A DNA stretch of 64,000 nt from assembly GCA_028909515.1 (NCBI GenBank), contig GCA_028909515.1_4811.1; one strand, written 5' to 3'. Shown here piece after piece: positions 1 to 64,000 of this stretch (positions are counted from its first letter, which is position 1; every line of letters begins with the position of its first letter). The translations under genes were made by a program, and so were the position numbers. The notes beneath the pieces were generated by a model. That model saw only the letters and a list, made by a program, of their open reading frames with translations, was not told the origin of the DNA and made no database searches. The DNA comes from a phage.

Positions 1-124
1 TCAAGTACCCTGTCAATCCTGCAACTTCGATTGTGGCCTTATTCTGCACGGAAAGTGCTGCCTTTTTGATTCGGCATCTGAGCATCAATCCTTCATCAAG
101 CACTTGGCTTGTGCCATCCGGCAT
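1..124 (-). CDS. hypothetical protein, partial (3' end beyond window start)
   Basis: Minus-strand frame open from an ATG near 124 to the window edge, directly downstream of the tape measure gene; no clear SD. Confidence 0.25.
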   Translation of the reverse strand, partial: MPDGTSQVLDEGLMLRCRIKKAALSVQNKATIEVAGLTGYL

Positions 125-161
125 AGATAAGGTGACTTTAAGTATTCTCTTTTTCAAATTA

Positions 162-2342
162 TCACCACTTCAAAGGTGTAGCAGTAAGGTTGTTTATGTC
201 GTTGATATCATCTTGTTCAAGCACTCGTTTCGTTTCGAATGCCGTGCTGCGCGGGTCTTGAGCGCCGTTGACGTTGATGACAACATTTTTCTGACCCATA
301 GTAATATCACGCCCACCAGGTCGACTATTCGCGGAAAGGTCGCCGCCGTATTTCTGGAATGCTTCAAGTTGGAATGCAGCAAGACGAGCGTTTTTCATCG
401 CTTCGGCTTGAATGTTTGGTCTTACACCTGGAGTTGAAGCAAGCTGCATGTTTTTAATATAATCCCTTTGCGTTCCAAGTTTAAGGTAAGTTTGAGCAAA
501 GTCAATATCACCTTTGTTAACTTGCCCCTGCATTAACTGCTCAACAGGCACGTTCAGGTATCCTGCAATGGCTTCTTGCAACTGCCTGTATTGCACAGTT
601 TGGCGCGATTGGCCTTGTACTGGTGCATAGCTGCCCTTTGGCGCTTCCGCTCCGCTACCGCTAAGGACTGGCGTTACTGGTGCACCTTGCGGCGCTGCCG
701 TGGCATACTCACCATTGGATTGTCGGTCGAGAGCGGCCATGACCTTTCCAGGATACGCGCGTGTGTTCTTGCCCCAGCCGCTGCGGTCGTAGCCACCGTG
801 ATACATCGTCAGCGCAAGATTCCAATCGCCGTTGGCAGCGTTTAAATACTCTTTCAAAAGTTGAGCGCCGCCCATAATGTTTTGTCGGGGGTCACTGCCA
901 TCTGTTATTCCAAGACCCTTGAAGTTGGAAGGCATGATTTGCATCAAGCCAGTCGCGCCTGCTCCGCTCACAGCATTTGGATTGAATCCAGATTCAACTT
1001 CAGTCACAGCTTTCATCATCGCTACAGGTATTCCATAGCGTTTTGAAGCTTCCTCATATATCGAGTCATATGCTGTCGGGTTGCCTGATCCAAGATTATT
1101 CCCTACGGTCGCGCCAGTATTCAATGCTGGTGTTCCAGGCATCGCGGATTGACCTGCACTTCGCCCTATCTCACCAGCCCATGCAGCCCACGCTTGTCGC
1201 TCATCAATGACGCCAGCAAAAGTTGAAACAGCACTTGAAAACAGGTTGATGTCGCGAGTGAAAAGCGCCTGTGCAGAACGTTGTTCAGCTGCGTTCTGCT
1301 CTTGATTCCTCTGGCGTTTAATATCGCCATCAGCCATTTGTGTGATCCATCGGTCAACAGCTCTTTCGTGACGTTCATTTACAGCGGCCTGCTTGTCGAA
1401 CGGATGTTTCAAGTCAGAGATGAAGTTGTCGACAAATTCGCTCCATCCGTCAGACATTCTTTGGAACATCATTTGGAATCCTTCGACTGTATCAGCAGTT
1501 TTGCTGACAAGAGTCGAGAATGCAGGCATGACATTTTCACCAATTACCAGCTCAATACGCCGCCAATCTTCTTGAATTTGCCCCATACTATTTCGTATAG
1601 TCTCAAGAGCAGCTTGTTGGCGCTGCAGCTTTGCCGTTTCCTCATCGCTTATGCGCGTGCTTTCTTTTACAGACTGGTTGCGCTCGCGAAGGGCGCGGAC
1701 TTCATCAGCCGTGAATCCTGCCAATGCACCAATAGCACGAGCGGTCTGCTCATTAACGCTTCTCAGCTTTGTTCCAATTTCATCAAGCAGCTGGTTTGTG
1801 TCTTTTATGCCGCCGTTACTGTTGAAAGGACTTGTGCCCATCTTGTTAAGCAATAAGTTGTCCTTGTTCATTACATCAGGGTTGGTGTATGCATTGAACG
1901 CCAAATTAGAAGCTTTACTGATTAAATCACGCGACCCCTGTGCGCCAAGGATTCCACCTGAACTTTCATTCAACTGTCGTTGTAATTGTTCGACACCCAT
2001 TGGAGAGAGTCCGGCTTCAAAGCCAAGCTTTCTTTGCGCTTCGTATTCTTTTCGAACATCAACGATGGATTTGACAACGACGGCCAATCCTGCGACAACA
2101 GGAACGAGCGCGGCAAAGCGATATGTCAGCCGCGCAAGCATTCCGTCAATTGACCCTAGCTCACCAGTAAGGGGCTTTAGCTCGCCAAAAATATCTTTGA
2201 ATGCTCCAGAGAAATCTTTGCCAGCTGATTTTGCCTTTTTGTTTGTCTGATCAACTTTATCTTGCAATTGCTCAAGACGATTGATGGACTCTTTCAAGTC
2301 CACCGTATATTGAAGTACAAATTTTTCTAATGAGTCAGACAC
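162..2342 (-). CDS. tail tape measure protein with C-terminal lytic transglycosylase (SLT-like) domain
   Basis: 726-aa ORF; coiled-coil and hydrophobic N-terminal half; SLT-like motif 'GLMQIMPSNF...ALTMYHGGY'; lies at the distal end of the sheath/tube gene block. Confidence 0.75.
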   Translation of the reverse strand: MSDSLEKFVLQYTVDLKESINRLEQLQDKVDQTNKKAKSAGKDFSGAFKDIFGELKPLTGELGSIDGMLARLTYRFAALVPVVAGLAVVVKSIVDVRKEYEAQRKLGFEAGLSPMGVEQLQRQLNESSGGILGAQGSRDLISKASNLAFNAYTNPDVMNKDNLLLNKMGTSPFNSNGGIKDTNQLLDEIGTKLRSVNEQTARAIGALAGFTADEVRALRERNQSVKESTRISDEETAKLQRQQAALETIRNSMGQIQEDWRRIELVIGENVMPAFSTLVSKTADTVEGFQMMFQRMSDGWSEFVDNFISDLKHPFDKQAAVNERHERAVDRWITQMADGDIKRQRNQEQNAAEQRSAQALFTRDINLFSSAVSTFAGVIDERQAWAAWAGEIGRSAGQSAMPGTPALNTGATVGNNLGSGNPTAYDSIYEEASKRYGIPVAMMKAVTEVESGFNPNAVSGAGATGLMQIMPSNFKGLGITDGSDPRQNIMGGAQLLKEYLNAANGDWNLALTMYHGGYDRSGWGKNTRAYPGKVMAALDRQSNGEYATAAPQGAPVTPVLSGSGAEAPKGSYAPVQGQSRQTVQYRQLQEAIAGYLNVPVEQLMQGQVNKGDIDFAQTYLKLGTQRDYIKNMQLASTPGVRPNIQAEAMKNARLAAFQLEAFQKYGGDLSANSRPGGRDITMGQKNVVINVNGAQDPRSTAFETKRVLEQDDINDINNLTATPLKW

Positions 2343-2345
2343 AGT

Positions 2346-2762
2346 TTACCCCTTATTTGGAGTCTCGCCGCTGAGGAATGGCGCGATTAATCGCATCGAT
2401 TCGCCGATGAATGCTGCAGCCATTTCGCCGCCAGCCTGTTCCCAGTAGCCTTCACGCTCGGCGTGGGTGTCTGGGTTTATACCGTTCTCCATGAGAACTG
2501 CTTCAAATACTTCTTTAAGGTTTTCCCAGTCACCAAGATGGTTGTCAATTAGTGCACCAGTGCTTAATGGGATTTCTTGCCCCACGTCAAGCTCGACTTT
2601 TGCAAAGCTCAACACTTCCATCGTATACTCTGAACGAAAAGCAGGGTCTTTCGACATTGCAAATTCTACGAATCGACGCTGAATATTCCAGCCTTCCATC
2701 GCAGTCATTTTGTTGATTTTAATTTCTACTGTACGACCAGTTTGTTTGTTGGTGATCTTCAT
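2346..2762 (-). CDS. hypothetical tail-module protein
   Basis: 138-aa ORF tiled between tube genes and tape measure; starts 2 nt after upstream stop. Confidence 0.45.
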   Translation of the reverse strand: MKITNKQTGRTVEIKINKMTAMEGWNIQRRFVEFAMSKDPAFRSEYTMEVLSFAKVELDVGQEIPLSTGALIDNHLGDWENLKEVFEAVLMENGINPDTHAEREGYWEQAGGEMAAAFIGESMRLIAPFLSGETPNKG

Positions 2763-2763
2763 T

Positions 2764-3324
2764 CTATATTCCTACTGTTGATTTTATTTTATTATATAAC
2801 GAACTCACAGTTGTAGTCAAACTGACTGGTTCTTTAATAGCAACACCATTTGATGATTCGTCTGCGGATTGTTTAGGGTCGAAGCTTCCTTGAATGCTAA
2901 ATGACGTTTGCTCGAAAGTTATTACTATTGAGACGCCATTCAAGTTTTCTTCTGACTGGGTTATTTCAACGTCAGACATCGACATTTTACTGGCAATGAT
3001 GCTTCGGGAAGTTATTGAAAATGTGACTTCGTCATCATCAAATGCATTTATGATATTTTCAATTGTAGACTGATCATTGCAAATTACGTTTAACGCCATA
3101 TGGGCTGGCATTACAACCTTTGCCGCCTGTAAATTGCTTACTGATGATGTGCTTGACACTTCGACGACCTGCATTGCTGTACCAGCAAGAGGGAATTGAG
3201 TTGTTTCTGCGGGGGATGTTATTTCTGCAGAAACAGGTGAAAGCCTTGTCCAGACAGGAAGACCTGTTGACTCATTCGTTATGGTCAAAGATTGACCAGA
3301 AAGCAGAATCGAAACGAAGTCCAT
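2764..3324 (-). CDS. hypothetical tail-module protein
   Basis: 186-aa ORF in co-directional tail gene array. Confidence 0.45.
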   Translation of the reverse strand: MDFVSILLSGQSLTITNESTGLPVWTRLSPVSAEITSPAETTQFPLAGTAMQVVEVSSTSSVSNLQAAKVVMPAHMALNVICNDQSTIENIINAFDDDEVTFSITSRSIIASKMSMSDVEITQSEENLNGVSIVITFEQTSFSIQGSFDPKQSADESSNGVAIKEPVSLTTTVSSLYNKIKSTVGI

Positions 3325-3857
3325 CAGAACATCCCCTTGATACCATTCATCACCTTTGTAGCAACGCCAGTGACGCTGGCAGAAGTTTCTTTTATGTATG
3401 CAATGCCGCGCTCTATTACTGTTGAGTCGCCTGCCTGCGCTGTTTGAATAGACACATCCTGCTGTGTTAATATCTCATGGAATACCAATTGTATGGGTTG
3501 CGACGTTATATTGTCAGCGTCCTGGCTGAAGTTGTTATTTTGCAGCACCATACGTTCGAATATTAAACCACGGGAATTAATTGTGTATATAGTCGACCTG
3601 TTTTGCAACATCTTAGCTATTGCATCTGATGCGCTTTTTGTTTGTGCTATCACGGTGACAGTCAGTATTCGCGGCATCTTTACTCTGCCATCGACAATAT
3701 AGCTGCCATCTTCCCTTTGGTTTTTGAATATCTTTGCTTGGAGTCTTATTTTGACGTTGACTATTGCCCATCCAAGCGTGGATACTTCTCCAAGGTTGAA
3801 GCTCTTTATCGTGAAGCTTCTGTTTGATAAACTATATGACAATAAATCGATAGCCAT
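3324..3857 (-). CDS. hypothetical tail-module protein
   Basis: 177-aa ORF abutting neighbours (1-nt overlaps). Confidence 0.45.
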   Translation of the reverse strand: MAIDLLSYSLSNRSFTIKSFNLGEVSTLGWAIVNVKIRLQAKIFKNQREDGSYIVDGRVKMPRILTVTVIAQTKSASDAIAKMLQNRSTIYTINSRGLIFERMVLQNNNFSQDADNITSQPIQLVFHEILTQQDVSIQTAQAGDSTVIERGIAYIKETSASVTGVATKVMNGIKGMF

Positions 3858-4354
3858 TAAATGGACCCCAATATGCTCTGCACCACGCCTTTTGCAATTT
3901 GAGACGTGCTCTGTGCGCCGCCGTAGCTGGCAAACACAAATGTGTATCGGTTTGTCTTGCGACGGCCTGATTGCTCTATGGAGTCACCAAGCGGACCGCT
4001 GATTATTGTTCCGTTCGAGAATGCCACCCTTCCACCGTCAGGATATGTGATAAGCATTGATGTCACATCCTGAATTGGCAACCACTTGAATCCACCTTTA
4101 CGGGCAGATAATAAAAGCTTAAGATTTATGTCATCTTCAGTGTTTGGAATGACCGCAATGGATACGCGAACGACGGCGGCTTTGTCGTATATGCAAATGC
4201 CGCCGTCGTAAGTAAGTTGATAGCCTACTGATTCAACTTCCTCAATAATTAGCGAATCCTGGTCATCAGACAAAGAACTGATATTCAGCCCAACAGGGAA
4301 AGATTGAAGAGCGACAATTCTAATGCTTGTGCCAAATCCACTAATATTGACCAT
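3857..4354 (-). CDS. tail tube-like protein (paralog of 5305..5772)
   Basis: N-terminus 'MVNISGFGTSIRIVA' parallels 'MINVSGFGASIRLVA' of 5305..5772; similar length. Confidence 0.55.
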   Translation of the reverse strand: MVNISGFGTSIRIVALQSFPVGLNISSLSDDQDSLIIEEVESVGYQLTYDGGICIYDKAAVVRVSIAVIPNTEDDINLKLLLSARKGGFKWLPIQDVTSMLITYPDGGRVAFSNGTIISGPLGDSIEQSGRRKTNRYTFVFASYGGAQSTSQIAKGVVQSILGSI

Positions 4355-4356
4355 GT

Positions 4357-4623
4357 TTACTCCGCAGATGCAGATTTAACTGCAGCAAGAATTTCATCCT
4401 TATAAGAAAGACCCTTGATGTCGATGCCATTTTCTTTGGCATAAGACTTCAATTCTGAAACACTCATGGAATCAAAATCGAGTTTTTGTTCAGTGGCCTT
4501 TTCTTCGACCTGCTCTTTGATTTCTGCAACAGGCTCGACTTTCTTGTTGAACATCTCTGATGCGTCTTCAAATTTTTCGCCAAATTTCATGACGCCATTT
4601 GCAAAATGAATTACTTGTGCCAT
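4357..4623 (-). CDS. hypothetical protein
   Basis: 88-aa acidic ORF tiled in tail module. Confidence 0.45.
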   Translation of the reverse strand: MAQVIHFANGVMKFGEKFEDASEMFNKKVEPVAEIKEQVEEKATEQKLDFDSMSVSELKSYAKENGIDIKGLSYKDEILAAVKSASAE

Positions 4624-4979
4624 TATTGATTACTCACCTTTATACGTTCGCCATAAATAGTCACCACTTCTGCAGTGAATCCAAGGATACCGTTTTGGAT
4701 GGTGACAGTCAATGAGTCGATTCCGGCAACGTCTGCTTTCTTCAGAATAGCATCTGCAATCGACTTTCGCGCACCGTCTTCGTCAACGGGCGACTTGAAA
4801 ACGGTCCCCAAATAATCGACACCGTTTTCTATATCGTACAAGTCTTCACCAAGTCGCATCTGGTGCGCTGCCTTGATTACTTGCACCATCGCTTTTTCTC
4901 CTGAAAGAATATTTAAGTTTCTTCCATCAGGTAGAAAAAGATCATTATTTTCGTTAACTTCAATTGTTAGAGTTGTCAA
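4623..4979 (-). CDS. hypothetical protein
   Basis: 118-aa ORF tiled in tail module. Confidence 0.45.
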   Translation of the reverse strand: MTTLTIEVNENNDLFLPDGRNLNILSGEKAMVQVIKAAHQMRLGEDLYDIENGVDYLGTVFKSPVDEDGARKSIADAILKKADVAGIDSLTVTIQNGILGFTAEVVTIYGERIKVSNQ

Positions 4980-5305
4980 ATTGCAAACTCCGCTTCAGCA
5001 GTGGCCTGGAATTCAGCCAACTCAGATTCTGACATGTAATATAGATTACAGCCGCCAGAGTTAAAACTTTCATAATCAGGTACGCTGTCGAAAATGAAAT
5101 TACCGTACCCAATCATAAGATACTTATAAGGCACCATTGGGATACCACCAAAACAGCGCACCCCTTGAATCAAAAGTTCACCGTTGCGGTATACGTCGGC
5201 GCACATATGCTCGATAGCGGCAAAAATGTGCAACTGCCAATATGCACCGTCAACGTTAAAGCTGATATTCTGGTTAGGTACGCTGTCAAGTGGTATTTGA
5301 TACAT
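4976..5305 (-). CDS. hypothetical protein
   Basis: 109-aa ORF, 4-nt overlap with downstream gene. Confidence 0.45.
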   Translation of the reverse strand: MYQIPLDSVPNQNISFNVDGAYWQLHIFAAIEHMCADVYRNGELLIQGVRCFGGIPMVPYKYLMIGYGNFIFDSVPDYESFNSGGCNLYYMSESELAEFQATAEAEFAI

Positions 5306-5772
5306 TATAAAATCTCTTGGTTGCTCACGCCAGTTTTGACTACGTTCTCAAACTTGAAGCGATATTGACGTGTTTTCACACGACCTTGAGACTGGATGCC
5401 AGGAATTACTGAACCAGTTGTCAAGGTGCCTTTATTCAGCGTGATAACCATTCCAGAAGGATAAGTCAGCACAAGTGTGATCACGTCTTTTGCGGAGTTC
5501 TTACGCTTGCCTACGCGGTTTGCAGCCGCGAGAACGTCCAAGTTGACATCACTTTCAGAAGTAGGGATGATGTTCACGCCTACTTCAAGCGGGTTTGCAC
5601 GGTTCCATACTACCAAGTCACCGTTAAGGCCCATTGCGGCCTCAGAGATTTGCAGGTCCGGCGCGTCAATCGGATCAGCATCATCTGCAAAATCAGAAAG
5701 AGTCACACCATTCGGAAAAGTGTTTGATGCTACCAAACGAATCGAAGCGCCAAAACCGGAAACGTTAATCAT
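5305..5772 (-). CDS. tail tube protein
   Basis: 155-aa ORF immediately downstream of the sheath gene; paralog of 3857..4354. Confidence 0.6.
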   Translation of the reverse strand: MINVSGFGASIRLVASNTFPNGVTLSDFADDADPIDAPDLQISEAAMGLNGDLVVWNRANPLEVGVNIIPTSESDVNLDVLAAANRVGKRKNSAKDVITLVLTYPSGMVITLNKGTLTTGSVIPGIQSQGRVKTRQYRFKFENVVKTGVSNQEIL

Positions 5773-5819
5773 TACAGATTCCTCTCAGAGAGATGGCCGC
5801 CAGTTACGGCGGCAATTAT

Positions 5820-7358
5820 TTAAATAAGAACGTCACGACCTTCAACGCGACGCACAGCATCATCTTTAGAGTAGATTAGCGTGTATGTTGCATAGTATTC
5901 GGTGCGGTTATCGGAAGTGGTTTCAGTGTCAAAATCGACAGTCAACCAATAGCCGATAGTCTCAACCTGCCGCCAAGCAGTGTTGTCACCGGAAGTTTGC
6001 GTGATGTACTGTTTCTGGATTTCCGTCAGCGCCTTACCGACAGAGATGGTGCCGTTAACCTTCGCGTTGTCAACAGCAACTTGAATCATGGCTTGTACAG
6101 TCGCTTTGCCTTCTTCGTTCGCAGGCACGCGACCAAGATTCAAGAACATGCTGAACAGCTGAGAAGTGATAGCAGATTTAAGCCACATCTCGTTGGCATA
6201 AGTGTTCATGTCAACTGCTGCGGTAGACCCGCCCATCAGAACGCCACGCTGGAAGAAGGCGAGCGTTTGACCAGCTTGCTGAGTAGCGCCGATATAGTTT
6301 GCACGGTTTTGATCAGCAGTATCTGCGCGTGAATCAGTCGATACAGTAACATTTCGAGTGTCAAACTGATAATACATGTAGTTTTGAGTTGCGTTTACAG
6401 TATTATAGTTTGTCGCTGCGAGAATTTCAGCAGGTGCCTGGTCGATGTAATCATTCGCAAGGTTGGTTGCACGGATCATCATGCCAACGCCTGAGTAACC
6501 TTTCAGCGCGGTATAGTATGAGCCGATGTTGGCGAATGCAGTCGAGAACAGATACATGTACATATTGTTCTGCGAGTGAGTCCAAGCTGCAACAGCTGTG
6601 ATTTCTTCCAGCGTTCGGTCTGCTCCAGCGAAAAGGAATGAGCCAAAGTTGTTGGAAATCTCTACAGATGCCGCGATGGCTTCTACCGGACTTGCTACAC
6701 CCTGACCAGCGACCGTAACGGTGCCAGTAGTCGTCCAACCAAGCGCCTGAGATGGGTCTGTCGGTTGACCTGTTACGTTAATCGAAAGGTTTCCAGCGCC
6801 AGCGGTCGACGGGGCGGCTTCCAAAGTGAACTGCTGGGTGTTGGCATTCCAATACACTTCTGCATCAGCAAGTGCAGGCACCGACGTGCCACCTTCTGCT
6901 GCAAACTTGGTGTTGATTGCCGTTTCCAAAAGTTCCGCTACATTGGCAAGGCTTGTTGCCGCTGAAAGGTTGATGGCGTCAGTCAGGTAATCTGTGCCGT
7001 CATAAGTAATACTTAAGATAGCGCCAGTGAATGCCTGAAAAGTAGCAAGTGTTTTAGGCTCAGTATCGCCGATAACCATTGCAGGAATCGCCGTGGATAC
7101 AACGCGAGAAAAGCTGATTGAATCAGGCGAGTTGATTTGCTTGCTGATGAATCCAAAATACAGTGCTGCGCGCTTGTATTCTTCGGAAGAAAAACCGAAA
7201 TATGATCCAACGGCATCAGCAGTTGAAAATTCTGCTACAATGCCTGGCGGCAGAACTGTATTGGAAGTCATGATGCGAAGCGACAGTTTGCGAACTGCAA
7301 CAGCCGCGCCTGCTCCGACCCCTGATACAATTTTAATATAACGAGATTGACTGATCAC
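5820..7358 (-). CDS. tail sheath protein
   Basis: 512-aa ORF preceding the tube gene; sheath-like C-terminus '...YATYTLIYSKDDAVRRVEGRDVLI'. Confidence 0.7.
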   Translation of the reverse strand: MISQSRYIKIVSGVGAGAAVAVRKLSLRIMTSNTVLPPGIVAEFSTADAVGSYFGFSSEEYKRAALYFGFISKQINSPDSISFSRVVSTAIPAMVIGDTEPKTLATFQAFTGAILSITYDGTDYLTDAINLSAATSLANVAELLETAINTKFAAEGGTSVPALADAEVYWNANTQQFTLEAAPSTAGAGNLSINVTGQPTDPSQALGWTTTGTVTVAGQGVASPVEAIAASVEISNNFGSFLFAGADRTLEEITAVAAWTHSQNNMYMYLFSTAFANIGSYYTALKGYSGVGMMIRATNLANDYIDQAPAEILAATNYNTVNATQNYMYYQFDTRNVTVSTDSRADTADQNRANYIGATQQAGQTLAFFQRGVLMGGSTAAVDMNTYANEMWLKSAITSQLFSMFLNLGRVPANEEGKATVQAMIQVAVDNAKVNGTISVGKALTEIQKQYITQTSGDNTAWRQVETIGYWLTVDFDTETTSDNRTEYYATYTLIYSKDDAVRRVEGRDVLI

Positions 7359-7370
7359 GTCGGTGTCCTC

Positions 7371-7856
7371 TTATTTAATGACTTGGCTGCTGACAGATTG
7401 CCACATGAGGCTGGTGTGAATCAAAGGTTTGTCGAATCCTTTCACACGTACAGTATATCTGGCGTTTGGCTGCCACGGTCCGTTTTTAATTGATTCGACA
7501 ATCTTTGCTTCCATCGCAAGCCCAATTTGACCCAATGCCTGTCTAGCGTCTATTTTACCGGAAAAAATTTTTTTAGCAATTTTATTCTCTATTTCACTGC
7601 GCTCACTAACGAATAATTCATAGGCGTATCTCATGAATGGTCTGGGTGGCACTTCTACCCTGACTGGTCCTTGTCCAAAGTTCAAAACGGCTATGTGACC
7701 AAATTCATTAAGCCGCGCAACTTCTGACACCAGAATACCTTCTCCACCAGTTTCTGAAGGGTATCTGGTAGAGTCAAACCATCCTGCCTCAACAGTAAGA
7801 CCCTTCATTGATTGAAGCGCCTTTATCTGTTTTTCTATCATTTTTGATTTTGTCAT
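7371..7856 (-). CDS. hypothetical virion protein (neck/tail completion region)
   Basis: 161-aa ORF between head and sheath genes. Confidence 0.45.
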   Translation of the reverse strand: MTKSKMIEKQIKALQSMKGLTVEAGWFDSTRYPSETGGEGILVSEVARLNEFGHIAVLNFGQGPVRVEVPPRPFMRYAYELFVSERSEIENKIAKKIFSGKIDARQALGQIGLAMEAKIVESIKNGPWQPNARYTVRVKGFDKPLIHTSLMWQSVSSQVIK

Positions 7857-7857
7857 A

Positions 7858-8439
7858 TCACACCGGAATATCGCCTAAATCGTTATTAACAGCTCTTGCA
7901 ACAGCAGGCGTGTCAATTGAAATTGCGTTTCTGTGAAGGATTACCAAATCAAAAGAAGGGAATGATTCAAACTGCGACATGTCGTCATAGAACTTTTCAT
8001 TGTTGTTCATGTCGACTCTATATACTGAAGCCTGATGCTTTTTAAACCAATCCCTTAAATTAGCCTTGTGGGTTATGAATCTTGCCAAATAAGTCAAAAC
8101 GTCATTAGCCGTAGGCTTTTCTGGATTGCCAGGGACTTCTGGGAATAAGCCGCTAATTTGAAAACGTGTTGCGTATATCTGATCTTCAATATCTTTAAAT
8201 TTGCCATTAACGAATTGAGATTCATCATTGACAAATTCATTCTTTCTCATCGACCAACCGAATGGAACTGAGAATAAAAGGTTAAACCAAATCTGATCAC
8301 CAGTCGGAATGCCCTGCTGAGTCGGTTGGTATTTTTTCTGGACCGGAACAGCAGAAAGGTCTGCACGACTATACGCCGCCAGACCTTCTTCAATTCGCGT
8401 TGCCAGCATGTCAATCAGGTCGACATCTGTCATATACAC
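7858..8439 (-). CDS. hypothetical virion protein
   Basis: 193-aa ORF tiled with neighbours. Confidence 0.45.
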   Translation of the reverse strand: MYMTDVDLIDMLATRIEEGLAAYSRADLSAVPVQKKYQPTQQGIPTGDQIWFNLLFSVPFGWSMRKNEFVNDESQFVNGKFKDIEDQIYATRFQISGLFPEVPGNPEKPTANDVLTYLARFITHKANLRDWFKKHQASVYRVDMNNNEKFYDDMSQFESFPSFDLVILHRNAISIDTPAVARAVNNDLGDIPV

Positions 8440-8440
8440 C

Positions 8441-8827
8441 TCAAGTAGACACTGGAAAGCTTTGTTTTACTTCCACGGCAAGGCAAGACGTCCAACCATC
8501 TTGGTCAAACCATGTCGTTTCATCTTCCATCTTGTACGTTTTGCCACCAAACACGAAATAGTCGCCGGAAGCGTCGCGGTCAAGGTCAACAATGTCTTTG
8601 TCCACCCAGATTTTGACATAGTTCTTTTGAAGCTCTAATCCAAGCTCAACGTATTGGTTTCGAAGAACAGCCTGCACCGAAGCAAGTAGGGTGATTGGTT
8701 CTTCATATGTAGTTACATAGTTGCGCATCTTATCAAGGGTGCGCCCCTTGTACATGTAATATTGAATCGGTTGGCGACCGATGACCTTTGTCGCAACTCG
8801 ATATAAGTTTACGCCAGGAATCCTCAC
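8441..8827 (-). CDS. hypothetical virion protein
   Basis: 128-aa ORF tiled with neighbours. Confidence 0.45.
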   Translation of the reverse strand: MRIPGVNLYRVATKVIGRQPIQYYMYKGRTLDKMRNYVTTYEEPITLLASVQAVLRNQYVELGLELQKNYVKIWVDKDIVDLDRDASGDYFVFGGKTYKMEDETTWFDQDGWTSCLAVEVKQSFPVST

Positions 8828-9288
8828 CAGAATACCCCACCAATTTTACGAAATCCTTCGCGCTCTGGAAGCCCACCGAATGACAAGCCGCCAACGGCCA
8901 GTGCTTGAAGAAGCGCCCACAACGCCATGCCATAAGGAGTGCTTGACAGCCAGTATTCCCAGCCATCACTCGCAGGCGGCGCAACTTTGTTCACTGTGAT
9001 GTCACCAATTGTTGCGCCAGTCACGAAGCCGCCTTGTTCAACTCCGTCACCAGAAGACACAGACACTTGCTGGTCTGCGGCTATGCATAAAAGATGAGCC
9101 GTCATATATTCCAATGCCAGCTCCAATTTACTGCCATTTAAAACACGACAAGGACTGTCTTGTGATTCAATAAATTCACATGCCATGTCATAGAATACTT
9201 GAAGTGTTGTGTCAGGAAATTTAACCTGATCGGCAAACTGTGGAAATTTAATTCTGAACTTTTCGTAATCTAATGACATGGCATTCAC
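8824..9288 (-). CDS. hypothetical virion protein (head-tail joining region)
   Basis: 154-aa ORF, 4-nt overlap with downstream gene. Confidence 0.45.
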   Translation of the reverse strand: MNAMSLDYEKFRIKFPQFADQVKFPDTTLQVFYDMACEFIESQDSPCRVLNGSKLELALEYMTAHLLCIAADQQVSVSSGDGVEQGGFVTGATIGDITVNKVAPPASDGWEYWLSSTPYGMALWALLQALAVGGLSFGGLPEREGFRKIGGVFW

Positions 9289-9293
9289 CTTAT

Positions 9294-9758
9294 TTAAACG
9301 CGGAATAAATCATCGTCTTGGTCGCCGCTCAATTTTACCTTGATGCGCTTGTCAGCAGTTTCACGCGTCATAGGCGCAAACGGGTCGTCTGACATGCCGC
9401 GAACTTCTTTAGCGACGGCCTTGTGATTGCCAACAATGTCGTGATTTACGACTTTCACCAAACCTTTTTCAAGATGCTGCTTAAACACGTGATGGTCTTT
9501 AAGATGCTCAAAATCTGCATCGCTTACAACGGTGACGATTCCTTCAGGAGTCCACAAAGGTGCACCATCAGCGCCTTTTGCCATTTCACCAAAGCCGGAA
9601 GTTGCTGAAGTAAGACCAGCGCCGCCTTTGATCAGAATTTGTTTGCGGATATTTGGAAGAGCGCCTGAACCAGCTTTTGCATTCGGGTTTTCTTTCACTT
9701 CCGTATAGAAGGTGTAGTTAACTGACATAGACATAGTTGAAACGATGTATTTTGACAT
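9294..9758 (-). CDS. hypothetical virion protein
   Basis: 154-aa ORF directly downstream of the capsid gene. Confidence 0.45.
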   Translation of the reverse strand: MSKYIVSTMSMSVNYTFYTEVKENPNAKAGSGALPNIRKQILIKGGAGLTSATSGFGEMAKGADGAPLWTPEGIVTVVSDADFEHLKDHHVFKQHLEKGLVKVVNHDIVGNHKAVAKEVRGMSDDPFAPMTRETADKRIKVKLSGDQDDDLFRV

Positions 9759-9873
9759 TTTGTAGTCCTATTTATATAAGCCTCAGATAAGCCCCTACAG
9801 CCCTTGAGGTCTATTGATATGGGGCGAAGCCTTTCGACCACGCCCCATGTGTTTTACTGTGTAATCACAGCAA

Positions 9874-11013
9874 TTAAATACCAGTCATACGGACGACTGC
9901 GAAAGGACGCTTGAGCAGAACGCCTGCTGTTGCGTTTGCGTAGTCTTCAACGTAGCTCTTAGCACGCTTTTCAACGCCCAGAGTCATGAACTTGGTCTGA
10001 ACCAGCTGACTGAATACGGAACCATCATCGCTTGAACCATCGATTGAGGAATCGATGTGATCAGCGTACAGGTATGCCACGTTCAAGAAAGTCGGGTCGC
10101 TGCCAAGTGCGCCGTTGAGTTCCGGTGCAGACTTGATCTTCATCTTCGGATAAGTCTGAGTGATCCAGTCACGTACAGAAATACCGAAGTCAGTGGTGTT
10201 GGACAGCCAATCGATAGAGTTGGTCGGCAGCGCCAGAGTCATGTCAACCTTCTCTGGATCAATCTGGTCCTGAGAGTTCACACGAATTTGACGAACCATC
10301 AAACGGATGTCTGCAGTCACCTGCTGGAAGGTCGCAGTAGCCCAGCCGGAAGTGGTGTTGGAAGTCATCGCCGCTGGCAGGTTTGGATCATTCAGGAAGC
10401 CGAACGTGCGGTTGTTCCCGTTGTACCAACCATAGAAGCCGATTGCGTTACGCATGATTTCCAGAGACACAGCAGCCTGCTGGCGCTTGGTTTCTGCGGA
10501 GTTCAGACGCATCGCAGACGCGCGGCCTTCTTCCAGCATACCAACTGCCATACCCATTTCGCCACGAACGATAGAGCGACGTTCAAAGTTTACGTTCCAG
10601 CTTGCCAGAGGAATAGCGGTGAAATCACCATATTCAACTGCGGTGCCAGCTGGTTCAACGATTCCCTGAACGATTTCTGCATCTTCCCACTGGCCAACGG
10701 TATCAATACCAACCAGCTCGTCGATTTTACGAGCGGCGGTCATGATTTTGACGAAGCCAGGCAACCACTGCTGCAGGAACTGCAACGGGGTCGGGATTGA
10801 CGGAGTGGTCTGCGGCGCAGTAAACGCGGCGTCACCTACGCGGAAAGCGCCTGCACGGTTTAAGTGCTCAATCTGATCACGCACAATCGCGGAATCAAAA
10901 ACAATACCGATACGAGCAAGCTGGGAAACAGCCGCGTCGGTAACGGATTGCATATCAAAAGGGCGCACCTTGCTCGCTGGGAGGCGAGAGTGTGTTTGGC
11001 TAATGCGAGTCAT
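9874..11013 (-). CDS. major capsid protein
   Basis: 379-aa ORF after scaffold and decoration-like genes; strongly host-optimal codon usage (CTG, CGT, GGT, ACC, CCG); followed by a 115-bp stem-loop-rich spacer. Confidence 0.7.
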
Positions 11014-11027
11014 TATTCACCTGCCTA

Positions 11028-11645
11028 TTAACGAGTCAATTGTACAATGGTATAAGTGGAAGACTGGACGCTTGGGCCGGAAAGGGCAATAGCAGTCGGG
11101 TCAATCACGATACCGCCTGGAATGGCAACCATGCCAGTTGGCAGTGAGCCAGTATAGGCGATAATTGCACCGATAGGCAAGTTGTTCGGGTTGTTGCCGC
11201 TGGAAATGCCTTTAGGTACATAAGCGAGCAGGTCGCCGTAGTTCAGCGTCTGCGGACTGGTGCCAGGGTTGAATACTTCAACTACGAGGCCCGTGCACAT
11301 ATCGTAAAACTCGCCTTCGCTATATTGAGGCAGAACCATGCTGGCACCCAAAGGACCAGTAGAGTTGCCATACAGAGCGTAACGCTTGCTGTTGCCAAGG
11401 ATGCCATAATAATTGGTGCCGCCCAGTTCAACTTCAAAGTCCTGCGCGCCCAATGTTTTGGTTTGACCAGTACCCATCAAGGATACGTCAGCCTTAAAAC
11501 CGAACACACGGCTGATGGCGTTTACGTTTGCGCCTTCGTTGGCGTTGGCAATTCGGCCTGGCTTCCCACGCTGTGGGCCGTCGCGAACGATGTCGCCAGG
11601 AAAGCCAGTTGTATATTGACGGCCTACACTAGTTTGGAAAGTCAT
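11028..11645 (-). CDS. putative head decoration or accessory capsid protein
   Basis: Gly/Thr/Ser-rich ORF between scaffold and capsid genes; start placed at internal Met ('MTFQTSVG') abutting the scaffold stop. Confidence 0.4.
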   Translation of the reverse strand: MTFQTSVGRQYTTGFPGDIVRDGPQRGKPGRIANANEGANVNAISRVFGFKADVSLMGTGQTKTLGAQDFEVELGGTNYYGILGNSKRYALYGNSTGPLGASMVLPQYSEGEFYDMCTGLVVEVFNPGTSPQTLNYGDLLAYVPKGISSGNNPNNLPIGAIIAYTGSLPTGMVAIPGGIVIDPTAIALSGPSVQSSTYTIVQLTR

Positions 11646-11647
11646 GT

Positions 11648-13069
11648 TTATTCCCCTTTCAACCAAGCTTCAAATGCTTCGTCAGTTGCTGCAGAATCCG
11701 CAGCGGCCTTTTGTTTTGCGACTACACGCTGTTTTTGACCGTGTTCAACGCCGCGCAGATAGTTATCCACCACGTCAAACTCAGCACCATCAACGCACTT
11801 CAAGCCTAACTTTTTAGCGCCATATTTCGCTACGGACTTGGAATCCATAGTTGCATGATCAAAGGCACCAACAACTTTAGACAGGCGCTGGTAGAGGCTA
11901 TTCTTACGAGCAGAATCAGCGTAGAAAGCAGCAACTGCTGAATCAGATGCCATTGAGTGTTCCCCTTTTGCTGGACCTGGCGACGCTTTCGCCGCTTTTG
12001 TCGGTTTGTCATCTTTTTCGACCGAAGCCCCCTTTACGTTGCTGTTTTGCAGGCCGCTAACCACATCTTCAGCTTTGTCGCAAGGTGATACATCTTCAGC
12101 CTTGACTTCAACTTCTTCTTCGTCTTTGACTTCGGCTTCAACTTCTTCTTCATCACCTACCGCGCCACCTTTCAGTTTTGCAATAAGCGCTTCGATTTGG
12201 CTGATCAATTGCGGAAGTTCGCCGCCAGCGTGAGATTCAGTTTCAACTTCAAACTTCTCTTCACCTTCTGGGGTTTCTTCTGCTTCTGCCTTGACTTCTG
12301 GATCAACCATTACTTCTTCACGATTTTCGGTTGAGTCCTTCTCTTCTGCTTTCACTTCAACTTCATCCTGATGAGCAGCTTCAGTGCTCTCTTCGTTCAG
12401 AAATTGTTCGAGCGCAGGGATCAGTGATTTCAGCTGTTCAACAGCATTATCACGCGCTTTACCTTTTAACGGTTTTGGCATGTCTAAATCCTCGTTGGAT
12501 GGTGTTACAGTCGTCAAACAAAGATGGTCAAAGCAACGACCATCCAGCACCCGTGCACCTGGTACTCGACCAACGTCCACGAGAGCAATGTGGTTGCCGC
12601 GAAGAGTTGTCTGCACCACTTCATACGGCTGCCCGTCAAACTCTCCAGACTGTATGATGAATTCACAGTCATAGCCCAAAGACAAGTCAACCTTTCCAGA
12701 ATCGATGGCCTTCTTCAGACGACGGCTAAACACTTTAAGGTCGCCGCGCATCCATGGCTTGTCATAATAAACATTGCCAGTCAGAACGCCATCAACGCCA
12801 TACTCTTCGGGTGCTGTGTTATCCTCATCACCTTCAAATCCAGAAAGCATTTCGTGATTGTCGATGAAAGGGATATTTTTGAATGAATCTATCGCTTCGG
12901 GGTCTTTCACCGCTGACTCAGGGCGATAGACTTTTACGATGCGATTCGGATCACCATCAAGACCAACTTGACCAGCAGAATAATCAAAAATGCCAAATGA
13001 CGAAATTGGACAACCCATAATCGTCAAGAATCCATTTTTGTCAATTTCGCGTGCCGTTTGCATTCGCAT
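11648..13069 (-). CDS. scaffold protein, possibly fused to an N-terminal prohead-protease-like domain
   Basis: 473 aa; globular N-terminal ~190 aa, then long acidic helical region ('EEVEAEVKDEEEVEVKAED'); positioned before decoration and capsid genes. Confidence 0.55.
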   Translation of the reverse strand: MRMQTAREIDKNGFLTIMGCPISSFGIFDYSAGQVGLDGDPNRIVKVYRPESAVKDPEAIDSFKNIPFIDNHEMLSGFEGDEDNTAPEEYGVDGVLTGNVYYDKPWMRGDLKVFSRRLKKAIDSGKVDLSLGYDCEFIIQSGEFDGQPYEVVQTTLRGNHIALVDVGRVPGARVLDGRCFDHLCLTTVTPSNEDLDMPKPLKGKARDNAVEQLKSLIPALEQFLNEESTEAAHQDEVEVKAEEKDSTENREEVMVDPEVKAEAEETPEGEEKFEVETESHAGGELPQLISQIEALIAKLKGGAVGDEEEVEAEVKDEEEVEVKAEDVSPCDKAEDVVSGLQNSNVKGASVEKDDKPTKAAKASPGPAKGEHSMASDSAVAAFYADSARKNSLYQRLSKVVGAFDHATMDSKSVAKYGAKKLGLKCVDGAEFDVVDNYLRGVEHGQKQRVVAKQKAAADSAATDEAFEAWLKGE

Positions 13070-13159
13070 CCACCCTCAAATAAGTATTGTGTATTATATC
13101 TAATGAAAAAAACTTAGGCAAACAATAATTATGGTTTGAATATGTATAACAACCGATAT

Positions 13160-13455
13160 AGCCGCGCCTTTATTAGTGTGATACGGATGATACGGATAAA
13201 ATGAGGCGTATTTTTATCCGTATCGGTGTATAAGCCGCGCTATCACTGGTGTGCTACGGATGATACGGATGATACGGATACTTTTCATATATAAGAGTTT
13301 ATAAAAAAATAAAATTAAATTAGATATATAATTTTAAATTAATTTATTTGAATTCCTATATAGTACGGCGGCAACGCGTATCATCCGTATCATCCGTAAG
13401 ATTCTTTTGAAAACAACAACTTACTTGATACGGATGATACGTCATTATACGTATA
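13160..13455. repeat. iteron-flanked AT-rich element, copy 1
   Basis: Direct and inverted copies of TACGGATGATACGGAT (13179-13198, 13216-13226, 13255-13280, inverted 13377-13400, 13427-13445) around an ~85-bp AT-rich core; homologous to 29030..29365. Confidence 0.7.
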
Positions 13456-13632
13456 AAACTTGCGGCAATCCTTTGCCGATGAATTCAGTGAATATTAAAT
13501 AGCACTCCTGCCACTAAAACGCCAATCAACATCGAGTCATAAACAGCCCATTTCCAAGAAAGCAAAGAGTTGCAATTAATATTTCGCACTTTAACATAAC
13601 GTGACTGAATAATCTTTTGCATAACTTCCTCT

Positions 13633-14646
13633 TTAGTTCAGCTTAATTGCGGTGATCTGTCCGTAAACGGTAGATGTCAACGCGTCGGTGCACTGATAGT
13701 TTAAATACACATTACCAGGCGCGGCAAGAGTAATTACTTTTGTTGGGATGTTGCCGCCGAAGCGACCTGCAGCCCGAATGCCAGCTGACATGGCAAATGC
13801 ATCATCCGTAATATCTGAATTGCTTGTTGACAATTTGACTGTAATTCCGGTATTCGCTTGAACGCCTGCTGTCGCGACAGTCAACTGACTTGCTGTTACA
13901 AGCCATTTCCCTGCAGGAAGGTTTAAGGTTGCCAGATTGACCAAAGTTGTTGGAGGATTGCTGACGCTATTAGTGGCATTCTGGACGGTACTTGCTGCTG
14001 CATTAAGCACACCAGACCCATCAATTGATAGAGTTGTACCGACCTTTACGCCGCCTAAAGTAGATGCTGAGGCAATCGGCAATGAGTATTGGGTGACGCT
14101 GATTGTTCCATCGCCTGCGACGCTTATTCCGGTGCCTATTTTGACGCCACCAAGAACGGAGGCTGTTGCCGCTGGTAACGTGTATTGGTTGCCGCTGGTT
14201 TTCACAACTTTGACCGCGACAGCGTTTTTCGACCCTCCAGACTCCATGCCTATAATCACTGCTTCGCCAAAAGCAATGGTGATTGTTGATGCAGTCAAGC
14301 CAGTTTGAACGTCTGTGATGTTCATCTTAGGCACAGACAATGTCAGGTTAGGCTTGCTGGTCGAATCGCCATCATTGCCAATCATAAAGAATTGACCTAC
14401 TGAGTTATACCCTGATGCAAGCGGCGGGCTCAGTGGAACAATCAAGTTTTTATCAGAAGTGAATTCTGAGACAATTGCCAAGCCATTAGCATACACTGCA
14501 GGCAAGACTGGAGTTTGTCCAGATAGAGGGAATGTGTTGATTGGTATCGTCATAATGACCTCAGATAATTGGTATTTTCCTGCATTTGCAGTGTATTGCC
14601 CATCCAGGAGGACCGATGTCACCCTTTTTGAACTTAAGTTCTCCAC
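13633..14646 (-). CDS. structural protein with phage tail-fibre-type repeats
   Basis: 337 aa; two internal repeats 'Y(T/S)LP(A/I)A(T/S)AS(V/T)LGGVK(I/V)GT' typical of fibre proteins; sits between head-morphogenesis and scaffold genes. Confidence 0.55.
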   Translation of the reverse strand: MENLSSKRVTSVLLDGQYTANAGKYQLSEVIMTIPINTFPLSGQTPVLPAVYANGLAIVSEFTSDKNLIVPLSPPLASGYNSVGQFFMIGNDGDSTSKPNLTLSVPKMNITDVQTGLTASTITIAFGEAVIIGMESGGSKNAVAVKVVKTSGNQYTLPAATASVLGGVKIGTGISVAGDGTISVTQYSLPIASASTLGGVKVGTTLSIDGSGVLNAAASTVQNATNSVSNPPTTLVNLATLNLPAGKWLVTASQLTVATAGVQANTGITVKLSTSNSDITDDAFAMSAGIRAAGRFGGNIPTKVITLAAPGNVYLNYQCTDALTSTVYGQITAIKLN

Positions 14647-15412
14647 CTACTTCCCATAAGCGTTTGTCATCAAGCTTGAATCTCATGCCGTCGACGTGCT
14701 CATGTGATATTCGCGGCTCTTTGCCTGCTCCTGAATGCGCCCACTCAAATTCCTCAACGCCATTCTGTCGCATCCTTTCATCACTTAATACGCAATAAAG
14801 TTTGCTCGTTTGGTCTTTGGCGATAAGGTCTACGCGTTTTGCAGAGAAGTGTTTTACATTCCTTAGTGCCGCCTGAATGCCTGACGTGCCTTGTTGCGCT
14901 GGGTCTGGCGAAGTCAGCGAAAGCATCACCGCTTCGTACACCCTGTTGTGAATATCTTCGCCAACCTTAGTCACTAAAGTCGTGTTGAACGTCTCGCTTG
15001 TTTTAAGAGTGTTCTCAACGAATTTATTATATGTGGCTTTTGGCGCTTCTATTCCTGCAGATTTAAGACTTGCAAATGTAGCAGAAGTGGCACCCTTTTC
15101 AACTGACTTGATGAAATCTGCGGCAATCTTTGACCCGACACGGGCGAAAGCCTTTGCCCATTTCAGTTGCAGTCGCTTCATCAAGGTCTGAAAAGTTGAA
15201 TCAGCAGAGTCTTGCGCAAAGAACTTTTTAACCTGCTTCTTTTCAAGCCACTCAGCAATTCCTGCTTGATAGTCGTCAATCATCGCATAGCAAAGACCTT
15301 TCATCTCACGACGATAGGCCATCGCAATAGCATTGGATGGGATTATCGGACTGCCGCGCCCGATTCTATCGGGTGAGCGGCGTTCACGTTTTTTCGAAGC
15401 TTTAAAAGCCAT
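14561..15412 (-). CDS. head morphogenesis protein (Mu F / SPP1 gp7-like)
   Basis: C-terminal 'GWAIHCKCR' resembles the Mu F minor head protein motif; start set at 'MAFKASKK' (1 nt after portal stop); the ORF track allows an earlier start at 15475. Confidence 0.5.
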   Translation of the reverse strand: MAFKASKKRERRSPDRIGRGSPIIPSNAIAMAYRREMKGLCYAMIDDYQAGIAEWLEKKQVKKFFAQDSADSTFQTLMKRLQLKWAKAFARVGSKIAADFIKSVEKGATSATFASLKSAGIEAPKATYNKFVENTLKTSETFNTTLVTKVGEDIHNRVYEAVMLSLTSPDPAQQGTSGIQAALRNVKHFSAKRVDLIAKDQTSKLYCVLSDERMRQNGVEEFEWAHSGAGKEPRISHEHVDGMRFKLDDKRLWEVGGELKFKKGDIGPPGWAIHCKCRKIPII

Positions 15413-15413
15413 A

Positions 15414-17789
15414 TCAACCTTGCTTCGGTGAATTAGTAGGATTATTGAGTGCTCCATATGCTTGAGAGCAATCACCCTTCAACCACTCCTTGAATGAGTT
15501 TACATCCAATTCGTGAATTGAGTCGAAGCCGTTCCAACCGTTACCAAATGATGCTTGATAAGCTTCTTTCGCTTCTTCTGCTGAATCAAATCCAAGCATA
15601 CACTTGTGTTCATCAAATTCGCCAGAATAATTATCATTTTGGTTAATGATGAATACTTTAGGCGACTTCATATTTGGCCCAACAAAGCAGTCGACTTCAT
15701 CACCATCAGCACCCTTGGTGCCTTTGATGAATCCGTAGTGGTGCGGCATCTTAACTGCCCATTCACCATCAAGGCTGTTTCCCCTACGAATGCTGTTGCG
15801 AGGATTCTCAATACCAAGAATCATCCCGTGCAACTTCATCTTAGGTAGCGATGCGGCATCCATCTTCCCTACGTTGTGTCGCAAGTTGACGACATTTCCT
15901 TTTACGCTTGGAAGCGTGGACGGTTGCACCGACCTTGCATCTTTTTGAGGGTCAAAATCCACATCCTGACCTTCTTTAAGGTAATAGTCAGCAATACCCT
16001 CCAGACCTTCTTTCAGTTGCGTTAGGACATCAACGTGATGGCTTGATTCATCATCGGTATCATCCATGTTAATCTCAACTGGTGCTCTGTCAGGGTTTTC
16101 TGCCAACTCACCACGCGCGGCACCTTCCGGCATAATACCAGTTTCGCTGTAGAACTGGCCGCCCATCTTGACAACGTCAGCCTTAGCCTGTTCAATATCG
16201 GCCTTGCCTTGCAGAACTTCACCAGCAGACTTGCCAAGCAACGCCATATTCTCTGGAGACATCCCTGGGGTTTCTTCTGCCGCGTCTTCCGGCAAACGGT
16301 TGTAGCCACTGTTTTTGTCGTCCTTGATGCGGTCGCGCTCTTCATCAGGGGAGATGACGCCAGCATCAATGAGAGTCTTGCCAGTGTTCGCTCGTTTGTC
16401 GTTAATCTCTGCAAGCTGAGTAGCAGTAAGTGAACCAACTGGCTCCCATGCCACTTTAACGTCGACTTCAACACCTTCAGATTTCAAAAGGATTTTATAG
16501 TGACGGTCAAGAATCTTCGTCAAATCGTGCTGCTGACAAGTTTCCAATTCTTCGTGATAGCTGACCATTTCGAACTCACCAGTGGCGTTAAAGCCTTTAG
16601 GTGAAGTCCCTAACAGTTTTGTCGACGGAACTTTTGCGATTGCGGCCACCAACTGGTACTGGTTCATGATGATGCTGTCGAAGTCTGACAAGTTGATGTC
16701 AAACTGGTCCATCTCTTCTTTCTGACCAAGCACTTTTACCGCATAGTTGTCGCGGTACTTAATCCACATCATCAAACGTTCGGCAAACGACCGCTCATTG
16801 GCAATCGCCTTGTCAACGTCGGTCCGCAGCGTGGTTGTACGCTTAGACATCGCCAGCAATGGCGCTTCGTTAGCGGTACGTTCAGCGGCATAGATACGTT
16901 CATAAATCTGCTGAGTCAGAGGAATGCCGCCGTATATATAAGTCGGCTTGAGAATATCAGCTGGCTCATCGTTGCGCAAGATGATTAGGTGGCTGCGATG
17001 ATAACGCTGTCCACTGATCACCCAGTATTCTGGATCATAGAAATGCTGTGACGCAGGGTCTGCAGTGTTTTCAGACGTCAAGAATGGCATCATCCAATAA
17101 GGGTCAACCTGAATGATTCCCTTATAAGACCCCTTTGTCACACCATCGATGTTAAAAGGTTTGCTATAATATTCTGGGTCATCGCTGCGCACATCAAATA
17201 TGATGACACGGATGCCAAAAATATTCTTGAATCGTTCGGCTTCAACTAAGTGCTCTTTGATGTTAAATTCTTTATCAATTTGCTTCAGGCGTTCGCTTGC
17301 CTGCACAGACAATTCTGATTCAGAGCTTGATTTTACTTCCCAACCTTTACGTACTGCATCGCGGCCTACCATTGAGCAAGCCTTATTCACCAGCCAGTGC
17401 TGCGCGATAATTGCGCAAGCTTGATAGCCGATGAATGATTGTGACAAGTACCAGTTTTGCAACTGAATAGGGACTGTGTATGGATTCACCTGCCCTTCTG
17501 AACTGATGTTCTTCAAAGCATTATCCATAACTTTTTTGGATACGGTTGCTGAATCTACTGAGCGACCTTTGATGATTGCAACACCGTCTCCGTTGATATC
17601 AGGCTCATATAAAGGGAAGTCATCAACCGTTTTAAAGGTCGGTCGATTGCTTTCAGTCTTTTCCCAGCGTTGACCGCTGCCGCGCCTTTCAAGGCGTTCA
17701 AACGGTGCCAATGGGTCGCCTGGCGGCATCTCCGCTGGTTCGGCTTCTGGTTGCGTCTTCTCCCAGAGTTTTATGCCAAGAATTTTCAT
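15414..17789 (-). CDS. portal protein with C-terminal extension
   Basis: Large ORF immediately downstream of terminase; start set at 'MKILGIK' behind an AGGTGG RBS; last ~150 aa carry pyrophosphatase-like motifs (see findings). Confidence 0.7.
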   Translation of the reverse strand: MKILGIKLWEKTQPEAEPAEMPPGDPLAPFERLERRGSGQRWEKTESNRPTFKTVDDFPLYEPDINGDGVAIIKGRSVDSATVSKKVMDNALKNISSEGQVNPYTVPIQLQNWYLSQSFIGYQACAIIAQHWLVNKACSMVGRDAVRKGWEVKSSSESELSVQASERLKQIDKEFNIKEHLVEAERFKNIFGIRVIIFDVRSDDPEYYSKPFNIDGVTKGSYKGIIQVDPYWMMPFLTSENTADPASQHFYDPEYWVISGQRYHRSHLIILRNDEPADILKPTYIYGGIPLTQQIYERIYAAERTANEAPLLAMSKRTTTLRTDVDKAIANERSFAERLMMWIKYRDNYAVKVLGQKEEMDQFDINLSDFDSIIMNQYQLVAAIAKVPSTKLLGTSPKGFNATGEFEMVSYHEELETCQQHDLTKILDRHYKILLKSEGVEVDVKVAWEPVGSLTATQLAEINDKRANTGKTLIDAGVISPDEERDRIKDDKNSGYNRLPEDAAEETPGMSPENMALLGKSAGEVLQGKADIEQAKADVVKMGGQFYSETGIMPEGAARGELAENPDRAPVEINMDDTDDESSHHVDVLTQLKEGLEGIADYYLKEGQDVDFDPQKDARSVQPSTLPSVKGNVVNLRHNVGKMDAASLPKMKLHGMILGIENPRNSIRRGNSLDGEWAVKMPHHYGFIKGTKGADGDEVDCFVGPNMKSPKVFIINQNDNYSGEFDEHKCMLGFDSAEEAKEAYQASFGNGWNGFDSIHELDVNSFKEWLKGDCSQAYGALNNPTNSPKQG

Positions 17790-17951
17790 TGTTAACGCCA
17801 CCTGACAGTGAAAGGGAATCAATCTATATTATAAATATTCATGTGTTTGTAAGCAAATGATATGTATAGTAATCATAAATAGTTCATAAAATATTTTGCT
17901 TTTGTATCATTTTGAGTTATATTTTAGTTAACCAAACGAAAGGAGATTGAA

Positions 17952-18368
17952 ATGAGCACAACAATTGTATTTGTCGTCCTTCATCAAGGCGAAGTAGTAA
18001 ACGTATGCGAATATGAAGAGCTGGCAAAAGCCACTGCTGCGCGATATGAAGGTGCCACAGTTGACCCTTGGATTTTGGATGCGCGAAACGTGTTGCAGGC
18101 GACCATGGATGAATGGCTTTTAGGTCGCAAGGTGTATCCGGTTGAAAACATCGAATCCATTCAAGGCGAAACGGTATACTTTGAAGATGAATGCGTTCGC
18201 GGCATTGGTAAATTTATGGGATTGTGCCCATCTTCATCCAAAAATAAATTTTATCGTATTCAAGTTGAAGAAAACGATATGTTTGACAAAGTAACGCGCT
18301 CGATTGTTCCTGGCGGCGGCACTCCAATCTTTATGGCAGAATCAGACATCAAGGGGATTATCAAATGA
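17952..18368 (+). CDS. hypothetical protein
   Basis: 138-aa ORF with strong RBS AAAGGAG; opposite strand to the flanking terminase and portal genes. Confidence 0.55.
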   Translation: MSTTIVFVVLHQGEVVNVCEYEELAKATAARYEGATVDPWILDARNVLQATMDEWLLGRKVYPVENIESIQGETVYFEDECVRGIGKFMGLCPSSSKNKFYRIQVEENDMFDKVTRSIVPGGGTPIFMAESDIKGIIK

Positions 18369-18604
18369 GAACGTTAACCGAACTCGATGTTTTGAAAGAC
18401 GTTGCAGCCGCGCTAGGCGTAGAAGTATCCGAAAAGGCGACACTAGGTGCTTTGCGTCGGGATTTACTCGAAGCCGTTGACCGCAACGATTTTGACCGTA
18501 AGTGTATGCAAAAGAAGATTCGTCAGGCGGTAAGAGCGGGTAAGCGATTCCGTGCCAGGTCATTTGCTGCAAGAAAACTCGACCTTCAGCACGGAATGCT
18601 TTGA
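18365..18604 (+). CDS. hypothetical protein
   Basis: 79-aa basic ORF, 4-nt overlap with upstream gene. Confidence 0.5.
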   Translation: MRTLTELDVLKDVAAALGVEVSEKATLGALRRDLLEAVDRNDFDRKCMQKKIRQAVRAGKRFRARSFAARKLDLQHGML

Positions 18605-18607
18605 TTG

Positions 18608-20068
18608 TTAAAGGTTAGAGAAGAAGCCGGATGCTGCAACGATTGGTTTCATCAATGCCATGATTGCTGCGTCCGCTTTGTTAGGTGATTTAACTCCACG
18701 CTTTGCCATGTCCTTTTTGGATTCAACTTTGAACTTGCCAAGAACAGACGTATCTTTGCGCGGCGCTGACATCTCAAAAAGAAACGTCTCAATCTCTTCA
18801 GTAGTCCAAGCTGGAATTCCAAGTTCTGGTATGCCATCTGTGTCAATTGAAATCAACTCATCAGTCGGATATACGGCCTGCCCAGTCGCATACTCGTATG
18901 TCTTTCTGAATCTCTCTGCAATCTCAGTCCACTTTTGCGCTTTTATGTTTGCGAAATGGTCTTTATTGAGTATTTCAACGTGTGGTAGTTCAAGAAAAAC
19001 GTCATCAGGATCATCAACAGACCCTTGCGCGTTGAACGCATTAAATTCGATTCTTGGAAATGATGGATTTTCATGTATCGCATACTCGTTTAGTTCATCA
19101 AATTTTGAACCAGCAAAAGCGCCGACACCGATGGCGTCATAAGTTATAGAAGCGCCAAATGTAAGCGCATCTTTCCAAACTCCGCTTGCCGATTTCAACA
19201 ATTCATCTTCCAGACCTTCCCATGTCTTGATGCCGCGCAATACGTTTCCTGTAACGAATGCAGTGGCGTTAAGGTCGTCGCCATCGTCCGCTACGTCAAA
19301 GCCTATACGGTTAGACCCTGACAAACTCCAACCCAGCGTAGGGTGTTTGTGGAGGTTAAGCGCGGCCTTAACGAATGCGCGGTTGATTACAGATTTATCG
19401 CCGCCAGTCTTCGGCACGCCGCCATAAACGTGCTCTGCCTTTTTCGGGTCACGCTCGTACATGCCTGCAATAACGTCCAGCATTGTTTGCGACAAGAATG
19501 GATTGTCTTGCCAGTTTATCTTTTTGACAATGGCATTCTTCGGCGGTCGCATGACAAAGTTTTGATAGACGAAATCGGCCTCTTCATCAGGGTTAAAGAT
19601 AATCCATATTTCGGACCCTTCTTTACGGATTGTCGGCTCAATAATGTCCCACTGTTCTTCAGTAAGCGCGTGCGCTTCTTCCAGCCAAAGAACATCAACG
19701 CCTTCTGTTGATTTGATTTCATCAACGTTACGTGCGATACCATAAAATAGAAATTCAGATTTAGTTCTTTTGTGTTCGATAGAGTTCTTTAATAAATTGA
19801 ACTCATCTTTAAAATCAGAAATCTCTATTTTGTCTTTTAATAGAGTATATACAGATTCAGAAATCTTGTTCTGGAATTGTCGAACGCAAAGGAATTTTAA
19901 TTTGAAGTTTGCCGCCAAATAAATAGCAAAACCAGCGGCATCGTGCGATTTGGAAGATGCACGACCGCCGTATATTACTTTGTATCGCGCTTTTGTCTTC
20001 CAGACTTCTTTTAAAGCAGGATTCAACTGGTACATGAATTTCCAATTATGTGTTAATATTTTATTCAT
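18608..20068 (-). CDS. terminase large subunit
   Basis: 486 aa; N-terminal ATPase region with Walker A-like 'YGGRASSKSHDAAGF' and Walker B-like 'DVLWLEEAHAL'; C-terminal nuclease-like region; precedes portal. Confidence 0.8.
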   Translation of the reverse strand: MNKILTHNWKFMYQLNPALKEVWKTKARYKVIYGGRASSKSHDAAGFAIYLAANFKLKFLCVRQFQNKISESVYTLLKDKIEISDFKDEFNLLKNSIEHKRTKSEFLFYGIARNVDEIKSTEGVDVLWLEEAHALTEEQWDIIEPTIRKEGSEIWIIFNPDEEADFVYQNFVMRPPKNAIVKKINWQDNPFLSQTMLDVIAGMYERDPKKAEHVYGGVPKTGGDKSVINRAFVKAALNLHKHPTLGWSLSGSNRIGFDVADDGDDLNATAFVTGNVLRGIKTWEGLEDELLKSASGVWKDALTFGASITYDAIGVGAFAGSKFDELNEYAIHENPSFPRIEFNAFNAQGSVDDPDDVFLELPHVEILNKDHFANIKAQKWTEIAERFRKTYEYATGQAVYPTDELISIDTDGIPELGIPAWTTEEIETFLFEMSAPRKDTSVLGKFKVESKKDMAKRGVKSPNKADAAIMALMKPIVAASGFFSNL

Positions 20069-20078
20069 ATTATAGTTT

Positions 20079-20090
20079 GCTTGTACAAGC
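20079..20090. promoter_or_regulatory. perfect 12-bp palindrome GCTTGTACAAGC upstream of terminase start
   Basis: Read directly; 11 bp from the terminase ATG. Confidence 0.4.
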
Positions 20091-20143
20091 TATATCAAGT
20101 AAAATTATGATTCCAGCTTAGTAGTGGATAAAGGGTGATCTTT

Positions 20144-20171
20144 CGGCCAGATTTTTTCTGGCCATTTTTTT
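20144..20171 (+). terminator. rho-independent terminator-like hairpin
   Basis: GGCCAGA-tttttt-TCTGGCC followed by ATTTTTTT. Confidence 0.5.
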
Positions 20172-20190
20172 GATTAAAATTCACAAAAAG

Positions 20191-20218
20191 TTTGCCTTTC
20201 TGAAACTCTGCGTTATAA
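20191..20218 (+). promoter_or_regulatory. sigma70-like promoter
   Basis: TTGCCT-N16-TATAAT, about 28 bp upstream of 20246. Confidence 0.55.
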
Positions 20219-20245
20219 TCATATTAACTCAAAACCGGAGGTAAT

Positions 20246-20461
20246 ATGAAACTCATCGACCGTGCCATCAAAGCCATAGATAACCATTCCACAGCTATTG
20301 CATTCGTAATGGGATTCTGTTTTACTGCTGCGTTTGGCGACGTTCACACATTCAAGTCTGTCATCTTGTGCTGGTCTATCTGGTCCCTCATTTCTCTGGT
20401 TTTGATTCTTCCGATGACGTGGCTTGTCCTTACTTGTCTGGAATCTCAAGGTGAAGACTGA
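20246..20461 (+). CDS. small membrane protein
   Basis: 71 aa with two hydrophobic segments; sigma70-like promoter and RBS upstream. Confidence 0.5.
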   Translation: MKLIDRAIKAIDNHSTAIAFVMGFCFTAAFGDVHTFKSVILCWSIWSLISLVLILPMTWLVLTCLESQGED

Positions 20462-20682
20462 TGAGACTATCAATCAAAGAGCGGGCAAAACGGCCCAAAA
20501 GGAGTGAGTCAAAAGCTAAATACACGTGCATAGGCGGTCCATTCGACGGGCAGCCTATATGGCTTTCAAAATCTAATCCATCGACGGTTGAATTCAGCCT
20601 TCATGGAATGCGCGGCAGATACCTGCTAAACAGAGAAACAAGCGTCAGTACATTTGTGGAGTGGAAAGAAAATGGCAAGTGA
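20461..20682 (+). CDS. hypothetical protein
   Basis: 73-aa ORF, start overlaps upstream stop. Confidence 0.45.
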   Translation: MRLSIKERAKRPKRSESKAKYTCIGGPFDGQPIWLSKSNPSTVEFSLHGMRGRYLLNRETSVSTFVEWKENGK

Positions 20683-20905
20683 ATTAACTTTAAAAGTACC
20701 AAAAGAAGTGCTAGATAAGGCATATGCAGATTCTGTAAAAGAATTGGCCGTGGTGCTTGGGATTGAAAATGAATTTAACGTTCAATTGCAATTCCTTAAG
20801 GACACGCTTCAAATTAAAGAGAATAGAGAAGTTGGAAGCGGTGCGCCTTTAGCTCTGGCAATCCTCTATGCGGGTCTGATTTTGCAATCTGGAGATGAAC
20901 TGTGA
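20672..20905 (+). CDS. hypothetical protein
   Basis: Start set at 'MASELTLK' behind a GGAG-type RBS. Confidence 0.4.
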   Translation: MASELTLKVPKEVLDKAYADSVKELAVVLGIENEFNVQLQFLKDTLQIKENREVGSGAPLALAILYAGLILQSGDEL

Positions 20906-21100
20906 ATCGTTGGTGTAGTTGGAAGCTGAAACGACTCGCCTGGGCCAATGCCGCCAATTCTGCTGGGGTTATCACCGCTGGCGTTGGTTCGGTATGGGAT
21001 GGCGAAGGCCGTTGGGATTCGCTGTGTGGCACGCGCCTATTCTTTCGCGTAAAATAATTATCACCCTTCCCGATATGGGAAGGGAATTAAAGAGGTTATC

Positions 21101-21442
21101 ATGAACAACACTTTATCACAACTGTTAATCTGGACTATCGCCGCTATCATCGGCACCGTTATTATGATGTCAAGTGCAAAGGCTGAAACGGATATTTGCG
21201 GCAGACTGATTTCTGAAAACGGCGAAATTTATTATGGCAACTCAAAAGGTGATTACATATCACCTGAAGTTTGCGCTCAGAAGAAAGCAGAGCTGCAAAA
21301 GCAGTATCATGAAGATCAATCTATATCTCAAGCCACGCTGATTGAATTAAGTATATCAGCCATCATCTTTCTAATCGTTTTTATGCTCATTATTAAACCA
21401 AATAATGGCAGCCATCGTCATATTCCTCTCAAAAGAAATTAA
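21101..21442 (+). CDS. membrane protein with N- and C-terminal hydrophobic segments
   Basis: 113 aa; N-terminal signal/TM 'LLIWTIAAIIGTVIMM' and C-terminal TM 'AIIFLIVFMLII'. Confidence 0.5.
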   Translation: MNNTLSQLLIWTIAAIIGTVIMMSSAKAETDICGRLISENGEIYYGNSKGDYISPEVCAQKKAELQKQYHEDQSISQATLIELSISAIIFLIVFMLIIKPNNGSHRHIPLKRN

Positions 21443-21480
21443 GGTTATAATACGGTTGTCGACAAAACGAGGACCGTAAA

Positions 21481-23868
21481 ATGCCAAGGCTAATATTCAA
21501 AAACAACTTTGAGGTCGCGCTTGCCCAGCCAACGACGACTTCAGACACCACCATCACAATTCGCTCAGGGTCGGGCTTTCCGACCTTGGGCGCAAACGAG
21601 CGTGTAGTGGCGACAATAGTCGACGCTGCGACAGGCCTCCAATTCGAAATCATCACAGTAACCGCCGTCGTCGGTGATGTCCTGACCGTTCAGCGTGCAC
21701 AGGAAGGGACTGCAGCGCGTGCATGGGCTGCTGGTGATTTGCTTTCCATTCGAACTACTGCTGCATCTTTGACCAACACCGTCCGAAATTACGGCGCAAT
21801 GCCATCAGGCATCAACTTGAATGCTCTTACAGGAAGTTGGTTTGGACAGTATTATCAGCCAGTAAGCTCAAATGCGCCAACAAACTTGAACTACCCAATA
21901 GCAGAGGCTGGCGTTTTACAAGTACTTCAAACTTCTGCAAATGGTTCAGAAAGCTGCATCCAAATATATACCACTTTTCAAAATAACATCACATTCCAAA
22001 GGACTTTTGTTGAATTATCAAGTTCATGGTCTAACTGGTCGAGAATAAGAAGGTTTACCGACATAGTAGGCATAGAGGCTGGCGGAACAGGTCAAACAAC
22101 CATTCAGGGGATGAAGTCTGCTTTTGGATTCGGAACAGTCGCTGATCAAGACATCGTTCCAACTTCCATGGGCGGCACAGGGTCAGCCGACAACGCGCAA
22201 GCATGGTTGAATATTCGCCCTCAAGGTTCAACGCCGCTTGCTGGCGACCCAGTGAATGATTATGATGCCGCGACCAAGCGTTGGGTAGAGAACTTGGTGA
22301 ACACAGGCACCGTTGGCCCAAGCATGAACGGTGTAATGAACTATGGCGTCGGCGACTTCCACTTGCGTGACAGTCGTGCATACATTCAACCATACGAAGT
22401 TGTTGCCGATGGGCAGTTGTTAAACCGCGCTGACTGGCCTGAGCTTTGGGCTTATGCGCAAATGCTTACGCCTATTGCTGATGCCGACTGGCTTGCTGAC
22501 CCACTTAAGCGCGGCAAGTATTCTTCAGGCAACGGCACAACAACATTCCGTGTACCAGACCGTAACGGTGTTCAGACAGGCAGCGTCAGAGCGCTATTTG
22601 CGCGCGGTGATGGCGGCAACTCGTCGAACGACGGAATGATCATGGAATCCTTCCTGCCAAACATCACTGGCAGCATCAACTTCCACGGGTCCGGCCCTGC
22701 AAGTGAACCAGGATCGGGAACGGTTGTCGCAAGTGCTGGCGGCGCATTCGTCAATGGAGAAGGATTCACCATTCCGCGATATGTTAGAGGCGTTTCGCTT
22801 TTAAGTTCTGGTGCGAACTCTTTGGGAAGCGTTGCGCTAAGAGCTTCTAACTCAAGCCCAGCTTACGGTCGTAACAACCTTGCAACAGATGAAGTATTGC
22901 CGCGCAACTTTTCAGGCGTTTGGGTTATTCGTGCATCTGGTGGATTTGTTGCTGCTAAAACTTCTTGGGAGGTTGTGAACGGTGACTCAGTTCTTCCAGG
23001 CCCAGGTACCACTGTTGACGGCGGCGAAGTAAAATCAAAATATAATGTTGGAACGACTCTGCAAGCCCAATTTAGTATGCGCGCACGCGCAGACGTTGGC
23101 GGGAACTATTATGGGCGTTTGAGCGTTTATAATGCTGCAAAAAGCGTCACCACTGTATATGATTTTGACGATACTGGTGCTATCACGCTTCCTCAAAACG
23201 CGTCAATAAGATCAGGGTCGATGAAATTCGACTTTGCCCAATCCACAGGCGAAGTGTATTGCGCCACCTCAAGATTGCGCGTCGCCCCGTTATCAGGCGG
23301 CCAAACGATGGGTATTACATCGCTCGGCGGCGGAGGCTTGCCTGCTGAAAGTGCCTGGTTCGAGCACTGGGGCAATAGCACAAGCGGAGGTTCAGACAGA
23401 ACGCGAGCGACAGTGGTTGAGTGCAAGGTTGGTGCTGATTACATGTGGTACTCGCAAAAGTTGACCACAGGAGCAAAAGAGTTGCGCGTCAACGGCGCTT
23501 GCATCGCAACGGCATTCACACAATCATCTGACAGAGACTTGAAAGAAAACATCCAAGTCATTCCAGATGCAACGGCAGCTTTGAGAAAGATGAGCGGCTA
23601 TACATACACCTTAAAAGAGGATGGCATGCCGCATGCTGGTGTCATAGCGCAAGAAGCAATGGAAGCGATTCCAGAGGCTGTCGGCTCTCAATATAAATAT
23701 CCAGAAGGTGATGAAGAAGGACTAATCCCTGAAAGATATTACACCGTTGACTATTCTGCAGTCACAGGCCTTCTGGTTCAAGTTTGTCGTGAAGCTGATG
23801 AAAGAATAACGGCGCTTGAAGAGAGGATTGCGAATCTGGAAGCGTTAATAAAAAGTATGGCGAAATAA
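21481..23868 (+). CDS. tail fibre protein with C-terminal intramolecular chaperone (peptidase S74-like) domain
   Basis: 795 aa; C-terminal 'SSDRDLKENIQVIP...GVIAQE...LIPERYYTVDY' matches the auto-cleaving chaperone domain of phage fibres and endosialidases; terminator follows. Confidence 0.8.
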   Translation: MPRLIFKNNFEVALAQPTTTSDTTITIRSGSGFPTLGANERVVATIVDAATGLQFEIITVTAVVGDVLTVQRAQEGTAARAWAAGDLLSIRTTAASLTNTVRNYGAMPSGINLNALTGSWFGQYYQPVSSNAPTNLNYPIAEAGVLQVLQTSANGSESCIQIYTTFQNNITFQRTFVELSSSWSNWSRIRRFTDIVGIEAGGTGQTTIQGMKSAFGFGTVADQDIVPTSMGGTGSADNAQAWLNIRPQGSTPLAGDPVNDYDAATKRWVENLVNTGTVGPSMNGVMNYGVGDFHLRDSRAYIQPYEVVADGQLLNRADWPELWAYAQMLTPIADADWLADPLKRGKYSSGNGTTTFRVPDRNGVQTGSVRALFARGDGGNSSNDGMIMESFLPNITGSINFHGSGPASEPGSGTVVASAGGAFVNGEGFTIPRYVRGVSLLSSGANSLGSVALRASNSSPAYGRNNLATDEVLPRNFSGVWVIRASGGFVAAKTSWEVVNGDSVLPGPGTTVDGGEVKSKYNVGTTLQAQFSMRARADVGGNYYGRLSVYNAAKSVTTVYDFDDTGAITLPQNASIRSGSMKFDFAQSTGEVYCATSRLRVAPLSGGQTMGITSLGGGGLPAESAWFEHWGNSTSGGSDRTRATVVECKVGADYMWYSQKLTTGAKELRVNGACIATAFTQSSDRDLKENIQVIPDATAALRKMSGYTYTLKEDGMPHAGVIAQEAMEAIPEAVGSQYKYPEGDEEGLIPERYYTVDYSAVTGLLVQVCREADERITALEERIANLEALIKSMAK

Positions 23869-23875
23869 TTCACTC

Positions 23876-23903
23876 AAGGCGCTGAAAAGCGCCTTTACTT
23901 TAT
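23876..23903 (+). terminator. rho-independent terminator after tail fibre gene
   Basis: AAGGCGCT-gaaa-AGCGCCTT then TACTTTAT. Confidence 0.6.
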
Positions 23904-23949
23904 GCGCTATTAAGTTATACTCATTATACGTTAACAAGTGAGGTGTTTT

Positions 23950-24156
23950 ATGGAAATTAAAGTGTTGCCCGATTTTGTAAAAAGTATCGAAGCCAAAGGC
24001 ATGACCATCAAGGCCAAAGGCAGTCTCGTTTGCATTGATAAAAAGCAAAGCGATCAAAGTATATCACTTGATGATATCAAGACTATGCAAAAACTCAACA
24101 AGAAAGGTGCTTTGCACGAGTTCTTAACGGATATTGGAGCAGTGGACAATGGATAA
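23950..24156 (+). CDS. hypothetical protein
   Basis: Start set at 'MEIKVLPDF' behind GTGAGGTG RBS. Confidence 0.45.
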   Translation: MEIKVLPDFVKSIEAKGMTIKAKGSLVCIDKKQSDQSISLDDIKTMQKLNKKGALHEFLTDIGAVDNG

Positions 24157-24250
24157 AGAGGCACGACGTTTTGCATTTTGGGGCACGGTTTGTGTTGTCG
24201 CCCTGTTTGGAATTGTTTACGCAATCATCCACGCTGCTGCAGCATGAATT

Positions 24251-24646
24251 ATGATCATTGATATTGAAAAGGCGCTTAAGCGCGAACTGACACCAGGTGC
24301 AACTCCTGGTGAAGAGGCTTATTACCGACCCAAGCCGCAACGCACCAATGATATTCCGGTCGCCAAGCGTACAGTGAATAAGAACGGCCAGCGGTCGCGA
24401 CCACGCTCTATCCGGTCCGGTGAGAAGCTGAAAACGATTCGCCAATGTCTACAACGCCTCGAAATCATGGGTTGTCGCGCTTATATCGACCCTGATGGAA
24501 AGGTTTTGGTGAGAATTGGCAATAGTACACATCTGCAAGACGGATTGCCCTGCGGCGAATCCAGACCCATAGCGAAGACCGACCGTGTGGCTACTGGCCG
24601 CGAAATTGAGGAAAGCTGGTTGGGTGCTTTCTTATTAAAATATTGA
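24251..24646 (+). CDS. hypothetical protein
   Basis: 131-aa ORF. Confidence 0.45.
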   Translation: MIIDIEKALKRELTPGATPGEEAYYRPKPQRTNDIPVAKRTVNKNGQRSRPRSIRSGEKLKTIRQCLQRLEIMGCRAYIDPDGKVLVRIGNSTHLQDGLPCGESRPIAKTDRVATGREIEESWLGAFLLKY

Positions 24647-24653
24647 GGTTGAC

Positions 24654-24902
24654 ATGAATCAAAATGAATCAGTAGCATTCTTACAATGGCTGGAAGGTGT
24701 GGTGGAGTATTACGCTCCAAAAGACCGCTTCATCTTTCAAGGAAAAAGTTACAAGCGCAAAGGGCAGGCCCAGAAAGCTGCGCGCAAGTACTGGAAAGAA
24801 GTTTATTCAGAATTTTTCTCTCAGATGGGAATCATCGGCGCAACGGTGTCCGGCGACCCTGCACAATTGGTATCGATTGATGAATCCAATCGTCACAATT
24901 AA
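24654..24902 (+). CDS. hypothetical protein
   Basis: 82-aa ORF. Confidence 0.45.
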   Translation: MNQNESVAFLQWLEGVVEYYAPKDRFIFQGKSYKRKGQAQKAARKYWKEVYSEFFSQMGIIGATVSGDPAQLVSIDESNRHN

Positions 24903-24917
24903 TAAATCGATTTGAAT

Positions 24918-24940
24918 GCCGCGCTATGCGGCTTTATTAT
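24918..24940 (+). terminator. rho-independent terminator-like hairpin
   Basis: GCCGC-gctat-GCGGC then TTTATTAT. Confidence 0.45.
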
Positions 24941-24977
24941 AGTTATTGTTAATCACCCAAATATTAAAGGTAATGAT

Positions 24978-25358
24978 ATGTCAAATAAAAATGATTCTAT
25001 GAGCCACACATATACTAAAGGCAGCGGCACCGCTTTTGGTTCAAGTATGAAAATTGACGCTCCATCTTGCTATTCTGATGGATTGGAAGTTGGCAACCGT
25101 GACTTGACATGGGTTTTACGTCGCCAATCCGATTTAGAAGAGAAGTTGGAAAATATTGAGCGTTCTCTTGAAAGTCTGCGCGACCAGCTTTTTGGTTGTT
25201 CTGGAGATGAGTCAAAACCTGTATCATATGCAGCCAATCGCGGTTTGATTGATAATATGCTTGCTATTACCGCTCGATCAATTGGTAAAACTGTGTCCAT
25301 TGAATCATTGATCAGCCAGATTGCGGATGGCTTTGGTGATGCCCATAAGAGTGAGTAG
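24978..25358 (+). CDS. hypothetical protein
   Basis: Start set at 'MSNKND' behind AAAGGTAATGAT; a hairpin terminator lies in the longer ORF-track N-terminus. Confidence 0.45.
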   Translation: MSNKNDSMSHTYTKGSGTAFGSSMKIDAPSCYSDGLEVGNRDLTWVLRRQSDLEEKLENIERSLESLRDQLFGCSGDESKPVSYAANRGLIDNMLAITARSIGKTVSIESLISQIADGFGDAHKSE

Positions 25359-26070
25359 TGGGTGTTGGTTATTTAACCGTGAATCGTGGGTCGTGAATCT
25401 TGGGTCGCTTAGTGCGGCCCTTTCTTTTGCCTGCCGTGCAGGAGTGTACTGCAAATTTACTGTGGGTACAAAATAGTACGGTACTGTCTAGGATTTTTTC
25501 TTTGAAAAGTTAGTGGACCAAATGTGTCGTATTTTGATTAGTGTACTACAAATTTCATCAAGTACCAAAACGCACCAAAAGACCCATGCCATAAAAACCA
25601 CACGAACGCAATAATCAATCGCCGTTACAGTTTCCAGCGTTACAATTCGAAAGCGAATGATTCGAAGCATAATAATATGAAGCATAATGATTCGAAAGCG
25701 AATGATTGCGTGTAGGATAATATCGGTGGGGATTATTCTAGATGCATGTAATTTCGCATGCGTACTATTTTCGGACGAAGGGTCGGCATATTCCTCGTTT
25801 TAGTTCGGAACGAAGGGAAAGTTTTGCGCCTTTATAAAACAACGACTTACGCGACCCTCCCTAACGGTCCGATATAGGTGTCTATATAAAACAACGACTT
25901 ACGCGATGTTCTCCATTTAACGTAATACCCGTTATGCGAACTAAGGCGCATCTCGGCGAAGATTATGCGACGACGAAGGGAAGGATAAAGGAGTTTTCGC
26001 GGAGAAGCGCATCGGGATAGGGACGAAGAAAAGCCGCGACTAAGCGCGGCCTATTAGTAACGGAAGGGTA
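25359..26070. repeat. repeat-dense non-coding region between convergent genes
   Basis: Two copies of ATAAAACAACGACTTACGCGA; GTGAATC(G/T)TGGGTCG twice; GTGTACT(G/A)CAAATTT twice; permuted repeats of CGAAAGCGAATGATT and GAAGCATAAT; about five ACGAAGGG-type copies. Confidence 0.6.
26015..26040 (-). terminator. rho-independent terminator of 26071..26361
   Basis: Minus-strand hairpin GCCGCG...CGCGGC followed by TTTTCTTC. Confidence 0.55.
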
Positions 26071-26361
26071 TTATAAGGAGACGATTTTAAAATAAGTTAC
26101 TTCGCCGCCAAGTTGCGGGACCGCGATATATTCGCCGCCGATTTCGGTAATCGTATAGACGAAGCCGTTGATGGTTACGCGGTAGGATACTACGTCCTCG
26201 TCGCGATACTTGTAAAGGTCGAGGAAGTTGATCGGCTCATAAATAGACTCGATAGTCGCGTCTACGTTAGAGAGATAAACGCTCTCTAAGGTTTCGCCAA
26301 ATACGTTAGAGTTTTCGGAAGTCTCGACGCGAGCGGAACGGATAGCGGATAAAGTAATCAT
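26071..26361 (-). CDS. small acidic protein, paralog family (copy A)
   Basis: 96 aa, Glu/Asp-rich; own promoter, AGGAG RBS and terminator; similar to 26995..27279 ('SIR.A.VE...NVD.TIE...NG..Y...EIG'). Confidence 0.6.
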   Translation of the reverse strand: MITLSAIRSARVETSENSNVFGETLESVYLSNVDATIESIYEPINFLDLYKYRDEDVVSYRVTINGFVYTITEIGGEYIAVPQLGGEVTYFKIVSL

Positions 26362-26427
26362 AATATTCTCCTAGTTAGTCGGGAGGGTAGCGACCTATTC
26401 GCTACCTCATCCCCTCTCGATATAAAC

Positions 26428-26456
26428 ATTATAGTCTTAGTGTACGAATAAGTAAA
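26428..26456 (-). promoter_or_regulatory. sigma70-like promoter for acidic paralog A
   Basis: Minus-strand TTTACT-N17-TATAAT with internal TACACT. Confidence 0.55.
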
Positions 26457-26466
26457 GCACTTTTCG

Positions 26467-26769
26467 TTATTCTGCGATAAAATATTTATAAGCTTTATCG
26501 CCTTCTATATCGAGATACTCGACGATAATTAACGCTTCGCCGCGCGGCGTAACGGTTTCGATGAGGGTTACGGTTTCGTCGTCGGCCCGAATGAAGCGGA
26601 TGGCGCTACGTTCGGCGTACTTAATCTCGTCGAAGGAAAGGCCGACGAAGGCGACCGCGCGGACTTTAATTCCGCTCCACTCTAGTTCCGCGTTAACGGC
26701 TTTAAGAAGAGAAGCGACGGTTAAGCGGTCTTCGTCGTAAGTAAGAAGAGAAGAAATTAAAGTAGCCAT
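26467..26769 (-). CDS. small acidic protein, paralog family (copy B)
   Basis: Start at 'MATLISS' behind GGGAG RBS; acidic; same promoter architecture as copies A and C. Confidence 0.55.
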   Translation of the reverse strand: MATLISSLLTYDEDRLTVASLLKAVNAELEWSGIKVRAVAFVGLSFDEIKYAERSAIRFIRADDETVTLIETVTPRGEALIIVEYLDIEGDKAYKYFIAE

Positions 26770-26825
26770 AATAAAACTCCCGATGCTAGTAGAAGGAAGG
26801 GCCATCACCCGTCTCGATATAAACA

Positions 26826-26854
26826 AGTATACGCGAGTGTACGAAGAAGTAAAG
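26826..26854 (-). promoter_or_regulatory. sigma70-like promoter for acidic paralog B
   Basis: Minus-strand TTTACT-N16-TATACT with internal TACACT. Confidence 0.55.
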
Positions 26855-26898
26855 AAAAAAAGATAAAATAATTTATCTCATTTTTATCGAAAAAGTGC

Positions 26899-26926
26899 TT
26901 TACTTTTTTCTACACTATATTATAAT
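26899..26926 (+). promoter_or_regulatory. sigma70-like promoter for acidic paralog C (divergent from B)
   Basis: GTGCTTTACTT-N-TACACT-N-TATAAT; -35 TTTACT, 16-bp spacer. Confidence 0.55.
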
Positions 26927-26994
26927 GTACTCATATCGGGACGGGATGAGTTAACGAATAGGTCGTTAACGCCTCTCCCAACTAGGAGTTTAAA

Positions 26995-27279
26995 ATGGCT
27001 ATTCTTAACGTTTCTTCTATTCGCAACGCTATCGTCGAGAACTACGGCGTAAAACAAATTTTATCCGAAGTCTACGCCGCGAACGTAGACCAAACTATCG
27101 AGGCGGGTGGGGTAACGGTCGCCGAGGCTTTTAAACTTTACGCGGCGCTACCGGAATCGGACCGCGAAGCCTTCGAAGTAAACGTTAACGGATACTTCTT
27201 CGAAGCGGTCGAAATCGGTAACATCTTACTCGTTATGGGCGAAGAAGAATTTGAGACCTTCTCCCTCGTCGAAGCGTAA
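26995..27279 (+). CDS. small acidic protein, paralog family (copy C)
   Basis: 94 aa, about 14 Glu versus 4 basic residues; AGGAG RBS; promoter TTTACT-N16-TATAAT upstream. Confidence 0.6.
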   Translation: MAILNVSSIRNAIVENYGVKQILSEVYAANVDQTIEAGGVTVAEAFKLYAALPESDREAFEVNVNGYFFEAVEIGNILLVMGEEEFETFSLVEA

Positions 27280-27359
27280 GAGAGGATTTTTAGAGCGTCG
27301 TGCGCGGCGCTTTAATAAAATTCTTTCGCGCCTAGCGCCCTAACAAATAGGAGTTTATT

Positions 27360-27986
27360 ATGGTTAGCTTAAATCGTTTCTCGACTAGCGGCGACGTTAT
27401 CGCAACTAAGACCGCCGACCTCGTTGCATTTTATAATGCAAATTCCGGTTCGAAGCCGATTAAGAAATTTGCGGACCGCCGGACCGCCGAGACTCGCGTA
27501 ATCGCGTTAATCGAGTCCTTAAACGCGCTCGATGAGCCGTCCAACGAATCGCCCATTCCCGACGCGAAGCCGCGCGAGGAAGTGTCCAGCGATGTAAAAA
27601 CGCATAAGGCGCGCGCGGTCGTTAAAAAGGCCGAGCCGACCCAGGAAGAACTCGACGCGATGAGCGATGAAGAGTATGAAGCCTTCGTTAAGAGCGGCTT
27701 AAACGATAGTGCGAATTGCGTAGTGCAAAATGGAACTCCTTCCCATCGCCGTTCGAATAGCGAAGGTATTGCAAAAAGTTGGGATAATAAGGAAGTGGCG
27801 CAAAAGCGTCTTACTCGTAACGGTGTTATGGTCGAGGGTGTAGGCGAGTTCAAATCGGTCCGCGTAGCGTTCGCCGCGCTGGGCTTACCGGATAGCAAGC
27901 ATATTCGCTTCCGCATGAAGCTTAAAGAAGCTGGACGCTTAAACTTCGAGTTCGGCAACAAGTCCTACACCTTCCAGATTATCTAA
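27360..27986 (+). CDS. hypothetical protein
   Basis: 208 aa; AGGAG RBS; CpG-rich, CTG-poor codon usage like the adjacent paralogs; hairpin terminator follows. Confidence 0.55.
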   Translation: MVSLNRFSTSGDVIATKTADLVAFYNANSGSKPIKKFADRRTAETRVIALIESLNALDEPSNESPIPDAKPREEVSSDVKTHKARAVVKKAEPTQEELDAMSDEEYEAFVKSGLNDSANCVVQNGTPSHRRSNSEGIAKSWDNKEVAQKRLTRNGVMVEGVGEFKSVRVAFAALGLPDSKHIRFRMKLKEAGRLNFEFGNKSYTFQII

Positions 27987-27992
27987 TCGAAT

Positions 27993-28014
27993 GGCGGCCC
28001 TTCGGGGTCGCTTT
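27993..28014 (+). terminator. rho-independent terminator after 27360..27986
   Basis: GCGGCCC-ttcg-GGGTCGC (one G-U pair) followed by TTTT. Confidence 0.5.
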
Positions 28015-28036
28015 TCATAGTGCAAATTGGTGGATT

Positions 28037-28300
28037 ATGAATACTCTTATTCTCATCGCTACGTTGTCCATCGGAAGTGGTCGCACCTTATCCCTTTATG
28101 ACCATAGTGCAAATTGCGCTTACCCTACGCGCGTTGCGGCGATAGTTAATAGTGCAAATAAGATGCTATTCGAGACTTGCTGGCGGGTCGATAACGAGAA
28201 AGGTCGGGTAGTCTTAGGTTATAGTGCAAATCTGCTGGTGGAGTCGTTCGATTGGACGGCTGAAGGTCGTAAATTGTTACGTAAAGTGACTAAAAGATGA
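28037..28300 (+). CDS. hypothetical protein with in-frame 'SAN' repeats (doubtful)
   Basis: 87-aa ORF carrying three in-frame copies of ATAGTGCAAAT, with further copies flanking it; may be a DNA-level repeat array, not a gene. Confidence 0.3.
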   Translation: MNTLILIATLSIGSGRTLSLYDHSANCAYPTRVAAIVNSANKMLFETCWRVDNEKGRVVLGYSANLLVESFDWTAEGRKLLRKVTKR

Positions 28301-28345
28301 CTTATAATAATACACTTTCTAACGCGTTTATGGTTGCAACCTTCC

Positions 28346-28402
28346 CCGTCGTATTACCGACGGCCCTAGAAGTGGAGAAAATGTGTTCTAGGGCCGTTTT
28401 AT
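28346..28402 (+). terminator. tandem-hairpin terminator
   Basis: CCGTCG-tattac-CGACGG, then CGGCCCTAGAA-N14-TTCTAGGGCCG followed by TTTTAT. Confidence 0.45.
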
Positions 28403-28414
28403 AGTGCAAATTGG

Positions 28415-28888
28415 CTAGTGGCGGGAGAATTGCTCGCCTTCTTTGGCCGCCTCTCCAAAATCCTTGTAGAAATCGTCCATAGAACGGCCCATTTTACTAT
28501 TGCCGTTTTCATCAATCATCGTGATGCCGTAGATGATATTCAGTTCACGAATAGCATTAAGCTTGGCTGACGCCGCGACTTCTGGATCACGCACAAGCTT
28601 GACCAAATTGTGAATTGCACCTTTTACGCTCCACAAATCCTTGAGTGGCATCTCTTCCATACGCTTTTTGAAGCGCATTTTGTAGTATGGGTTGCGTTGC
28701 GCGCAAAGGATTCGCTGGCCAGTGTAGTTATCCGTTGCAACTTCCATTCCAAATACTAGTGCAAAAGCTGCGCGCATGTCATGGCCCTGAATAACAAGGT
28801 CAATGAACTCATCGAATAAAGCCTGATTGTGCTCTGCAAATCGCGGGTCTTCAAAGTCTTCAGGCATCGCTACATAATCTTGACTCAT
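28415..28888 (-). CDS. hypothetical protein
   Basis: Start set at 'MSQDYVAM'; three ATAGTGCAAAT-type copies lie at or just upstream of the start. Confidence 0.5.
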   Translation of the reverse strand: MSQDYVAMPEDFEDPRFAEHNQALFDEFIDLVIQGHDMRAAFALVFGMEVATDNYTGQRILCAQRNPYYKMRFKKRMEEMPLKDLWSVKGAIHNLVKLVRDPEVAASAKLNAIRELNIIYGITMIDENGNSKMGRSMDDFYKDFGEAAKEGEQFSRH

Positions 28889-29029
28889 AGTGCAAAATCC
28901 CATAGTGCAAATTAATAGTGTGAATTATACAATGGATGGACATTATATTCAAGTGCAGATTGATGTTCATTATGGCTATAAACGTACACAAATCATAGTG
29001 CTGATAGAGTTGCGGACCGTGGTGCGTGG

Positions 29030-29365
29030 TGTACTGTTTGATACGTATAAAAGAAATCCATCCCTTTCGCCGCTTGCTATGCAAATCAATGACTTAGCCG
29101 CTGCTGGCTGGTTGAAGCGTATCATGACGTATCATCCGTATTGCCGCAAGTCTTTGTTTTTACTTATATCTTACGGATGATACGTATAAATATAAGTTTA
29201 GTATAAGTATGAGGATGTAGAAAAAAATTAATTTAAATTAATTCAAAATGGAGTTAATTAATTTTCTGGAATTCTATATATATTATGTTTGCACCCGTAT
29301 CATCCGTATCAGCGTATTTTTCCTTATAAATCAATAGCCCAATGATACGTCATGATACGTATGAA
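29030..29365. repeat. iteron-flanked AT-rich element, copy 2
   Basis: TACGGATGATACG-type iterons at about 29117-29140 (inverted), 29171-29187, 29294-29314 (inverted), 29342-29362 around an AT-rich core sharing 'AAAAAAATTAATTTAAATTAATT' and 'GAATTCTATATA' with copy 1. Confidence 0.7.
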
Positions 29366-29855
29366 TGACTGCCTTCGCGGCAAAACAATCCCAGTGTATA
29401 CCAACAATCCCAGGCGCGGCGCACCACAGGGCCACGGTACAATATCCTGTGAAGAGGTGACTCTCATTTCCTTATACGTATCATCATGGACTACGATTAC
29501 TAAAACTAAAAACATTATTAAAATTCTGAGCACCAACACCACAAGCACCAAGACCCACGGCTAACGCACCGTTAGCCAATACTCCACGATAAAATATCCT
29601 ATAAATTACAAACAATCCGCGTATATAATAGCACCATAATTATTTATTTTTGATTCAATATTTACACTAAAATAAGCCATTGTATTTTCCTCACTGTTCT
29701 ATCCGTATTATTTAGTGGATTAAACTGTCATAAATACTTATAAACGTTGATTGCCACAATATGCAATAATCTTGATAAATTATTATAATATTTTCGCTCT
29801 CTTAAATTACAGCCTTGAATCGTAAATAACCACAAAAAGCCTCACATTACACAGG

Positions 29856-29880
29856 CAAACAAAAAGGGCCAATCGGCCCT
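29856..29880 (-). terminator. rho-independent terminator ending the minus-strand early array
   Basis: Minus-strand GGGCC-gatt-GGCCC followed by TTTTTG. Confidence 0.6.
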
Positions 29881-29897
29881 CTTAACATTAATCATAA

Positions 29898-30350
29898 TTA
29901 AAATATAAAATTCTTCACTCCAAGCCTTTTGAATTCTTTCCTTAACATTATATTAAACTTCTTCAATTTAGTTTTATTCATCCTTAGCGGATTGTAGGTG
30001 AACACCTTTTCTATTACTTCCTTACGCATCTTTGAGCGCATATTAGTTAAGTAATAATTCTTGAACATATTAATAAGGTGATTGGCTTCCAGCTTAAGCT
30101 CAATTACTTCTTCCGATTCATCAAGCTCAAGCAGTCCTTTTTGCGTAAGAATATCTCTTAATATATCCTGACATTTCTTGCAATCACCTTTGCCTAAAAG
30201 CGAGTCGATGTAATCGCCGCTGACGCGCTCATCACCGAAATAAGTTGCGCGACCACAAAGGCTTTGCACTTCTCCTTCATCAAAGTAGTGCGCACGATGA
30301 GCCCACTTCGGTATGGCCCAACCAGCGGCGATAAGCTTTTTACCCATCAC
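29898..30350 (-). CDS. hypothetical protein
   Basis: 150-aa basic ORF, last gene of the minus-strand early array; terminator downstream. Confidence 0.5.
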   Translation of the reverse strand: MMGKKLIAAGWAIPKWAHRAHYFDEGEVQSLCGRATYFGDERVSGDYIDSLLGKGDCKKCQDILRDILTQKGLLELDESEEVIELKLEANHLINMFKNYYLTNMRSKMRKEVIEKVFTYNPLRMNKTKLKKFNIMLRKEFKRLGVKNFIF

Positions 30351-30772
30351 CCCTCCTTAACAACCCGATAAGCAATAATGTCGCTGCCTTTGAGTGCTCC
30401 TATATGACCCCAGTGAAGATGGTCAGAAAGTCTCGACAGTACTTTATCACCTCCATTGCGCAGCTTGTATTCAACAATCTCGCCAGGCACCGGATTCTCG
30501 CCACCAAACCACACGGTCCACGCTTCCTCCTTCGGCGCATCATCATCCACGCCTATAGTGGCAACAACGTCGTGCAACTGCTTAACGAGCGCCCACGCAT
30601 CACGGACCTGCGAGCGTAATGCAACCAACTCGCGTTGCGCTTCACCATATTTCGCTTCCAGCGCGGCATAGTCCTCATATTCAACGTAGCCGCCTTCATC
30701 ATCCTTTACAACTTCGCAGGTGCAAGCGTGCTGCGTGCAATAATCAACATCGTAACGTTGTATCATGATCAA
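30347..30772 (-). CDS. hypothetical protein with conserved C-terminal 'GG.NPVPG...DIIAYRVV' domain
   Basis: 141 aa; C-terminal domain shared with 32172..32672. Confidence 0.5.
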   Translation of the reverse strand: MIMIQRYDVDYCTQHACTCEVVKDDEGGYVEYEDYAALEAKYGEAQRELVALRSQVRDAWALVKQLHDVVATIGVDDDAPKEEAWTVWFGGENPVPGEIVEYKLRNGGDKVLSRLSDHLHWGHIGALKGSDIIAYRVVKEG

Positions 30773-31029
30773 TACTCCTTGTTTACTTCTTCAATTATTT
30801 TTTCGGCCAATTTGATTGCCTGTTCTTTGTTTAACACCAAACATGATGTTTCACTGTATATCGACAGCTCAACAAGATTGCAACCTCCTTCACCATCGTT
30901 GTAAAACTGAATGCTGCACACATCGCCGTCATTATCTTCAAACTCAAAGGTTGGGCATTCAGGGGTCCGAAGATTGCTCCTGTCCTTGAACATTTCTTTT
31001 AAGCAATCATTAATCATTTTAAGCTCCAA
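30769..31029 (-). CDS. hypothetical protein
   Basis: 86-aa acidic ORF, 4-nt overlap. Confidence 0.45.
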   Translation of the reverse strand: MELKMINDCLKEMFKDRSNLRTPECPTFEFEDNDGDVCSIQFYNDGEGGCNLVELSIYSETSCLVLNKEQAIKLAEKIIEEVNKEY

Positions 31030-31505
31030 GTATTTAACAGGGTGTTTCGTAAGTTCTGCACTTCTATCTTGAGAAGGTCAATTTGCAAGTCACGATGGGC
31101 CAGTTCAGCGGCGATGTCCGACTTGCTGTAAAGTCCTTCATGAGTCATGGCATAGATGTGGCGCGTATAATAGCCGCCCTCGTCGAGTTGCTCGATGTCA
31201 CGCTGCCCGACTGCGTATTGTTTATCGGTCGATGGCGCTGGGTCCTGGATTTTGATTGATTCGACTTCCTTCAATGAATCGCGTGATGCTGGCCTGTTCT
31301 CTTCGAACATCTTTCCATCACCAATTTGCTTGCACCAAAGCGAATCGCCAATTGCGTATCCCCACTGGCCGCGCCAATCGTTCCATGCAGGCTTCCCCTC
31401 ATACGCCCAGATGGTTCCGTTAGAGTCACGCGCAACGAATCGCGCACGAGCGTCTATTTCGTATTCTTTACCTTCAAAATTGATGCGCTGCGTTTTGTTA
31501 GTCAT
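31014..31505 (-). CDS. hypothetical protein
   Basis: 163-aa ORF in early array. Confidence 0.45.
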   Translation of the reverse strand: MTNKTQRINFEGKEYEIDARARFVARDSNGTIWAYEGKPAWNDWRGQWGYAIGDSLWCKQIGDGKMFEENRPASRDSLKEVESIKIQDPAPSTDKQYAVGQRDIEQLDEGGYYTRHIYAMTHEGLYSKSDIAAELAHRDLQIDLLKIEVQNLRNTLLNTWSLK

Positions 31506-31834
31506 GATGCATCCTTAGTTGGATAGAATTTAGGGTTGTTCTTATAGAACGCCTTGAGCCATGCCTTTGCTTCAGCAATGCTGCTGAACTCTTCCTTGGA
31601 GAGTCCGGTGCGGTCCTCGCCTGCGACCTTGAAATGGATGCGCACCTTGAGACGAAGGTTGGTTGCTCTCGCGTAGTGGCCTTCATAGCCGTCATGGTTA
31701 AGGCTTACTATCGCGGCGAGCATCTCGCAGTCTTCTTTATCGGGATTGCCGCTGTAACAAATCGGCCAGCCACGACGTTGGAATGACCTGTATGAGCCTG
31801 TCGGCTCAGGGTCCACGTACCATTTCAATTTCAT
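31502..31834 (-). CDS. hypothetical protein
   Basis: 110-aa ORF, 4-nt overlap. Confidence 0.45.
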   Translation of the reverse strand: MKLKWYVDPEPTGSYRSFQRRGWPICYSGNPDKEDCEMLAAIVSLNHDGYEGHYARATNLRLKVRIHFKVAGEDRTGLSKEEFSSIAEAKAWLKAFYKNNPKFYPTKDAS

Positions 31835-32172
31835 TTAACCTTCTCCAATTGGAATCTCGTTTCAGGAAAGCCCGCAACAAACATGTCACGGCCCTCTACA
31901 TCACGCTTCACAAACCATCTCATGCCGTTAACAACCGTGAAGACAATTTGCTTTCCATCAATAATAAGTCCTTTTGCCTCATAAAGCAAATAAGACTGAC
32001 CGACCTTGAAGATTGACAGTTCTTTGCCTGTGCTGGTGCACTTGAGCCGCCACTTGGTGAGATTGGATTCACTCGCCTCGATGTCAACAATCTTACCGCG
32101 CAGCGGCGATGTGCGCTGAAGCTCGGCCATCTGTTCATCGAACGTTAGCTCACGGCCTTCTTGCTCTTCCAT
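31831..32172 (-). CDS. hypothetical protein
   Basis: 113-aa ORF, 4-nt overlap. Confidence 0.45.
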   Translation of the reverse strand: MEEQEGRELTFDEQMAELQRTSPLRGKIVDIEASESNLTKWRLKCTSTGKELSIFKVGQSYLLYEAKGLIIDGKQIVFTVVNGMRWFVKRDVEGRDMFVAGFPETRFQLEKVK

Positions 32173-32672
32173 TATTCCTCCACGACGCGATAAGCGATGA
32201 TGTCATACCCCGATTCTTTATGACTCCAACGCCATTTTTCGGATTTTGAAGGAAAAATCGTCTTTGTGCCTTGCCTTACCGCCACGCGGACTAACTTGCC
32301 AGGCACCGGATTGTCGCCGCCATCCCAATCAATCCAACCGTCAGCAGTCTTTTGTTTATCCTTCAAATGCTCATGCTTCTCACCGATGTGGGCGACAGGT
32401 TGACGGCTTCCGTAATAGAATGCTAATGCAACGTCGTAGGATGGATGAGTATTCGAAAGACAGATGTCATCGCACCAAAGCTCCATGGTGCGCGACTTAA
32501 GCGTCATCATGTTAGTATACCACTCGATGGTGTAGTGGTCGTTAAGGTTGCCGACGATATAGAAGTTGCGACAAAAGTGCGCAGCGTCATCCGACTTCTC
32601 GCGGCTATAGCTTCTGATTGCGCCTGCCTTTACAGCCATTTCCAATACTGCTTCGAGTTGTTCGATTTTCAT
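32172..32672 (-). CDS. hypothetical protein with conserved C-terminal 'GG.NPVPG...DIIAYRVV' domain
   Basis: 166 aa; C-terminus 'WDGGDNPVPGKLV...YDIIAYRVVEE' paralogous to 30347..30772. Confidence 0.5.
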   Translation of the reverse strand: MKIEQLEAVLEMAVKAGAIRSYSREKSDDAAHFCRNFYIVGNLNDHYTIEWYTNMMTLKSRTMELWCDDICLSNTHPSYDVALAFYYGSRQPVAHIGEKHEHLKDKQKTADGWIDWDGGDNPVPGKLVRVAVRQGTKTIFPSKSEKWRWSHKESGYDIIAYRVVEE

Positions 32673-32905
32673 TTCTTTGCTCCTAGTTCAATTTGATAGC
32701 CGATTGACAATTCATTTTCGCCGATGTTGAATGCATCAACGGGCTGCGACATCACCGCTTTTAAATATACCTTCTTGCGCCGCTTCGCCTTGTACAGACA
32801 ACGGTCGCCGCTGCGGTTGTAGATGTTAAGCCAGGTGCGCTTGCTAATCTTATACGGCACATGCGGCTTGATGAACAGTAAACGGGCTTTAAGGTTGGAT
32901 GTCAT
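32669..32905 (-). CDS. hypothetical protein
   Basis: 78-aa basic ORF. Confidence 0.4.
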   Translation of the reverse strand: MTSNLKARLLFIKPHVPYKISKRTWLNIYNRSGDRCLYKAKRRKKVYLKAVMSQPVDAFNIGENELSIGYQIELGAKK

Positions 32906-33200
32906 AATAGTATTTTCCTCCTCTCATGTTCTCTTTAATTCCTTGTAATGCCTCGCGACCCTTCTTTGTCATCACCACGGATGAATAGCGCGTCGGGTCT
33001 TTCTCTCCTGGCACCGCCCAATCAACAAGGCCCAACCGGAATAAGACAGGGATTGATGGCGCATTGATGTCGTGAAACAGTGATGGCCGCTTTTCATAAG
33101 CCTTCTTGCAATCGCCGCGCAGCATGTATGGCGTTCCGTCTTCCATGCGATATAATGTCTGAATCTGAGCTAGGCTTAATCTCATTGCTGTCTTCTCCAA
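32889..33200 (-). CDS. hypothetical protein
   Basis: 103-aa ORF. Confidence 0.4.
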   Translation of the reverse strand: MEKTAMRLSLAQIQTLYRMEDGTPYMLRGDCKKAYEKRPSLFHDINAPSIPVLFRLGLVDWAVPGEKDPTRYSSVVMTKKGREALQGIKENMRGGKYYYDIQP

Positions 33201-33367
33201 ACTGCGTGTAATGTTTTCTGGTCAAACTTGGACAGCGTTTCACGCTCCGAAGCCTTAAGGAATCGCGTGCCAAAGAACAGCATGCCTTGCGGCGTTTTAA
33301 CGAGTGACACGCCTTTGTTGCGGTAGAAGCTTACCAGTGCTGATGCGTTATGGACTTCGGTACTCAT
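33182..33367 (-). CDS. hypothetical protein
   Basis: 61-aa ORF. Confidence 0.35.
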   Translation of the reverse strand: MSTEVHNASALVSFYRNKGVSLVKTPQGMLFFGTRFLKASERETLSKFDQKTLHAVWRRQQ

Positions 33368-33669
33368 AAAACGCCTCCAAAAGTCGCAACACGAATGCCG
33401 CGACGCTCAAACGTTAACATAGGATTAATACCCGTCGCGCAGGTGATGTAAGCGTCATCGGCGACAAGGTCATAACCGCCTGCGCAAAGAATGAAGGTCG
33501 TGTCGCTGTTCTTCAAGAGCATAACAGCAGCTGCCGCACCTTTCTTGTTCTTAAAGAAGAATACTGGTTCACCGCCTTCTTGCGTCTCTTTGAACTCCTG
33601 AATAGCGCCGCACTCTACTGCGGCCTGCATCACCTTCAACAACTTGCTCTTCATCGCTTCGGTGCTCAT
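33364..33669 (-). CDS. hypothetical protein
   Basis: Start set at 'MSTEAMK' behind strong RBS AGGAGAGG; promoter/terminator composite upstream. Confidence 0.5.
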   Translation of the reverse strand: MSTEAMKSKLLKVMQAAVECGAIQEFKETQEGGEPVFFFKNKKGAAAAVMLLKNSDTTFILCAGGYDLVADDAYITCATGINPMLTFERRGIRVATFGGVL

Positions 33670-33697
33670 AATAACCTCTCCTTTGCTTGATGAAGTA

Positions 33698-33745
33698 AGT
33701 ATAATACAGACAAATAAAAAGGCAAGCAATTAGCTCACCTTTTTG
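33698..33745 (-). promoter_or_regulatory. terminator-promoter composite element (copy 1)
   Basis: Minus strand: AAAAAGGTGAGC-taatt-GCTTGCCTTTTT hairpin whose 3' arm supplies -35 TTGCCT, 16-bp spacer, -10 TATACT, then TACTTCATCAAG. Confidence 0.5.
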
Positions 33746-33747
33746 AA

Positions 33748-34008
33748 TTAAATCTGATCGGCTTCTTCGTGTAGACCAACTGACCTTAACTTACGCCGCA
33801 AGTAAGCTTTCTTTTCACACTCGCGTCCGGCTGGCGTGACGCGGTACTTTAATGTGTTCTCTCTATTCTTGCGTCGGTTGTTCTCGTCGAGTAGCTCTAC
33901 CAGCGCCTTTGCGTCGTCGAGTGTTAACACCACGGGCCGCGACCCATTAACGGCCTGTCGAAGCTTCCGCGCGGCAAGGGCCAGTGGCGTCATCGGTCCC
34001 TTATTCAA
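33748..34008 (-). CDS. hypothetical protein
   Basis: 86-aa basic ORF. Confidence 0.45.
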   Translation of the reverse strand: MNKGPMTPLALAARKLRQAVNGSRPVVLTLDDAKALVELLDENNRRKNRENTLKYRVTPAGRECEKKAYLRRKLRSVGLHEEADQI

Positions 34009-34397
34009 GCCAACTCCTTATTCATCGGCGTGATGGACAAGACCTTTACTTCAGTGATGTCGCGGTTGTATTCGCGCTTGATTTGAAGAATCTGGGATTG
34101 GATGCGCGCGATGAAGTGCGGCGTGACTCCTTCCTTAACGTTAATCCAGGCCGCAAGCTGCATTGAGTCGATGTCGCTTCTCATCACCGTTGGGCAGTTG
34201 ATGGTACTTGGTGCACCGTTCGCGCCGTAGGCCAGTTGGGAATCATAAGCCGAATACCTGAACGCAACCAGGAACATTCGCTCTTCAAGCTGGCTTTCGC
34301 TTCTTGGATTCTTATCGCAACCAGACATGTGCTGCACAAACTCTTCATGCGGAAGGTGCATGACGTCGTGGCAATAAGGGCAACGTTTCATTCTCAT
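34005..34397 (-). CDS. hypothetical protein, possible zinc-binding (CxxC/H cluster)
   Basis: 130 aa; N-terminal 'CPYCHDVMHLPHEEFVQHMSGC'. Confidence 0.45.
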   Translation of the reverse strand: MRMKRCPYCHDVMHLPHEEFVQHMSGCDKNPRSESQLEERMFLVAFRYSAYDSQLAYGANGAPSTINCPTVMRSDIDSMQLAAWINVKEGVTPHFIARIQSQILQIKREYNRDITEVKVLSITPMNKELA

Positions 34398-34630
34398 TTT
34401 GCATACTCCATAGCATATCGCTGCAACTTGAATGCAGCCTTGTTTAGTTGCTTGTGTCTTGCGTACAAGCGCTCACGTTCTTCTTCAGGGCAATCGGCAC
34501 GAAGAATAGACATGGCAATACTTGACATGGCATTAAGGGTGCGCTGAAAGGCAGACACCATGCGCAACTCATTGCGCTTATTAAAAGACAACTTACCCAG
34601 CGCGGCATTCATAATTGCACCTCGACACAC
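34394..34630 (-). CDS. hypothetical protein
   Basis: 78-aa ORF, 4-nt overlap. Confidence 0.45.
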   Translation of the reverse strand: MCRGAIMNAALGKLSFNKRNELRMVSAFQRTLNAMSSIAMSILRADCPEEERERLYARHKQLNKAAFKLQRYAMEYAK

Positions 34631-34926
34631 GATTCACTGGCCTTGAAGCTCCAGCCTTCCAGACCGACTTCGCCGCAACAGCGCACCTTTGCCCAGCCAG
34701 TCATGAGCCATTGGTGATACTTTTCGAAGTATGTCGGCTTTTCTGAGTAACAATGAACAAGGCCGTTATCGTCAATGGCCACGTAACGCGTCCAAGGTGC
34801 AACGGGTACAACTACGTCGGGGTGGCCTTCTGGCCAAGGCTTGGTGTGTACAGCTGTGTTCAAGTCTATGTTTAACACGCTTCCTAACCGCTCGTCTTGT
34901 TCCTTGTCGATGCCTAAGTAAATCAT
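34609..34926 (-). CDS. hypothetical protein
   Basis: 105-aa ORF; RBS GAGGTG; promoter/terminator composite upstream. Confidence 0.5.
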   Translation of the reverse strand: MIYLGIDKEQDERLGSVLNIDLNTAVHTKPWPEGHPDVVVPVAPWTRYVAIDDNGLVHCYSEKPTYFEKYHQWLMTGWAKVRCCGEVGLEGWSFKASESCVEVQL

Positions 34927-34958
34927 AATTCACCTCACTTGTTCGCCTTGATGAAAAG

Positions 34959-35006
34959 AGTATAAATATTGATAAAAGAAAAGGCAAGCATTTAGCTCAC
35001 CTTTTG
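34959..35006 (-). promoter_or_regulatory. terminator-promoter composite element (copy 2)
   Basis: Minus strand: AAAAGGTGAGC-taaat-GCTTGCCTTTT hairpin, -35 TTGCCT, 17-bp spacer, -10 TATACT, then CTTTTCATCAAG. Confidence 0.5.
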
Positions 35007-35010
35007 ATAT

Positions 35011-35205
35011 TCATTTCTGCTTTATGTATTCATCAACTATGTCGATTATGTATCGATGCTCAACAAGCCACTCAAGCATACTTTCCGGTCTTACGTCGCC
35101 GTTTGGAACGCTTCCATAAAGCGTGCAACTGGCATAACAATCCATGAAGTTCTTTATTGCAGCGGCCTTATCAAGAGTTTTCTGTATGTCTAGTTTAACA
35201 CTCAT
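35011..35205 (-). CDS. hypothetical protein
   Basis: 64-aa ORF, RBS AAAGGTGA. Confidence 0.4.
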   Translation of the reverse strand: MSVKLDIQKTLDKAAAIKNFMDCYASCTLYGSVPNGDVRPESMLEWLVEHRYIIDIVDEYIKQK

Positions 35206-35223
35206 AAATCACCTTTTTGATAT

Positions 35224-35556
35224 TCATTTTACATAGTGGAGTAGATCAATCTCTATCTGATCACGCGTCCTTGTTATCTTTGTATCACCCGTCCGGTGAG
35301 AGAATCGATAGATGGTCAACTCTCCGTCACCTCCCCTATCGAACTTCATGTTGGCTAGTCGACAAGCATATATTGCATTAAGCTTATTACCATAAGACAA
35401 GATGTTAAATGTCAAAACGGTATTGCCCATCCTCACATTCTCTTTTATGCACCTCTTTAAGAAGTAATAGGACTCGGCAAAAGCGTTTTGTCTTTTCCAG
35501 ATTTCTTTAACCTTCTCACGCTCATGCGCGGCGAGTATCTGATCACGGGTCATCAC
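35224..35556 (-). CDS. hypothetical protein
   Basis: 110-aa ORF. Confidence 0.45.
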   Translation of the reverse strand: MMTRDQILAAHEREKVKEIWKRQNAFAESYYFLKRCIKENVRMGNTVLTFNILSYGNKLNAIYACRLANMKFDRGGDGELTIYRFSHRTGDTKITRTRDQIEIDLLHYVK

Positions 35557-35789
35557 TGCACCTCTGTTATTCCGGTAATTCGAACGATGACGGTGTCATC
35601 CAAATTGAACTGCTGCCGCGCGACGCGTTTGATGTCGTCCTTAAGGTCGGCAATCAACTCCCTTGTTAACACTGTACGCTCTGAAACGTCATATTGAACG
35701 TCAAAGGTATACTCGCCATAGAATACCGCGCCATTGGGAAGCTGCACGACATAGAATGCCATATACATGGCGTTGATATAATCTTCCAT
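35553..35789 (-). CDS. hypothetical protein
   Basis: Start trimmed to 'MEDYINAMYMAF' so the gene abuts the upstream stop (TAATG overlap). Confidence 0.45.
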   Translation of the reverse strand: MEDYINAMYMAFYVVQLPNGAVFYGEYTFDVQYDVSERTVLTRELIADLKDDIKRVARQQFNLDDTVIVRITGITEVQ

Positions 35790-36136
35790 TATACATTCTC
35801 CACGGGTCGACGGATGAGTTTGCGTAATCCTTCGGGCCATACCTTCTTGATGACGGCCTTCGCTGGGCTTGATGAAAGCTTCTTCAGCTTCAATAGGACA
35901 CATCCTTCATCATCGTTCGGTTGCACCTGGATAACGACTCGCGCTTGTCGGTCGATGACCATGACATCACCAATGCGAATGTCCTTCACCAACACGCCCA
36001 TCTCCTTCGTGCCGGATACACCAATCACATGGTCACATCGAACGCGCGGCGGGAGTAGCGTTCCACCGTCAGCCATCTCACGCACGCGCTTCTTAATCTC
36101 TGCACCGTATAACACTTCGTCTTTAACATGAGCCAT
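35789..36136 (-). CDS. hypothetical protein
   Basis: 115-aa ORF. Confidence 0.45.
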   Translation of the reverse strand: MAHVKDEVLYGAEIKKRVREMADGGTLLPPRVRCDHVIGVSGTKEMGVLVKDIRIGDVMVIDRQARVVIQVQPNDDEGCVLLKLKKLSSSPAKAVIKKVWPEGLRKLIRRPVENV

Positions 36137-36617
36137 GGTCGAGTACCTTATAAAGAGTGCAAGAAGGGCTGCTGAATTCCCTTAATGCATAAGCCACGTT
36201 CAAGCTGCCAGGTTCTTTCTTTGCGTTTGTCACTTCCATGTATTGGCAGCCGTTTATGCTGTATCGTCTTACTACAACAGCATTGAAAATCTGACTGCCG
36301 TAATAGACGCAGACGATAACATCACCGACTTCTATTTTATCAGCCGGAACAGGCTTAAGGCGCGGCTTTTTATCAACATAAGTTTGAATAGGAACTCTTA
36401 CGCAACGTGATTGATGGTGAATAGGTCTTGTTGCACCTTTGACGTTGCGCTTCAGTAATTCATCAATGGCATAGTCAACATCACCACTTTCGAACTGCTT
36501 CATGATGAAGTCTCTTACCTTTACGCGAAGGTTAACATCTGCTTCTGCACGTCTCAATGCGTGTAAAATTTCTTCACACTCTTCTTTGTTTAACATTAAA
36601 GGGCGATGGATGATCAT
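36123..36617 (-). CDS. hypothetical protein
   Basis: 164-aa ORF; RBS AGAGG. Confidence 0.45.
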   Translation of the reverse strand: MIIHRPLMLNKEECEEILHALRRAEADVNLRVKVRDFIMKQFESGDVDYAIDELLKRNVKGATRPIHHQSRCVRVPIQTYVDKKPRLKPVPADKIEVGDVIVCVYYGSQIFNAVVVRRYSINGCQYMEVTNAKKEPGSLNVAYALREFSSPSCTLYKVLDHGSC

Positions 36618-36619
36618 AA

Positions 36620-36775
36620 TTAACCTCTTATTTGTGACACAAAACGTTTATAATGTTCTTTGGCTAGGACGCGTGCGCGCTCTTTCGTATGGCCGCTGGC
36701 TTCAAGTACGCGGCGAAGCTGCTTGATTGCGTCTGCCTTACTGATTTTATTATCGCTAAATTGATGTTTATTCAT
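36620..36775 (-). CDS. small hypothetical protein (not in ORF track)
   Basis: 51-aa ORF 'MNKHQFSDNKISKADAIKQLRRVLEASGHTKERARVLAKEHYKRFVSQIRG'; ATGA overlap with upstream stop, fills an otherwise empty 150-bp gap. Confidence 0.5.
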   Translation of the reverse strand: MNKHQFSDNKISKADAIKQLRRVLEASGHTKERARVLAKEHYKRFVSQIRG

Positions 36776-36993
36776 GCTTCACAAGCAGCCTTGATTTGAC
36801 GTGGAGTTACAATGACGACTTCACCAACCAGTGACTTGTCATCTTCTTTTACTGTATCGATTCTTACACGGTAATGATTGCGACCGCGTGAATCGGTAAG
36901 GTATTCATCCAGCTCAAGGATGGTGCCTGCACGCATATTCTGTCCTGACATCCAACGGATACGGTCGCCAGCCTTAAGGGTTTTCTTGCTCAT
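36772..36993 (-). CDS. hypothetical protein
   Basis: Start trimmed to 'MSKKTLKAGDRIRW' to remove overlap with 37001..37279. Confidence 0.45.
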   Translation of the reverse strand: MSKKTLKAGDRIRWMSGQNMRAGTILELDEYLTDSRGRNHYRVRIDTVKEDDKSLVGEVVIVTPRQIKAACEA

Positions 36994-37000
36994 CTTCAAC

Positions 37001-37279
37001 TCACTTATAATATTTAAACATAGCCGCGCAAAAGTCTTGCATGGCATTCTTGATTTGCTTCTTGAACAACGGGTCATGCATCGTTTCAACATTCGTCTTA
37101 ATCCGAACGTGACCGATAACATCAAACGCAGTCGCTGGCATCGGCTCATAGATTTCATGATCGTTCAAGATTATATCTAGCTTTGACTCAGAAATCACGG
37201 GATAATTCTTGCCAGCAGTAAATTGGTCATCAATAGATGATGTGCACTTGACAAAGAATACTTTGTATGTAGTAATCAT
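37001..37279 (-). CDS. hypothetical protein
   Basis: 92-aa ORF. Confidence 0.45.
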   Translation of the reverse strand: MITTYKVFFVKCTSSIDDQFTAGKNYPVISESKLDIILNDHEIYEPMPATAFDVIGHVRIKTNVETMHDPLFKKQIKNAMQDFCAAMFKYYK

Positions 37280-37485
37280 AGAGAATCCTTCGGGCCGCAG
37301 TAGCGCCCGTCCAGGTAGCGGTCATATTGGATTAAAGCGAATGTTTTTAGCGAAAGGTTACGGCGCTTAAACAGATGACCAGTTGCTGGATTCTGCTCGT
37401 GCGCCGTTGGATAAAGGCGTGACAGGTAGTGGATGAGGACTTGTAAAGCCCTACGTTGATTTGTGATTCTTCCCTGTGTATTCAT
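37276..37485 (-). CDS. hypothetical protein
   Basis: 69-aa ORF. Confidence 0.4.
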   Translation of the reverse strand: MNTQGRITNQRRALQVLIHYLSRLYPTAHEQNPATGHLFKRRNLSLKTFALIQYDRYLDGRYCGPKDSL

Positions 37486-37675
37486 GGCTGAATCTACCCT
37501 CTGTCAATATCCGGTCATGGATGACTATACCAGTACAGCGCAGGCGGTTGGCATTGCTTCGCGCCTTTGCTGCTTGATGAGGATTGAACAAGCCAAACAA
37601 ACTAGCCTTAAAAGCAAACTGGTAATATTTGATTAAGGTACTAAGTGCTAACTCAATCCTGTCTAAATTAATCAT
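37451..37675 (-). CDS. hypothetical protein
   Basis: 74-aa ORF; 35-nt overlap with downstream ORF, start uncertain. Confidence 0.35.
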   Translation of the reverse strand: MINLDRIELALSTLIKYYQFAFKASLFGLFNPHQAAKARSNANRLRCTGIVIHDRILTEGRFSHEYTGKNHKST

Positions 37676-37714
37676 AATATCACCTCGTCAGAAAAGCAAA
37701 TATTTTGATGATAA

Positions 37715-38362
37715 TTATCCTGTGGCCTGCATATTGCGTACATACTTCTGCTCTAATGAATAGATGAAGTCGGCGACAGTTAATCCCTTCGTGTGCCATT
37801 CATACATGGTGAAGCCTGTATTCAGGAAATAGCCGCGCACCTTGTCCATCGCTTCAGCTTCCTCCATTGAAGCCATCAGCGCGGCGACGTTGTCATAAGA
37901 AGGCACAAATCCCTTCTTGCGTAGCGCATTGCGCAAATCTTTAGTTCTGAATCCAATCTTGCAAGGGTCATCACGGCCCGTGGATGATGCAACCTTCGGT
38001 AGCGCAAGGAACTCTTTAAGGAACATTGCAATGTTCAAGTCTCCTGCGTCATCAAGCTTCTGGATTCGGTTGCGACCGCGACCCTTGAATTCACTTGCAC
38101 GAGGGTGAGCGCCAAAACAGTGCGCCCCTTCCAGTTTAGGGTCGATGATCATTACATCTTTACCAATGCGCAGCTCTACGTAGTAAAGATAAGACTCATC
38201 GACAAGCTTTGTGCGCTTGCAAGTGATTGAGTCCTTATCATAACCAAAGCCACGCAACACGGTTGAAATCATCCGGTTCATTTCTTCGCCGTGAACGTCA
38301 CTCTCTTTGTTCAGTTCACCAAGATTTTGAAAGAATTTAGCGATGTTGATTGCTTTATTCAT
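37715..38362 (-). CDS. hypothetical protein
   Basis: 215-aa ORF immediately downstream of the helicase-like gene. Confidence 0.5.
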   Translation of the reverse strand: MNKAINIAKFFQNLGELNKESDVHGEEMNRMISTVLRGFGYDKDSITCKRTKLVDESYLYYVELRIGKDVMIIDPKLEGAHCFGAHPRASEFKGRGRNRIQKLDDAGDLNIAMFLKEFLALPKVASSTGRDDPCKIGFRTKDLRNALRKKGFVPSYDNVAALMASMEEAEAMDKVRGYFLNTGFTMYEWHTKGLTVADFIYSLEQKYVRNMQATG

Positions 38363-40032
38363 CAGAATTCATCCTTATCTCTTCCCAAAGAACGTTTACG
38401 CTCAATAACCTTCTTCAAGAATTCAATATCTTCAGGGTCAGACTCATCGCGGATGAGATACGCTAAGATGGTCATCAAATCAGAAATGTATTCCCCTGAT
38501 TCATTCTTAATCAGCGGCGTAAAGTAACCGCGCTGGTTGCGATAGGTTGCAGGCTCAAAACCAAGCTTCGACATGTGCGGCGCAAGGGTACGAGAGAAAG
38601 GCGACTTGCCGCACTTCGCTCTGAATCCCATAGCAATAGCACCACTGGTGATGTGCCAGCGTCCGCTGTGATGTCGGTCATAAGGCGCGGTGATGACGAC
38701 TTCAACAAGGTCGTTGTCAACCATCTCATCACGGATAACGCCGCGCGCACGTTCCATTTCGTTCTTGCTGAACTCAGTAAGCATGCGAGATGTTTCACCA
38801 ACAAACGCATTGTAACCTGCTTCGCCGTGCTTCTCCATCCACGCAGCACACTCAGCCATCAACTGCCAAACGTCTTCTTTCAAAGTGGAAAGGTCAGCTT
38901 GGAAATCTTTCGACCAGTTCGGTTGCCCGTCCTTGTCAGCGAGTTGGCCAACAAAGATAGGATACACACGACGGTTGCCCGTGTCATCGCGCTGCATACC
39001 TGCGTATTCATTGCCGTCCATGATAGCAATCCACTGGCGTGGTTTAACCTGCGTATCTTCAAATTTGAAGTCCAGGTCATCTTCTGTCTTAGTCAGGAAT
39101 GCTTTCATGTTTTCGATGTCGGCCTTTTTAAAGCCTGTCATCTCGCCGACGTTCGCGATAATCGAGCGACCCGTAATAGCTCGCAAGAACGGGTTGAAGT
39201 TTTGCGCGGCTAAGTTTAACGGAATCGGTGTTGCGTGGCGGTCGTTCATAATAGCTTCGCAAAGCAGCTTGCTAAAATAACTCTTCCCTGCGTTCTGGCC
39301 GCCGATGAGCGCGATGGAGATTGGCGCTTGACAGCCAGGGTTGGTCAGGCGGTTATAGAGCGATAGCCAAAAATACACACCGATTTGTCGGTTTAACTCT
39401 GTATCGAATGGTCGGAATAGCTCGATAAGGTATTTCTCGATGCGCGCAGTACCGTCCCATTCAGGCAGCTTCTTGTAGAAGAAGTCCATCAGGTCGTCGC
39501 GCTGATAACGCATGGCCCATTCCTTATAGGATTGAGCGACCTGACGTGAGTTTGGGTTGGACAATCCTGCTGCGTCGACAGCGGCAACTATCTCTGTGAC
39601 TTCCAAAGTACGGTCGGTGAATGTTTCGCCGCGATGGTCGACTAAGCGCCCACGAAAAGTATCTTTGTGAGGGAATGGAACAACGCCACTTCCCTTATCA
39701 AACAACGCGTCGAAAACCGCATAACGGTTCATGTCACTCGTCCTGTCTGCCTGTAGAACGAAGTCATCTTTGGTAGGCTTGTAGTGAGGGAACTTGATTA
39801 CCTGAAGTGAGGCGAGCAAGCGTGCTCTTTCAACCAAGTCTTCTTCACCGTAGCATTCCATGCGCTCTGAATCTTTTTCAACGGCTTTATGTTGAAGGCT
39901 GATTTTAGCTCTGGTGCCTTGCTGCTCTGCCGCCTGCATTTCTTCCGAAACGCCTGCATCTTGAATTTCGTCAAAGATTGCACCAAATTCATCACCTGTA
40001 TCCTCTGGAAGATTGTCATTATTAATTGACAT
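38362..40032 (-). CDS. primase-associated SF3-type helicase (D5/VirE-like P-loop NTPase)
   Basis: 556 aa; Walker A 'GGQNAGKS' and downstream Walker B-like acidic patch. Confidence 0.65.
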   Translation of the reverse strand: MSINNDNLPEDTGDEFGAIFDEIQDAGVSEEMQAAEQQGTRAKISLQHKAVEKDSERMECYGEEDLVERARLLASLQVIKFPHYKPTKDDFVLQADRTSDMNRYAVFDALFDKGSGVVPFPHKDTFRGRLVDHRGETFTDRTLEVTEIVAAVDAAGLSNPNSRQVAQSYKEWAMRYQRDDLMDFFYKKLPEWDGTARIEKYLIELFRPFDTELNRQIGVYFWLSLYNRLTNPGCQAPISIALIGGQNAGKSYFSKLLCEAIMNDRHATPIPLNLAAQNFNPFLRAITGRSIIANVGEMTGFKKADIENMKAFLTKTEDDLDFKFEDTQVKPRQWIAIMDGNEYAGMQRDDTGNRRVYPIFVGQLADKDGQPNWSKDFQADLSTLKEDVWQLMAECAAWMEKHGEAGYNAFVGETSRMLTEFSKNEMERARGVIRDEMVDNDLVEVVITAPYDRHHSGRWHITSGAIAMGFRAKCGKSPFSRTLAPHMSKLGFEPATYRNQRGYFTPLIKNESGEYISDLMTILAYLIRDESDPEDIEFLKKVIERKRSLGRDKDEF

Positions 40033-40168
40033 TTAATCCTCCTGATACGGCTTTGTTATATTGTTGCATGGATATATCCTTTCAGGGTGCGGTAAATAAA
40101 CGCCAGAAATCTGGCGTTGTATATTAATATAGTAAAACTCAATTTAAAGCAATATAACTGGTGAACTA

Positions 40169-40459
40169 TCAGCAAGGAAATTGGTTGGCGTATGCCTTTC
40201 TCAATTTGTTTACTGATTGAACAGCATGAAGGTATTGGCAATCGGTGAAGATGCGGCGCAAATGATCCATAGAAGACAGGTCATCGTTAGTAACCACCAG
40301 AATCTCTTCCGAAGGGCAGCCAGCTTCTTTGACAATCTCATTGAGATTTGCGCCACTAATTTCTTCAACACGTTTCACCTCATCGATACCGTAAACATCA
40401 ACGGCAACTTCGATGTCGTCATCGCTGATATTTTCACCATAAAGAATTACAATATTCAT
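40169..40459 (-). CDS. hypothetical protein
   Basis: 96-aa acidic ORF. Confidence 0.45.
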   Translation of the reverse strand: MNIVILYGENISDDDIEVAVDVYGIDEVKRVEEISGANLNEIVKEAGCPSEEILVVTNDDLSSMDHLRRIFTDCQYLHAVQSVNKLRKAYANQFPC

Positions 40460-40560
40460 CCGCTCACCCCTGCCAAATAATATGCCATATCCAATACATA
40501 TAATAGCCCCAGGATGATGACAAGGGAAATGATTAATGTGTATTTCTTTACGGCTTTCAT
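40456..40560 (-). CDS. small hydrophobic peptide (not in ORF track)
   Basis: 34 aa 'MKAVKKYTLIISLVIILGLLYVLDMAYYLAGVSG'; stop overlaps next gene start (ATGA); hand-counted coordinates. Confidence 0.3.
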   Translation of the reverse strand: MKAVKKYTLIISLVIILGLLYVLDMAYYLAGVSG

Positions 40561-40578
40561 AAGTATCTATACCTAAAT

Positions 40579-40842
40579 TTACTGTTGAGGATCACCAATG
40601 GAGTCTGTCGCATCCCATTCAACGCGTGCTGTGCGCTCTGCTGGTGGGCAACCTTCGCCAGCGTAAAGCTCCACAACGCCTTCATGAGAGCAGCACTGGC
40701 ACTCTACAAGGTCGCCATCTTCCCAGGCACCTTCCTCCGCGTTGCGATGCTGCCGCACCTTGATAACATCGCTCGCACAGTTAGGACAAGTCGAGAGATT
40801 GCTGGCAACGTTCCAGATGAACTCGTTACGGAAAGCACCCAT
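40579..40842 (-). CDS. hypothetical protein with Cys cluster (zinc-ribbon-like)
   Basis: Start set at 'MGAFRNEF'; 'CPNC...CQCC'. Confidence 0.45.
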   Translation of the reverse strand: MGAFRNEFIWNVASNLSTCPNCASDVIKVRQHRNAEEGAWEDGDLVECQCCSHEGVVELYAGEGCPPAERTARVEWDATDSIGDPQQ

Positions 40843-40843
40843 G

Positions 40844-41134
40844 CTACACCTCTTGATCTCTTTGCTGTTGAATCGCGGCTGAAGCTTCGTCAAAATTGAC
40901 TGGCTCAACGGTGAACGTTGCACTGACTGTAAGGTCTTTAATAGTCAGCAGTGTGTTGAATCGCTCGGCCTGAAGATTCATAGCTACATGCGTGGATACG
41001 TTAAGGATTGCACCAACAACTTCCTCCACTGCGTAGCCTGCAAACAAGGGGAGAATCTGGTTGACAAGCTTAAGCTCGTTTTCAACACGAAGCTTTTGTG
41101 CTTCTTCAACGGTCATCATTTTTGGTTCGTTCAT
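40844..41134 (-). CDS. hypothetical protein
   Basis: 96-aa ORF. Confidence 0.45.
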   Translation of the reverse strand: MNEPKMMTVEEAQKLRVENELKLVNQILPLFAGYAVEEVVGAILNVSTHVAMNLQAERFNTLLTIKDLTVSATFTVEPVNFDEASAAIQQQRDQEV

Positions 41135-41136
41135 TT

Positions 41137-41283
41137 TTATTCCTTAACAAATTCAGAGTAGTGTTTGGCCGCAGCCGCTTGATGGTGAGCCATGACTCCT
41201 TGAAGGGTCGGAAGCTCTGCTGGTTTAGGTTCTAACGACTTTAACAGACATTCAACCTCGATGTTCAATTCTTCGCTTTGCAT
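41137..41283 (-). CDS. small hypothetical protein (not in ORF track)
   Basis: 48-aa ORF 'MQSEELNIEVECLLKSLEPKPAELPTLQGVMAHHQAAAAKHYSEFVKE' behind RBS AGAGGTGA; stop 2 nt before next gene. Confidence 0.45.
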   Translation of the reverse strand: MQSEELNIEVECLLKSLEPKPAELPTLQGVMAHHQAAAAKHYSEFVKE

Positions 41284-41341
41284 AAATCACCTCTGCTTCA
41301 GTTCATAAAATGATTATAGTTACTATGAAAGTAAAAGCAAA

Positions 41342-42424
41342 CTATTTTATGCCACCTGCACGACGATTTATCATGTCAAGTTGATTCTCAATATAAGGCA
41401 TGACGATTGCTTCAACAAAAGCGGTCCAACCTTTCTTGCCTTCCCCTTTACGGTGACAGTCGTGGGCGCAACCGAACACAAATTCATGTTCTGCACCAGG
41501 GATAGGGCCGCGAAAGTAAGCGCCATACGGGTCGCCGTTGGTGTGTTCTTCACCCCAAGGACAGATTATGCGGCACTTGCCTGACATGTTCTCGATGACG
41601 TCACCATCAGACCCTTCACCCATCTTGCTGCGCGCTAGAATCTGCTGGGCTATTTTATACCAAACAGCATCATACTTGTATTCATCGACGTCAATTTGAA
41701 TCTCACGCTTTTGCGGCATGACGACGTGAAAGCCAAATGCCTGACAAATGTCTTCGATGGTGTAGCGCAATGAGTAGTCTGCATGGACAAGTCGGCAGCG
41801 GAACGGGTCGCCGTTCTCATCGACATATTTATAGGGGCCGTCATGAGTCACACGCTTGTTGTTGATGCACCCAGGAACACGGCCCACGCGCGTTACGTCT
41901 TTAATCGTGTTGTCGCCGCCCTTCTTGAGTACCATGTTAACGAAAGACCCAAGGAACGCTTTGAACTGAATAAGATGGTCAATCGGTTCTTTAAAGAAGT
42001 ACCAAAGCTGGTGGTTGTTCGGTGAAGTCTCGACGATGACAGTCGGCTTCAGTCGCTCAAAAAAGAATTCCAAATCTAAATCGCCTTTGGACCCTTTACC
42101 GTGACCGATGTCGTCGACCATCATCGCCATGCCGTGACCAAAGGCCGACTCTGTACGCCAGTATCGCATCTCACCCGTCTTTGGGTTGGGAGACTTACGC
42201 ATTGAACTGATGCAAGCATAGCCGTTTTGGTGCTGCATGAGCGGCTTTCCCAACTTCCAAGGCTTAGGCCAGAAGCTGCTGTTAATCTTCTTGCCGCGCT
42301 CGTCAGTCTGCACCGTTGCTTCAGGCGCAAACACCGTCATGACGCGCTCATCTTCTGGAATGCCTCTTTGGAGTTCTGTTAAAAACTCTTCGATTATTTT
42401 TGCTTCTTCTCTTAAACTAGCCAT
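41342..42424 (-). CDS. primase-polymerase-like replication protein (AEP-type, tentative)
   Basis: 360 aa; acidic 'VDDIGHG' and 'NNHQLWYFF' resemble AEP primase motifs I and II; C-terminal Cys/His cluster; first gene after a strong TTGACT-N16-TATACT promoter. Confidence 0.4.
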   Translation of the reverse strand: MASLREEAKIIEEFLTELQRGIPEDERVMTVFAPEATVQTDERGKKINSSFWPKPWKLGKPLMQHQNGYACISSMRKSPNPKTGEMRYWRTESAFGHGMAMMVDDIGHGKGSKGDLDLEFFFERLKPTVIVETSPNNHQLWYFFKEPIDHLIQFKAFLGSFVNMVLKKGGDNTIKDVTRVGRVPGCINNKRVTHDGPYKYVDENGDPFRCRLVHADYSLRYTIEDICQAFGFHVVMPQKREIQIDVDEYKYDAVWYKIAQQILARSKMGEGSDGDVIENMSGKCRIICPWGEEHTNGDPYGAYFRGPIPGAEHEFVFGCAHDCHRKGEGKKGWTAFVEAIVMPYIENQLDMINRRAGGIK

Positions 42425-42453
42425 CTTTCTTTCCTTTGGTGATCAATACCTGC

Positions 42454-42481
42454 AGTATAATATTGAGTGATACAAAGTCAA
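42454..42481 (-). promoter_or_regulatory. sigma70-like promoter for the minus-strand early array
   Basis: Minus-strand TTGACT-N16-TATACT upstream of the primase-like gene, RBS AAAGGAAAG. Confidence 0.55.
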
Positions 42482-42584
42482 CAATATTTACCATTTAGTT
42501 CACAATTTCGATTTACTTTGCTTTATACTATATCTGCAATTATACTATCAGAAAATATTTCCGCACTAACAAAGGTCGCCTGAA

Positions 42585-42911
42585 ATGAACGAAAAAGAGA
42601 CGAAGCAACGCGAACGTGCAACACACGTCGGAATCGTTGAGTCCTTCCTTAATACAAGATTGAATTCAAGCCTAACAATCATGCGATTCCTGGGTCAACC
42701 AGACAGAATCAAATTTATTTTTGCCGCAAATCCGGTATCGCTGTACATCCCTGTTGAATCCATGGCGTACTTAGTGCGCGACGAGAAAGGATGGAAGATA
42801 CCAAACACAACTGTTTTCTTCAGCCATGTTGATGGTGAGATGTTTGAACGAAAAGAAGATTGCCATTTTATTCCAGTATATCTGGACCTTGAAAGCGTAG
42901 TGGAGTTATAA
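42585..42911 (+). CDS. hypothetical protein
   Basis: 108-aa ORF; stop overlaps helicase start. Confidence 0.45.
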   Translation: MNEKETKQRERATHVGIVESFLNTRLNSSLTIMRFLGQPDRIKFIFAANPVSLYIPVESMAYLVRDEKGWKIPNTTVFFSHVDGEMFERKEDCHFIPVYLDLESVVEL

Positions 42912-44095
42912 TGAACATTCCAGAATTTAATGATGAGCCAGTTATTCAGTTTAACGCGCAACAAATCGATGCCATCGAGAAGGCCGTTGCATGGTACAAG
43001 CGATTGCAGGACGGTAAAACGACGAAGCGCGTGTTTTTCATTGCTGGCTATGCAGGGACTGGTAAAACCTCTATTGCTCGCGAGATTGTGCGCCGATGTG
43101 TCGGTGAGTACGGCGCTATCTATATTGCGCCGACCGGAAAGGCTGCAAGCCGATTAAAGCAAAAAGGCTGTCGTGGAGCTAAGACCCTCCACCAGTTCAT
43201 CTATAACGTGCGCGGCGTAAATGACGATAATGAGCCAATCTTTTCGAGAAAGTCAAAGCTGGATGAAAGGCCGCACCTTGTTGTACTCGATGAAGCGTCG
43301 ATGGTTGGCGAGTGGGACACAGAGCGCCTTCTTGATCACCGCATCCCTGTCCTGGCATTAGGCGACATTGGACAAGTACCTCCGGTAAAATCCGCCGCCT
43401 ACTTTACTGAAGATGCCGTTGACGTACTGTTAACAGAAATCATGCGGCAAGGGAAAGAGTCCAATATAATCCGCGCCTCCTTCTTCGTGCGCCAAGGCAA
43501 CCGCCTTCCTCCGCGTGAATACGATGACGTCAAAGTATTGGCAGAATCGCCGCGCGTTACTGCATTGAAGAAATTCATGGGCGAAGATGATCAAATTATT
43601 TGCTCCTATAATAGCACCAAAGATAAATGGAATTCATTATTACGGCAAGTGAGCGGACGTATAACGCCAATGCCAGGAATCGGCGAGAAAGTTATTTGCA
43701 CCTTCAACCAGCACGGGCCAGGATTCTGTAATGGCGAGCAAGGGATTGTTATTAGCTATGAGCCAGTGCCGGACTTTGAAAGGGACGAGGACGAGTCCAA
43801 TGAAATAATGTATGTCAATTTGCGCTCGCTTACCGATGGCAAAGATATAAAGGTTAAGATTAATCCTCTTTCCTTCTCTACTGATCAGGAAGTGCGCAAA
43901 GAGGCCCAACGCGCTGTTGGAGGCATGGACTATGGCTATGTCATCACGGTGCACAAATCACAAGGCAGCGAGTGGGACAATGTGTGCGTGCTGGAAGAAA
44001 TCTTACGCGGCGTTCCGTACTCCAAGATGATGTACACCGCTGTCACCCGTGCTAAGAAGAATCTGACCGTGTACCGTGATTTGAAAGCGCGTTAA
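42911..44095 (+). CDS. ATP-dependent DNA helicase (Dda/RecD-like, SF1)
   Basis: Walker A 'GYAGTGKTS', Walker B 'VLDEASMV', C-terminal 'VHKSQGSEWD'. Confidence 0.8.
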   Translation: MNIPEFNDEPVIQFNAQQIDAIEKAVAWYKRLQDGKTTKRVFFIAGYAGTGKTSIAREIVRRCVGEYGAIYIAPTGKAASRLKQKGCRGAKTLHQFIYNVRGVNDDNEPIFSRKSKLDERPHLVVLDEASMVGEWDTERLLDHRIPVLALGDIGQVPPVKSAAYFTEDAVDVLLTEIMRQGKESNIIRASFFVRQGNRLPPREYDDVKVLAESPRVTALKKFMGEDDQIICSYNSTKDKWNSLLRQVSGRITPMPGIGEKVICTFNQHGPGFCNGEQGIVISYEPVPDFERDEDESNEIMYVNLRSLTDGKDIKVKINPLSFSTDQEVRKEAQRAVGGMDYGYVITVHKSQGSEWDNVCVLEEILRGVPYSKMMYTAVTRAKKNLTVYRDLKAR

Positions 44096-44169
44096 TGTTG
44101 ACGTAAATTTACGAAAAATAAAACTGAAAATCAGTTTAATTAAAGTGGCATTGCCGCCATAGTTTTTAG

Positions 44170-44198
44170 TTGCTACTGGCGGCGACTGAAGGCATAAT
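44170..44198 (+). promoter_or_regulatory. sigma70-like promoter of the K/E/A-rich protein gene
   Basis: TTGCTA-N17-CATAAT. Confidence 0.5.
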
Positions 44199-44254
44199 TA
44201 AGTTATCCCAAACGGGGAATATAAAATAAACTAATTTATTTAAGGACTGTGAAT

Positions 44255-45094
44255 ATGGCCGAAGCAATCAAAGTATTATCTAAAGAAGAAAAACAAGCAG
44301 CCGCAGCAGAACGTCGTCGCGTGGCTGAAGAAAAACGCCTGGCTAAAAAGAAAGAAGCCGAAGAAAAACGCCAGAAGCGTGAGCAGGAAAAACAAGCCAA
44401 GCGTGAAGAAGCTGCGCTGAAACGCAAGCAGGCTGCTGATGAGAAGGCTCAGAAGCGTGCTGAAGAAGCAGCTAAGAAAGCTAAAGAGCGTGCAGAAAAG
44501 GCTGCTGCTAAGAAAGCAGAGCGTGAAGCCGCTAAAGCAGCAAAAGAAATCGAAAAGGCAAAGGCTAAAGAAGAAGCCAAGCGCCTGAAAGCTGAGCAGG
44601 CTGCGGCCAAGAAAGCAGAGCGTGATCAAGCCCGTGCTGCAGCGAAGGCCGAAAAAGAGAAGGCCAAAGAAGAAGCTAAAGCGAAACGCAAGGCAGAGCG
44701 TGAAGCTGCTAAGATTGCGGCGAAAGAAGCTGCAGAACAGCAGAAAGAACAGCGTAAGAAAGAAGCTGAAGAACGTCGCAAAGCCATCGCAGAACGTAAG
44801 GCTGCTAAAAAGGCAAACGGTCAGCGTCGTGCAAAAGCCACTCACTTCATCTACACTGGCAATGGCCTGAGCCAGCCGCAAGAGCATTCCACCCGTGGAC
44901 GCGTTCTGGCGGCGATCAAAGAAGGCGAAGTTGGCGTGGCGCAGTCTATCGATGAGCTGGGCGAAAAAGTTAAAGATCAACTGTTTGGCGCTTCCGTTCG
45001 CTCCTACCTGAGCAAGCTGGAAGAGATGGGCCACATCGAGTTTGTCGATGTTGAATCCAACGGCGATGCCGAAGACGGTGATCAAGCGGAATAA
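44255..45094 (+). CDS. Lys/Glu/Ala-rich charged helical protein (histone H1-like low complexity)
   Basis: About 190 aa of K/E/A/R repeats then a ~85-aa globular C-terminus; own promoter and terminator; host-optimal codons; ATG at 44255 preferred over GTG at 44249 for RBS spacing. Confidence 0.6.
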   Translation: MAEAIKVLSKEEKQAAAAERRRVAEEKRLAKKKEAEEKRQKREQEKQAKREEAALKRKQAADEKAQKRAEEAAKKAKERAEKAAAKKAEREAAKAAKEIEKAKAKEEAKRLKAEQAAAKKAERDQARAAAKAEKEKAKEEAKAKRKAEREAAKIAAKEAAEQQKEQRKKEAEERRKAIAERKAAKKANGQRRAKATHFIYTGNGLSQPQEHSTRGRVLAAIKEGEVGVAQSIDELGEKVKDQLFGASVRSYLSKLEEMGHIEFVDVESNGDAEDGDQAE

Positions 45095-45120
45095 CCTGTA
45101 GGACGGTTATAGCGGTAATT

Positions 45121-45147
45121 GACCCACACTTGTTGTGGGTCTTTTTT
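45121..45147 (+). terminator. rho-independent terminator
   Basis: GACCCACA-cttgt-TGTGGGTC followed by TTTTTT. Confidence 0.65.
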
Positions 45148-45226
45148 CGTCTGTACTAAATAGAAATGACTTGTTGCTGTAAAATAATTTAGCTATTATA
45201 CTTCTCATATCACCCACAAAGGACAA

Positions 45227-46222
45227 ATGAACATGAAACAACCTGTAATGATTATCGGCGGCGGACTGGCAGGACTTATCACCGCGTGTCACTTCCCGAA
45301 CTCTATTGTGTACGAAGCAGGGGAACGAGCGCAACAGCACAAGGCACTGCTACGCTTTCGCGGCGAAGAAGTAAGCCGTATTACCGGAATCCCTTTTAAG
45401 GCCGTGACAGTTGACAAGGCTGTGTATTTTCGCGGTAACTACTACCACGACCATTGCCCAATCAACCTTGCCAATATGTATTCCATGAAGGTCACCAATC
45501 AGTTTGGCAGTCGTTCAATCATGAAGCTTAAAACTGCAACGCGTTATATTGCGCCTGATGACTTTTATGATCAGCTTGTCGACAAACTGGGTGACCGCAT
45601 ATTCTTTAATACTCCGGTTGATACTCTTTGCGGCTATAGCGAGACGCCAATCATCAACACGTCGCCGCTGCCAGTAATGATGAAGCTTGCTGGGATTGAT
45701 CAAAAGCTTGATTTCTCATTTGATAAAGCAAACATTCGCGTTTACCGCTTTAAGATTAAACGTAAGTGTGATTTGTATCAGACAATTTACTTCCCTGACT
45801 ACTCCGTCAGAACTTACCGCGCATCAATTACTGGTGACACGCTTATCATTGAAACAATTCCTTTGGTCAGCGTGAGTGAAGCTGCAGTTGAAGCCGCTGG
45901 CGGCATCACCCGTTATCGCGACATGAAGCTGCGCGCGGAAGTGGACGAAGTTCTGACCGCTTTTGGTCTTTCATGGAATGACATCTCTTTGGAAGAAGTT
46001 GAAAAGGTTGACCAGAAGTATGGCAAGATTGTAGACATTCCGAAAGACTTGCGACACGCCTTACTGCTCCAGCTGACTATGGATTTGAACGTATTCAGTG
46101 TTGGCCGATTCGCTACATGGCGCAACATCTTGCTTGATGACGTAGCTCATGACCTTGTTGAAGTTGAAAAACTCATCAAAGCAAATAACTATCAAAAATT
46201 TGCTTATATTGCTAATAAATAA
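45227..46222 (+). CDS. FAD/NAD(P)-binding oxidoreductase
   Basis: N-terminal Rossmann dinucleotide-binding motif 'VMIIGGGLAGLITA' with downstream acidic residue ('VYEAGE'). Confidence 0.6.
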   Translation: MNMKQPVMIIGGGLAGLITACHFPNSIVYEAGERAQQHKALLRFRGEEVSRITGIPFKAVTVDKAVYFRGNYYHDHCPINLANMYSMKVTNQFGSRSIMKLKTATRYIAPDDFYDQLVDKLGDRIFFNTPVDTLCGYSETPIINTSPLPVMMKLAGIDQKLDFSFDKANIRVYRFKIKRKCDLYQTIYFPDYSVRTYRASITGDTLIIETIPLVSVSEAAVEAAGGITRYRDMKLRAEVDEVLTAFGLSWNDISLEEVEKVDQKYGKIVDIPKDLRHALLLQLTMDLNVFSVGRFATWRNILLDDVAHDLVEVEKLIKANNYQKFAYIANK

Positions 46223-46287
46223 TTTGCTTTCTTCTTCAATGTGCGTATACTTTAATCATTGAAGCAGAACTCATAGAGGAAACGAAA

Positions 46288-46734
46288 ATGAAACGAATCA
46301 CTGGAATCGCGCTTGCCGCGACTGCTATTCTCGGCACCATGTATATGGAAGCGACTGAAGCCGCCGTCCGTACTTCCGATTCAATCGCTGTTTACGATTG
46401 TGAAGCGATGGACGGTAAGACCGCAGCAACGACTGGTGCGAAGATTACCACTTACATCGGTGTGAATGAGCAAGAAGGTCTGAATATTCAGATTCAGGGA
46501 TTCACGGGAAAAGGCGCCAACCGGACTCCGTGGATGCAGCGTTTCACTTTCGTTCAACCTCGTTCAACTGGCGCCTTTATCAACCTGATTGGTGAAAACC
46601 GTTCTGGTGCAGAAATCTTTACATCAATGAGTTCCAATAATGAACCAAAGAAAAGTTTTCAGTTGCTTTATAACGCACAATTCGTTTATCATTGCACCTT
46701 CTCTGGTGATCAGCAACTAGTTAACTACCGTTAA
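46288..46734 (+). CDS. hypothetical protein with N-terminal hydrophobic/signal-like segment
   Basis: 148 aa; 'ITGIALAATAILGTMYM' at N-terminus. Confidence 0.45.
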   Translation: MKRITGIALAATAILGTMYMEATEAAVRTSDSIAVYDCEAMDGKTAATTGAKITTYIGVNEQEGLNIQIQGFTGKGANRTPWMQRFTFVQPRSTGAFINLIGENRSGAEIFTSMSSNNEPKKSFQLLYNAQFVYHCTFSGDQQLVNYR

Positions 46735-46747
46735 TAGGATAATTAAA

Positions 46748-47551
46748 ATGAAAGTTGAATTAATTCGATACACCCAAGATGCACTTGACCTTTTGCTGGA
46801 AACAAAGAACACGCGCATGACTGGTAAGCCAGTCTCTGAGATGACAGAATCAGAGAAGCAAGAGCACTGGCGATACATGCTTGACACAATCAAGTCGCCT
46901 TTTGATTTTGTGGACTATATCTTTGACATCACTGATGTATCAAAGAATATGACTCATCAGATGGTGCGCACGCGCACAGGTGCATATCAAGAACGTACAA
47001 GCCGCGCTCAGGAATCTTCTGCTTTTGATGCGATTCGTCCTGCCAAATTTACTTACCCAGAGGATGATCCAAAGGGATGGACTCGTCATGACGAGAAGGC
47101 TGCTGAACTGGCAGAGAAATGGGATGATGCGATGGCCACGATTGACGCCCTCTACCAAGAGCTTCGCGCGGCTGGCGCAGAGATTCAAGATGCACGTGCC
47201 GTGTTGCCTTCTAATATGCAAACGCATATCATGGCAAAGTTCAACTTGCGAACGCTGCAACAGATGGCGTCAAACCGCTTGTGCACGCGCACCCAAGGCG
47301 AGTATCAGGAAGTTTTCCGTGCGATGGTAGCTGAAGTCCTCAAGGTGCATCCGTGGGCTAATCCTTTACTACAGCCGCAATGCATCGGCATGGGCAAGTG
47401 CGCATTCCCTCGCCATGGCAAGGCCCATTGCCCTTGGTATCGTGATTGGATGGATACCACTGCACAGCAAGAAGAATTACGCATCCAGTTTTGGAATGCA
47501 ATGCCAATCACCAATAATCCGGTTGCCAAAGATGGAGTATCAAAAGGATGA
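46748..47551 (+). CDS. ThyX-fold protein (flavin-dependent thymidylate synthase family), divergent signature
   Basis: Collinear with recalled ThyX sequences: 'FDITDVSKNMTHQMVRTRTGAYQERTSRA' versus canonical '...HE.VRHR.AS.SQ.S.RY', and 'FNLRTLQQMASNRLCTRTQGEY' versus 'NLR...HF..LR....AQ.EIR'; RHR is replaced by RTR and the Tyr after S-x-R by Ala. Confidence 0.65.
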   Translation: MKVELIRYTQDALDLLLETKNTRMTGKPVSEMTESEKQEHWRYMLDTIKSPFDFVDYIFDITDVSKNMTHQMVRTRTGAYQERTSRAQESSAFDAIRPAKFTYPEDDPKGWTRHDEKAAELAEKWDDAMATIDALYQELRAAGAEIQDARAVLPSNMQTHIMAKFNLRTLQQMASNRLCTRTQGEYQEVFRAMVAEVLKVHPWANPLLQPQCIGMGKCAFPRHGKAHCPWYRDWMDTTAQQEELRIQFWNAMPITNNPVAKDGVSKG

Positions 47552-48420
47552 GCATTAAAAACAGCGAAATCTTAAACGTATTCGACCTTGACGGAACGCT
47601 GTTTGATGACCGTTGGCGCTTAGACCGCATCAAGGTGGCAGGTCCGTTGTCAGACTATGATGACTATCACAGCGGTATTGGTTATGATCAGTTCTATCCT
47701 CACATTGCATCAGCAGTAGAGTCGGCATCTCTTCGCGGTGAGGCGGTTGAATATTGGACTGCAAGGCCAGAAAAATACAGACAAGTGACTTTTGAACGTC
47801 TGGACAATGTTTTCCCTTTTGATGAATTTACAATCAAGATGAGAGACTATGGCGACAAACGTCCATCAACTATCATGAAATCTGCATGGCTATCGCACGC
47901 ATTGCGGCACGGTGATTATCGAATCATCAATGTATTCGACGACCGACAAGACGTACTCGCGCGGATGCAAGATGAAGCATTGTATTATAATTCCGTTGCT
48001 CAAAATAAAATCGCTTTTACATTTAATCTTTGCAAGGCAGGTGAAGTGGTGCAACAATTAGCAATTGATCCAAGCGCAACAGGGCAAGAAGAGACTAAGG
48101 CTGTGGAAGTTGAACAATCTCCGGCAACTGCCGCCGATATTCTTGATGCAATGGCAGCAACCTTCCGTGAGCGCAACGCTGTCTATGGCGATAACGCTGT
48201 GATGGTAGGTCAGGTTATGCAGGTGCTTTTCCCTAATGGCGTAACGTTGAAAACGCCGGAAGACTACCACATGTGGCATCTGTTCGAGCTTAAGATTGTC
48301 AAGCTTACACGCTTTGCAATCAGCGGCCTGAAGCACGAAGACTCTATACACGATGATGGTGTTTACAGCGCCATGTGTGAACGTCTTGTAAACACCCATA
48401 ATATTAATTTCAATAAATAG
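47548..48420 (+). CDS. HAD-family phosphatase fused to an alpha-helical C-terminal domain
   Basis: HAD motif I 'VFDLDGTLFDD'; 4-nt overlap with the ThyX-like gene. Confidence 0.55.
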   Translation: MSIKNSEILNVFDLDGTLFDDRWRLDRIKVAGPLSDYDDYHSGIGYDQFYPHIASAVESASLRGEAVEYWTARPEKYRQVTFERLDNVFPFDEFTIKMRDYGDKRPSTIMKSAWLSHALRHGDYRIINVFDDRQDVLARMQDEALYYNSVAQNKIAFTFNLCKAGEVVQQLAIDPSATGQEETKAVEVEQSPATAADILDAMAATFRERNAVYGDNAVMVGQVMQVLFPNGVTLKTPEDYHMWHLFELKIVKLTRFAISGLKHEDSIHDDGVYSAMCERLVNTHNINFNK

Positions 48421-48449
48421 TTTACTTGTGCGTTTCGATGAGTTATATT
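48421..48449 (+). promoter_or_regulatory. sigma70-like promoter with conserved downstream box
   Basis: TTTACT-N17-TATATT followed by TACCTCATCGAAACGAA. Confidence 0.5.
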
Positions 48450-48485
48450 TACCTCATCGAAACGAAGTCCAAAAAGGATAAATAA

Positions 48486-49169
48486 ATGAAAAAAGTAATT
48501 GTTGTAACAGGTTCCAATTCCGGTCTTGGTAAATCTATTTTTGACACCCTTGGCGCTTACGGTCATAACGTGCTTGGCATCGATTCAGCATACGGATATG
48601 ACGTCCGCGATGCTAAACAGATGAAAGAAATTTTAAGCCCATATGATGTTGAAGGCTTGATCAACTGTGCTGGTGTCAACTCTAACAACTGGTTCGAAGA
48701 TGTTAACTACGAAGAGTTCAATCGCGTTATGCACACCAACGCCTTCTCTTTCGTCAACACGACTCAGGCCGCGCTGAAAAGTCTTATCGACAACAAAGGC
48801 TTTGTGATCAACATCGTTTCCAACGCTGCGCATATTCCTATGACGTCCAGCTTGTGTTATAATGCATCCAAGGCTGCTGCGCTTATGATCAGCAAGCAGA
48901 TGGCTCACGAACTTACGCCTAAGTACGGCATCACGGTATTCTCTATTAGTCCTAACAAGTTGCGCGGCACTGGCATGTCTAAACAGATTGAAGATGCCGT
49001 TTGTGCGACTCGCGGCTGGACTCCTGAATACGCTGCTGAATACCAGAAAAAGGCATTGATGAATGGATTGGAGACTGAGCCGCAAGTAATTGCCGACTTC
49101 ATTCGCCATATCTTAATTACGGGCGCATGGCGCTTTATGTCTGGCACTGATATTCCATTTGGTAAATAA
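48486..49169 (+). CDS. short-chain dehydrogenase/reductase (SDR)
   Basis: 'VIVVTGSNSGLGKSI' cofactor motif and 'YNASK' catalytic Y-x-x-x-K; promoter upstream. Confidence 0.65.
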   Translation: MKKVIVVTGSNSGLGKSIFDTLGAYGHNVLGIDSAYGYDVRDAKQMKEILSPYDVEGLINCAGVNSNNWFEDVNYEEFNRVMHTNAFSFVNTTQAALKSLIDNKGFVINIVSNAAHIPMTSSLCYNASKAAALMISKQMAHELTPKYGITVFSISPNKLRGTGMSKQIEDAVCATRGWTPEYAAEYQKKALMNGLETEPQVIADFIRHILITGAWRFMSGTDIPFGK

Positions 49170-49265
49170 ATCACGAACATTTTAAGTTGTCACACCCGCT
49201 CCTGAAAAGAAACAGGACGAAGACAACACAGTAATTAATCAATAATATTTAATTAAGGAAACAAA

Positions 49266-49817
49266 ATGCCACATTTTAAAATTGAACAAATCGCCCTGTC
49301 AATTCCAGATGCTCAGCGCGCACAGGATTTCTTGGCTAAAATCGGCCTGACGGAATGGTTCCATGATCATGTTGTTGCTACTGGTCGCGTATTTGAAGCT
49401 GATGACTTTAAAGGTCGTCGCGACGATTGCACCAATGAAGCTGACTTGCGCTTCAACTATCAGGCTGGCAACGGTACTGATGGCGGCGCTGGTAAGCCTC
49501 TTGAGCTTGAAATACTTGACTACACAATGGGCTGCAACTGGATTAACGAAAACATCGAATATATCGATGCGCATGACAATCAGGTCAGCCACCTTGGCAT
49601 GCATGTGACTGCCGCTGAACTTGCTGAATGGCGTAAGTTCTTTAGCGAAGAAGGCATTCAGGTTGCACAGGAAGTTGTAACTGACTCTCATACCAACCCG
49701 AACATTGCTGGTCAACGTCGTTACAACTATGTGATCTTTGATACGCGTGAAATCATCGGTGTTGATTTGAAGTTTATCGTGCGCTTGAATCAAGACGGTA
49801 CTCCGTACACTGTATAA
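49266..49817 (+). CDS. VOC/glyoxalase-fold protein (tentative)
   Basis: 'PHFKIEQIALSIPDAQRAQDFLAKIGL' and 'SHLGMHVTAAELAEWRKFFSEEGIQV' resemble paired glyoxalase-type modules. Confidence 0.4.
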   Translation: MPHFKIEQIALSIPDAQRAQDFLAKIGLTEWFHDHVVATGRVFEADDFKGRRDDCTNEADLRFNYQAGNGTDGGAGKPLELEILDYTMGCNWINENIEYIDAHDNQVSHLGMHVTAAELAEWRKFFSEEGIQVAQEVVTDSHTNPNIAGQRRYNYVIFDTREIIGVDLKFIVRLNQDGTPYTV

Positions 49818-49871
49818 CGAATCGTGAATCTGTGGCCGTCCTAATGGGCGGCCTTTTTGTAGGAGGCTAAT

Positions 49872-50414
49872 GTGTTATTTCTCCCTTATGACTTCGAAAC
49901 AACCGGATTGACCGTGCACCCGAAAGCGCCGCTTGGGATGCAGCCGCGCCCTATTGAATTTGCAGGTCTGTTGACAGACGGCAAAGAGATTCTTGAAACG
50001 TTTGAATTCATAATTAATCCTGAAATCGTGATTGAAGAAATTATCACAAAGATTACCGGATTAACAAATGAAGACCTTGAGTGCAATCCACCATTCATCA
50101 ATTTCGTCCCGCAGCTAAAAGAAATCTTCAAGAAGACTGATGCAACTATCGCGCACAACCATGCGTTCGATAAAAACATTCTTGATTATGCACTACAGCG
50201 CGAAGGACTTACGCTTGATGATGTTAATTTTCCAGAAATAAACATATGTACAGTTGAGCAAACCTTGCCTATTTTTGGCCGAAGAGTTAAGCTTCAAGAG
50301 CTGTATGAATTATATTTCGGAAAATATGAACAGAAGCACCGTGCATTAGACGACGTAATATTACTGCACAAAGTCTGCCAACAAATTGGCGTATATGACA
50401 TCTGGAGTAAATAA
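49872..50414 (+). CDS. DnaQ-like 3'-5' exonuclease (DEDDh)
   Basis: Exo motifs 'DFETTGL', 'HNHAFD', 'HRALDD'; stop overlaps polymerase start. Confidence 0.75.
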   Translation: MLFLPYDFETTGLTVHPKAPLGMQPRPIEFAGLLTDGKEILETFEFIINPEIVIEEIITKITGLTNEDLECNPPFINFVPQLKEIFKKTDATIAHNHAFDKNILDYALQREGLTLDDVNFPEINICTVEQTLPIFGRRVKLQELYELYFGKYEQKHRALDDVILLHKVCQQIGVYDIWSK

Positions 50415-53311
50415 TGTTTCCACAATTGAGAGTTCGCAGCGGTTACACGTTCAAAGAAGTTTATGGACGGCATCCTGAAATTATAGCACGGCTCAAAGAG
50501 TTGGGCTGCGAAGTCGCGGCATTAGTTGATAACAACACATGGGGTCACGTCCGCTGGGAAAAGGAATGCCAGAAAAATGATATTAAGCCTATGTTTGGGA
50601 TGGAGATTCCAATCATCGACCCTGATGCGGACCCTAAAAAGGGATTCAAACCGAAGGCTTGGATATTGGCCCTTGACTTAAAATCTTTTTACAACGCTAC
50701 GACACTTGCAACGCAGCGTGGTGGCCTTACCCGTGCAGAGTTCGGTGCGCTTGATGGCGTCGTTAAATTCTGTGGCGGTGCCGTTGAGCTGCTGCGGCCA
50801 GAGGACTACGATTATATAGACGTCAACCCATCATCGTTCCTTTTGGCTAAGCGCCAGGTGTTGGCTCACCGCAGCAACGGAAGGCCGCTGGTTTTAACCG
50901 GATACAACCACATGCCTTCACCTAAGCACGTTGACTTTGCTTATGCTTGGGAAGTGCGCGACACGGTCAAGCCGCACTGCATCGTTGACGCGGAAGACTT
51001 GCGCAAACAGCTTAAAGGCATCTTGACTGAAGATGAGCTCAATCAGGCAACGGCCAATGCTGTTGACATAGCAAACGGCATAGTCGGACTTGACCTGAAA
51101 TTGCGTAAGGCACCGATTATTCACCTTGCTGGTGACATGGTAAAGCTTGCTCGCGAGGGGATGGAGTATCGTCTCAAAGCAGGTCACATCAAAGAGTGGA
51201 CTCAGGAATATGAGGACCGCTTCAACGAAGAAATTCACCAGATTCAGCTGAAAGATTTCGACTCATACTTTCTGGTAGTAGCGGACCTTGTACGATTCGC
51301 AAAAACAAAAATGCTCGTCGGGCCTGCTCGCGGCTCATCGGCTGGTTCACTTGTTTGCTATTGCCTCGGCATCACGGAAGTGGACCCAATCCCGTATAAG
51401 CTGCTGTTTGCCCGATTCATCGACGTAAGCCGCGCCGACCTTCCTGACATCGACATCGACTTTGAAGATACCAAACGCTACATGGTGTTTGATTATCTTA
51501 AAGAGAAATATGGCGAAATGAACGTTGCAAAGCTTGGCAACATCAACACGCTTAAGGCCAACTCAGTAATGGCGCAGGTTGGTAAGAAGTTCAACATTGG
51601 ATACCACGAAACGGCCAACATTAAAAACGCACTGCTTGAATACTCATCCGGTGACGCCCGTTATGGTCACGGCCTGGAGGATACCTTTGCAACAACGACC
51701 ACGGGCCAAGAGTTTGTGGCGAAATATCCTGACGCCGCGCGTTGCATGGGTGACCTTGAGATTCACCCGTCTCACACAGGTGTTCACGCAGCGGGAATCA
51801 TTGTGTGTAATGACCCAATCTCTGATTACTGTACTGTAACTGCAGAAGGGATTGCGCAAATCGATAAGCCTGACAGCGAATACCTAAACCTTTTGAAGCT
51901 TGATGCGCTGGGCCTTCGTACTCTCGGAATCATTTCTGATACTGGCGTGATAGATGCTGAAACGCTGTACGGAATCAAGCTTGATGACCAAAGCGTCCTT
52001 GACATCCTTAACGAAAACAAGATGTCAGGCATCTTCCAGTTTGAAGGCGACGCTGTACGCTCAGTAACCAACTTTGTGCACGTTGATAACTTTAACAAAA
52101 TCGATAACCTGACAGCACTTGGCCGACCTGGCCCGTTGTCGTCCGGTATGGCCCAGAAATACATTGAACGCGCGGCAGGACGTGCGCCGATTGAGTACGA
52201 CGTGCCGCAGCTTGAGCCGTACTTAAAAGAGACTTACGGCGTGTTTCTTTACCAAGAGCAAATCATGGCCGTGGTTAAAGAGATTGGTTCATTTGACTGG
52301 GCGAAAACATCCGCTGTACGTAAGGCGATGTCAGGTCGTAAGGGTGAGGAATACTTTAACAAGCTTGGCGAAGACTTCGTTGCAGGAGCAATAAATAACG
52401 GCGTACCGGAAGCGGATGCAAGAAAGCTTTGGCAAGCGATGGCGACGTTCGGGTCATGGGGCTTTAACAAGTCACACTCCGTATCATACGCGGTCGTGAC
52501 CTACTGGACCTTGTGGCTTAAGCGACACTACCCGTTGGAATTTGCCGCTGCTTGCTTACGCGCTGCTAAGGACGAAGACCAGACGATTGCGATATTACGT
52601 GAACTTGCGAAGGAAGGCGTGGATTATGTGCCAATCGACCCTGATCACTCTTCAATGAACTGGACCATCGCTAACGGAAAGCTAATCGGCGGCATCATGA
52701 ACGCAAAAGGATATGGCATGGTGAAGGCAATGAAGTATATCGAAGCACGTGAAGCCGGAACCTTAACGCAAAAGCAAAAGGATGCATTGGCCAATGCTGA
52801 AGTCAAATACGGCGACCTTACAGAGATGCACACAAAGTTCGGATGGGCATATAATGACCCCTATCTGATTGGCGTTACTTCCGGTGCTTCAATACGCCAG
52901 ATGAAGGAAGTCGGCGATGACGAGCGTGCAATAGTGATCGGCAAGTTGACCAAGAAAGTGCTGGCTGACGAGAACGAAGCGACACGCATCCGTAAACGTC
53001 TTGAGCGCGGCATTTATACAAAGCACGGCAAACTTAAAAAGGGTCTTCAAGCTGATGGCCGCTACGCAGAGTTTGACCAGTATGGAAACAAGCTTGAGAC
53101 TCAGTTCATTGACCTTATGTGCAAGGACGATTCGACCGACTCGCCAATGCGCTTCAGGATTCGTCCAGAGAAGTTCCAGAAATACGGGAAATACATTGCA
53201 GAGAACGTCGGGAACGGCGCATTCTTCCTGATGAAAGGCCGCAAACTTGAAGGCATTGACATGTTCATCGTCGACGTTATCAAACAGGTGTATCCAGATG
53301 GCAACAAATAA
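50414..53311 (+). CDS. DNA polymerase III alpha-type (DnaE-like) replicase
   Basis: 965 aa; N-terminal PHP-like region; 'GPARGSSAGSLVCYCLGITEVDP' matches the conserved Pol III alpha motif. Confidence 0.8.
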   Translation: MFPQLRVRSGYTFKEVYGRHPEIIARLKELGCEVAALVDNNTWGHVRWEKECQKNDIKPMFGMEIPIIDPDADPKKGFKPKAWILALDLKSFYNATTLATQRGGLTRAEFGALDGVVKFCGGAVELLRPEDYDYIDVNPSSFLLAKRQVLAHRSNGRPLVLTGYNHMPSPKHVDFAYAWEVRDTVKPHCIVDAEDLRKQLKGILTEDELNQATANAVDIANGIVGLDLKLRKAPIIHLAGDMVKLAREGMEYRLKAGHIKEWTQEYEDRFNEEIHQIQLKDFDSYFLVVADLVRFAKTKMLVGPARGSSAGSLVCYCLGITEVDPIPYKLLFARFIDVSRADLPDIDIDFEDTKRYMVFDYLKEKYGEMNVAKLGNINTLKANSVMAQVGKKFNIGYHETANIKNALLEYSSGDARYGHGLEDTFATTTTGQEFVAKYPDAARCMGDLEIHPSHTGVHAAGIIVCNDPISDYCTVTAEGIAQIDKPDSEYLNLLKLDALGLRTLGIISDTGVIDAETLYGIKLDDQSVLDILNENKMSGIFQFEGDAVRSVTNFVHVDNFNKIDNLTALGRPGPLSSGMAQKYIERAAGRAPIEYDVPQLEPYLKETYGVFLYQEQIMAVVKEIGSFDWAKTSAVRKAMSGRKGEEYFNKLGEDFVAGAINNGVPEADARKLWQAMATFGSWGFNKSHSVSYAVVTYWTLWLKRHYPLEFAAACLRAAKDEDQTIAILRELAKEGVDYVPIDPDHSSMNWTIANGKLIGGIMNAKGYGMVKAMKYIEAREAGTLTQKQKDALANAEVKYGDLTEMHTKFGWAYNDPYLIGVTSGASIRQMKEVGDDERAIVIGKLTKKVLADENEATRIRKRLERGIYTKHGKLKKGLQADGRYAEFDQYGNKLETQFIDLMCKDDSTDSPMRFRIRPEKFQKYGKYIAENVGNGAFFLMKGRKLEGIDMFIVDVIKQVYPDGNK

Positions 53312-53720
53312 CCGTGAACAGAAATACATATTCGTGCCTTTGAAGAAGCATTCAGAATCAATCTTGAAGCTTCAAAGAATCGAATCAATGACGGGTGATG
53401 GTGTGCCGGACGTAATCGGCACCAACCGGAAAGGGCGCGGCTTTTGGCTTGAAATGAAGTTCTTTGAATCGTGGCCTGCAAGGGCCACCACTCTTCCTTT
53501 CAAGAGCGCATTTGAGAAAGGTCAACAAAGCTTTTTGACTTCTTGGAGTGATTGGAAATTCTCGTCATTCGTGTTGCTGAAGGTGGACTCTGAAAAGGCT
53601 TATTATTTAGTTCACCCTTCATTGCGATTAAAAGAATATACTAAGCATGAGATTCTGGCTATGGTCGCCGCGAGCGGGTCCATCCATCACATCATCAAGT
53701 ATTTAGAGGAATTGTCATGA
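53298..53720 (+). CDS. PD-(D/E)xK nuclease (VRR-NUC-like)
   Basis: Start set at 'MATNNREQ'; 'GVPDVIG...FWLEMKF' gives a PD...ExK arrangement; 14-nt overlap with polymerase end. Confidence 0.5.
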   Translation: MATNNREQKYIFVPLKKHSESILKLQRIESMTGDGVPDVIGTNRKGRGFWLEMKFFESWPARATTLPFKSAFEKGQQSFLTSWSDWKFSSFVLLKVDSEKAYYLVHPSLRLKEYTKHEILAMVAASGSIHHIIKYLEELS

Positions 53721-55240
53721 AAACACAAGGGATGCGCCACCAGCTTCTGGCGCTTGATAAAGCAGGCCGCAGAAAATACTTTGCCTATTTCATGGAACAG
53801 GGTCTTGGTAAAACTTGGACCGCTTTGGCAGAGTTTGAAAAGCACTTCACTGCTGGCGCGTTCGATGCCATGGTCGTCATCGCTCCAAACGGTGTCCACT
53901 CCAACTGGATTCGTCGTGAAGCACCAGAACACCTTTCCATCAAGTGGATTGGGCACTACTGGCGCGGCAACGACAAGATGAAGACTAAAAAGGGCAAGGT
54001 GCTTTGGGAGAAGATGTTTGCTGATCACTACCCTGAAGGCGAAGTGCCTGCGCGCATCTTCTCATTCAACATCGATACCGTCAACACACCAGTAGGTTAT
54101 CAACACATCGAGTCGGTCTTGAAGAAATACCGCTGCCTGATGATCATTGATGAATCGACTCGCATCAAAAATAACACAGCAAAACGCTCCATCAAGGTCG
54201 TGGAATTGGGTCGGCTGGCAAAGGCCCGTCGAATCCTTTCTGGCACGCCGCTGCCGCGCTCGCCTGCGGATATTTACATGCAATATCACTTCCTTGAAGC
54301 AGGCTTGCTCGGCACCAAATCTTTCCGCGCCTTCAACTCTGAATTCACTGTGCTACTTGAAGCGCACGACCCAGAAATGCAAGCCATCCTCAAGAAAATC
54401 GGCGGCAATGGCTATGGGATTCCGCAAGTGCCGCGCAAAGACCAGTTTGGCCGACCGATGTACAAAAACCTTGACAAGCTTATCCGGCTGATGGAACCGC
54501 ACTATTTTCGTGCGACAAAAGCGGAATACTTGCCTGACCTTCCAGAGAAGGTGTATAAGTTTATCGACTTCGAGCTGTCGCCTAAACAACGCGATGTCTA
54601 CGATGAACTCAAGAATGAGTACAACTATTTGATGGAATACAAGGGCGAAGAAGAAAACGTTAAGTTTGAGATGATCGCATCTCGCACTAAGATGAAGCAG
54701 GTTACATCAGGCTTTGTTAAGGTGTATGATGAGATGGTCTACATGGAAGACAACCCACGATTCACGGCCTTTAAGGACTATGTGGAAGGGGTGCTGGAAG
54801 ACGACCCAGAGCGCAAATTCATTGTTTGGGCCATCTTTAAGGAAGAGATGAACCAGATTAAGGATTGGCTTGAGTCTGAAGGAGTGGTCACTGGTGTATA
54901 TAACGGTGAGACGTCAAAAGAGCAGCGTGAGTTCTTGATTGATGACTTCCAGAAGAACACAGTCGAGAACGGTGGGACGCAAGTGCTTGTTTGTCACGCT
55001 GCAGCGGCAGGAATCGGTATCACGCTTACCGCCGCCGACTTGGCAATCTATTATTCTTGCAACTATGACAACGAGTTGCGCAAGCAATCTGAAGACCGAA
55101 ATCACCGAATCGGCACAAAATCAAGCGTGTTGTATGTTGATTTTATTGGTGTTGATACCATCGACGAAGAAATTCAGCGTTCATTAAGTATGAAGTCTAT
55201 GCTTGCTGATCACATCCTCGACGGCAAAAAGATGAATTAA
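53717..55240 (+). CDS. SNF2-family helicase/ATPase
   Basis: 'MEQGLGKTW' (Walker A), 'MIIDESTRIKN' (DExx box), C-terminal helicase lobe 'LVCHAAAAGIGITLTAA'. Confidence 0.75.
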   Translation: MKTQGMRHQLLALDKAGRRKYFAYFMEQGLGKTWTALAEFEKHFTAGAFDAMVVIAPNGVHSNWIRREAPEHLSIKWIGHYWRGNDKMKTKKGKVLWEKMFADHYPEGEVPARIFSFNIDTVNTPVGYQHIESVLKKYRCLMIIDESTRIKNNTAKRSIKVVELGRLAKARRILSGTPLPRSPADIYMQYHFLEAGLLGTKSFRAFNSEFTVLLEAHDPEMQAILKKIGGNGYGIPQVPRKDQFGRPMYKNLDKLIRLMEPHYFRATKAEYLPDLPEKVYKFIDFELSPKQRDVYDELKNEYNYLMEYKGEEENVKFEMIASRTKMKQVTSGFVKVYDEMVYMEDNPRFTAFKDYVEGVLEDDPERKFIVWAIFKEEMNQIKDWLESEGVVTGVYNGETSKEQREFLIDDFQKNTVENGGTQVLVCHAAAAGIGITLTAADLAIYYSCNYDNELRKQSEDRNHRIGTKSSVLYVDFIGVDTIDEEIQRSLSMKSMLADHILDGKKMN

Positions 55241-55253
55241 TATCAAAAATAAT

Positions 55254-55282
55254 TTGACTTGTCACGGAAGATGAGTCATAAT
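55254..55282 (+). promoter_or_regulatory. sigma70-like promoter with conserved downstream box
   Basis: TTGACT-N17-CATAAT followed by TACTTCATCGAAACGAA. Confidence 0.5.
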
Positions 55283-55314
55283 TACTTCATCGAAACGAAA
55301 CAGAGGAATACAAA

Positions 55315-55578
55315 ATGGTACGCATCCTTGAACGTTACAAAAATGAAGCTACTGGTGCAATCGCTTTCAAACGTCTTTTGGTCAAAGAAATTGACGGGAT
55401 GTTCCGCGTTGTTAAAGAGTTTGATTATGGCAACGGTGCTGGGGTGAATACCGTTATTATGCCTGGCATCAAGGCATATAAAACATTGAAAGGCGCTGAG
55501 AAGGCTTTGGCGGCTTGGAAACCTGAACGTTATCAAATGACCCGTGTTGAAGGGCTAATGCAAGAAGGTAAAATATGA
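55315..55578 (+). CDS. hypothetical protein
   Basis: 87-aa ORF behind promoter TTGACT-N17-CATAAT. Confidence 0.5.
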   Translation: MVRILERYKNEATGAIAFKRLLVKEIDGMFRVVKEFDYGNGAGVNTVIMPGIKAYKTLKGAEKALAAWKPERYQMTRVEGLMQEGKI

Positions 55579-56132
55579 GCAATATTAATTGGGAAGATGA
55601 TTTGCCGCAGGTCGCTCCTGAGAGCATTCAAGAGCGCCTTGCGCGCTTAGTATCTGAACTGGCAGAACGCCAAGAAGCTTTGACAGAGCTTGAAGATGAA
55701 GCTGATATGCAAAAGCAGCGAATCAGTGAAATCAAAACTGTTCTGCTTCCTGGCGTTATGGATGAGCTTGGCGTGTCCGAAATCAAGCTTGAGGACAAGA
55801 CCAAAATCAAGGTCGAGTCCAAGGTGAACGCTTCAATCAAGAAAGAAAACGAATTAAAAGTTTTCGATTGGCTTGTCAACAACGGTTACGGCGGCTTGAT
55901 CAAGTCCAGCGTCACGGCTGAGTTCGGTCGCGAAGAAATCGAACAGGCGCAAGAGATTGTTGCCGCGCTGCGTGAAGATGGTGTTGAAGCCACGTTGAAA
56001 CAAGGCGTTCATTCTGCTACACTGAAGTCGTTTGTAAAAGAACAGCTGGAAGCGGGCAATCCAGTTAGTGAAGATATTAGCGTTTTTGAATACAAAGAAG
56101 CTAAAATAACCTTGCCTAAAAGCAAAAAGTAA
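55575..56132 (+). CDS. coiled-coil protein, possibly Gam/Gp157-like DNA-end-binding (tentative)
   Basis: 185 aa; acidic N-terminal coiled coil then mixed alpha/beta region; immediately precedes SSB-like gene. Confidence 0.3.
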   Translation: MSNINWEDDLPQVAPESIQERLARLVSELAERQEALTELEDEADMQKQRISEIKTVLLPGVMDELGVSEIKLEDKTKIKVESKVNASIKKENELKVFDWLVNNGYGGLIKSSVTAEFGREEIEQAQEIVAALREDGVEATLKQGVHSATLKSFVKEQLEAGNPVSEDISVFEYKEAKITLPKSKK

Positions 56133-56191
56133 TTTAACCTTTATCTTGAAATCAGGTTGCCACGAAACTTGATACTATAGGAAAATATCAA

Positions 56192-57052
56192 ATGTCTAAG
56201 AAAGAAACCACCGAAGTTGCAGTGAAAAACACCCAGATGTCCGCTATGGCTGATTTTGTCGACATGACCGATTTTGGCGCTGGTTTTGAAGGTGCCGATG
56301 CCGATGCGTATGCCATTCCTTTTATCGTCGTACTGCAGAAGATGTCTCCTATGGTCGACGAAGATGATCCGAAACACGTTCCTGGCGCAAAAGCTGGCAT
56401 GCTTTACAACACCGTTACTGGTGAGTTGTATGACGGCAAGAAAGGCGTGCAGATCATCCCTTGCGCATTCAAACGCACCTTCATTCTTTGGGGCGGTCGC
56501 GAGTCCGACGATAAAGGCTTTAAAGGTGAATTCACCAAAGAGCACGTTGATGCAGAAGTCGCGGCAGGCCGCGCTGTTGAGATCAACGGTAAGGTATTCG
56601 TGCCGGACGAAAACGGCAAGGTGCACGAGAAGAAATCTCCTTACTACGCAGATACACGCAACCACTTCGTAATTCTGTTGAACGAAGAAACTGGTGAATT
56701 TGGTAGCGCAATGCTGTCTCTGACTTCTTCCATGATCAAGCCGTCTCGCATGCTGATGACCGCCCTGCAGCAGAAGAAAGTTCAGACTCCGCAGGGTCTG
56801 AAAACGCCGCCGACCTTTATGAACATTGTTCGCATGGGTACTGCATCCCAGTCCAAAGACGGCAATACATGGTCTGTTCTGAAGTTTGAGCTGGAAGGTC
56901 TGGTGCAGGACAAAGGTCTGTACGAAGTCGCCAAGGCATTCCACAACGACGTAGTTGGCGGTAACGTTAACATCGACCGCAGCAAGCAGGAAGAAGCAAG
57001 CGGTGCCGCTGGTCCTGTCAATGAAACTCCGACCGACGCAGAAGAGTTTTAA
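56192..57052 (+). CDS. single-stranded DNA-binding protein-like (gp2.5-type acidic tail)
   Basis: 286 aa; acidic C-terminus ending '...ETPTDAEEF'; host-optimal codons; own terminator. Confidence 0.5.
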   Translation: MSKKETTEVAVKNTQMSAMADFVDMTDFGAGFEGADADAYAIPFIVVLQKMSPMVDEDDPKHVPGAKAGMLYNTVTGELYDGKKGVQIIPCAFKRTFILWGGRESDDKGFKGEFTKEHVDAEVAAGRAVEINGKVFVPDENGKVHEKKSPYYADTRNHFVILLNEETGEFGSAMLSLTSSMIKPSRMLMTALQQKKVQTPQGLKTPPTFMNIVRMGTASQSKDGNTWSVLKFELEGLVQDKGLYEVAKAFHNDVVGGNVNIDRSKQEEASGAAGPVNETPTDAEEF

Positions 57053-57070
57053 TCGACAATCAAATCAACA

Positions 57071-57098
57071 AGGCTGCCGTTTGGCGGCCTTTTATTTA
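57071..57098 (+). terminator. rho-independent terminator after SSB-like gene
   Basis: AGGCTGCC-gttt-GGCGGCCT followed by TTTATTTAT. Confidence 0.55.
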
Positions 57099-57109
57099 TC
57101 TGGTGCATC

Positions 57110-57625
57110 ATGATAGAAAGAATTGTACCGCTCCTGAAGATTCTGGCCCTTGTTGGCGCGTTTGCCGCTGGATCATACGTTGAAGACCTGCAGCAAACCA
57201 ACGCATCACTGGCCAAGGATAATCAATATCTGACATCGCTTAATGAGCGTAAGGACAAGATAAATGCACTCGAAGAGCAAATTGCAACTTTACAGGTTGA
57301 ATCGGCATCGGCATATGAGAAGGGTCGCCAGGAAGCGCAACTGGTTGCTGATGACACTATTGCTCGTTACAAGTCTGGGAATGTCAAGTTGCGCGAGCAA
57401 CTCAGCTGCTCCCGTGAGTTACTCAGGAGTGTGCCCGACTCTGCGACCACTGGACGCCTCTCTATCCCAGAAGGAAACTGTGGACTATCAGAAGAGGATG
57501 TCAGATTTCTTGTTCAGTTCGCCGCAGAAACAAATCGATTAAAAGAGAAAGTTAATAGCTTGATTGATACTTATAATCAGGCTAAAATAAAAATCGATCA
57601 ATTCAATGCATCAAAGGAAAAATAA
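57110..57625 (+). CDS. i-spanin-like (Rz-type) protein
   Basis: N-terminal TM 'IVPLLKILALVGAFAAGSYV' then long coiled-coil region; contains an embedded +1-frame lipoprotein-like ORF. Confidence 0.45.
   Translation: MIERIVPLLKILALVGAFAAGSYVEDLQQTNASLAKDNQYLTSLNERKDKINALEEQIATLQVESASAYEKGRQEAQLVADDTIARYKSGNVKLREQLSCSRELLRSVPDSATTGRLSIPEGNCGLSEEDVRFLVQFAAETNRLKEKVNSLIDTYNQAKIKIDQFNASKEK
57315..57542 (+). CDS. embedded o-spanin-like lipoprotein (Rz1-type, tentative)
   Basis: +1 frame inside 57110..57625: basic n-region 'MRRVARKR', hydrophobic core, lipobox-like 'LGMSSC', Pro-rich mature part with a second Cys. Confidence 0.35.
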   Translation: MRRVARKRNWLLMTLLLVTSLGMSSCASNSAAPVSYSGVCPTLRPLDASLSQKETVDYQKRMSDFLFSSPQKQID

Positions 57626-58249
57626 ATGAAACAGATTTATGCAAACATTCGCCAGTGGGCTTCTGACCGTAACATCATCCAAGGTTGCGACCTTAAGGAC
57701 CAATACCCGAAGCTTATCAGCGAGTTTGGGGAGTTAACCGACCACGTTGATCAACTCCATGACCTTGTGTTCTTCGACCCTGAAATTGGATATACAGAGC
57801 AGGCCATCTGTGACTTGCAAGCTGCAATCAAGGACGACATTGGCGATTGTCTTGTTGTGTTGACCATCCTGGCGGCGCAAAACGGTACTGAAATCGAAAA
57901 CATTAATGGCGGCGGTTGTGCTGATAAAGGCGCTCACCCTCATTCATTCATCCTTCGCCTGGCAAAGACCCTTGGACGGCTTGGTGATGCTATTGCTAAG
58001 AATCAGACCATGGATATTGACGTCACCATCATGGCCGCAGTCGATTACCTTTCCGGCGTAGCTCATGATTATGGCCTTCGCTTATCCGACTGTGCGCAAG
58101 CGGCCTACGAAGACATCAAGGACCGCAAAGGTGTCATGTACAACGGAACGTTCATCAAATCTACTGATCCAGCTTATGAGCACTCCTGCAAAATGGTAAA
58201 GAAGCTGGAACTTGAAGACCGTGTGATCAGAGAAGTTACAGGACAATAA
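57626..58249 (+). CDS. MazG-like nucleoside triphosphate pyrophosphohydrolase
   Basis: 'LISEFGELTDHV' and 'DDIGDCLVVLTILA' fit the MazG E-x-x-E / D-x-x-G-D metal-binding pattern. Confidence 0.55.
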   Translation: MKQIYANIRQWASDRNIIQGCDLKDQYPKLISEFGELTDHVDQLHDLVFFDPEIGYTEQAICDLQAAIKDDIGDCLVVLTILAAQNGTEIENINGGGCADKGAHPHSFILRLAKTLGRLGDAIAKNQTMDIDVTIMAAVDYLSGVAHDYGLRLSDCAQAAYEDIKDRKGVMYNGTFIKSTDPAYEHSCKMVKKLELEDRVIREVTGQ

Positions 58250-58251
58250 TT

Positions 58252-59214
58252 ATGACAGCATTAAAACCAATGAAGGGTTGCCAACGTAAGCAGATTATCG
58301 AGCGCGGCGAGGACGTGCCGCTGCCTTGCGGACTGTCATTCAAGGTCGATGGCATACGTGCAATGGCGTATGACAACTTGCCAATGGGCACTTCCGGCAT
58401 GCCGTTGCGCAACGTTCAAATCAAAAAAGAGTTCCTCTTTTTGGGTGAACTAATTCACGGACTTGATGGAGAGCTAATCGACGGAAATCCAAATGATAAG
58501 AACGTCATGCAACAGGCCTATACTGCATGCATGAATACTGATGCAATCACTAACTTTACATGGTGGGTGTTTGATGACTTCAGCGACCCTGATCTGCCTT
58601 TTGAAAAGCGTTATGCAAACTATCGAGCTAGAGTTGCTGAAGTTAATCAGCATCTCATCAACCATGGTCGACGCCCATTCCTTCGCGCTCTCGAATATCG
58701 AAACATCGAAAATATGGAACAGTACGCGGCGATGCAAATCGAAGCAGACCAGCTTGGATATGAAGGCTTGTATGGCAAGTCTTGGACGGGCAAATATAAG
58801 CATGGCCGCGCGACGCCGAAGTCACGTGATGTGTGGAAGGACAAGCCGTGGACCGATGAAGAAGGGTTGATCATAGACTTCGTTGAGATGATGGAGAACA
58901 ACAACGAAGCATTCATTGACGAATTGGGTCGCACCAAGCGTTCAAAAGAGGCTGAAGGTTTAGTTGCGAAAGGATACCTTGGCTCATTCGTAGTCGTCAA
59001 TCCAAAATATGTGGATGAGAAAGGTGAAATGATTCCTTTCCGCGTCTCCGCTGGTTCAATGCCTATGGCAGAGCGTAAAATGCTTTGGGAGAATCGCGAG
59101 AACTATCGCGATAAATACCTAACGTATAAATTCTTTAACTTTGGCATCGTCGACGTGCCGCGCTCTGCTTTGTATAAATGCTTCCGTGATATTACCGATA
59201 TGGAGTATTTTTAA
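58252..59214 (+). CDS. ATP-dependent DNA ligase
   Basis: Nucleotidyltransferase motif I 'FKVDGIRAM' (K-x-D-G-x-R); size comparable to small phage ligases. Confidence 0.7.
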   Translation: MTALKPMKGCQRKQIIERGEDVPLPCGLSFKVDGIRAMAYDNLPMGTSGMPLRNVQIKKEFLFLGELIHGLDGELIDGNPNDKNVMQQAYTACMNTDAITNFTWWVFDDFSDPDLPFEKRYANYRARVAEVNQHLINHGRRPFLRALEYRNIENMEQYAAMQIEADQLGYEGLYGKSWTGKYKHGRATPKSRDVWKDKPWTDEEGLIIDFVEMMENNNEAFIDELGRTKRSKEAEGLVAKGYLGSFVVVNPKYVDEKGEMIPFRVSAGSMPMAERKMLWENRENYRDKYLTYKFFNFGIVDVPRSALYKCFRDITDMEYF

Positions 59215-59288
59215 GACACTAGATAAATAATTGATGCGGATAATCTATCGCGTCGTTTTATAGAATTTAATATACAGTGTATACATAA

Positions 59289-59315
59289 AGCCGGAAATCT
59301 CCGGCTTTTCTTTTA
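59289..59315 (+). terminator. rho-independent terminator after ligase gene
   Basis: AGCCGGA-aatc-TCCGGCT followed by TTTCTTTTATTT. Confidence 0.6.
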
Positions 59316-59390
59316 TTTACCTTTCGCCTTATTTACTTTCAAAACCTTCGGCCTATACTATTAATATTCGTAATCAAAAGGTGGATTATA

Positions 59391-59933
59391 ATGAAATCGA
59401 AAAATTTAAAGATTGTTTTGATCATCATCATGGCTATGCTGACAGTTTTGTTCTTCACCAAAAGTGCTTCGGCTGAAAGTATGTTTACGCCGCCAAACAG
59501 TAATGCAAAAGTGTTAACTCGATATTTTAACAACGGCCAATCGTTCGAATTTTGCTGGAACAAATACGATGTGATAAAGGAAAGGTTTGACAAGGAAAAG
59601 ATGTGCGTAATGAATGATCGCGGTCGCCAAGTCGTGTCGTTTGTGTTCGGAATGTCAATTGCAAAAGTTGATGCCCCTGAAATCGTTGTCAGGTATAATA
59701 CATTGGACAGCGGCCTTGTCGACAAGACATACCCTGTTGCAGTAGACAGCAGGACAGGCGGCGCACTCATACTTACTCCAGAAGATAAATCGGATGTCGT
59801 TAACATGCTCATCAACAGCAAAGACGTAATCGTGTTTTATCATGTTGAAGGCGTATCAGACTACCAAATGGCCTACTATCCACTGCCCTTAAGAGATGCT
59901 TCAGGTAATGTTAAGACACAGGATGTGCGTTGA
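59391..59933 (+). CDS. secreted/periplasmic protein
   Basis: Signal peptide 'MKSKNLKIVLIIIMAMLTVLFFTKSASA'; promoter TTTACT-N16-TATACT upstream. Confidence 0.5.
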   Translation: MKSKNLKIVLIIIMAMLTVLFFTKSASAESMFTPPNSNAKVLTRYFNNGQSFEFCWNKYDVIKERFDKEKMCVMNDRGRQVVSFVFGMSIAKVDAPEIVVRYNTLDSGLVDKTYPVAVDSRTGGALILTPEDKSDVVNMLINSKDVIVFYHVEGVSDYQMAYYPLPLRDASGNVKTQDVR

Positions 59934-60160
59934 CATGGGTGGTAGTTATGCAGAAAGATTTGGAAGAAAACAAAAGGCTGAAAAAGGCTTTGACGTCTCA
60001 AATCTTGTCCCTGTTGGTAAAGCTTATTGGGGAGTCAATCAGCAACAAGGTGGCACGGGCCGCGATTGTTGGCGTGATTGGCATGGCGGGGTATTACTTC
60101 GACTTGCCAGACATTGATACAAGTTCCGCGCCGCCCGTCCAGGTTGAAGCCGTAAAATAA
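59930..60160 (+). CDS. small membrane protein (holin-like candidate)
   Basis: 76 aa with one hydrophobic segment 'AAIVGVIGMAGYYF'; convergent with endolysin across a bidirectional terminator. Confidence 0.4.
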   Translation: MTWVVVMQKDLEENKRLKKALTSQILSLLVKLIGESISNKVARAAIVGVIGMAGYYFDLPDIDTSSAPPVQVEAVK

Positions 60161-60162
60161 AC

Positions 60163-60185
60163 AAAGGCCCATATGGGCCTTTTTC
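60163..60185. terminator. bidirectional rho-independent terminator between convergent genes
   Basis: Perfect palindrome GGCCCATATGGGCC flanked by an A-run upstream and T-run downstream. Confidence 0.65.
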
Positions 60186-60830
60186 TTACATAACTGCTAG
60201 TGCATCCTTGTAACGCTTCCTTCGCAAATCCCCATGGTTAGCCGTATTCGGCGCGGCCCCGTTAATCCGCTTAACGGTTGAATCAAAATTTCCTGCATCA
60301 GCAAGAGGAATACAGCCGCTATTCTTAAAGAACCATGCCGCGCTGTCAGCGATGTATTTTGGTTCAGTCAGAATATCAGGATTGTTCAATGCGTCATAGC
60401 CTGATTGACGTGTATATTCCGCATAGTTCGCTTTGCCAGTCAGCTGAATGGCACCACGGCCACGGTACTTCCAACCGTCGCCCGATGCTACCGAACCGTT
60501 GCCCATGCGGTTTGCATATGTATTATTGGCGATTTCCATTGGTTTACGGGCAATCGACAATGCCAAGGAGTTGGGTGCACCGCCGAAACGACCGCTGGCG
60601 CTGTAACGGCTAGGCCATGTATTAGCAAGACCTTGAGCGGAATAATTCAAGTTTTCCACAAATGTCTTCAGGCTGCCTGTTTCCACTCCTACGTTTGCAA
60701 GCAACGCCGCGATGGCATTCTTGCTTTTGATTCCGTAGTGCTCACAAGCCTGCTTGAAAGGGTCCACCCATTTCTCTGCAACATCCATGCTGCATCCGGT
60801 CCCTTTAGATATTACGTTTGCATTAATCAT
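60186..60830 (-). CDS. endolysin, glycoside hydrolase family 19-like
   Basis: 'ANVGVETGSLKTFVENLNYS' and 'GDGWKYRGRGAIQLTGKANY' match GH19 catalytic-region patterns. Confidence 0.7.
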   Translation of the reverse strand: MINANVISKGTGCSMDVAEKWVDPFKQACEHYGIKSKNAIAALLANVGVETGSLKTFVENLNYSAQGLANTWPSRYSASGRFGGAPNSLALSIARKPMEIANNTYANRMGNGSVASGDGWKYRGRGAIQLTGKANYAEYTRQSGYDALNNPDILTEPKYIADSAAWFFKNSGCIPLADAGNFDSTVKRINGAAPNTANHGDLRRKRYKDALAVM

Positions 60831-60838
60831 AAATCACC

Positions 60839-62626
60839 TTATGCGCTTCTGTACCAGCCGTTCAAGACGACATATCGCGGCAGAGTTGAAACAGCCGTTG
60901 GGACGGACTGTCCTGCATCGCCAGTATTTCCGACCACATCGTGAGTGTGAGCGGGAAGGGTATAGCTATGGCTGTGATTGCCAGCGTAATTTATATTCAA
61001 CCCATGGGTGTGTGACCCAGAAGATTGGATATTGTGGACGTGGTTGCCGTTAGTCGAGGTGTTGTATTTGTAGTTATCCCAGTCGCCGCCCTTTCGACTG
61101 CCGAAGTTGTTGTGCGTATTGTCATACACGCCATACCGCGCATCATTCGTATTCGATTCACCCCAGCTACTGTCATGGTGGTGGTTGCCTGCTGAATCCA
61201 TTCCGTGCACGTGAGCACCGTTTTGACTGGTATCGCCTGTGTGGTTATGGTTGCCTGCGCCTCCAGTGGTGTTGGACCACGGACCACTCTGTCGCGTAGT
61301 TATGTTCACGCTGTGATTGTGGAGAGGAAGCATGGCGGCGGTAAGGGTGACAGAGTCCGCGCCGCCAGTGGCAAGACCGTTTCGTGCCGTGCCGGATGTT
61401 CTGATGACCATGTTATCAGGCAATCTGGTCCACACCTGTCCATAAGCGCCAAGCTTGGTGTTTGGGTTGGTGCCATTGGTCAGGAATCGAGTCTCGCCGA
61501 CTTCGAATACATCACCCATGGTAATCAACTTTTCAGCAAGCGCATCAAGCTGTCTTTTGGTGACAAACTGCTGCGGCTCAGTAGCATCCACGCCGATTTG
61601 CGCCGCGCCGAATGCTTGAAGAAGACGCCAAACGTTGCCGTCATAAATAATAGTAAAAGGAAGAAGCCCGACGATGGACCCTGCTGGCAGCTCGCCGCCG
61701 TCGAATCCAAGGACTGCAACTTTGTTTGCACCAATGGTCACGGTAACAGGTCCGGTAGTTGTGACATCATTGACAATTGTCAGGCGACTACCTGCTGACG
61801 GCGGCCATGCATAACCTGCCGGAACGGTAAGGATTATATCTTGTGCACCTTTACCTGATGCAAGATTCGGCGTGCCGATTTGCACGTCTTGAACAGTTGC
61901 ATTTTGAATCCAGGCACTCCAAGCACCAGAAGTGTAAGAGCGGGTGAAAACATATCGGTTCATTGACGTGTATTGTTGCAGGGCGAAAGTCTGCGCATCA
62001 ACCTGCCAAGCGCAAACCTGGAGACGACCTGCAACCTTCGTCGCACCAACCGCGTTCGGGATGTTAGAGCAGAGAGCGGCAACGGTGTCAGATTGAATGA
62101 CAATAGTTGTGGAAGTCGTGATATTATCAAAGTCCACAAAGTTTGAAATCAGTCCGCGAACAAAATACGGGTTTTGCGCATCGCCGCCAGCAGGCATAGG
62201 AATATATTTTCTCGCTTCGCTAGGCAGCGTCAATTCCTGCCAAGATTCCGTTTCGCCGTTAGCTGGGACTGCGCTGGTGTTGCCGTCAACCACGCTCTGG
62301 AAAATGCGCCATTCAGGCGCTGAAGGGGTGCCAGAGTTGCTGACAACGATGGCATTTTTCGGGTATCCATCTGGCTTCAAGTCAGACGAGAAATACTGTT
62401 GAGCGCCGTGGTCCTGGATGAACATAAGGTTGTCGGTGATCAGATTCAGCAACCAGTTCATCGACTCACGTTCAACGGCTTTCGCGGCGACGTTTCCGGC
62501 TTCCAGGGCAAGTGCGTAGTCAGGGGTGTAGCCGCGCTGGAAGTTTACATAACCGCTTGGACTTGCATCCGGCACCACGGATACATCACCGCTTTGCGCG
62601 AAAGGTCTATTAATAAGTGTTGGCAT
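60839..62626 (-). CDS. distal tail fibre / receptor-binding protein with His-rich tip
   Basis: Start set at 'MPTLINRPF' behind RBS AGAGGAA; C-terminal HxH-rich segment 'GNHNHTGD...HVHGMDSAGNHHHDS...NGNHVHNIQSSGSHTHG...HSHSYTLPAHTHD'. Confidence 0.7.
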   Translation of the reverse strand: MPTLINRPFAQSGDVSVVPDASPSGYVNFQRGYTPDYALALEAGNVAAKAVERESMNWLLNLITDNLMFIQDHGAQQYFSSDLKPDGYPKNAIVVSNSGTPSAPEWRIFQSVVDGNTSAVPANGETESWQELTLPSEARKYIPMPAGGDAQNPYFVRGLISNFVDFDNITTSTTIVIQSDTVAALCSNIPNAVGATKVAGRLQVCAWQVDAQTFALQQYTSMNRYVFTRSYTSGAWSAWIQNATVQDVQIGTPNLASGKGAQDIILTVPAGYAWPPSAGSRLTIVNDVTTTGPVTVTIGANKVAVLGFDGGELPAGSIVGLLPFTIIYDGNVWRLLQAFGAAQIGVDATEPQQFVTKRQLDALAEKLITMGDVFEVGETRFLTNGTNPNTKLGAYGQVWTRLPDNMVIRTSGTARNGLATGGADSVTLTAAMLPLHNHSVNITTRQSGPWSNTTGGAGNHNHTGDTSQNGAHVHGMDSAGNHHHDSSWGESNTNDARYGVYDNTHNNFGSRKGGDWDNYKYNTSTNGNHVHNIQSSGSHTHGLNINYAGNHSHSYTLPAHTHDVVGNTGDAGQSVPTAVSTLPRYVVLNGWYRSA

Positions 62627-62636
62627 TGCCGTTCCT

Positions 62637-64000
62637 CTACACGATGTATTTAATTTTTGATAAAAGGGTCGATGCCCAATCACCAGTTAAGTCAGTTATG
62701 TTCATGCTTGAAACATAACCACCAGCAGCACTTCTCGGAAAGTTTACTGTTGCTACAACATCACCATTAGAGGCAATCAATTGAACTCCAGTGGCAAGTG
62801 ATCCTGGGTTTTTGATGTATATAGAAGTTGCAGTTTTCTTTGCGAAATCTTCGCTTGTTGAAATTGCAAGCGCATTCATCGTATCGCCAGACACAAGCAT
62901 CAAGCTCAAAATATCAAGTTCAAGAGTTGTGCCAACTTCGGTCGGCAAGTCTTTCCCTGATATCAAGCCGATGCTGATGCCACCTGTTGATCCATCCCAG
63001 TTAGCTCCTGCCACAATCTCAGCGGCAAGGTCAATCTCAATGCGCTGTAAATCACCAACACCGATGTTATAGAATTTAGGGATATAGCCGCCCATTCCAT
63101 CCGGTACAGTTACAAAAAGCTTTTGCCCGTTAACCGTGTTGTTTTTGACTATCGCAATGAATGATAAAGGACCAGTAAGCGTTCCAGTATATTTTGTTGC
63201 GAGAACGGCGCGTGCATAACCGGACGTTGGCACAGTCCCTATTGTAGCGGAAAGCTTGAATGATGGGAACTGGTTGGGCGCTCCGCTTATTGGCGTTGCC
63301 GTCACTGTGTTTGCACCATCCTTGACGATATTACCAAATGAAGTTCCATCATTCGGCTGAGTATAGCGCCAATAGTTTGTTATGGCTGCACGCGGAATTT
63401 CACGACCAAAGTCATCGCGAGAAGCTTTTGAGATTGAATAGTCGTTGACAAGAGCGCCATCGACGACTTGGTTCACACCTTTCAAAGATTCAAGCTGGCG
63501 TATGACACCGTTGAAGTTGTTAAGCGGCCATTCGTTAATGCCGCCAACTCTGATGATGCCATCAGTGTTAATCCACGCAACGCCTTCCGTTTCAAATCCT
63601 ACTCGCGTATCCGTTATGTCGCTGACAGTCAAATCAATATCAGATAAGTCTGCGACTTCTTGGTAAAGCTGCCAACGTATTCCGGCATTTGCTGGCAAGA
63701 ATCCTTCATTCCTGTCGCCAACCAGCGTCTTAAAGTTGTCAGACAGTTTGTTGGCAAAATAAGGTCCGATGACGTATTCCATGTAATAGTCGTCGGTCGG
63801 CGGCGGCGGTACTCCATCCAGCCTGCTAACGTTCCATGAGCGTCTGATTCCATCAGTCTCTGCAATCAGCGTGGCGTTCCCTGGATACGGGTAGCCGCCG
63901 ATTGAGCCAGAGTATGCAAGTGATGAGCCAGGTTGCATGAATGACTCGCCAACTACACCGTTTCTTGTCGTCAGCGGCCCGTTTGCACAGGAGATGTTAT
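62637..64000 (-). CDS. tail fibre protein, partial (5' end beyond window end)
   Basis: Frame stays open upstream of the ORF-track Met at 63938 to the window edge; Gly/Thr/Ser/Asn-rich fibre-like composition. Confidence 0.6.
   Translation of the reverse strand, partial: NISCANGPLTTRNGVVGESFMQPGSSLAYSGSIGGYPYPGNATLIAETDGIRRSWNVSRLDGVPPPPTDDYYMEYVIGPYFANKLSDNFKTLVGDRNEGFLPANAGIRWQLYQEVADLSDIDLTVSDITDTRVGFETEGVAWINTDGIIRVGGINEWPLNNFNGVIRQLESLKGVNQVVDGALVNDYSISKASRDDFGREIPRAAITNYWRYTQPNDGTSFGNIVKDGANTVTATPISGAPNQFPSFKLSATIGTVPTSGYARAVLATKYTGTLTGPLSFIAIVKNNTVNGQKLFVTVPDGMGGYIPKFYNIGVGDLQRIEIDLAAEIVAGANWDGSTGGISIGLISGKDLPTEVGTTLELDILSLMLVSGDTMNALAISTSEDFAKKTATSIYIKNPGSLATGVQLIASNGDVVATVNFPRSAAGGYVSSMNITDLTGDWASTLLSKIKYIV

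What the first reader, a model, noticed from the sequence alone, without database searches (positions are those of the whole stretch)
33698..35006. Recurrent terminator-promoter composite elements inside the early operon
Two intergenic sites (33698-33745 and 34959-35006) carry the same ~50-bp unit on the minus strand: an A-tract, hairpin AAAAGGTGAGC-N5-GCTTGCCTTTT whose 3' arm provides a -35 TTGCCT, a 16-17 bp spacer, -10 TATACT and a conserved TTCATCAAG start region. Plus-strand promoters at 48421 and 55254 share the related downstream box TAC(C/T)TCATCGAAACGAA. This suggests a phage-specific promoter grammar and built-in attenuation points segmenting the early transcript.
Basis: seen in the sequence. 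Interest (0 to 1): 0.45.

Follow-up and report, generated by a model that had tools for sequence, protein, structure and literature searches.

The report
Repeated terminator-promoter cassettes in a coliphage
Two near-identical 60-base signals inside a block of small unknown genes of a Wifcevirus coliphage most likely stop one transcript and start the next; they sit where relatives gain or lose genes, resemble the "PeSL" cassettes of T4-like phages, and are ordinary in kind though not previously described for this genus.

Summary
The window is a Wifcevirus (ECML-117/WFC-like) E. coli myophage. Two minus-strand copies (35005..34947 and 33743..33686) share an A-tract, an 11-12 bp hairpin, a U-tract, TTGCCT-16/17-TATACT and TTCATCAAG, followed by a ribosome-binding site and ATG. 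The hairpin pattern occurs nowhere else in the window. Both copies are present in all 29 Wifcevirus records and are about 88% invariant, against about 22% for the flanking genes. GenBank records for WFC and WFH already annotate the hairpins as putative terminators. The best reading is a composite intrinsic terminator plus sigma-70 promoter, the same architecture as PeSL cassettes of T4-type phages. All four element borders are gene insertion, deletion or replacement points in relatives, though other gene junctions nearby are breakpoints too. No transcript data exist, so termination and initiation are inferred. The "phage-specific grammar" idea fails. The downstream box, TTCATC(G/A)AAACGAA three bases after the -10, recurs in early-type promoters of T1-like, T4-like, Jedunavirus, Kylevirus and phi80-type phages, upstream of unrelated genes. 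It matches the start context of mapped strong phage promoters (T7 A1, lambda PL). This cross-family start box is the least expected result and is unexplained. Overall this is a new member of a known kind, of modest interest.

The parts
34924..35016 (-). Element E2 (upstream copy), whole conserved cassette: AT-rich lead-in, hairpin, promoter, start box, RBS and ATG of the 105-aa gene
   Evidence: Sequence. 85 of 95 columns are invariant in 10 genomes, against 22% in the flanks.
34979..35005 (-). E2 terminator-like hairpin AAAAGGUGAGC-UAAAU-GCUUGCCUUUU, followed by CUUUUAUC
   Evidence: RNA fold -13.6 kcal/mol, z -4.4, against -8.7 on the other strand. The homologous site is annotated as a terminator in WFC.
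34959..34987 (-). E2 promoter-like TTGCCT-17-TATACT; the -35 lies in the 3' arm of the hairpin
   Evidence: invariant in relatives.
34947..34955 (-). E2 start box TTCATCAAG; predicted transcription start at A 34952
   Evidence: Invariant in relatives, while the following 5'UTR varies. Same CATC start context as T7 A1 and lambda PL.
33667..33748 (-). Element E1 (downstream copy), whole conserved cassette up to the ATG of the 101-aa gene
   Evidence: Sequence. 70 of 80 columns are invariant in 11 genomes, against 23% in the flanks.
33716..33744 (-). E1 terminator-like hairpin AAAAAGGUGAGC-UAAUU-GCUUGCCUUUUU, followed by AUUUG
   Evidence: RNA fold -14.7 kcal/mol, z -4.8, against -9.7 on the other strand. 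The homologous site is annotated as a terminator in WFC.
33698..33725 (-). E1 promoter-like TTGCCT-16-TATACT
   Evidence: conserved in relatives.
33686..33694 (-). E1 start box TTCATCAAG; predicted transcription start at A 33691
   Evidence: Invariant in relatives, while the 3 nt before it vary.
35209..35229 (-). Half element AAATGAATATCAAAAAGGTGA. It is a direct repeat of 35016..34997 and the pair brackets the 213-bp cassette carrying the 64-aa gene
   Evidence: The cassette is absent in Bas99, EC150, Ro157lw and ECML-117, with breakpoints at 35209 and 35016.
48421..48466 (+). Promoter-like TTTACT-17-TATATT plus TAC-CTCATCGAAACGAA; a perfect 12-bp inverted repeat flanks the -10 (48431-48464)
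   Evidence: Read-through RNA would fold at -21.7 kcal/mol, z -5.8.
55254..55299 (+). Promoter-like TTGACT-17-CATAAT plus TAC-TTCATCGAAACGAA, the cross-family start box
   Evidence: Shared with unrelated phages.
23880..23937 (+). A third, non-identical terminator-promoter composite: GGCGCT-GAAA-AGCGCC, then TTTACT-16-TATACT; its leader AACAAGTGAGGTG is identical to that of E2

Best explanation
E1 and E2 are duplicated, strongly conserved terminator-promoter cassettes of the PeSL type. They lie inside a long minus-strand array of small ORFan genes in a Wifcevirus coliphage. Shown directly: each cassette carries an A-tract, an 11-12 bp hairpin and a U-tract, read on the coding strand, and the hairpin's 3' arm contains a -35-like TTGCCT. 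A -10-like TATACT follows 16-17 bp later, then the box TTCATCAAG, a ribosome-binding site and a start codon. Inferred mechanism: host sigma-70 RNA polymerase arriving from upstream promoters partly terminates in the U-tract. That U-tract lies in the spacer of the internal promoter. New transcripts start at the A of TTCATC (predicted 34952 and 33691). The array is thereby cut into separately dosed units, and the internal promoters are shielded from read-through. Second role, partly shown: because the cassettes are far more conserved than the genes around them, they act as linkers at which relatives insert, delete or replace small genes.
For: Anatomy and non-chance repetition. Strand-specific hairpin: both stem mismatches are G.U or U.G wobbles on the minus-strand RNA, so the fold is -14.7 and -13.6 kcal/mol (z -4.8 and -4.4) on that strand against -9.7 and -8.7 on the other. 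The chance that two mismatches are both wobble-compatible on a given strand is about 0.03. Independent annotation: both homologous hairpins in phage WFC are marked 'putative transcriptional terminator, -10.10'; the WFC genome paper cites the terminator predictor ARNold. Conservation: two copies are present in each of the 29 Wifcevirus records. 70 of 80 and 85 of 95 columns are invariant across 10-11 genomes, against 22-23% in the flanking genes; the variable positions fall in the loop, in the 3 nt after the -10 and in the 5'UTR beyond the box. Start context: mapped starts are T7 A1 GATACT-TACAGCC-A(+1)TCGAG and lambda PL GATACT-GAGCAC-A(+1)TCAG; a T5 early promoter (annotated 'promoter' in the T5 records) reads TATAAT-AGA-TTCAT. 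Analogue elsewhere: an Acinetobacter phage has the same hairpin core, with one A-U to G-C compensatory change, followed by TTGCCC-17-TATAGT in an intergenic gap. Gene exchange at all four borders: the 64-aa gene cassette is bracketed by a 20/21-nt direct repeat that includes the hairpin's 5' arm. EC150 has an extra gene right after the E2 start codon. RCIP0319 has a 1.45-kb insertion of three genes right before the E1 hairpin. WFC, Bas100, SP13 and RCIP0319 have an extra or replaced gene right after the E1 start codon. In total 4 of about 12 breakpoint sites lie at element borders: P=1e-4 by length, P=0.03-0.05 per gene junction. The surrounding genes are ORFans, as in PeSL-rich regions (PMC2839356, PMC4122927).
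Against: There are no transcript 5' or 3' end data for any Wifcevirus, so neither termination nor initiation is demonstrated. The promoter-like hexamers score only 9 of 12, and such matches are as common in shuffled sequence (33 found against 28 expected). Promoter status therefore rests on conservation and context. The stem core is weak: two wobbles and only 4 G-C pairs. Termination may be partial or negligible. Invariance of the stem means there is no covariation within the genus. The spacer is also invariant, which a plain promoter does not require and which hints at an extra constraint. The breakpoint enrichment is modest, because many ordinary gene junctions in 31-36.3 kb are breakpoints too. 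No genome has lost the 1.26 kb between the copies. There are only two copies, against the dozens typical of PeSLs.
Confidence: 0.6

Rival explanations
1. The elements are terminators only. The hairpins end upstream transcripts, and the downstream -35/-10-like hexamers are non-functional AT-rich sequence kept for other reasons such as the RBS context or U-tract extension.
For: Public records annotate only terminators here. 9-of-12 hexamer matches are no more frequent than in shuffles.
Against: About 11 further genes follow E1 on the same strand, up to the terminator-like hairpin near 29870, and would need a promoter if termination is efficient. TATACT, TTGCCT, their spacing and the start box are invariant in both copies in all genomes examined, while the adjacent 5'UTR varies. 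The same -10 plus N3 plus TTCATC register occurs in promoters of many phages and matches mapped starts.
Confidence: 0.15
2. The imperfect DNA palindrome overlapping the -35 is an operator. A phage or host dimeric protein binds it to switch these two promoters off or on, and the RNA hairpin is incidental.
For: The stem sequence, part of the loop and the spacer are invariant, which is more than a terminator or promoter needs. The same stem core recurs in an unrelated Acinetobacter phage. Another promoter in the window (48431-48464) has a perfect 12-bp inverted repeat around its -10.
Against: Both palindrome mismatches are exactly the kind that keep RNA pairing on the coding strand (P about 0.03). 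A U-tract follows directly. The same hairpin core also occurs as a plain terminator between convergent genes with no promoter. No candidate DNA-binding protein was identified among the neighbouring genes.
Confidence: 0.1
3. The hairpins are RNA processing or stability elements rather than terminators: 3'-end protectors after endonucleolytic cleavage, or RNase sites that segment a polycistronic early RNA as in T7.
For: They are stable, strand-specific hairpins at gene boundaries inside a long co-directional array.
Against: The stems are only 11-12 bp. From general knowledge, RNase III substrates such as the T7 early sites need about two helical turns. The canonical A-tract/hairpin/U-tract layout is that of intrinsic terminators. 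This reading does not explain the conserved -35/-10.
Confidence: 0.08
4. The pair is a neutral remnant of a duplication and has no present function.
For: There are only two copies, and they lie 1.26 kb apart in the same orientation.
Against: The elements are about 88% invariant against about 22% for the flanks across 10-11 genomes, and both copies are retained in every one of the 29 records.
Confidence: 0.03

Closest known systems
PeSL (promoter-early stem-loop) cassettes of T4-type phages (Arbiol et al. 2010, PMC2839356; Comeau et al. 2014, PMC4122927)
   Same: Both are composites of a terminator stem-loop, a sigma-70-like -35/-10, a Shine-Dalgarno sequence and a start codon in short intergenic gaps. 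Both lie among small ORFan genes, are more conserved than their surroundings, and adjoin insertions, deletions and replacements between close relatives. Degraded 'half' copies also occur in both. The nt-1/KVP40 stem consensus A3-4G3-loop-C3T3-4 resembles A4GG...CCT4 here.
   Different: The host phage is a Wifcevirus, not a T4-type phage. There are only two homologous copies, plus at least three non-homologous terminator-promoter junctions, rather than dozens. The stem's 3' arm overlaps the -35 instead of lying just upstream of the promoter. No relative shows a deletion between the two copies, and mini-circle formation is untested.
Canonical intrinsic (Rho-independent) terminators; the WFC and WFH GenBank records annotate both homologous hairpins as putative terminators
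   Same: A stem with a short loop and a U-tract, preceded by an A-tract; the homologous sites in WFC carry a terminator annotation of -10.10.
   Different: The stem core is weak, with two G.U wobbles that make it one-directional. The U-tract doubles as the promoter spacer.
Strong early promoters of coliphages recognised by host RNA polymerase (a T5 early promoter, which from memory is PN25; T7 A1; lambda PL)
   Same: AT-rich upstream region; -35 of TTGCTT, TTGACT or TTGCCT type; -10 of TATAAT, GATACT or TATACT type; start at the A of a C-A-T(C) context 6-7 nt after the -10.
   Different: Activity here is not measured. The -35 is embedded in a hairpin.
Moron-type or linker-mediated mosaicism of tailed phages (conserved boundary sequences at gene junctions; from general knowledge)
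   Same: Small accessory genes carrying their own promoter and/or terminator are inserted between conserved neighbours, and short conserved junction sequences are reused.
   Different: Here the conserved junction is itself a duplicated regulatory unit within one genome.

Membership tests
PeSL cassette | A stem-loop with terminator properties directly upstream of the promoter | tested here: met
   Hairpins at 35005..34979 and 33744..33716, each followed by a U-tract. They overlap the -35 rather than merely abutting it.
PeSL cassette | Sigma-70-like -35 and -10 about 17 bp apart | tested here: met
   TTGCCT-16/17-TATACT. This is met by sequence only; activity was not measured.
PeSL cassette | A Shine-Dalgarno sequence and the start codon of the downstream gene at the 3' end | tested here: met
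   AAGGAGAGG then ATG at 33669..33667; GTGAGGTG then ATG at 34926..34924.
PeSL cassette | Many copies per genome, concentrated in hyperplastic ORFan regions | tested here: inconclusive
   There are two homologous copies only, both within an ORFan array. At least three further terminator-promoter junctions of different sequence exist.
PeSL cassette | Association with insertions, deletions or replacements between close relatives | tested here: met
   All four borders are breakpoints in at least one relative. The enrichment is modest: P=0.03-0.05 per junction.
PeSL cassette | Recombination between copies that deletes or circularises the intervening genes | tested here: not met
   All 29 records keep both copies. 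The mini-circle assay (inverse PCR) cannot be run with these tools.
PeSL cassette | Described host group: T4-type phages | tested here: not met
   The window is a Wifcevirus.
Intrinsic terminator | A stable stem, a 3-8 nt loop and a U-rich tail immediately 3' of the stem | tested here: met
   11-12 pairs, a 5-nt loop, and tails UUUUUAUUUG and UUUUCUUUUAUC.
Intrinsic terminator | Transcript 3' ends in the U-tract | not testable with these tools
   No Term-seq or RNA-seq data for Wifcevirus turned up in the literature searches.
Sigma-70 promoter | Primary transcript 5' end 6-8 nt downstream of the -10 | not testable with these tools
   Predicted at 33691 and 34952 by analogy with T7 A1 and lambda PL.

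The most novel reading that the evidence does not exclude
The start box (-10, then 3 nt, then TTCATC(G/A)AAACGAA) may be a previously unrecognised functional module of host-polymerase early promoters. It is shared, or horizontally exchanged, among unrelated phage families: Wifcevirus, Drexlerviridae, the T4-like Slopekvirus, contigs of KVP40-like length, Jedunavirus, Kylevirus and phi80-type lambdoids. It often sits in cassettes where a terminator hairpin overlaps the promoter. Such cassettes might let polymerase released at the U-tract re-initiate at the overlapping promoter; post-termination recycling of E. coli RNA polymerase has been shown in vitro (PMC6978380, PMC6978322).
Probability: 0.2. 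Interest if true: 0.6.

Novelty: new member of a known kind. Interest (0 to 1): 0.33.

Why it matters
Wifcevirus phages are little studied; a previous study cited in PMC11990801 reported unusually fast replication for two isolates. A map of their transcription punctuation would help interpret their ORFan-rich, presumably early region. It would also supply compact, insulated expression cassettes for phage engineering. The elements extend the PeSL idea, in which conserved terminator-promoter units serve as gene-exchange linkers, beyond T4-type phages. The cross-family start box, if functional, would point to a shared requirement of early phage promoters for host RNA polymerase. That requirement is directly testable by mutagenesis.

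Tried and rejected
- The Rfam gathering search of the whole window gave no family, and ARAGORN found no tRNA or tmRNA.
- The IMG/VR scan for TATACTNNNTTCATCAAG returned mostly chance hits. Only the ECML-117 contig carried the pair, and a few unrelated promoters had the same box.
- The IMG/VR scan for the hairpin core found only Wifcevirus contigs, one Acinetobacter phage and one convergent terminator. That is too few to claim a family.
- The search for related loci with the gene downstream of E2 returned only Wifcevirus contigs.
- Full-text literature searches for the box sequences returned only unrelated primer matches. A search for Drexlerviridae promoter motifs gave nothing relevant.
- PHROGs and Pfam gave no function for the ten flanking proteins.
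- An RNase III site was rejected because the stems are too short.
- I rejected an antisense promoter on the plus strand. The reverse complement contains TATAAT, but the best -35 candidate has an 11-nt spacer (read).
- I looked for an inverted repeat pairing the start box with the spacer in E1 and E2, as exists at 48431-48464. There is none (read).
- Inverted repeats around the -10 at 46226, 41285 and 55254 are not significant by folding (z -1.0 to -1.8).
- The four-gamete-like pattern across E1 hints at recombination: the upstream flank type seen in WFC occurs with both downstream gene types. The sample is too small to count as a test.
Full report
**Identity of the window.** A 3-kb query around the finding matches 29 phage records at 85-91% identity. 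All are Wifcevirus or ECML-117-like E. coli and Shigella myophages of 66-72 kb, including ManiWeber_Bas99, SP13, F13, ECML-117, WFC and WFH. The finding lies in a long array of small minus-strand genes running from about 42424 down to about 29898. The array begins at a divergent promoter region (42425-42584) and ends at a strong terminator-like hairpin near 29870. Ten proteins around the elements have no Pfam or PHROG function. That the array is 'early' is plausible but not shown.

**The observation.** Both units are present as described.
- E1: AAAAGGTGAGC-TAATT-GCTTGCCTTTT at 33743..33717, TTGCCT-16-TATACT at 33725..33698, and TAC-TTCATCAAG ending at 33686. AAGGAGAGG and ATG (33669..33667) follow.
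- E2: the same hairpin with loop TAAAT at 35005..34979, TTGCCT-17-TATACT at 34987..34959, and CTT-TTCATCAAG ending at 34947. GTGAGGTG and ATG (34926..34924) follow.
- The hairpin pattern matches only these two sites even with three mismatches allowed, against none in 100 shuffles. Neither arm has any further close copy.
- The plus-strand box TACYTCATCGAAACGAA is exact at 48450 and 55283. Those two promoters share 30 nt at 90% identity.

**The hairpin.** Both stem mismatches are U.G or G.U wobbles on the minus-strand RNA.
- The hairpins fold at -14.7 and -13.6 kcal/mol (z -4.8 and -4.4) on the coding strand, against -9.7 and -8.7 on the other strand.
- The chance that two mismatches are both wobble-compatible on a given strand is about 0.03.
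- Each hairpin is preceded by an A-tract and followed by a U-rich tail.
- In the WFC GenBank record both homologous sites are annotated 'putative transcriptional terminator, -10.10'; no promoter is annotated there. The WFC genome paper cites the terminator predictor ARNold and does not discuss promoters.

**Conservation.** Every one of the 29 Wifcevirus records carries two copies.
- In 10-11 genomes, 70 of 80 columns (E1) and 85 of 95 columns (E2) are invariant from the AT-rich lead-in to the ATG. The flanking coding sequence is 22-23% invariant.
- The few variable positions fall in the loop, in one spacer position, in the 3 nt between the -10 and the box, and in the 5'UTR beyond the box.
- The stem never varies apart from one SP13 substitution, so there is no covariation within the genus.
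- An Acinetobacter phage (phiAbaA1) has AAGGGTGAGC-TAAT-GCTTGCCCTT followed by TTGCCC-17-TATAGT in an intergenic gap. It has the same core and the same two wobbles, with one A-U to G-C compensatory change.
- The same core also occurs as a plain terminator between convergent genes in a 39.8-kb viral contig. With about two chance hits expected by my own estimate, this remains a lead only.

**Promoter status.** Matches of 9 of 12 to the consensus hexamers are as common in shuffled sequence. The argument therefore rests on context.
- The hexamers, their spacing and the box are invariant in both copies.
- Other intergenic promoter-like sites in the window use the same -35 types (TTGCTT, TTTACT, TTGACT, TTGCCT) and -10 types (TATAAT, TATACT), often after AATA(A/G)T.
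- About 11 genes follow E1 before the next strong terminator.
- The start context matches promoters with annotated or known starts. T7 A1 reads GATACT-TACAGCC-A(+1)TCGAG, with the start annotated at 498. Lambda PL reads GATACT-GAGCAC-ATCAG, where the A corresponds to coordinate 35582, the PL start as I recall it.
- A T5 early promoter sequence that I recalled as PN25 matches T5 at 100%. There it is annotated 'promoter' and reads TTGCTT-17-TATAAT-AGA-TTCAT.
- By analogy the predicted starts are 33691 and 34952.

**Relation to PeSLs.** PeSLs of T4-type phages are composites of a terminator stem-loop, a sigma-70-like promoter, a Shine-Dalgarno sequence and a start codon. They lie in ORFan-rich hyperplastic regions next to insertions, deletions and replacements, and they recombine to form mini-circles (PMC2839356; PMC4122927). 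E1 and E2 share that architecture. I tested the link to gene exchange by comparing the window with eight relatives.
- The 64-aa gene (35011-35205) is absent from Bas99, EC150, Ro157lw and ECML-117. In the window it is bracketed by a 20/21-nt direct repeat, AAATGAATATCAAAA(A)GGTGA, which is the AT-rich lead-in plus the hairpin's 5' arm.
- EC150 has an extra gene directly after the E2 start codon, followed by a degenerate second copy of the RBS-start segment.
- RCIP0319 has a 1.45-kb insertion of three genes directly before the E1 hairpin.
- WFC, Bas100, SP13 and RCIP0319 have an extra or different gene directly after the E1 start codon. In WFC, Bas100 and SP13 the displaced gene is preceded by AGGGTGAGCTATG, which echoes the 5' arm.
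- In total 4 of about 12 breakpoint sites in 5.3 kb lie at element borders. That gives P=1e-4 by length but only P=0.03-0.05 if breakpoints are confined to gene junctions.
- No genome has lost the segment between the copies.
- Membership is therefore partial. The architecture and the indel association are met. Copy number is inconclusive. Inter-copy deletion and the T4-type host group are not met.
- Three other terminator-promoter junctions of different sequence exist at about 23880, 45121 and 59287. The first shares its 13-nt leader with E2.

**The 'phage-specific grammar' claim.** The 43 nt from the -10 of the 55254 promoter to its ATGG match 338-427 phage records. I inspected instances from the following groups.
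- Drexlerviridae: haarsle, AHS24 and 12469I.
- The T4-like Slopekvirus PMBT1.
- Jedunavirus 1611E-K2-1.
- Pantoea phage Kyle.

In every inspected case the box TTCATC(G/A)AAAC(G/A)A lies exactly 3 nt after a -10-like hexamer. The downstream proteins are unrelated, except for the Jedunavirus homologue.

An exact scan of IMG/VR for TANNNTNNNTTCATCGAAACGAA found 76 stretches in 64 distinct contexts; a reversed-box control found 9. By inspection, nearly all real hits have a -35-like hexamer upstream and an RBS plus ATG 10-30 nt downstream. One hit precedes a tRNA gene. One contig has the length of KVP40 (244,834 bp), and there the box follows a terminator plus TTGCAT-17-TATTAT.

E. coli strains carrying the phi80 prophage have TTGACC-17-TTTAAT-TAC-TCCATCGAAACGAAAC near an S24 peptidase (cI-type repressor family) gene. 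A boxA-like GCTTTTTAACAA lies downstream, which suggests an early lambdoid promoter. In many T1-like and Slopekvirus instances a terminator hairpin sits directly upstream of the -10. Overlap of terminator and promoter is therefore widespread.

The box is thus a cross-family feature of early-type, host-polymerase promoters and is not a Wifcevirus signature. I found no description of it by sequence search. I cannot say whether it acts in start-site choice, promoter escape, as an RNA 5' end, or as half of an operator. At 48431-48464 it is the right half of a perfect 12-bp inverted repeat around the -10, which would fold at -21.7 kcal/mol (z -5.8) in read-through RNA.

**Mechanism.**
- Shown: the anatomy, strand asymmetry, duplication, conservation, position at gene-exchange points and analogues.
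- Inferred: partial intrinsic termination of upstream transcripts in the U-tract, and re-initiation by host sigma-70 polymerase at TTCATC. This would insulate the transcription units and set their dosage.
- Speculative: because the release site lies inside the promoter spacer, polymerase that stays on the DNA after termination could re-initiate there. Such recycling has been observed in vitro for E. coli polymerase (PMC6978380, PMC6978322).
- Rivals: terminator only, an operator, an RNA processing or stability hairpin, or a neutral remnant. These are less consistent with the wobble pattern, the U-tracts, the invariant hexamers and the conservation.

**Verdict.** The finding is real and its core interpretation is reasonable but unproven. 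It is a new member of a known kind, namely PeSL-like terminator-promoter cassettes in a non-T4 genus, and part of it is already annotated in public records. The cross-family start box is the more unexpected by-product and deserves a dedicated test.

Noticed in passing
window 55277-55319; loci L129 1500-1545, L130 1525-1560, L131 1195-1240, L132 1200-1247, L133 1200-1245, L134 1200-1250, L218 1476-1530; IMG/VR loci L135-L210: A start box, TTCATC(G/A)AAACGAA exactly 3 nt after a -10, is shared by early-type promoters of unrelated phage families (T1-like, Slopekvirus, a contig of KVP40 length, Jedunavirus, Kylevirus, phi80 prophage). It lies upstream of unrelated genes and once upstream of a tRNA. 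There are 76 exact IMG/VR hits against 9 for a reversed-box control. Its function is unknown.
   Followed up: partly
window 48431-48464 (+): A perfect 12-bp inverted repeat, CGTTTCGATGAG/CTCATCGAAACG, flanks the -10 of the promoter upstream of the FabG-like reductase gene. Read-through RNA would fold at -21.7 kcal/mol (z -5.8). It could be an operator or a read-through-specific hairpin. Some T1-like promoters carry a similar upstream inverted half (GTTTCGGTGAG).
   Followed up: partly
window 26362-26466 (-) and 26880-26994 (+): A divergent pair of near-identical units, each a promoter (TTTACT-16/17-TATAAT) followed by a structured 5'UTR. The inner stem differs between the copies by compensatory changes (GTAGCGA/TCGCTAC against GTTAACGA/TCGTTAAC) around a conserved loop ATAGG. 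There is no Rfam match.
   Followed up: no
window 13070-13484 and 29181-29323: Two AT-rich intergenic regions carry arrays of CCGTATCATCCGTATCA and its complement TACGGATGATACGGATGATACG, around AAATTAATTTAAATTAATT-like tracts. These are iteron-like repeats and may mark a replication origin or a packaging-related site.
   Followed up: no
L211 604-655 (Acinetobacter phage phiAbaA1) and L212 2170-2200: The same hairpin core, GGTGAGC-loop-GCTTGCC with the same two wobble pairs, occurs in an Acinetobacter phage followed by TTGCCC-17-TATAGT. It also occurs as a plain terminator between convergent genes in a 39.8-kb viral contig.
   Followed up: partly
window 41285-41344 (-) and 46226-46285 (+): Two promoter-like sites (TTGCTT-16-TATAAT and TTGCTT-16-TATACT) share the downstream motif TGAAGCAGA and have short inverted repeats around the -10. 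Folding is not significant (z about -1).
   Followed up: partly
window 23880-23937 (+), 45121-45205 (+), 59287-59360 (+): Further terminator-promoter junctions with different hairpins. The junction at 23880 places TTTACT directly after the stem and shares the 13-nt leader AACAAGTGAGGTG with E2.
   Followed up: partly
IMG/VR loci such as L136, L154, L169, L193 and phage loci L129, L131, L134: Drexlerviridae and Slopekvirus promoters with the start box share an upstream motif, AATAGCA(C/T)-TTTTTG(T/C)TAAA or AATAGCAC-GAATTGCTAAA. Where I counted (three instances), the TTG(T/C)TA hexamer lies 22 nt from the -10, too far for a canonical -35, with a hairpin in between.
   Followed up: no
window 35203-35215 (-) and 60828-60840 (-): An identical ribosome-binding segment, AAGGTGATTTATG, precedes two unrelated genes. 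This suggests a favoured RBS, so short 'half-element' matches should be read with caution.
   Followed up: no

What the first reader, a model, noticed from the sequence alone, without database searches (positions are those of the whole stretch)
44255..45094. Stand-alone, highly expressed-looking Lys/Glu/Ala-rich protein, histone-H1-like in composition
About 190 residues of near-continuous K/E/A/R repeats predicted to form a long charged helix, followed by a ~85-aa globular C-terminus. The gene has its own sigma70-like promoter and a strong terminator and uses host-optimal codons, suggesting abundance. Candidates: a DNA-condensing or nucleoid-associated protein, an internal virion protein, or a molecular ruler. 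The antisense ORFs called across it are low-complexity artefacts.
Basis: partly seen in the sequence, partly recalled or inferred. Interest (0 to 1): 0.5.

Follow-up and report, generated by a model that had tools for sequence, protein, structure and literature searches.

The report
Abundant phage winged-helix protein on charged stalk
This is a real, very highly expressed gene of an E. coli Wifcevirus phage, mislabelled "TolA" in databases, that joins a roughly 28 nm charged helix with one basic and one acidic face to a small winged-helix domain; its function is still unknown.

Summary
**Observation: confirmed.** Window 44255-45094 (+) encodes a 279-aa protein. A single predicted helix covers residues 2-186 (85% K/E/A/R), followed by a ~75-aa domain and a 14-aa acidic tail. 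It has the highest codon adaptation of 95 ORFs in the window, equal to E. coli ribosomal-protein genes. A strong terminator follows the gene. Its Pseudomonas phage 14-1 ortholog is an experimentally mapped single-gene transcript with a sigma70 promoter and its own terminator.

**What it is.** The window is a Wifcevirus. The gene is a core gene of PB1-like phages (PHROG 4765), usually annotated "TolA protein" or "putative structural protein".
- The TolA name is a composition artefact.
- The C-terminal domain models as a winged helix with no Pfam family; only 38 clusters match among 1.84 billion representatives.
- The helix keeps one unbroken 11-residue register, giving a basic stripe opposite an acidic stripe. 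This holds in 15 of 15 relatives tested.
- It is nearly charge-balanced across the family, so it is not histone-H1-like.

**Function.** Published mass spectrometry proves abundance, but virion incorporation is inconsistent. My best guess (confidence 0.35) is an abundant architectural or adaptor protein associated with phage DNA, working with the replication and thymidine-hypermodification module. Interest is moderate.

The parts
44145..44160 (+). Weak terminator-like hairpin with a T-run, downstream of the Dda-like helicase gene. It probably marks the end of the upstream operon.
   Evidence: Positional analogue of 14-1 terminator T011, which ends the helicase operon just upstream of promoter P034.
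44170..44198 (+). Candidate sigma70 promoter TTGCTA-17-CATAAT. The predicted start site is near 44205, giving a 5' UTR of about 50 nt.
   Evidence: 9 of 12 consensus positions, not above chance by itself. Supported by orthology: the 14-1 sigma70 promoter P034 start site lies 44 nt upstream of the ortholog's ATG. A similar TTGCCT-17-GATAAT sits 58 nt upstream of the MyoSmar ortholog.
44241..44245 (+). Shine-Dalgarno sequence AAGGA, 9 nt before the ATG.
   Evidence: Read directly from the sequence.
44255..45094 (+). Coding sequence of 279 aa, a member of PHROG 4765. Databases call it 'TolA protein', 'putative structural protein' or hypothetical.
   Evidence: Peptides from both ends of the protein were detected by mass spectrometry in vB_Eco4M-7.
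44258..44812 (+). Residues 2-186: one continuous charged alpha-helix, about 28 nm long. It has 17 unbroken 11-residue (hendecad) turns, with a K/R stripe at columns 2, 6, 9 and 10 and an acidic stripe on the opposite face.
   Evidence: AlphaFold2 model. Register and helical-wheel analysis. K/R periodicity of 3.65-3.70 with z 4-18 in 15 of 15 relatives. Only 5.8% LIVMFWY.
44825..44848 (+). Residues 191-198, RRAKATHF: the conserved basic junction motif (RRxKATH) leading into the first beta-strand.
   Evidence: Alignments. R191 and R192 are conserved in 81-83% of sequences.
44837..45049 (+). Residues 195-265: winged-helix-like domain with the order strand, H1, strand, H2, H3, strand. The third helix carries the conserved motif G-x-x-(V/I)-R-x-(Y/F)-L-S-K-L-E-E-x-G-H.
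45050..45091 (+). Residues 266-279: disordered acidic C-terminal tail with net charge -6.
   Evidence: pLDDT below 50. An acidic tail is typical of the family: median net charge -6.5, range 0 to -18. The tail is present in the mature protein, because the C-terminal peptide gave 162 spectrum matches.
45121..45147 (+). Intrinsic terminator: 8-bp stem, 5-nt loop, T6.
   Evidence: Equivalent terminators follow the orthologs in LBL3, XcP1 and Kyle, and the one in 14-1 (T009) is experimentally mapped.

Best explanation
The gene encodes a very abundant, non-enzymatic protein specific to PB1-like phages. It is transcribed on its own from a host-type promoter.

**Parts of the protein**
- A rigid charged alpha-helical stalk about 28 nm long. 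An unbroken 11-residue register places the Lys/Arg residues in one straight stripe and the Glu residues on the opposite face.
- A small, previously unclassified winged-helix domain, preceded by an invariant Arg-Arg motif.
- An acidic tail.

**Proposed role**
I propose an architectural or adaptor protein that sits on phage DNA, or on a DNA-bound partner. Binding would go through the winged helix, the RR motif and perhaps the basic stripe. The stalk would act as a spacer or as a self-associating charge zipper. The protein would work alongside the replication and thymidine-hypermodification genes that flank it.

Its appearance in purified virion preparations is best explained by abundance and DNA association, not by a fixed structural role.

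**Shown:** gene, expression, abundance, transcript architecture (by orthology), fold class (predicted), charge stripes, synteny.

**Inferred:** DNA association, the adaptor or spacer role, and any link to DNA hypermodification.
For: **Expression and abundance**
- CAI is rank 1 of 95 ORFs and equals that of E. coli ribosomal-protein genes.
- vB_Eco4M-7 gave 422 spectrum matches with a summed area of 3.1e9, above the portal protein.

**Own transcription unit**
- The 14-1 ortholog has sigma70 promoter P034 and terminator T009, defining the single-gene unit TU035.
- Terminators follow the gene in this window and in LBL3, XcP1 and Kyle.

**Winged-helix fold**
- AlphaFold2 pLDDT is about 90.
- R191, R192, R214, R249 and K254 are conserved.
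- The domain's median pI is about 9.

**Charge stripes**
- Within 60 degrees either side of the K/R direction, residues are 64% K/R and 3% D/E.
- The K/R periodicity is conserved in 15 of 15 relatives and absent from TolA domain II.

**Genomic context**
- The gene always lies between the Dda-like helicase and a ~330-aa GxGxxG protein plus ThyX.
- Three divergent relatives are still directly followed by a gene that overlaps their stop: homologous to that protein in two (41-44% identity) and resembling its N-terminus in the third, where only 24 residues are on the contig.
- The two genes have nearly identical phage distributions: 357 and 362 records.
- Pbunavirus DNA carries hypermodified thymidine.

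**Virion data**
- The protein is absent from DNA-free ghost particles of SCUT-S1, although its neighbours were detected there.
- The cryo-EM paper on E217 does not mention gene products gp64-gp68, the numbers I searched for; I did not establish the ortholog's own number in E217.
Against: - No direct evidence of DNA binding exists.
- Foldseek against the PDB gives no significant match; the best E-value is 0.33.
- The winged-helix domain of this particular phage is neutral (net -1, pI 6.3), and several orthologs are acidic overall.
- Ionic DNA binding should not survive a CsCl gradient. The very high signal in the vB_Eco4M-7 virion preparation therefore argues for real encapsidation there.
- Synteny may reflect common descent of one phage lineage rather than functional coupling.
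- The structure comes from a 7-sequence alignment.
Confidence: 0.35

Rival explanations
1. It is a genuine internal virion protein, packaged with the genome and released or ejected with the DNA. This would resemble T4 internal proteins, whose genes also lie outside the structural module.
For: - The signal in CsCl-purified vB_Eco4M-7 is as strong as the portal's: 422 spectrum matches and score 1197.6, against 1112 for the portal.
- High-salt CsCl should strip loosely bound proteins.
- The protein was also detected in ECML-117.
- The LBL3 and LMA2 orthologs were deposited as 'putative structural protein'.
- Absence from LiCl ghost particles that have lost their DNA fits a DNA-associated cargo.
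Against: - ECML-117 encodes an identical protein but gave only 2 spectrum matches, about 1% of the portal's score.
- The same preparations contain glyoxalase-like, FabG-like and helicase proteins. These are the other high-CAI non-structural genes, which points to carry-over of abundant proteins.
- The FoX6 and FoX7 orthologs stayed 'hypothetical' after virion mass spectrometry.
- The E217 cryo-EM paper does not mention the gene numbers around the ortholog.
- The protein is unprocessed at both ends.
- The 14-1 ortholog is driven by a host-type sigma70 promoter, not the phage-specific promoter motif.
Confidence: 0.22
2. It is a protein-protein adaptor that does not bind DNA. The winged helix and acidic tail would dock a phage or host protein, such as the neighbouring FAD-type enzyme, the Dda-like helicase or a replisome component. 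The stalk would space or oligomerise the complex.
For: - The structural neighbours include protein-binding winged helices: RPA32C, ScpB, Scc1-C and peptide-binding RRE domains.
- The domain's charge is neutral to mildly basic, and it is followed by an acidic tail like those that recruit partners in SSBs (the SSB comparison is from my own knowledge).
- The third helix is almost invariant across hosts whose genomes differ widely in GC content. That fits a conserved protein target.
- In divergent relatives the gene is translationally coupled to the 331-aa homolog.
Against: - No interaction data exist.
- Very high abundance is unusual for an adaptor of enzymes.
- The conserved RR motif and the basic stripe look more like a surface for binding a polyanion.
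Confidence: 0.2
3. It is a histone-H1-like or protamine-like DNA condenser that compacts DNA by polycationic charge neutralisation.
For: - The Wifcevirus protein has a helix net charge of +25 and a pI of 9.7.
- The winged helix plus Lys/Ala-rich extension superficially mirrors H1.
- Weak sub-threshold hints point to nucleoid proteins: Pfam NA37 in 5 of 31 members at E >= 0.005, and hhalign probability 24% to YejK.
Against: - The helix is 21.6% acidic.
- Relatives have a helix net charge of -8 to +14, and whole-protein pI goes down to 4.8.
- An acidic stripe and an acidic tail would repel DNA.
- There is no linker-histone Pfam hit, and Foldseek matches to H1 are not significant.
Confidence: 0.08
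4. It is a phage transcription factor that redirects host RNA polymerase to the phage-specific (CTGGG-type) promoters found in 14-1.
For: - 14-1 has 11 non-sigma70 promoters that are inactive without phage factors.
- The gene itself is read from a host-type promoter.
Against: - Ribosomal-protein-like abundance and a 28 nm stalk are atypical for a transcription factor.
- The authors of the 14-1 study propose gp12 for this role.
- The MotA similarity is generic to the winged-helix fold.
Confidence: 0.07
5. It is a TolA homolog or mimic, or a conventional coiled-coil structural fibre or ruler.
For: - Databases name it 'TolA protein'.
- Uncorrected BLASTP against E. coli TolA gives E 1e-32.
- It has a long helix.
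Against: - With composition correction the E-value is 0.17.
- It has no transmembrane anchor; the maximum Kyte-Doolittle score is 0.61.
- No TolA_C or TolA model hit appears in Pfam or NCBIfam.
- TolA domain II lacks the K/R periodicity.
- There is no hydrophobic heptad or hendecad core; LIVMFWY is 5.8%.
- The N-terminal part preceding the winged helix ranges from 88 to 274 residues.
- The gene lies outside the structural module, and the tape measure protein is already assigned in Pbunavirus.
Confidence: 0.03

Closest known systems
PHROG 4765: 'TolA protein' or 'putative structural protein' of PB1-like phages (LBL3 ORF66, the 14-1 ortholog named 'gp67' in the transcript tables, vB_Eco4M-7_83, ECML-117 gp81)
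   Same: These are orthologs. Nucleotide identity within Wifcevirus is 97-99.5%. They share the same architecture and the same position between the Dda-like helicase and the ~330-aa FAD-type protein plus ThyX.
   Different: Nothing differs; this gene is that family. The family has no assigned function, and its common names are a composition artefact (TolA) or rest on mass-spectrometry detection only.
E. coli TolA domain II (extended K/A/E-rich periplasmic stalk)
   Same: Both are long Ala/Lys/Glu-rich helical stalks of about 200 residues. Both plausibly act as rigid spacers.
   Different: The phage protein has no membrane anchor, no TolA C-terminal domain and no similarity once composition is corrected (E 0.17). 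TolA-II has no 3.67-residue K/R stripe.
Linker histone H1/H5 (winged-helix globular domain plus Lys/Ala-rich tail)
   Same: Both join a winged-helix module to a long Lys/Ala-rich extension. Both are abundant.
   Different: The extension here is N-terminal, helical and about 22% acidic, and it is charge-balanced in most orthologs. There is no PF00538 hit, and the structural match is not significant at E 3-6.
ER/K-type charged single alpha-helices (SAH domains of myosins and similar proteins), from my own knowledge
   Same: Both are very rich in E/K/R with almost no hydrophobic residues, are predicted as one long helix, and likely act as rigid spacers.
   Different: The i to i+4 opposite-charge enrichment typical of SAH domains is weak here (z 1.4). 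Instead, like charges align every 11 residues into separate basic and acidic faces, and Ala is 30%.
Generic winged-helix domains (BlaI/MecI, ArsR, Fur, RPA32C, the MetAP2/Ebp1 insert)
   Different: There is no sequence-family membership: no Pfam, NCBIfam or PDB sequence hit. The N-terminal strand replaces the usual second wing strand. The family has only 38 clusters among 1.84 billion representatives.

Membership tests
TolA (Tol-Pal system) | N-terminal transmembrane anchor | tested here: not met
   The maximum 19-residue Kyte-Doolittle score is 0.61. The N-terminus is MAEAIKVLSKEEK.
TolA (Tol-Pal system) | TolA C-terminal domain III, or a match to a full-length TolA model | tested here: not met
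   Pfam returned no families. NCBIfam returned no TolA model.
TolA (Tol-Pal system) | Sequence similarity beyond composition | tested here: not met
   BLASTP against E. coli K-12 TolA gives E 0.17 with composition-based statistics and 1e-32 without.
Linker histone H1/H5 | Linker-histone globular domain (PF00538) | tested here: not met
   No Pfam hit. Foldseek against H1 globular domains gives E 3-6.4 and probability 0.11-0.15.
Linker histone H1/H5 | Polycationic tail with almost no acidic residues | tested here: not met
   The helix is 21.6% D/E. Its net charge in relatives is -8 to +14. It is predicted helical with high pLDDT.
Winged-helix fold | Three-helix bundle packed on a small antiparallel sheet, with the third helix followed by a strand | tested here: met
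Winged-helix DNA-binding proteins | Demonstrated or clearly predicted nucleic-acid contact surface | not testable with these tools
   Conserved R191, R192, R214, R249 and K254 are suggestive.
Charged single alpha-helix (SAH, ER/K) | High E+K+R, few hydrophobic residues, continuous predicted helix | tested here: met
   K+R is 35%, D+E 22% and LIVMFWY 5.8%. The helix spans residues 2-186.
Charged single alpha-helix (SAH, ER/K) | Enrichment of oppositely charged pairs at i and i+4 | tested here: inconclusive
   z is 1.4 at i+4, 2.3 at i+3 and 3.8 at i+5. Like charges are enriched at i+7.
Coiled coil | Periodic hydrophobic core (heptad or hendecad) | tested here: not met
   LIVMF shows no periodic signal, and Ala periodicity is weak and inconsistent across relatives. 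Charge-zipper or Ala-mediated association is not excluded.
PHROG 4765 | Profile match over the full length | tested here: met
   E 8.6e-84 over residues 1-279. The C-terminal 85 aa alone give E 1.5e-40.
Virion structural protein | Reproducible, stoichiometric presence in purified particles | tested here: inconclusive
   From the literature: 422 spectrum matches in vB_Eco4M-7 against 2 in ECML-117. Absent from SCUT-S1 ghost particles. FoX6 ortholog not re-annotated after virion mass spectrometry. Gene numbers around the ortholog not mentioned in the E217 cryo-EM paper.
NA37/YejK nucleoid-associated protein | Significant profile match | tested here: not met
   Pfam NA37 matches only 5 of 31 members, at E >= 0.0049 and below the curated cut-off. 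hhalign probability against E. coli YejK is 24%.

The most novel reading that the evidence does not exclude
The unbroken 17-turn 'Janus' helix, with a basic stripe opposite an acidic stripe, could be a self-assembling charge zipper. It would coat or bundle the phage's hypermodified DNA. In that role it might target or shield thymidine hypermodification together with the translationally coupled FAD-type enzyme, or be co-packaged between DNA strands in the capsid. That would be a new kind of phage chromatin protein in a clinically used phage family.
Probability: 0.12. Interest if true: 0.75.

Novelty: new variant of a known kind. Interest (0 to 1): 0.4.

Why it matters
- **Therapeutic relevance.** This is a core gene of Pbunavirus and Wifcevirus and probably one of their most highly expressed. 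Pbunaviruses are among the Pseudomonas phages most used in therapy. Yet the gene has no assigned function and a misleading database name.
- **Corrected annotation.** Removing the "TolA" label is useful in itself.
- **A defined architecture.** The protein combines a conserved hendecad helix with separate basic and acidic faces, a narrowly distributed winged-helix domain and an acidic tail. That gives experimenters a concrete object to test.
- **A possible link to DNA modification.** The gene's tight linkage to an FAD-type enzyme and ThyX may connect it to the recently reported thymidine hypermodification of these genomes.
- **A warning about annotation.** Calling a protein "structural" from virion mass spectrometry can simply track protein abundance.

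Tried and rejected
- **TolA homology:** rejected. E is 0.17 after composition correction, with no anchor and no domain III.
- **H1-like polycation:** rejected on family-wide charge.
- **DNA tandem repeat as the origin of the low-complexity region:** only a 2-copy 15-nt match was found.
- **Sequence searches for a named family:** Pfam, NCBIfam and PDB sequences gave nothing significant.
- **YejK/NA37 hint:** not significant.
- **Word-indexed homolog search:** found only 2-5 partial proteins. The exhaustive profile search found 38 clusters.
- **Foldseek:** the AFDB50 library was unavailable. Foldseek against the PDB gave no significant hit.
- **Literature that could not be read:**
  - the Pa193 LC-MS tables and the FoX6 Table S2 are not held;
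  - Ceyssens et al. 2009, the likely source of the 'structural protein' label, is not in the library.
- **Pantoea phage PA1 'LRP':** this is a different 8.5-kDa protein.
- **N-terminal helix-capping motif (phi-x-phi-T/S-x-E-Q-K):** present in only a subset of relatives, so not claimed as a family feature.
- **Molecular ruler:** no support; the N-terminal part preceding the winged helix ranges from 88 to 274 residues.
Full report
**Where we are.** The 1.3 kb around the finding is 97-99.5% identical to 29 Escherichia/Shigella myophages of the genus Wifcevirus (TH35, WFC, vB_Eco4M-7, ECML-117, Bas98-101). In those records the gene is called "hypothetical protein" or "TolA protein". In phage WFC it lies after a small ORF and a Dda-like helicase. 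Downstream come a ~330-aa protein, ThyX, a PNK-like protein, a FabG-like reductase and the DNA polymerase genes. A terminator is annotated right after it.

- The ORF runs from ATG 44255 to 45094 and encodes 279 aa. An AAGGA sequence 9 nt upstream fits this ATG rather than the GTG at 44249.
- K+E+A+R make up 68% of the protein. The median of 95 non-overlapping ORFs in the window is 27% and the runner-up is 43%. The first 190 residues are 85% K/E/A/R.
- AlphaFold2, run on a 7-sequence alignment, predicts one helix over residues 2-186, a compact strand/helix domain at 195-265 and a disordered tail.
- The terminator at 45121-45147 is strong.
- The promoter match TTGCTA-17-CATAAT at 44170-44198 is only 9 of 12 positions and no better than chance on its own.
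- The ortholog in Pseudomonas phage 14-1 settles the promoter question. ONT-cappable-seq mapped a sigma70 promoter (P034, start site 51317) 44 nt upstream of its ATG, and a terminator (T009, 50323). Together they define a 994-nt single-gene unit. The upstream helicase operon ends at its own terminator, T011, just before that promoter.
- Terminators also follow the orthologs in LBL3, XcP1 and Kyle. A similar promoter-like site precedes the MyoSmar ortholog.
- For codon bias I built CAI weights from 29 E. coli K-12 ribosomal-protein and elongation-factor genes. The gene scores 0.679, rank 1 of 95. The window median is 0.38 and the reference genes' own median is 0.68. Both the helix part and the domain part score high.
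- The antisense ORFs are artefacts. The only sense codon that reads as a stop on the other strand is TTA at 44276, exactly where the 269-aa antisense ORF ends.
- There is no DNA tandem repeat.

**The protein is made, and made abundantly.** Necel et al. 2020 (PMC7048862) analysed CsCl-purified vB_Eco4M-7 by mass spectrometry.
- The ortholog, vB_Eco4M-7_83, gave 7 peptides, 25.8% coverage, score 1197.6, 422 spectrum matches and a summed area of 3.1e9.
- For comparison, the portal gave score 1112, 559 spectrum matches and 2.0e9.
- In-silico trypsin digestion shows that only the C-terminal domain yields usable peptides. The coverage is therefore close to the maximum attainable.
- Both the very C-terminal peptide (162 spectrum matches) and EEKQAAAAER (residues 11-20) were seen. 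The protein is therefore not processed at either end.

**Is it a virion protein?** The evidence is mixed.
- ECML-117 encodes an identical protein, by the WFC record's note and the authors' own BLAST table, yet it gave only 2 spectrum matches. That is about 1% of the portal's score.
- The other non-structural proteins detected in these preparations are a 31.2-kDa protein, a glyoxalase-like protein and a FabG-like reductase. They correspond to the other highest-CAI ORFs of the window (56192-57052, 49266-49817, 48486-49169). Detection therefore tracks abundance.
- In Pbunavirus SCUT-S1, ghost particles were made with LiCl so that the DNA was released. The ortholog S1_069 is not among the 31 proteins identified there, although its neighbours ORF70 and ORF72 are.
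- The FoX6 and FoX7 orthologs remained "hypothetical" after virion mass spectrometry.
- The E217 cryo-EM paper does not mention gene products gp64-gp68, the numbers I searched for on the assumption that they lie around the ortholog.
- In favour of packaging, CsCl is a high-salt step that should strip ionic contaminants. LBL3 and LMA2 were also deposited with the label "putative structural protein". I could not read the paper I take to be the source of that label.

**Family and distribution.**
- The protein matches PHROG 4765 (unknown function) at E 8.6e-84.
- tblastn with the C-terminal 97 aa finds 357 phage records: Pbunavirus (293 Pseudomonas records), Wifcevirus, Kyle, MyoSmar, tabernarius, Carpasinavirus, Burkholderia phages and an Aeromonas phage.
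- In the seven phages from different genera whose loci I fetched, the gene sits directly after the Dda-like helicase. In six of them it is followed by a protein of about 310-330 aa, and ThyX lies further downstream where the fetched stretch reaches it; tabernarius has only small ORFs after the gene.
- An exhaustive profile search of 1.84 billion cluster representatives finds only 38 clusters at E <= 1e-3.
- Nearly all have the same layout: a variable N-terminus, a charged helix, RRxKATH, the domain, and an acidic tail.
- The domain has no Pfam, NCBIfam or PDB sequence match.

**The C-terminal domain.**
- Model pLDDT is about 87-91 over the core. The element order is strand, H1, strand, H2, H3, strand.
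- Foldseek against the PDB gives no significant hit; the best E is 0.33.
- In the BFVD library of viral structures only orthologs match.
- Positions conserved in at least 80% of sequences include R191, R192, Q209, S212, R214, R249, K254, L255, E256 and H260.
- The domain's median pI is about 9, but this phage's copy is neutral. The tail is acidic in most members, with a median net charge of -6.5.
- The fold class is therefore supported, by prediction. Whether the domain binds DNA or a protein remains open.

**The helix is not generic low complexity.**
- Written in rows of 11, all 17 rows stay in one register. Columns 2, 6, 9 and 10 are 59-71% K/R and 0-12% D/E. Columns 1, 3, 4, 7 and 8 are 33-44% D/E.
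- On an 11/3 helical wheel, the sector within 60 degrees either side of the K/R direction is 64% K/R and 3% D/E. The acidic mean direction lies 178 degrees away.
- A K/R periodicity of 3.65-3.70 residues is found in 15 of 15 family members, with z 4-18 against shuffles. It is absent from E. coli TolA domain II (z -1.9).
- Hydrophobic residues are 5.8% and show no periodicity, so there is no classical coiled-coil core.
- Net helix charge is +25 here but -8 to +14 in relatives. Whole-protein pI spans 4.8-9.9.
- This argues against an H1- or protamine-like polycation. It argues for a rigid stalk with two opposite charged faces, acting as a spacer, a polyanion-binding stripe or a self-associating charge zipper.

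**The TolA name.** BLASTP against E. coli K-12 TolA gives E 1e-32 without composition correction and 0.17 with it. There is no transmembrane segment and no TolA model hit. The annotation is a composition artefact.

**Context clue.**
- Four divergent family members were traced to their contigs. In two (L011, L012) the gene is directly followed, with overlapping stop and start, by a homolog of the window's 331-aa GxGxxG protein at 45227-46222 (41-44% identity). In a third (L010) only 24 residues of the overlapping downstream gene are on the contig, and they resemble that family's N-terminus by eye. In L011, ThyX comes next.
- That protein (PHROG 4828) was annotated "UDP-galactopyranose mutase" by Necel et al.. 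Its phage distribution is almost the same as this gene's: 362 against 357 records.
- A 2025 preprint reports that Pbunavirus DNA carries a sugar-type hypermodified thymidine, replacing about a quarter of T in a TG motif.
- The flanking ThyX, PNK/HAD-like, FabG-like and glyoxalase-like genes are plausible pathway members. That assignment is my inference.
- No SSB or other DNA-coating protein is annotated in the part of the curated Bas99 genome I examined, which covers the replication and early regions.

**Interpretation.**
- I favour an abundant architectural or adaptor protein associated with phage DNA, acting with the replication and hypermodification module (confidence 0.35).
- The main rivals are a genuine DNA-linked internal virion protein (0.22) and a pure protein-protein adaptor (0.20).
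- An H1-like condenser (0.08), a transcription factor for the phage-specific promoters (0.07) and a TolA homolog, fibre or ruler (0.03) are less likely.
- Everything beyond gene, expression, fold class, charge pattern and synteny is inference.

Noticed in passing
window 45227-46222 (+): A 331-aa protein with an N-terminal GxGxxG dinucleotide-binding motif (PHROG 4828, no Pfam hit), annotated 'UDP-galactopyranose mutase' by Necel et al. It co-occurs with the finding's gene (362 against 357 phage records). In divergent metagenomic relatives its start overlaps that gene's stop.
   Followed up: partly
window 46748-49817 (+): ThyX, a PNK/HAD-like protein, a FabG-like reductase and a glyoxalase-like protein lie in a row. 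Pbunavirus DNA was recently reported to carry sugar-type hypermodified thymidine (bioRxiv 10.1101/2025.03.31.646159). This cluster may therefore be the Wifcevirus version of that pathway. Wifcevirus DNA modification was not checked.
   Followed up: no
window 56192-57052 (+) and 55575-56132 (+): A 286-aa protein of the Pam3_Gp34 family (PF23977, E 4e-86) has the second-highest CAI in the window (0.652). It probably corresponds to the 31.2-kDa protein vB_Eco4M-7_70 detected by mass spectrometry. Its upstream neighbour is DUF7307 (Pam3 gp33-like). Both have unknown function.
   Followed up: partly
L003 (phage 14-1), inside the ortholog's winged-helix coding region; record position 50518 (-): ONT-cappable-seq places three internal start sites (P031-P033) and an early terminator (T010) inside the 14-1 ortholog. 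One of the start sites, P032, is a phage-specific 'other motif' promoter whose core overlaps the codons for ...EVMGW. The Wifcevirus sequence (GAGATGGGCCAC) lacks that CTGGG core.
   Followed up: no
family members P0008, P0012, P0013, P0018, P0021, P0022, P0024 and tabernarius gp79 (N-termini): Many orthologs begin with a His-rich segment ahead of the charged helix, for example MSHTHHHD, HKHHNHDHN and HDHQHNHQHNHE. The Wifcevirus protein lacks it. This may be a metal-binding or pH-sensing feature.
   Followed up: no
window 44151-44185 (+): GCCGCC and GGCGGC could pair across the predicted -35 hexamer of the gene's promoter. This alternative hairpin overlaps the upstream terminator-like stem. 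It was not folded or compared across genera.
   Followed up: no
window 46288-46734 (+): A 148-aa ORF with a signal-peptide-like N-terminus (MKRITGIALAATAILGTMYMEATEA) and no Pfam or PHROG match. It sits between the FAD-type gene and ThyX.
   Followed up: no
L010 26-628 and L011 1178-1630 (upstream of divergent family members): The upstream neighbours share an N-terminal motif (L..YN.L.GK.IKKF..RA.AE.RV) with the N-termini of the divergent winged-helix proteins P0038 and P0039. This suggests a paralogous module in those uncultured phages.
   Followed up: no

What the first reader, a model, noticed from the sequence alone, without database searches (positions are those of the whole stretch)
45227..49817. 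Enzyme cluster around a divergent ThyX-fold gene: candidate nucleotide or DNA-base modification pathway
Six co-directional, tightly spaced genes sit between the Dda-like helicase and the DnaQ/DnaE replicase genes: a Rossmann FAD/NAD(P) oxidoreductase, a protein with a signal-like N-terminus, a ThyX-fold protein, a HAD phosphatase fusion (4-nt overlap with ThyX), an SDR reductase and a VOC/glyoxalase-fold protein. The ThyX-like protein keeps the fold-level motifs but changes the signature: RTR replaces RHR and Ala replaces the Tyr after S-x-R. A MazG-like NTP pyrophosphohydrolase lies at 57626..58249. Established knowledge: phages that hypermodify thymidine or cytidine pair a thymidylate-synthase-family enzyme with phosphatases or pyrophosphatases that deplete the canonical nucleotide and with tailoring enzymes. 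Inference: this cluster may make a non-canonical pyrimidine, with oxidoreductases as tailoring or flavin-recycling steps. I have not seen this gene combination described.
Basis: partly seen in the sequence, partly recalled or inferred. Interest (0 to 1): 0.8.

Follow-up and report, generated by a model that had tools for sequence, protein, structure and literature searches.

The report
Conserved flavoenzyme cluster beside phage replicase
A five-enzyme gene set built around an unusual ThyX-like flavoprotein is conserved next to the DNA polymerase genes of PB1-like phages, and it is the best candidate so far for making the sugar-decorated thymidine recently found in their DNA, though no experiment yet links the genes to that base.

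Summary
The window is a Wifcevirus (E. coli myophage, 94-96% identical to SP13, WFH and Bas98-101). All six + strand ORFs are at the stated coordinates, bracketed by two terminator-like hairpins.

Five of the six form a module that goes well beyond this genus. In 46 IMG/VR viral contigs with at least 6 kb downstream of a gene-1 homologue, I found ThyX-like 46/46, the C-terminal domain 45, HAD 42, SDR 34 and VOC 35. The order is always the same and ends at DnaQ. Pseudomonas Pbunavirus keeps three of them. A Rhizobium jumbo phage and actinophages carry related sets. The signal-peptide ORF is Wifcevirus-only.

The ThyX-like protein belongs to a distinct clade: R-T/S/N-R and never RHR, Ala/Val in place of the strictly conserved Tyr91, no His53, and a score below the TIGR02170 cut-off.

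Published work shows that Pbunavirus F8 and 14-1 carry hypermodified thymidine (nucleosides of 362 and 390 u) with no known modification genes. Wifceviruses resist five of six restriction-modification systems without a known protection mechanism.

The pathway reading is therefore plausible and new, but unproven. An ordinary dTMP-supply role is not excluded, and a mononucleotide enzyme does not explain the reported TG specificity.

The parts
45121..45147 (+). Terminator-like hairpin (8-bp stem, T6 tail) just upstream of gene 1; upstream boundary of the unit
45227..46222 (+). Gene 1: 331-aa FAD-type flavoprotein (PHROG 4828, 'unknown function'). Its fold is closest to UDP-galactopyranose mutase, then protoporphyrinogen and amine oxidases.
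46288..46734 (+). Gene 2: 148-aa ORF with a Sec-type signal-like N-terminus (MKR, hydrophobic stretch, TEA/A). Wifcevirus-specific insert, probably not part of the conserved module.
   Evidence: No family hit. tblastn finds it in only 29 Wifcevirus/Shigella phage records. Present in 4 of 46 contigs. The signal peptide was judged by eye only.
46748..47551 (+). Non-canonical ThyX-family flavoprotein. It keeps the dUMP/uracil-binding arginines and loses His53, His79, Gly89 and Tyr91. It has a four-Cys C-terminal extension (C179, C212, C218, C228).
   Evidence: Pfam Thy1 1.1e-30. TIGR02170 scores 83.1, below the 87.9 cut-off. Alignments. Clade survey.
47548..48060 (+). HAD phosphatase domain of the fusion protein (D13-x-D15-G-T, T71-A-R-P, K111, D131-D132). 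No kinase domain, so the 'polynucleotide kinase' annotation is wrong.
   Evidence: Pfam HAD_PNKP 5.4e-8, above cut-off. Motifs conserved in alignment A3.
48109..48420 (+). C-terminal four-helix domain of the fusion, related to Pfam DUF6378. It is the most conserved piece of the module, with invariant Y, P, G, K, R, H, D.
48486..49169 (+). Classical short-chain dehydrogenase/reductase; substrate not assignable
   Evidence: Pfam adh_short 2.6e-31. All NCBIfam hits are far below their cut-offs. Generic FabG-like PDB matches. The homologue was detected by MS in an ECML-117 lysate (PMC7048862).
49266..49817 (+). Probable VOC (glyoxalase/dioxygenase-superfamily) protein, always paired with the SDR
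   Evidence: Glyoxalase_4 at 0.004, below cut-off. 15 of 25 family members match, best 9.3e-6. No PDB sequence match. Adjacent to the SDR in 34-35 of 46 contigs. Homologue detected by MS in vB_Eco4M-7.
49834..49858 (+). Terminator-like hairpin (8-bp stem, 7 G-C pairs, T5 tail) between the VOC gene and DnaQ; downstream boundary of the unit
57626..58249 (+). It is real, but no link to the cluster was shown.
   Evidence: PHROG 1992 at 3e-62; Pfam MazG 0.023, below cut-off. It lies 7.8 kb away, beyond the spanin genes.

Best explanation
The region is one transcription unit. It carries a conserved five-enzyme module plus one genus-specific secreted ORFan. The five enzymes are a UGM/PPO-like FAD protein, a non-canonical ThyX-family flavoprotein, a HAD phosphatase fused to a DUF6378-like four-helix domain, an SDR, and a VOC protein.

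I think the module most likely is, or contributes the nucleotide- and sugar-level steps of, the still unassigned pathway that puts a sugar or sugar-alcohol substituent on C5 of thymidine in PB1-like phages. In Wifcevirus this would help explain resistance to restriction.

Shown here:
- the genes and their folds;
- their conservation and fixed order;
- the altered ThyX active site.

Shown by others, in relatives:
- hypermodified T in Pbunavirus virion DNA;
- restriction resistance of Wifcevirus.

Inferred:
- that these genes cause either phenotype;
- that the ThyX-like enzyme does C5 chemistry on a uracil or thymine nucleotide with a carbon donor other than folate;
- that the flavoprotein, SDR, VOC and HAD enzymes prepare or trim a sugar-derived group.
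For: 1. Conservation. Gene 1, ThyX-like and HAD-DUF6378 lie in the same order between the Dda helicase and DnaQ/DnaE in PB1. All three also lie within 6 kb in Rhizobium jumbo phage RHph_Y65. In 46 IMG/VR contigs with enough flank I found ThyX 46, C-domain 45, HAD 42, SDR 34 and VOC 35, always collinear, at 30-60% identity.

2. Related sets next to DnaE in actinophages. Sparcetus has a Rossmann oxidoreductase, HAD, SDR (35% identity), VOC (33%) and a DUF6378-like protein. Cybele has an oxidoreductase, ThyX and a small helical protein. Benzema has an oxidoreductase, a 5'-nucleotidase, SDR, DnaE and ThyX.

3. The ThyX clade is non-canonical. Of 65 distinct proteins next to gene 1, 62 match the motif. 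Their middle RxR residue is T (49), S (12) or N (1), never His. Position 91 is A, V or once T, never Tyr. There is no His at position 53. The score is below the TIGR02170 cut-off. The literature calls Tyr91 and Ser88 strictly conserved, reports that Y91A slows carbinolamine consumption more than 100-fold, and shows His53 stacking the folate pterin and H-bonding Tyr91 (PMC8316439, PMC11940539).

4. Phenotype in relatives. F8 and 14-1 have thymidine derivatives of 362 and 390 u replacing about a quarter of T. Pbunavirus is named there as an example of phages that gene-homology searches would miss (PMC12191111). Native nanopore sequencing fails on Pbunavirus and PCR libraries rescue it.

5. Phenotype in the genus. 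Bas98-101 are insensitive to EcoKI, EcoCFT_I, EcoRI, EcoRV and EcoCFT_II despite 15 EcoRI and 7 EcoRV sites.

6. No other enzyme-like genes outside replication, lysis and structure were recognised in the genome.

7. There is precedent for phage flavin-using TS-family enzymes and a phage UGM in DNA hypermodification (PMC13326640).
Against: - No experiment links any of these genes to a modified base, and no nucleoside data exist for a Wifcevirus.
- The Pbunavirus modification was inferred to be TG-specific. That implies a post-replicative, DNA-level enzyme, whereas every characterised ThyX acts on mononucleotides.
- F8 and 14-1 make different nucleosides but have the same genes here (flavoprotein 97%, ThyX 94%, fusion 79% identical, with the fusion's differences mostly in the linker).
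- Pbunavirus lacks the SDR and VOC genes yet is modified.
- No glycosyltransferase, 5-hmU DNA kinase, aGPT-Pplase or TET/JBP dioxygenase was recognised.
- A TG-only modification would explain resistance to EcoKI, EcoCFT_I and CACAG and sensitivity to AGACC, but not resistance to EcoRI and EcoRV.
- Synteny inside phage replication modules can persist without functional coupling.
- More than half of the genome's genes are of unknown function and could hide the real pathway.
Confidence: 0.45

Rival explanations
1. This is an ordinary nucleotide-supply module. The ThyX-like protein is a working, if divergent, thymidylate synthase that feeds the phage DnaE replicase. The HAD domain is a 5'(3')-deoxynucleotidase or a DNA 3'-phosphatase. 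The flavoprotein reduces flavin for ThyX. The SDR and VOC are loosely associated metabolic genes. The thymidine modification of relatives is made elsewhere.
For: - Strong Thy1 match, with all uracil- and phosphate-binding arginines (R74, R76, R86, R150, R177), N166, R168, Q183 and E185 retained.
- Position next to DnaQ/DnaE, and next to dUTPase and RNR in the Rhizobium phage.
- HAD hits to the PNKP phosphatase and NT5C families.
- No thyA in the annotated genome.
- The best structural matches of gene 1 include NAD(P)H-reducible eukaryotic UGMs.
- ThyX can work without folate, using formaldehyde (PMC8316439).
Against: - Tyr91 and His53, called strictly conserved or conserved and functionally important, are absent from the whole clade.
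- The score is below the equivalog cut-off.
- This reading gives no role to the tightly co-inherited SDR, VOC and DUF6378-like proteins.
- Sparcetus keeps the oxidoreductase, HAD, SDR, VOC and DUF6378-like set with no ThyX detected in the 12-kb region read.
Confidence: 0.27
2. The module makes or destroys a small molecule that is not a DNA base. Examples are a flavin, folate or sugar metabolite, a detoxification step for reactive aldehydes formed during fast replication, or a countermeasure to a nucleotide-based host defence signal. It rides with the replication genes for timing of expression.
For: - SDR plus VOC is a common pairing in small-molecule catabolism, and the SDR's best NCBIfam hits are sugar, polyol and dihydrodiol dehydrogenases, all below cut-off.
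- DUF6378 has no known function.
- The HAD family often acts on small phosphorylated metabolites.
- Within one actinophage genus the ThyX cassette and the HAD+SDR+VOC cassette occupy the same slot.
Against: - A ThyX-family protein with intact uracil-nucleotide binding residues sits at the centre of the module in 46 of 46 contigs.
- The HAD domains match nucleotide- or DNA-phosphatase subfamilies.
- There is no direct support for any particular metabolite.
Confidence: 0.15
3. The six genes are unrelated accessory genes that happen to lie together, so the apparent cluster has no joint function.
For: Gene 2 is a genus-specific insert. Pseudomonas Pbunavirus has five other small ORFs interspersed and lacks SDR and VOC.
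Against: - The order g1, ThyX, HAD-DUF6378, SDR, VOC is kept across contigs with only 30-45% protein identity, many of them without the upstream Dda homologue.
- Parts recur together in a jumbo Rhizobium phage and in actinophages.
- Terminator-like hairpins bracket the unit.
Confidence: 0.05

Closest known systems
Flavin-dependent thymidylate synthase ThyX (Pfam Thy1, TIGR02170; T. maritima TM0449, PDB 1o26/4gt9)
   Same: Same fold and family (Thy1 1.1e-30). Q75, R78, R80, E86, R90, R147, N163, R165, R174, Q180 and E182 equivalents are retained, so it very probably binds a uracil nucleotide next to a flavin.
   Different: RHR becomes RTR. Ser88 becomes Thr, Gly89 becomes Ser, Tyr91 becomes Ala. 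His53 and His59 are lost. It scores below the TIGR02170 equivalog cut-off. It has an extra four-Cys C-terminal extension. These changes are fixed in the whole phage clade that accompanies gene 1.
Thymidine hypermodification pathways of phages M6, ViI, SP10, PhiW-14 and PaMx11 (Lee et al. 2018, 2021)
   Same: A thymidylate-synthase-superfamily enzyme sits at the centre, flanked by tailoring enzymes including a flavoprotein, close to the replication genes. The expected outcome is a C5-substituted thymidine that blocks nucleases.
   Different: Those pathways use a ThyA-family dUMP hydroxymethylase, a P-loop 5-hmdU DNA kinase and aGPT-Pplase transferases. None of these is recognisable here. This module is ThyX-based and adds a UGM/PPO-like flavoprotein, HAD-DUF6378, an SDR and a VOC protein.
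Orphan thymidine hypermodification of Pbunavirus F8 and 14-1 (Yee et al. 2025 preprint)
   Same: Pbunavirus is the sister group of this phage and shares gene 1, the ThyX-like gene and the HAD-DUF6378 gene in the same position. The chemistry reported there (a sugar alcohol or pentose on thymidine) fits sugar-handling folds.
   Different: No genes were assigned in that work. Pbunavirus lacks the SDR and VOC genes. No nucleoside analysis exists for Wifcevirus. The Wifcevirus restriction pattern is not explained by a TG-only mark.
UDP-galactopyranose mutase, including the phage UGM RL38J1_084 used for DNA glycosylation
5-hydroxy-dCMP synthases of RB69 and DLP3 (ThyA homologues that switched from folate to flavin; Lee et al. 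2026)
   Same: They are a precedent for a thymidylate-synthase-superfamily enzyme in phages that dropped folate chemistry to make a new C5-substituted pyrimidine nucleotide, which is then glycosylated.
   Different: Different fold (ThyA, not ThyX), different base (C), and dedicated glycosyltransferases are present.
T4 polynucleotide kinase/phosphatase (PseT)
   Same: The N-terminal HAD domain matches the PNKP phosphatase domain family.
   Different: There is no P-loop kinase domain. A DUF6378-like four-helix domain takes its place. The database name 'polynucleotide kinase/phosphorylase' is therefore misleading.

Membership tests
ThyX (flavin-dependent thymidylate synthase) | Match to the Thy1 domain model over its full length | tested here: met
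   Pfam PF02511 1.1e-30, 107 bits, profile positions 2-191 of 191
ThyX (flavin-dependent thymidylate synthase) | ThyX signature motif RHR-x7-S-x-R-Y (His79, Ser88, Arg90, Tyr91 in T. maritima) | tested here: not met
   The sequence is R74-T75-R76...T84-S85-R86-A87. In the 62 motif-matched clade members the middle residue is T, S or N and position 91 is never Tyr.
ThyX (flavin-dependent thymidylate synthase) | Conserved His53 that stacks the folate pterin and H-bonds Tyr91 | tested here: not met
   The aligned residue is Ile48 or a gap. The clade consensus is TI[KPR]SPFEF, without His. Role of His53 from PMC11940539.
ThyX (flavin-dependent thymidylate synthase) | Nucleotide-binding and polarising arginines (R78, R80, R90, R147, R174) | tested here: met
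   R74, R76, R86, R150 and R177 are invariant in alignments A2 and A5
ThyX (flavin-dependent thymidylate synthase) | Score above the curated equivalog threshold (TIGR02170) | tested here: not met
   83.1 bits against a cut-off of 87.9
ThyX (flavin-dependent thymidylate synthase) | dUMP to dTMP activity with CH2-THF, NADPH and FAD; thyA complementation | not testable with these tools
   Needs a biochemical or genetic assay
Known phage thymidine-hypermodification pathway (5-hmdU route) | ThyA-family dUMP hydroxymethylase | tested here: not met
   No ThyA-family hit in the cluster or in the ORFs scanned. None is annotated in Bas101.
Known phage thymidine-hypermodification pathway (5-hmdU route) | 5-hmdU DNA kinase (P-loop) and aGPT-Pplase transferase, or a TET/JBP dioxygenase | tested here: not met
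   None was recognised by Pfam or PHROG in the cluster, in ten further ORFs or in PB1 neighbours. Many small ORFs were left unscanned.
Known phage thymidine-hypermodification pathway (5-hmdU route) | Non-canonical thymidine derivative in virion DNA | not testable with these tools
   Shown for relatives F8 and 14-1 only (PMC12191111). No data for Wifcevirus.
UDP-galactopyranose mutase | FAD-binding Rossmann fold with an N-terminal GxGxxG | tested here: met
   G11-G-G-L-A-G16. Structural model and fold searches.
UDP-galactopyranose mutase | Closest overall fold is UGM, by a clear margin | tested here: inconclusive
UDP-galactopyranose mutase | Sequence membership (Pfam GLF) and the UDP-sugar binding residues | tested here: not met
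   No Pfam or NCBIfam hit even at E of 10 or less. A profile search against PDB matches only the dinucleotide-binding motif. Individual binding residues were not mapped.
HAD phosphatase (PNKP-phosphatase-like) | HAD motifs I-IV and a family model score above cut-off | tested here: met
   D13-L-D15-G-T, T71, K111, D131-D132. HAD_PNKP scores 33.5, above 27.6.
Polynucleotide kinase (database annotation) | P-loop kinase domain | tested here: not met
   The C-terminal half is a DUF6378-like four-helix bundle with no kinase match
Short-chain dehydrogenase/reductase | TGxxxGxG cofactor motif, the S/YxxxK catalytic residues, and a Pfam score above cut-off | tested here: met
   T8...G15, S112, Y125, K129. 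adh_short scores 109 bits, above 26.6.
VOC (glyoxalase/bleomycin-resistance/dioxygenase) superfamily | Match to a VOC domain model above the curated threshold | tested here: inconclusive
   17.8 bits, below 27, for this protein. 15 of 25 homologues match Glyoxalase_4, best 9.3e-6. No PDB sequence hit.
MazG-type NTP pyrophosphohydrolase (57626-58249) | MazG domain model above threshold | tested here: inconclusive
   Pfam MazG 15.4 bits, below 22. PHROG 1992 'MazG-like pyrophosphatase' at 3e-62.

The most novel reading that the evidence does not exclude
The ThyX-like enzyme may carry out ThyX-type flavin-N5 chemistry with an aldose, or an aldose phosphate, in place of the one-carbon unit. The UGM-like flavoprotein, the SDR, the VOC and the HAD phosphatase would then supply, reduce, isomerise and dephosphorylate the sugar.

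The product would be a C-C-linked 5-(deoxyalditolyl or glycosyl)-deoxyuridine whose 'thymine methyl' carbon is really C1 of a sugar.

Three points make this worth stating:
- ThyX can use a free aldehyde through a flavin carbinolamine (PMC8316439).
- The clade has lost the folate-stacking His53 and swapped the bulky Tyr91 for Ala or Val.
- The arithmetic fits. dU plus pentose with reductive alkylation gives C14H22N2O9, 362 u, the F8 nucleoside. dU plus hexose minus water gives C15H22N2O10, 390 u, the 14-1 nucleoside. These formulae are the same as the published 'thymidine plus tetrose alcohol' and 'thymidine plus cyclised pentose' readings.

This is my inference only. It does not explain the TG specificity.
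Probability: 0.1. Interest if true: 0.95.

Novelty: new variant of a known kind. Interest (0 to 1): 0.74.

Why it matters
PB1-like phages (Pbunavirus) are among the phages most used for Pseudomonas phage therapy. Wifceviruses are candidate biocontrol agents for E. coli O157.

In 2025 Pbunavirus DNA was found to carry a sugar-type thymidine hypermodification. The modification defeats restriction enzymes, triggers END nucleases and breaks native nanopore sequencing. No biosynthetic genes were assigned. This cluster gives a short, testable candidate list that is shared by Pbunavirus, Wifcevirus and hundreds of uncultured relatives.

If the assignment is right, it would be the first DNA-hypermodification route built on a ThyX-family enzyme. 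It would give functions to PHROG 4828, to a widespread DUF6378-like domain (1613 sequence clusters) and to the 'FabG-like' and 'glyoxalase' genes of many phages. It would also provide a genomic marker for predicting modified genomes.

If the assignment is wrong, the conserved loss of Tyr91 and His53 in a large ThyX clade still needs a biochemical explanation.

Tried and rejected
- My recollection that this domain is MazG-like: hhalign against the window's own MazG-like protein and against Cybele gp54 was not significant. Only the link to DUF6378 stands.
- Sequence and profile searches of gene 1 against PDB: only the GxGxxG motif aligns.
- hhalign of the gene-1 profile against the Sparcetus oxidoreductase: again only that motif. 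blastp gives a weak 67-residue match between Cybele gp52 and PB1 gp68, E 8e-5. Homology of the actinophage oxidoreductases to gene 1 is therefore unproven.
- VOC protein against PDB, as a single sequence and as a family profile: nothing.
- SDR substrate assignment from NCBIfam and PDB: generic only.
- Search for other modification enzymes: no Pfam or PHROG hit in ten further Wifcevirus ORFs or ten PB1 neighbours.
- Test of whether a TG-only mark explains the BASEL restriction data. I rebuilt the Bas101 genome and reproduced the published site counts. CACAG fits the EcoCFT_II count of 87, one of only two 5-mers that do. TG occurs in the EcoKI, EcoCFT_I and CACAG sites and not in AGACC, which fits. 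It is absent from EcoRI and EcoRV sites, to which the phages are nevertheless resistant. I reject the TG-only model for Wifcevirus.
- Test of whether F8 and 14-1 differ in gene content here. They do not.
- My early reading that SDR and VOC are Wifcevirus extras, based on PB1, was overturned.
- Literature searches for a gene assignment, or for digestion data on Wifcevirus, Xanthomonas or Serratia relatives, found none.
- I did not run the costly genome contigs or metagenome-contig scans.

Full report
**What the window is.** Megablast of 45227-49817 finds 29 phage records covering at least 80% of the region, nearly all at 90-96% identity. All are Escherichia or Shigella myophages of the genus Wifcevirus: SP13, F13, WFH, WFC, ECML-117, vB_Eco4M-7 and BASEL Bas98-101. 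In Bas101 the region is annotated as hypothetical, hypothetical, thymidylate synthase, polynucleotide kinase/phosphorylase, FabG-like reductase and hypothetical. It lies between a Dda-like helicase and the DnaQ-like exonuclease plus DnaE-type polymerase.

**Checking the observation.**
- ThyX-like: Pfam Thy1, 1.1e-30.
- HAD fusion: HAD_PNKP on residues 11-142, above the curated cut-off.
- SDR: adh_short, 2.6e-31. It has TGxxxGxG at residues 8-15 and Y125-x3-K129.
- VOC: only a sub-threshold Glyoxalase_4 match (0.004). When I aligned 25 homologues from viral contigs, 15 matched that model, best 9.3e-6. VOC membership is therefore probable, not proven.
- Gene 1: no Pfam or NCBIfam match but a full-length match to PHROG 4828, 'unknown function'.
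- MazG-like gene at 57626-58249: real by PHROG (3e-62) but weak in Pfam.

A K/E/A-rich 281-aa gene (44249-45094) lies between the helicase and gene 1. The C-terminal half of the 'HAD fusion' is a separate domain and is not a kinase.

Two strong terminator-like hairpins on the + strand, at 45121-45141 and 49834-49853, bracket exactly these six genes. Nothing comparable lies inside. This fits a single transcription unit. The scan is consensus-based only.

**Gene 1.** An AlphaFold2 model built on 38 homologues has mean pLDDT 86.
- Bacterial UGMs reach only 14-15.
- Foldseek agrees, with TM 0.65 to UGM.

Gene 1 is therefore a small FAD protein of the UGM/PPO/amine-oxidase class. It cannot be filed as a UGM.

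**The ThyX-like protein.** I aligned it with T. maritima ThyX.
- Kept: Q75, R78, R80, E86, R90, R147, N163, R165, R174, Q180 and E182.
- Changed: His79 to Thr, Ser88 to Thr, Gly89 to Ser, Tyr91 to Ala.
- Lost: His53 and His59.

It scores 83.1 bits on the TIGR02170 equivalog model, whose cut-off is 87.9.

These changes are not a quirk of one phage. Of 65 distinct ThyX-like proteins that sit beside a gene-1 homologue in viral contigs, 62 match the motif.
- The middle residue of R-x-R is T (49), S (12) or N (1), never His.
- Position 91 is Ala, Val or once Thr, never Tyr.
- The segment before SPFEF never contains His.

The ThyX-like proteins of Microbacterium and Mycobacterium phages show the same pattern.

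The ThyX literature calls Tyr91 and Ser88 strictly conserved and critical. [quoted passage not shown] His53 stacks on the folate pterin and hydrogen-bonds Tyr91 (PMC11940539).

The clade has thus lost a linked pair of residues that handle the carbon donor, while keeping the residues that hold and polarise the uracil nucleotide. That is the strongest sequence-level argument that it is not an ordinary thymidylate synthase. It is an argument, not a measurement.

Wifcevirus, PB1 and mycobacteriophage Benzema also share a Cys-rich C-terminal extension (C179, C212, C218 and C228 here).

**The HAD fusion.** The N-terminal domain has all four HAD motifs (D13-x-D15, T71, K111, D131-D132). The C-terminal 103 residues are the most conserved part of the protein, at 50-100% identity where the HAD domain is about 30-40%. 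They fold with pLDDT 93 into a four-helix bundle.

**Is it a module?** This is the main new result.
- In Pseudomonas phage PB1, gene 1 (gp68), ThyX-like (gp61) and HAD-DUF6378 (gp59) lie in the same order between the Dda helicase and DnaQ/DnaE. Small ORFs are interspersed and there is no SDR or VOC.
- In the 207-kb Rhizobium phage RHph_Y65, a different family, homologues of gene 1, ThyX-like and a protein carrying the same C-terminal domain lie within 6 kb, next to dUTPase and ribonucleotide reductase.
- A profile scan of IMG/VR gave 80 loci. Of the 46 with at least 6 kb downstream of gene 1, I found ThyX-like in 46, the C-domain in 45, HAD in 42, DnaQ in 45, SDR in 34, VOC in 35 and gene 2 in 4. 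The order was always the same, at 30-60% identity, and about half lacked the upstream Dda homologue.

The five-enzyme form seen in this window is therefore the common one. Pbunavirus is a reduced form. Gene 2 is a Wifcevirus-only insert.

Actinophages carry related sets beside DnaE:
- Sparcetus: Rossmann oxidoreductase, HAD, SDR (35%), VOC (33%) and a DUF6378-like protein.
- Cybele, in the same genus: oxidoreductase, ThyX and a small helical protein in the same slot.
- Mycobacteriophage Benzema: oxidoreductase, 5'-nucleotidase, methyltransferase, SDR, DnaE and ThyX.

Homology of the actinophage oxidoreductases to gene 1 is not established.

**What relatives do.**
- A 2025 preprint reports that Pbunavirus F8 and 14-1 virion DNA resists enzymes whose sites contain TG. 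[quoted passage not shown] The authors cite Pbunavirus as an example of phages that would be missed by searching for known modification genes (PMC12191111).
- A 2026 preprint finds that native nanopore sequencing fails on Pbunavirus and that PCR libraries rescue it.

I rebuilt the Bas101 genome and reproduced the published site counts. There are 15 EcoRI, 7 EcoRV, 7 EcoKI, 2 EcoCFT_I and 90 AGACC sites, and CACAG fits the EcoCFT_II count of 87. A TG-specific mark would explain resistance to EcoKI, EcoCFT_I and CACAG and sensitivity to AGACC. It would not explain resistance to EcoRI and EcoRV. If Wifcevirus DNA is modified, the context or chemistry differs from that inferred for F8.

No paper in the held library assigns genes to the Pbunavirus modification.

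**Most likely mechanism, and its limits.** No other enzyme-like genes are recognisable outside replication, lysis and structure. By elimination and by fold, this module is the best candidate for the orphan thymidine hypermodification. I put that at about 0.45.

Weaknesses:
- TG specificity needs a DNA-level enzyme, and known ThyX enzymes act on mononucleotides.
- F8 and 14-1 differ in product but not in gene content here. The fusion protein is the most divergent (79%), mostly in its linker.
- Pbunavirus is modified without the SDR and VOC genes.
- No glycosyltransferase or 5-hmU-generating enzyme is evident.
- More than half the genome is of unknown function.

The main rival (0.27) is a divergent but ordinary dTMP-supply and nucleotide-salvage module. 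A non-DNA small-molecule role (0.15) and coincidence (0.05) follow.

**The most novel reading not excluded.** ThyX can use a free aldehyde through a flavin N5 carbinolamine (PMC8316439), and UGM forms a flavin N5-sugar iminium. A ThyX-like enzyme without the folate-stacking His and with Ala or Val in place of Tyr91 could alkylate C5 of a uracil nucleotide with an aldose.

The arithmetic fits. dU plus pentose with reductive alkylation gives C14H22N2O9 (362 u). dU plus hexose minus water gives C15H22N2O10 (390 u). These are the same formulae as the published readings. This is inference only. I give it about 0.1.

**Comparison and novelty.** The genes are present, and loosely annotated, in several hundred deposited genomes, so they are not new sequences. 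What is new:
- recognition of a conserved five-enzyme module;
- definition of a ThyX clade that lacks Tyr91, His53 and the RHR histidine;
- the link to an orphan DNA hypermodification.

Known thymidine hypermodification routes use ThyA-family hydroxymethylases, 5-hmdU kinases and aGPT-Pplases (PMC8989533). None is found here. Phage ThyA homologues that switched to flavin, and a genuine phage UGM, are precedents for this kind of repurposing (PMC13326640).

I rate the finding a new variant of a known kind, with interest 0.74. The function is unproven, but the candidate list is short, the phages are cultivable and therapeutically relevant, and the deciding experiments are straightforward.

Noticed in passing
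window 44249-45094 (+): A K/E/A-rich 281-aa protein lies between the Dda-like helicase and gene 1. Its C-terminal part is conserved in PB1 gp69 (54% over 85 aa) and in 23 of 46 related contigs. It is annotated 'TolA protein' in vB_Eco4M-7 and was detected there by mass spectrometry. A 269-aa ORF on the opposite strand (44276-45085) is probably an artefact of the low-complexity sequence.
   Followed up: partly
window 47282-47434 (ThyX-like residues C179, C212, C218, C228): The ThyX-like protein has four cysteines in and after its C-terminal core. The pattern is shared with PB1 gp61 and mycobacteriophage Benzema gp67, and is absent from the Rhizobium and Cybele homologues and from T. maritima ThyX. 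About half of the 65 clade members have it. It could be a metal or Fe-S site.
   Followed up: partly
L006 3779-7094 (Microbacterium phage Sparcetus) and L008 5060-7853 (Cybele): Two phages of one genus (Krampusvirus) carry different cassettes in the same slot, downstream of a homologous Rossmann oxidoreductase and upstream of DnaE. Sparcetus has HAD phosphatase + SDR + VOC followed by a DUF6378-like protein. Cybele has a 439-aa ThyX-like protein followed by an unrelated small protein.
   Followed up: partly
window 48109-48417 and proteins P0241-P0352: The DUF6378-like four-helix domain is very widespread (1613 clusters at 50% identity) and unusually well conserved (55-70% identity between cluster representatives). 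It has invariant Y, P, G, K, R, H and D residues and no known function.
   Followed up: partly
Bas101 genome rebuilt from L001, L004 and L005; whole window: Counting 5-mers shows CACAG (87 sites) as one of only two candidates for the EcoCFT_II recognition site. The window itself holds 19 EcoRI, 4 EcoRV, 87 AGACC and 5 EcoKI sites. Wifcevirus resistance to EcoRI and EcoRV is therefore not due to site avoidance.
   Followed up: yes
L089 7114-8130 (phage 14-1) and L090 7114-8175 (F8): The HAD-DUF6378 gene is the most divergent enzyme gene between Pbunavirus F8 and 14-1, at 79% against 94-99% for its neighbours. The differences concentrate in an acidic, repeat-like linker that also differs by 16 residues in length.
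   Followed up: partly
window 56192-57052 (+): This 286-aa protein gives a strong Pfam match to Pam3_Gp34-like (4.2e-86), a family not named in the public annotation of this genus.
   Followed up: no
window 41342-42424 (-): The 360-aa protein annotated 'DNA primase' matches the RepB_primase N-terminal domain (4.6e-36). A second, 556-aa primase-annotated gene lies at 38362-40032, so the phage has two primase-like genes.
   Followed up: no
window 57110-57625 with embedded 57264-57542 (+): A nested ORF pair typical of an i-spanin with an embedded o-spanin lies between the replication genes and the MazG-like gene. This separates the MazG-like gene from the enzyme cluster.
   Followed up: no
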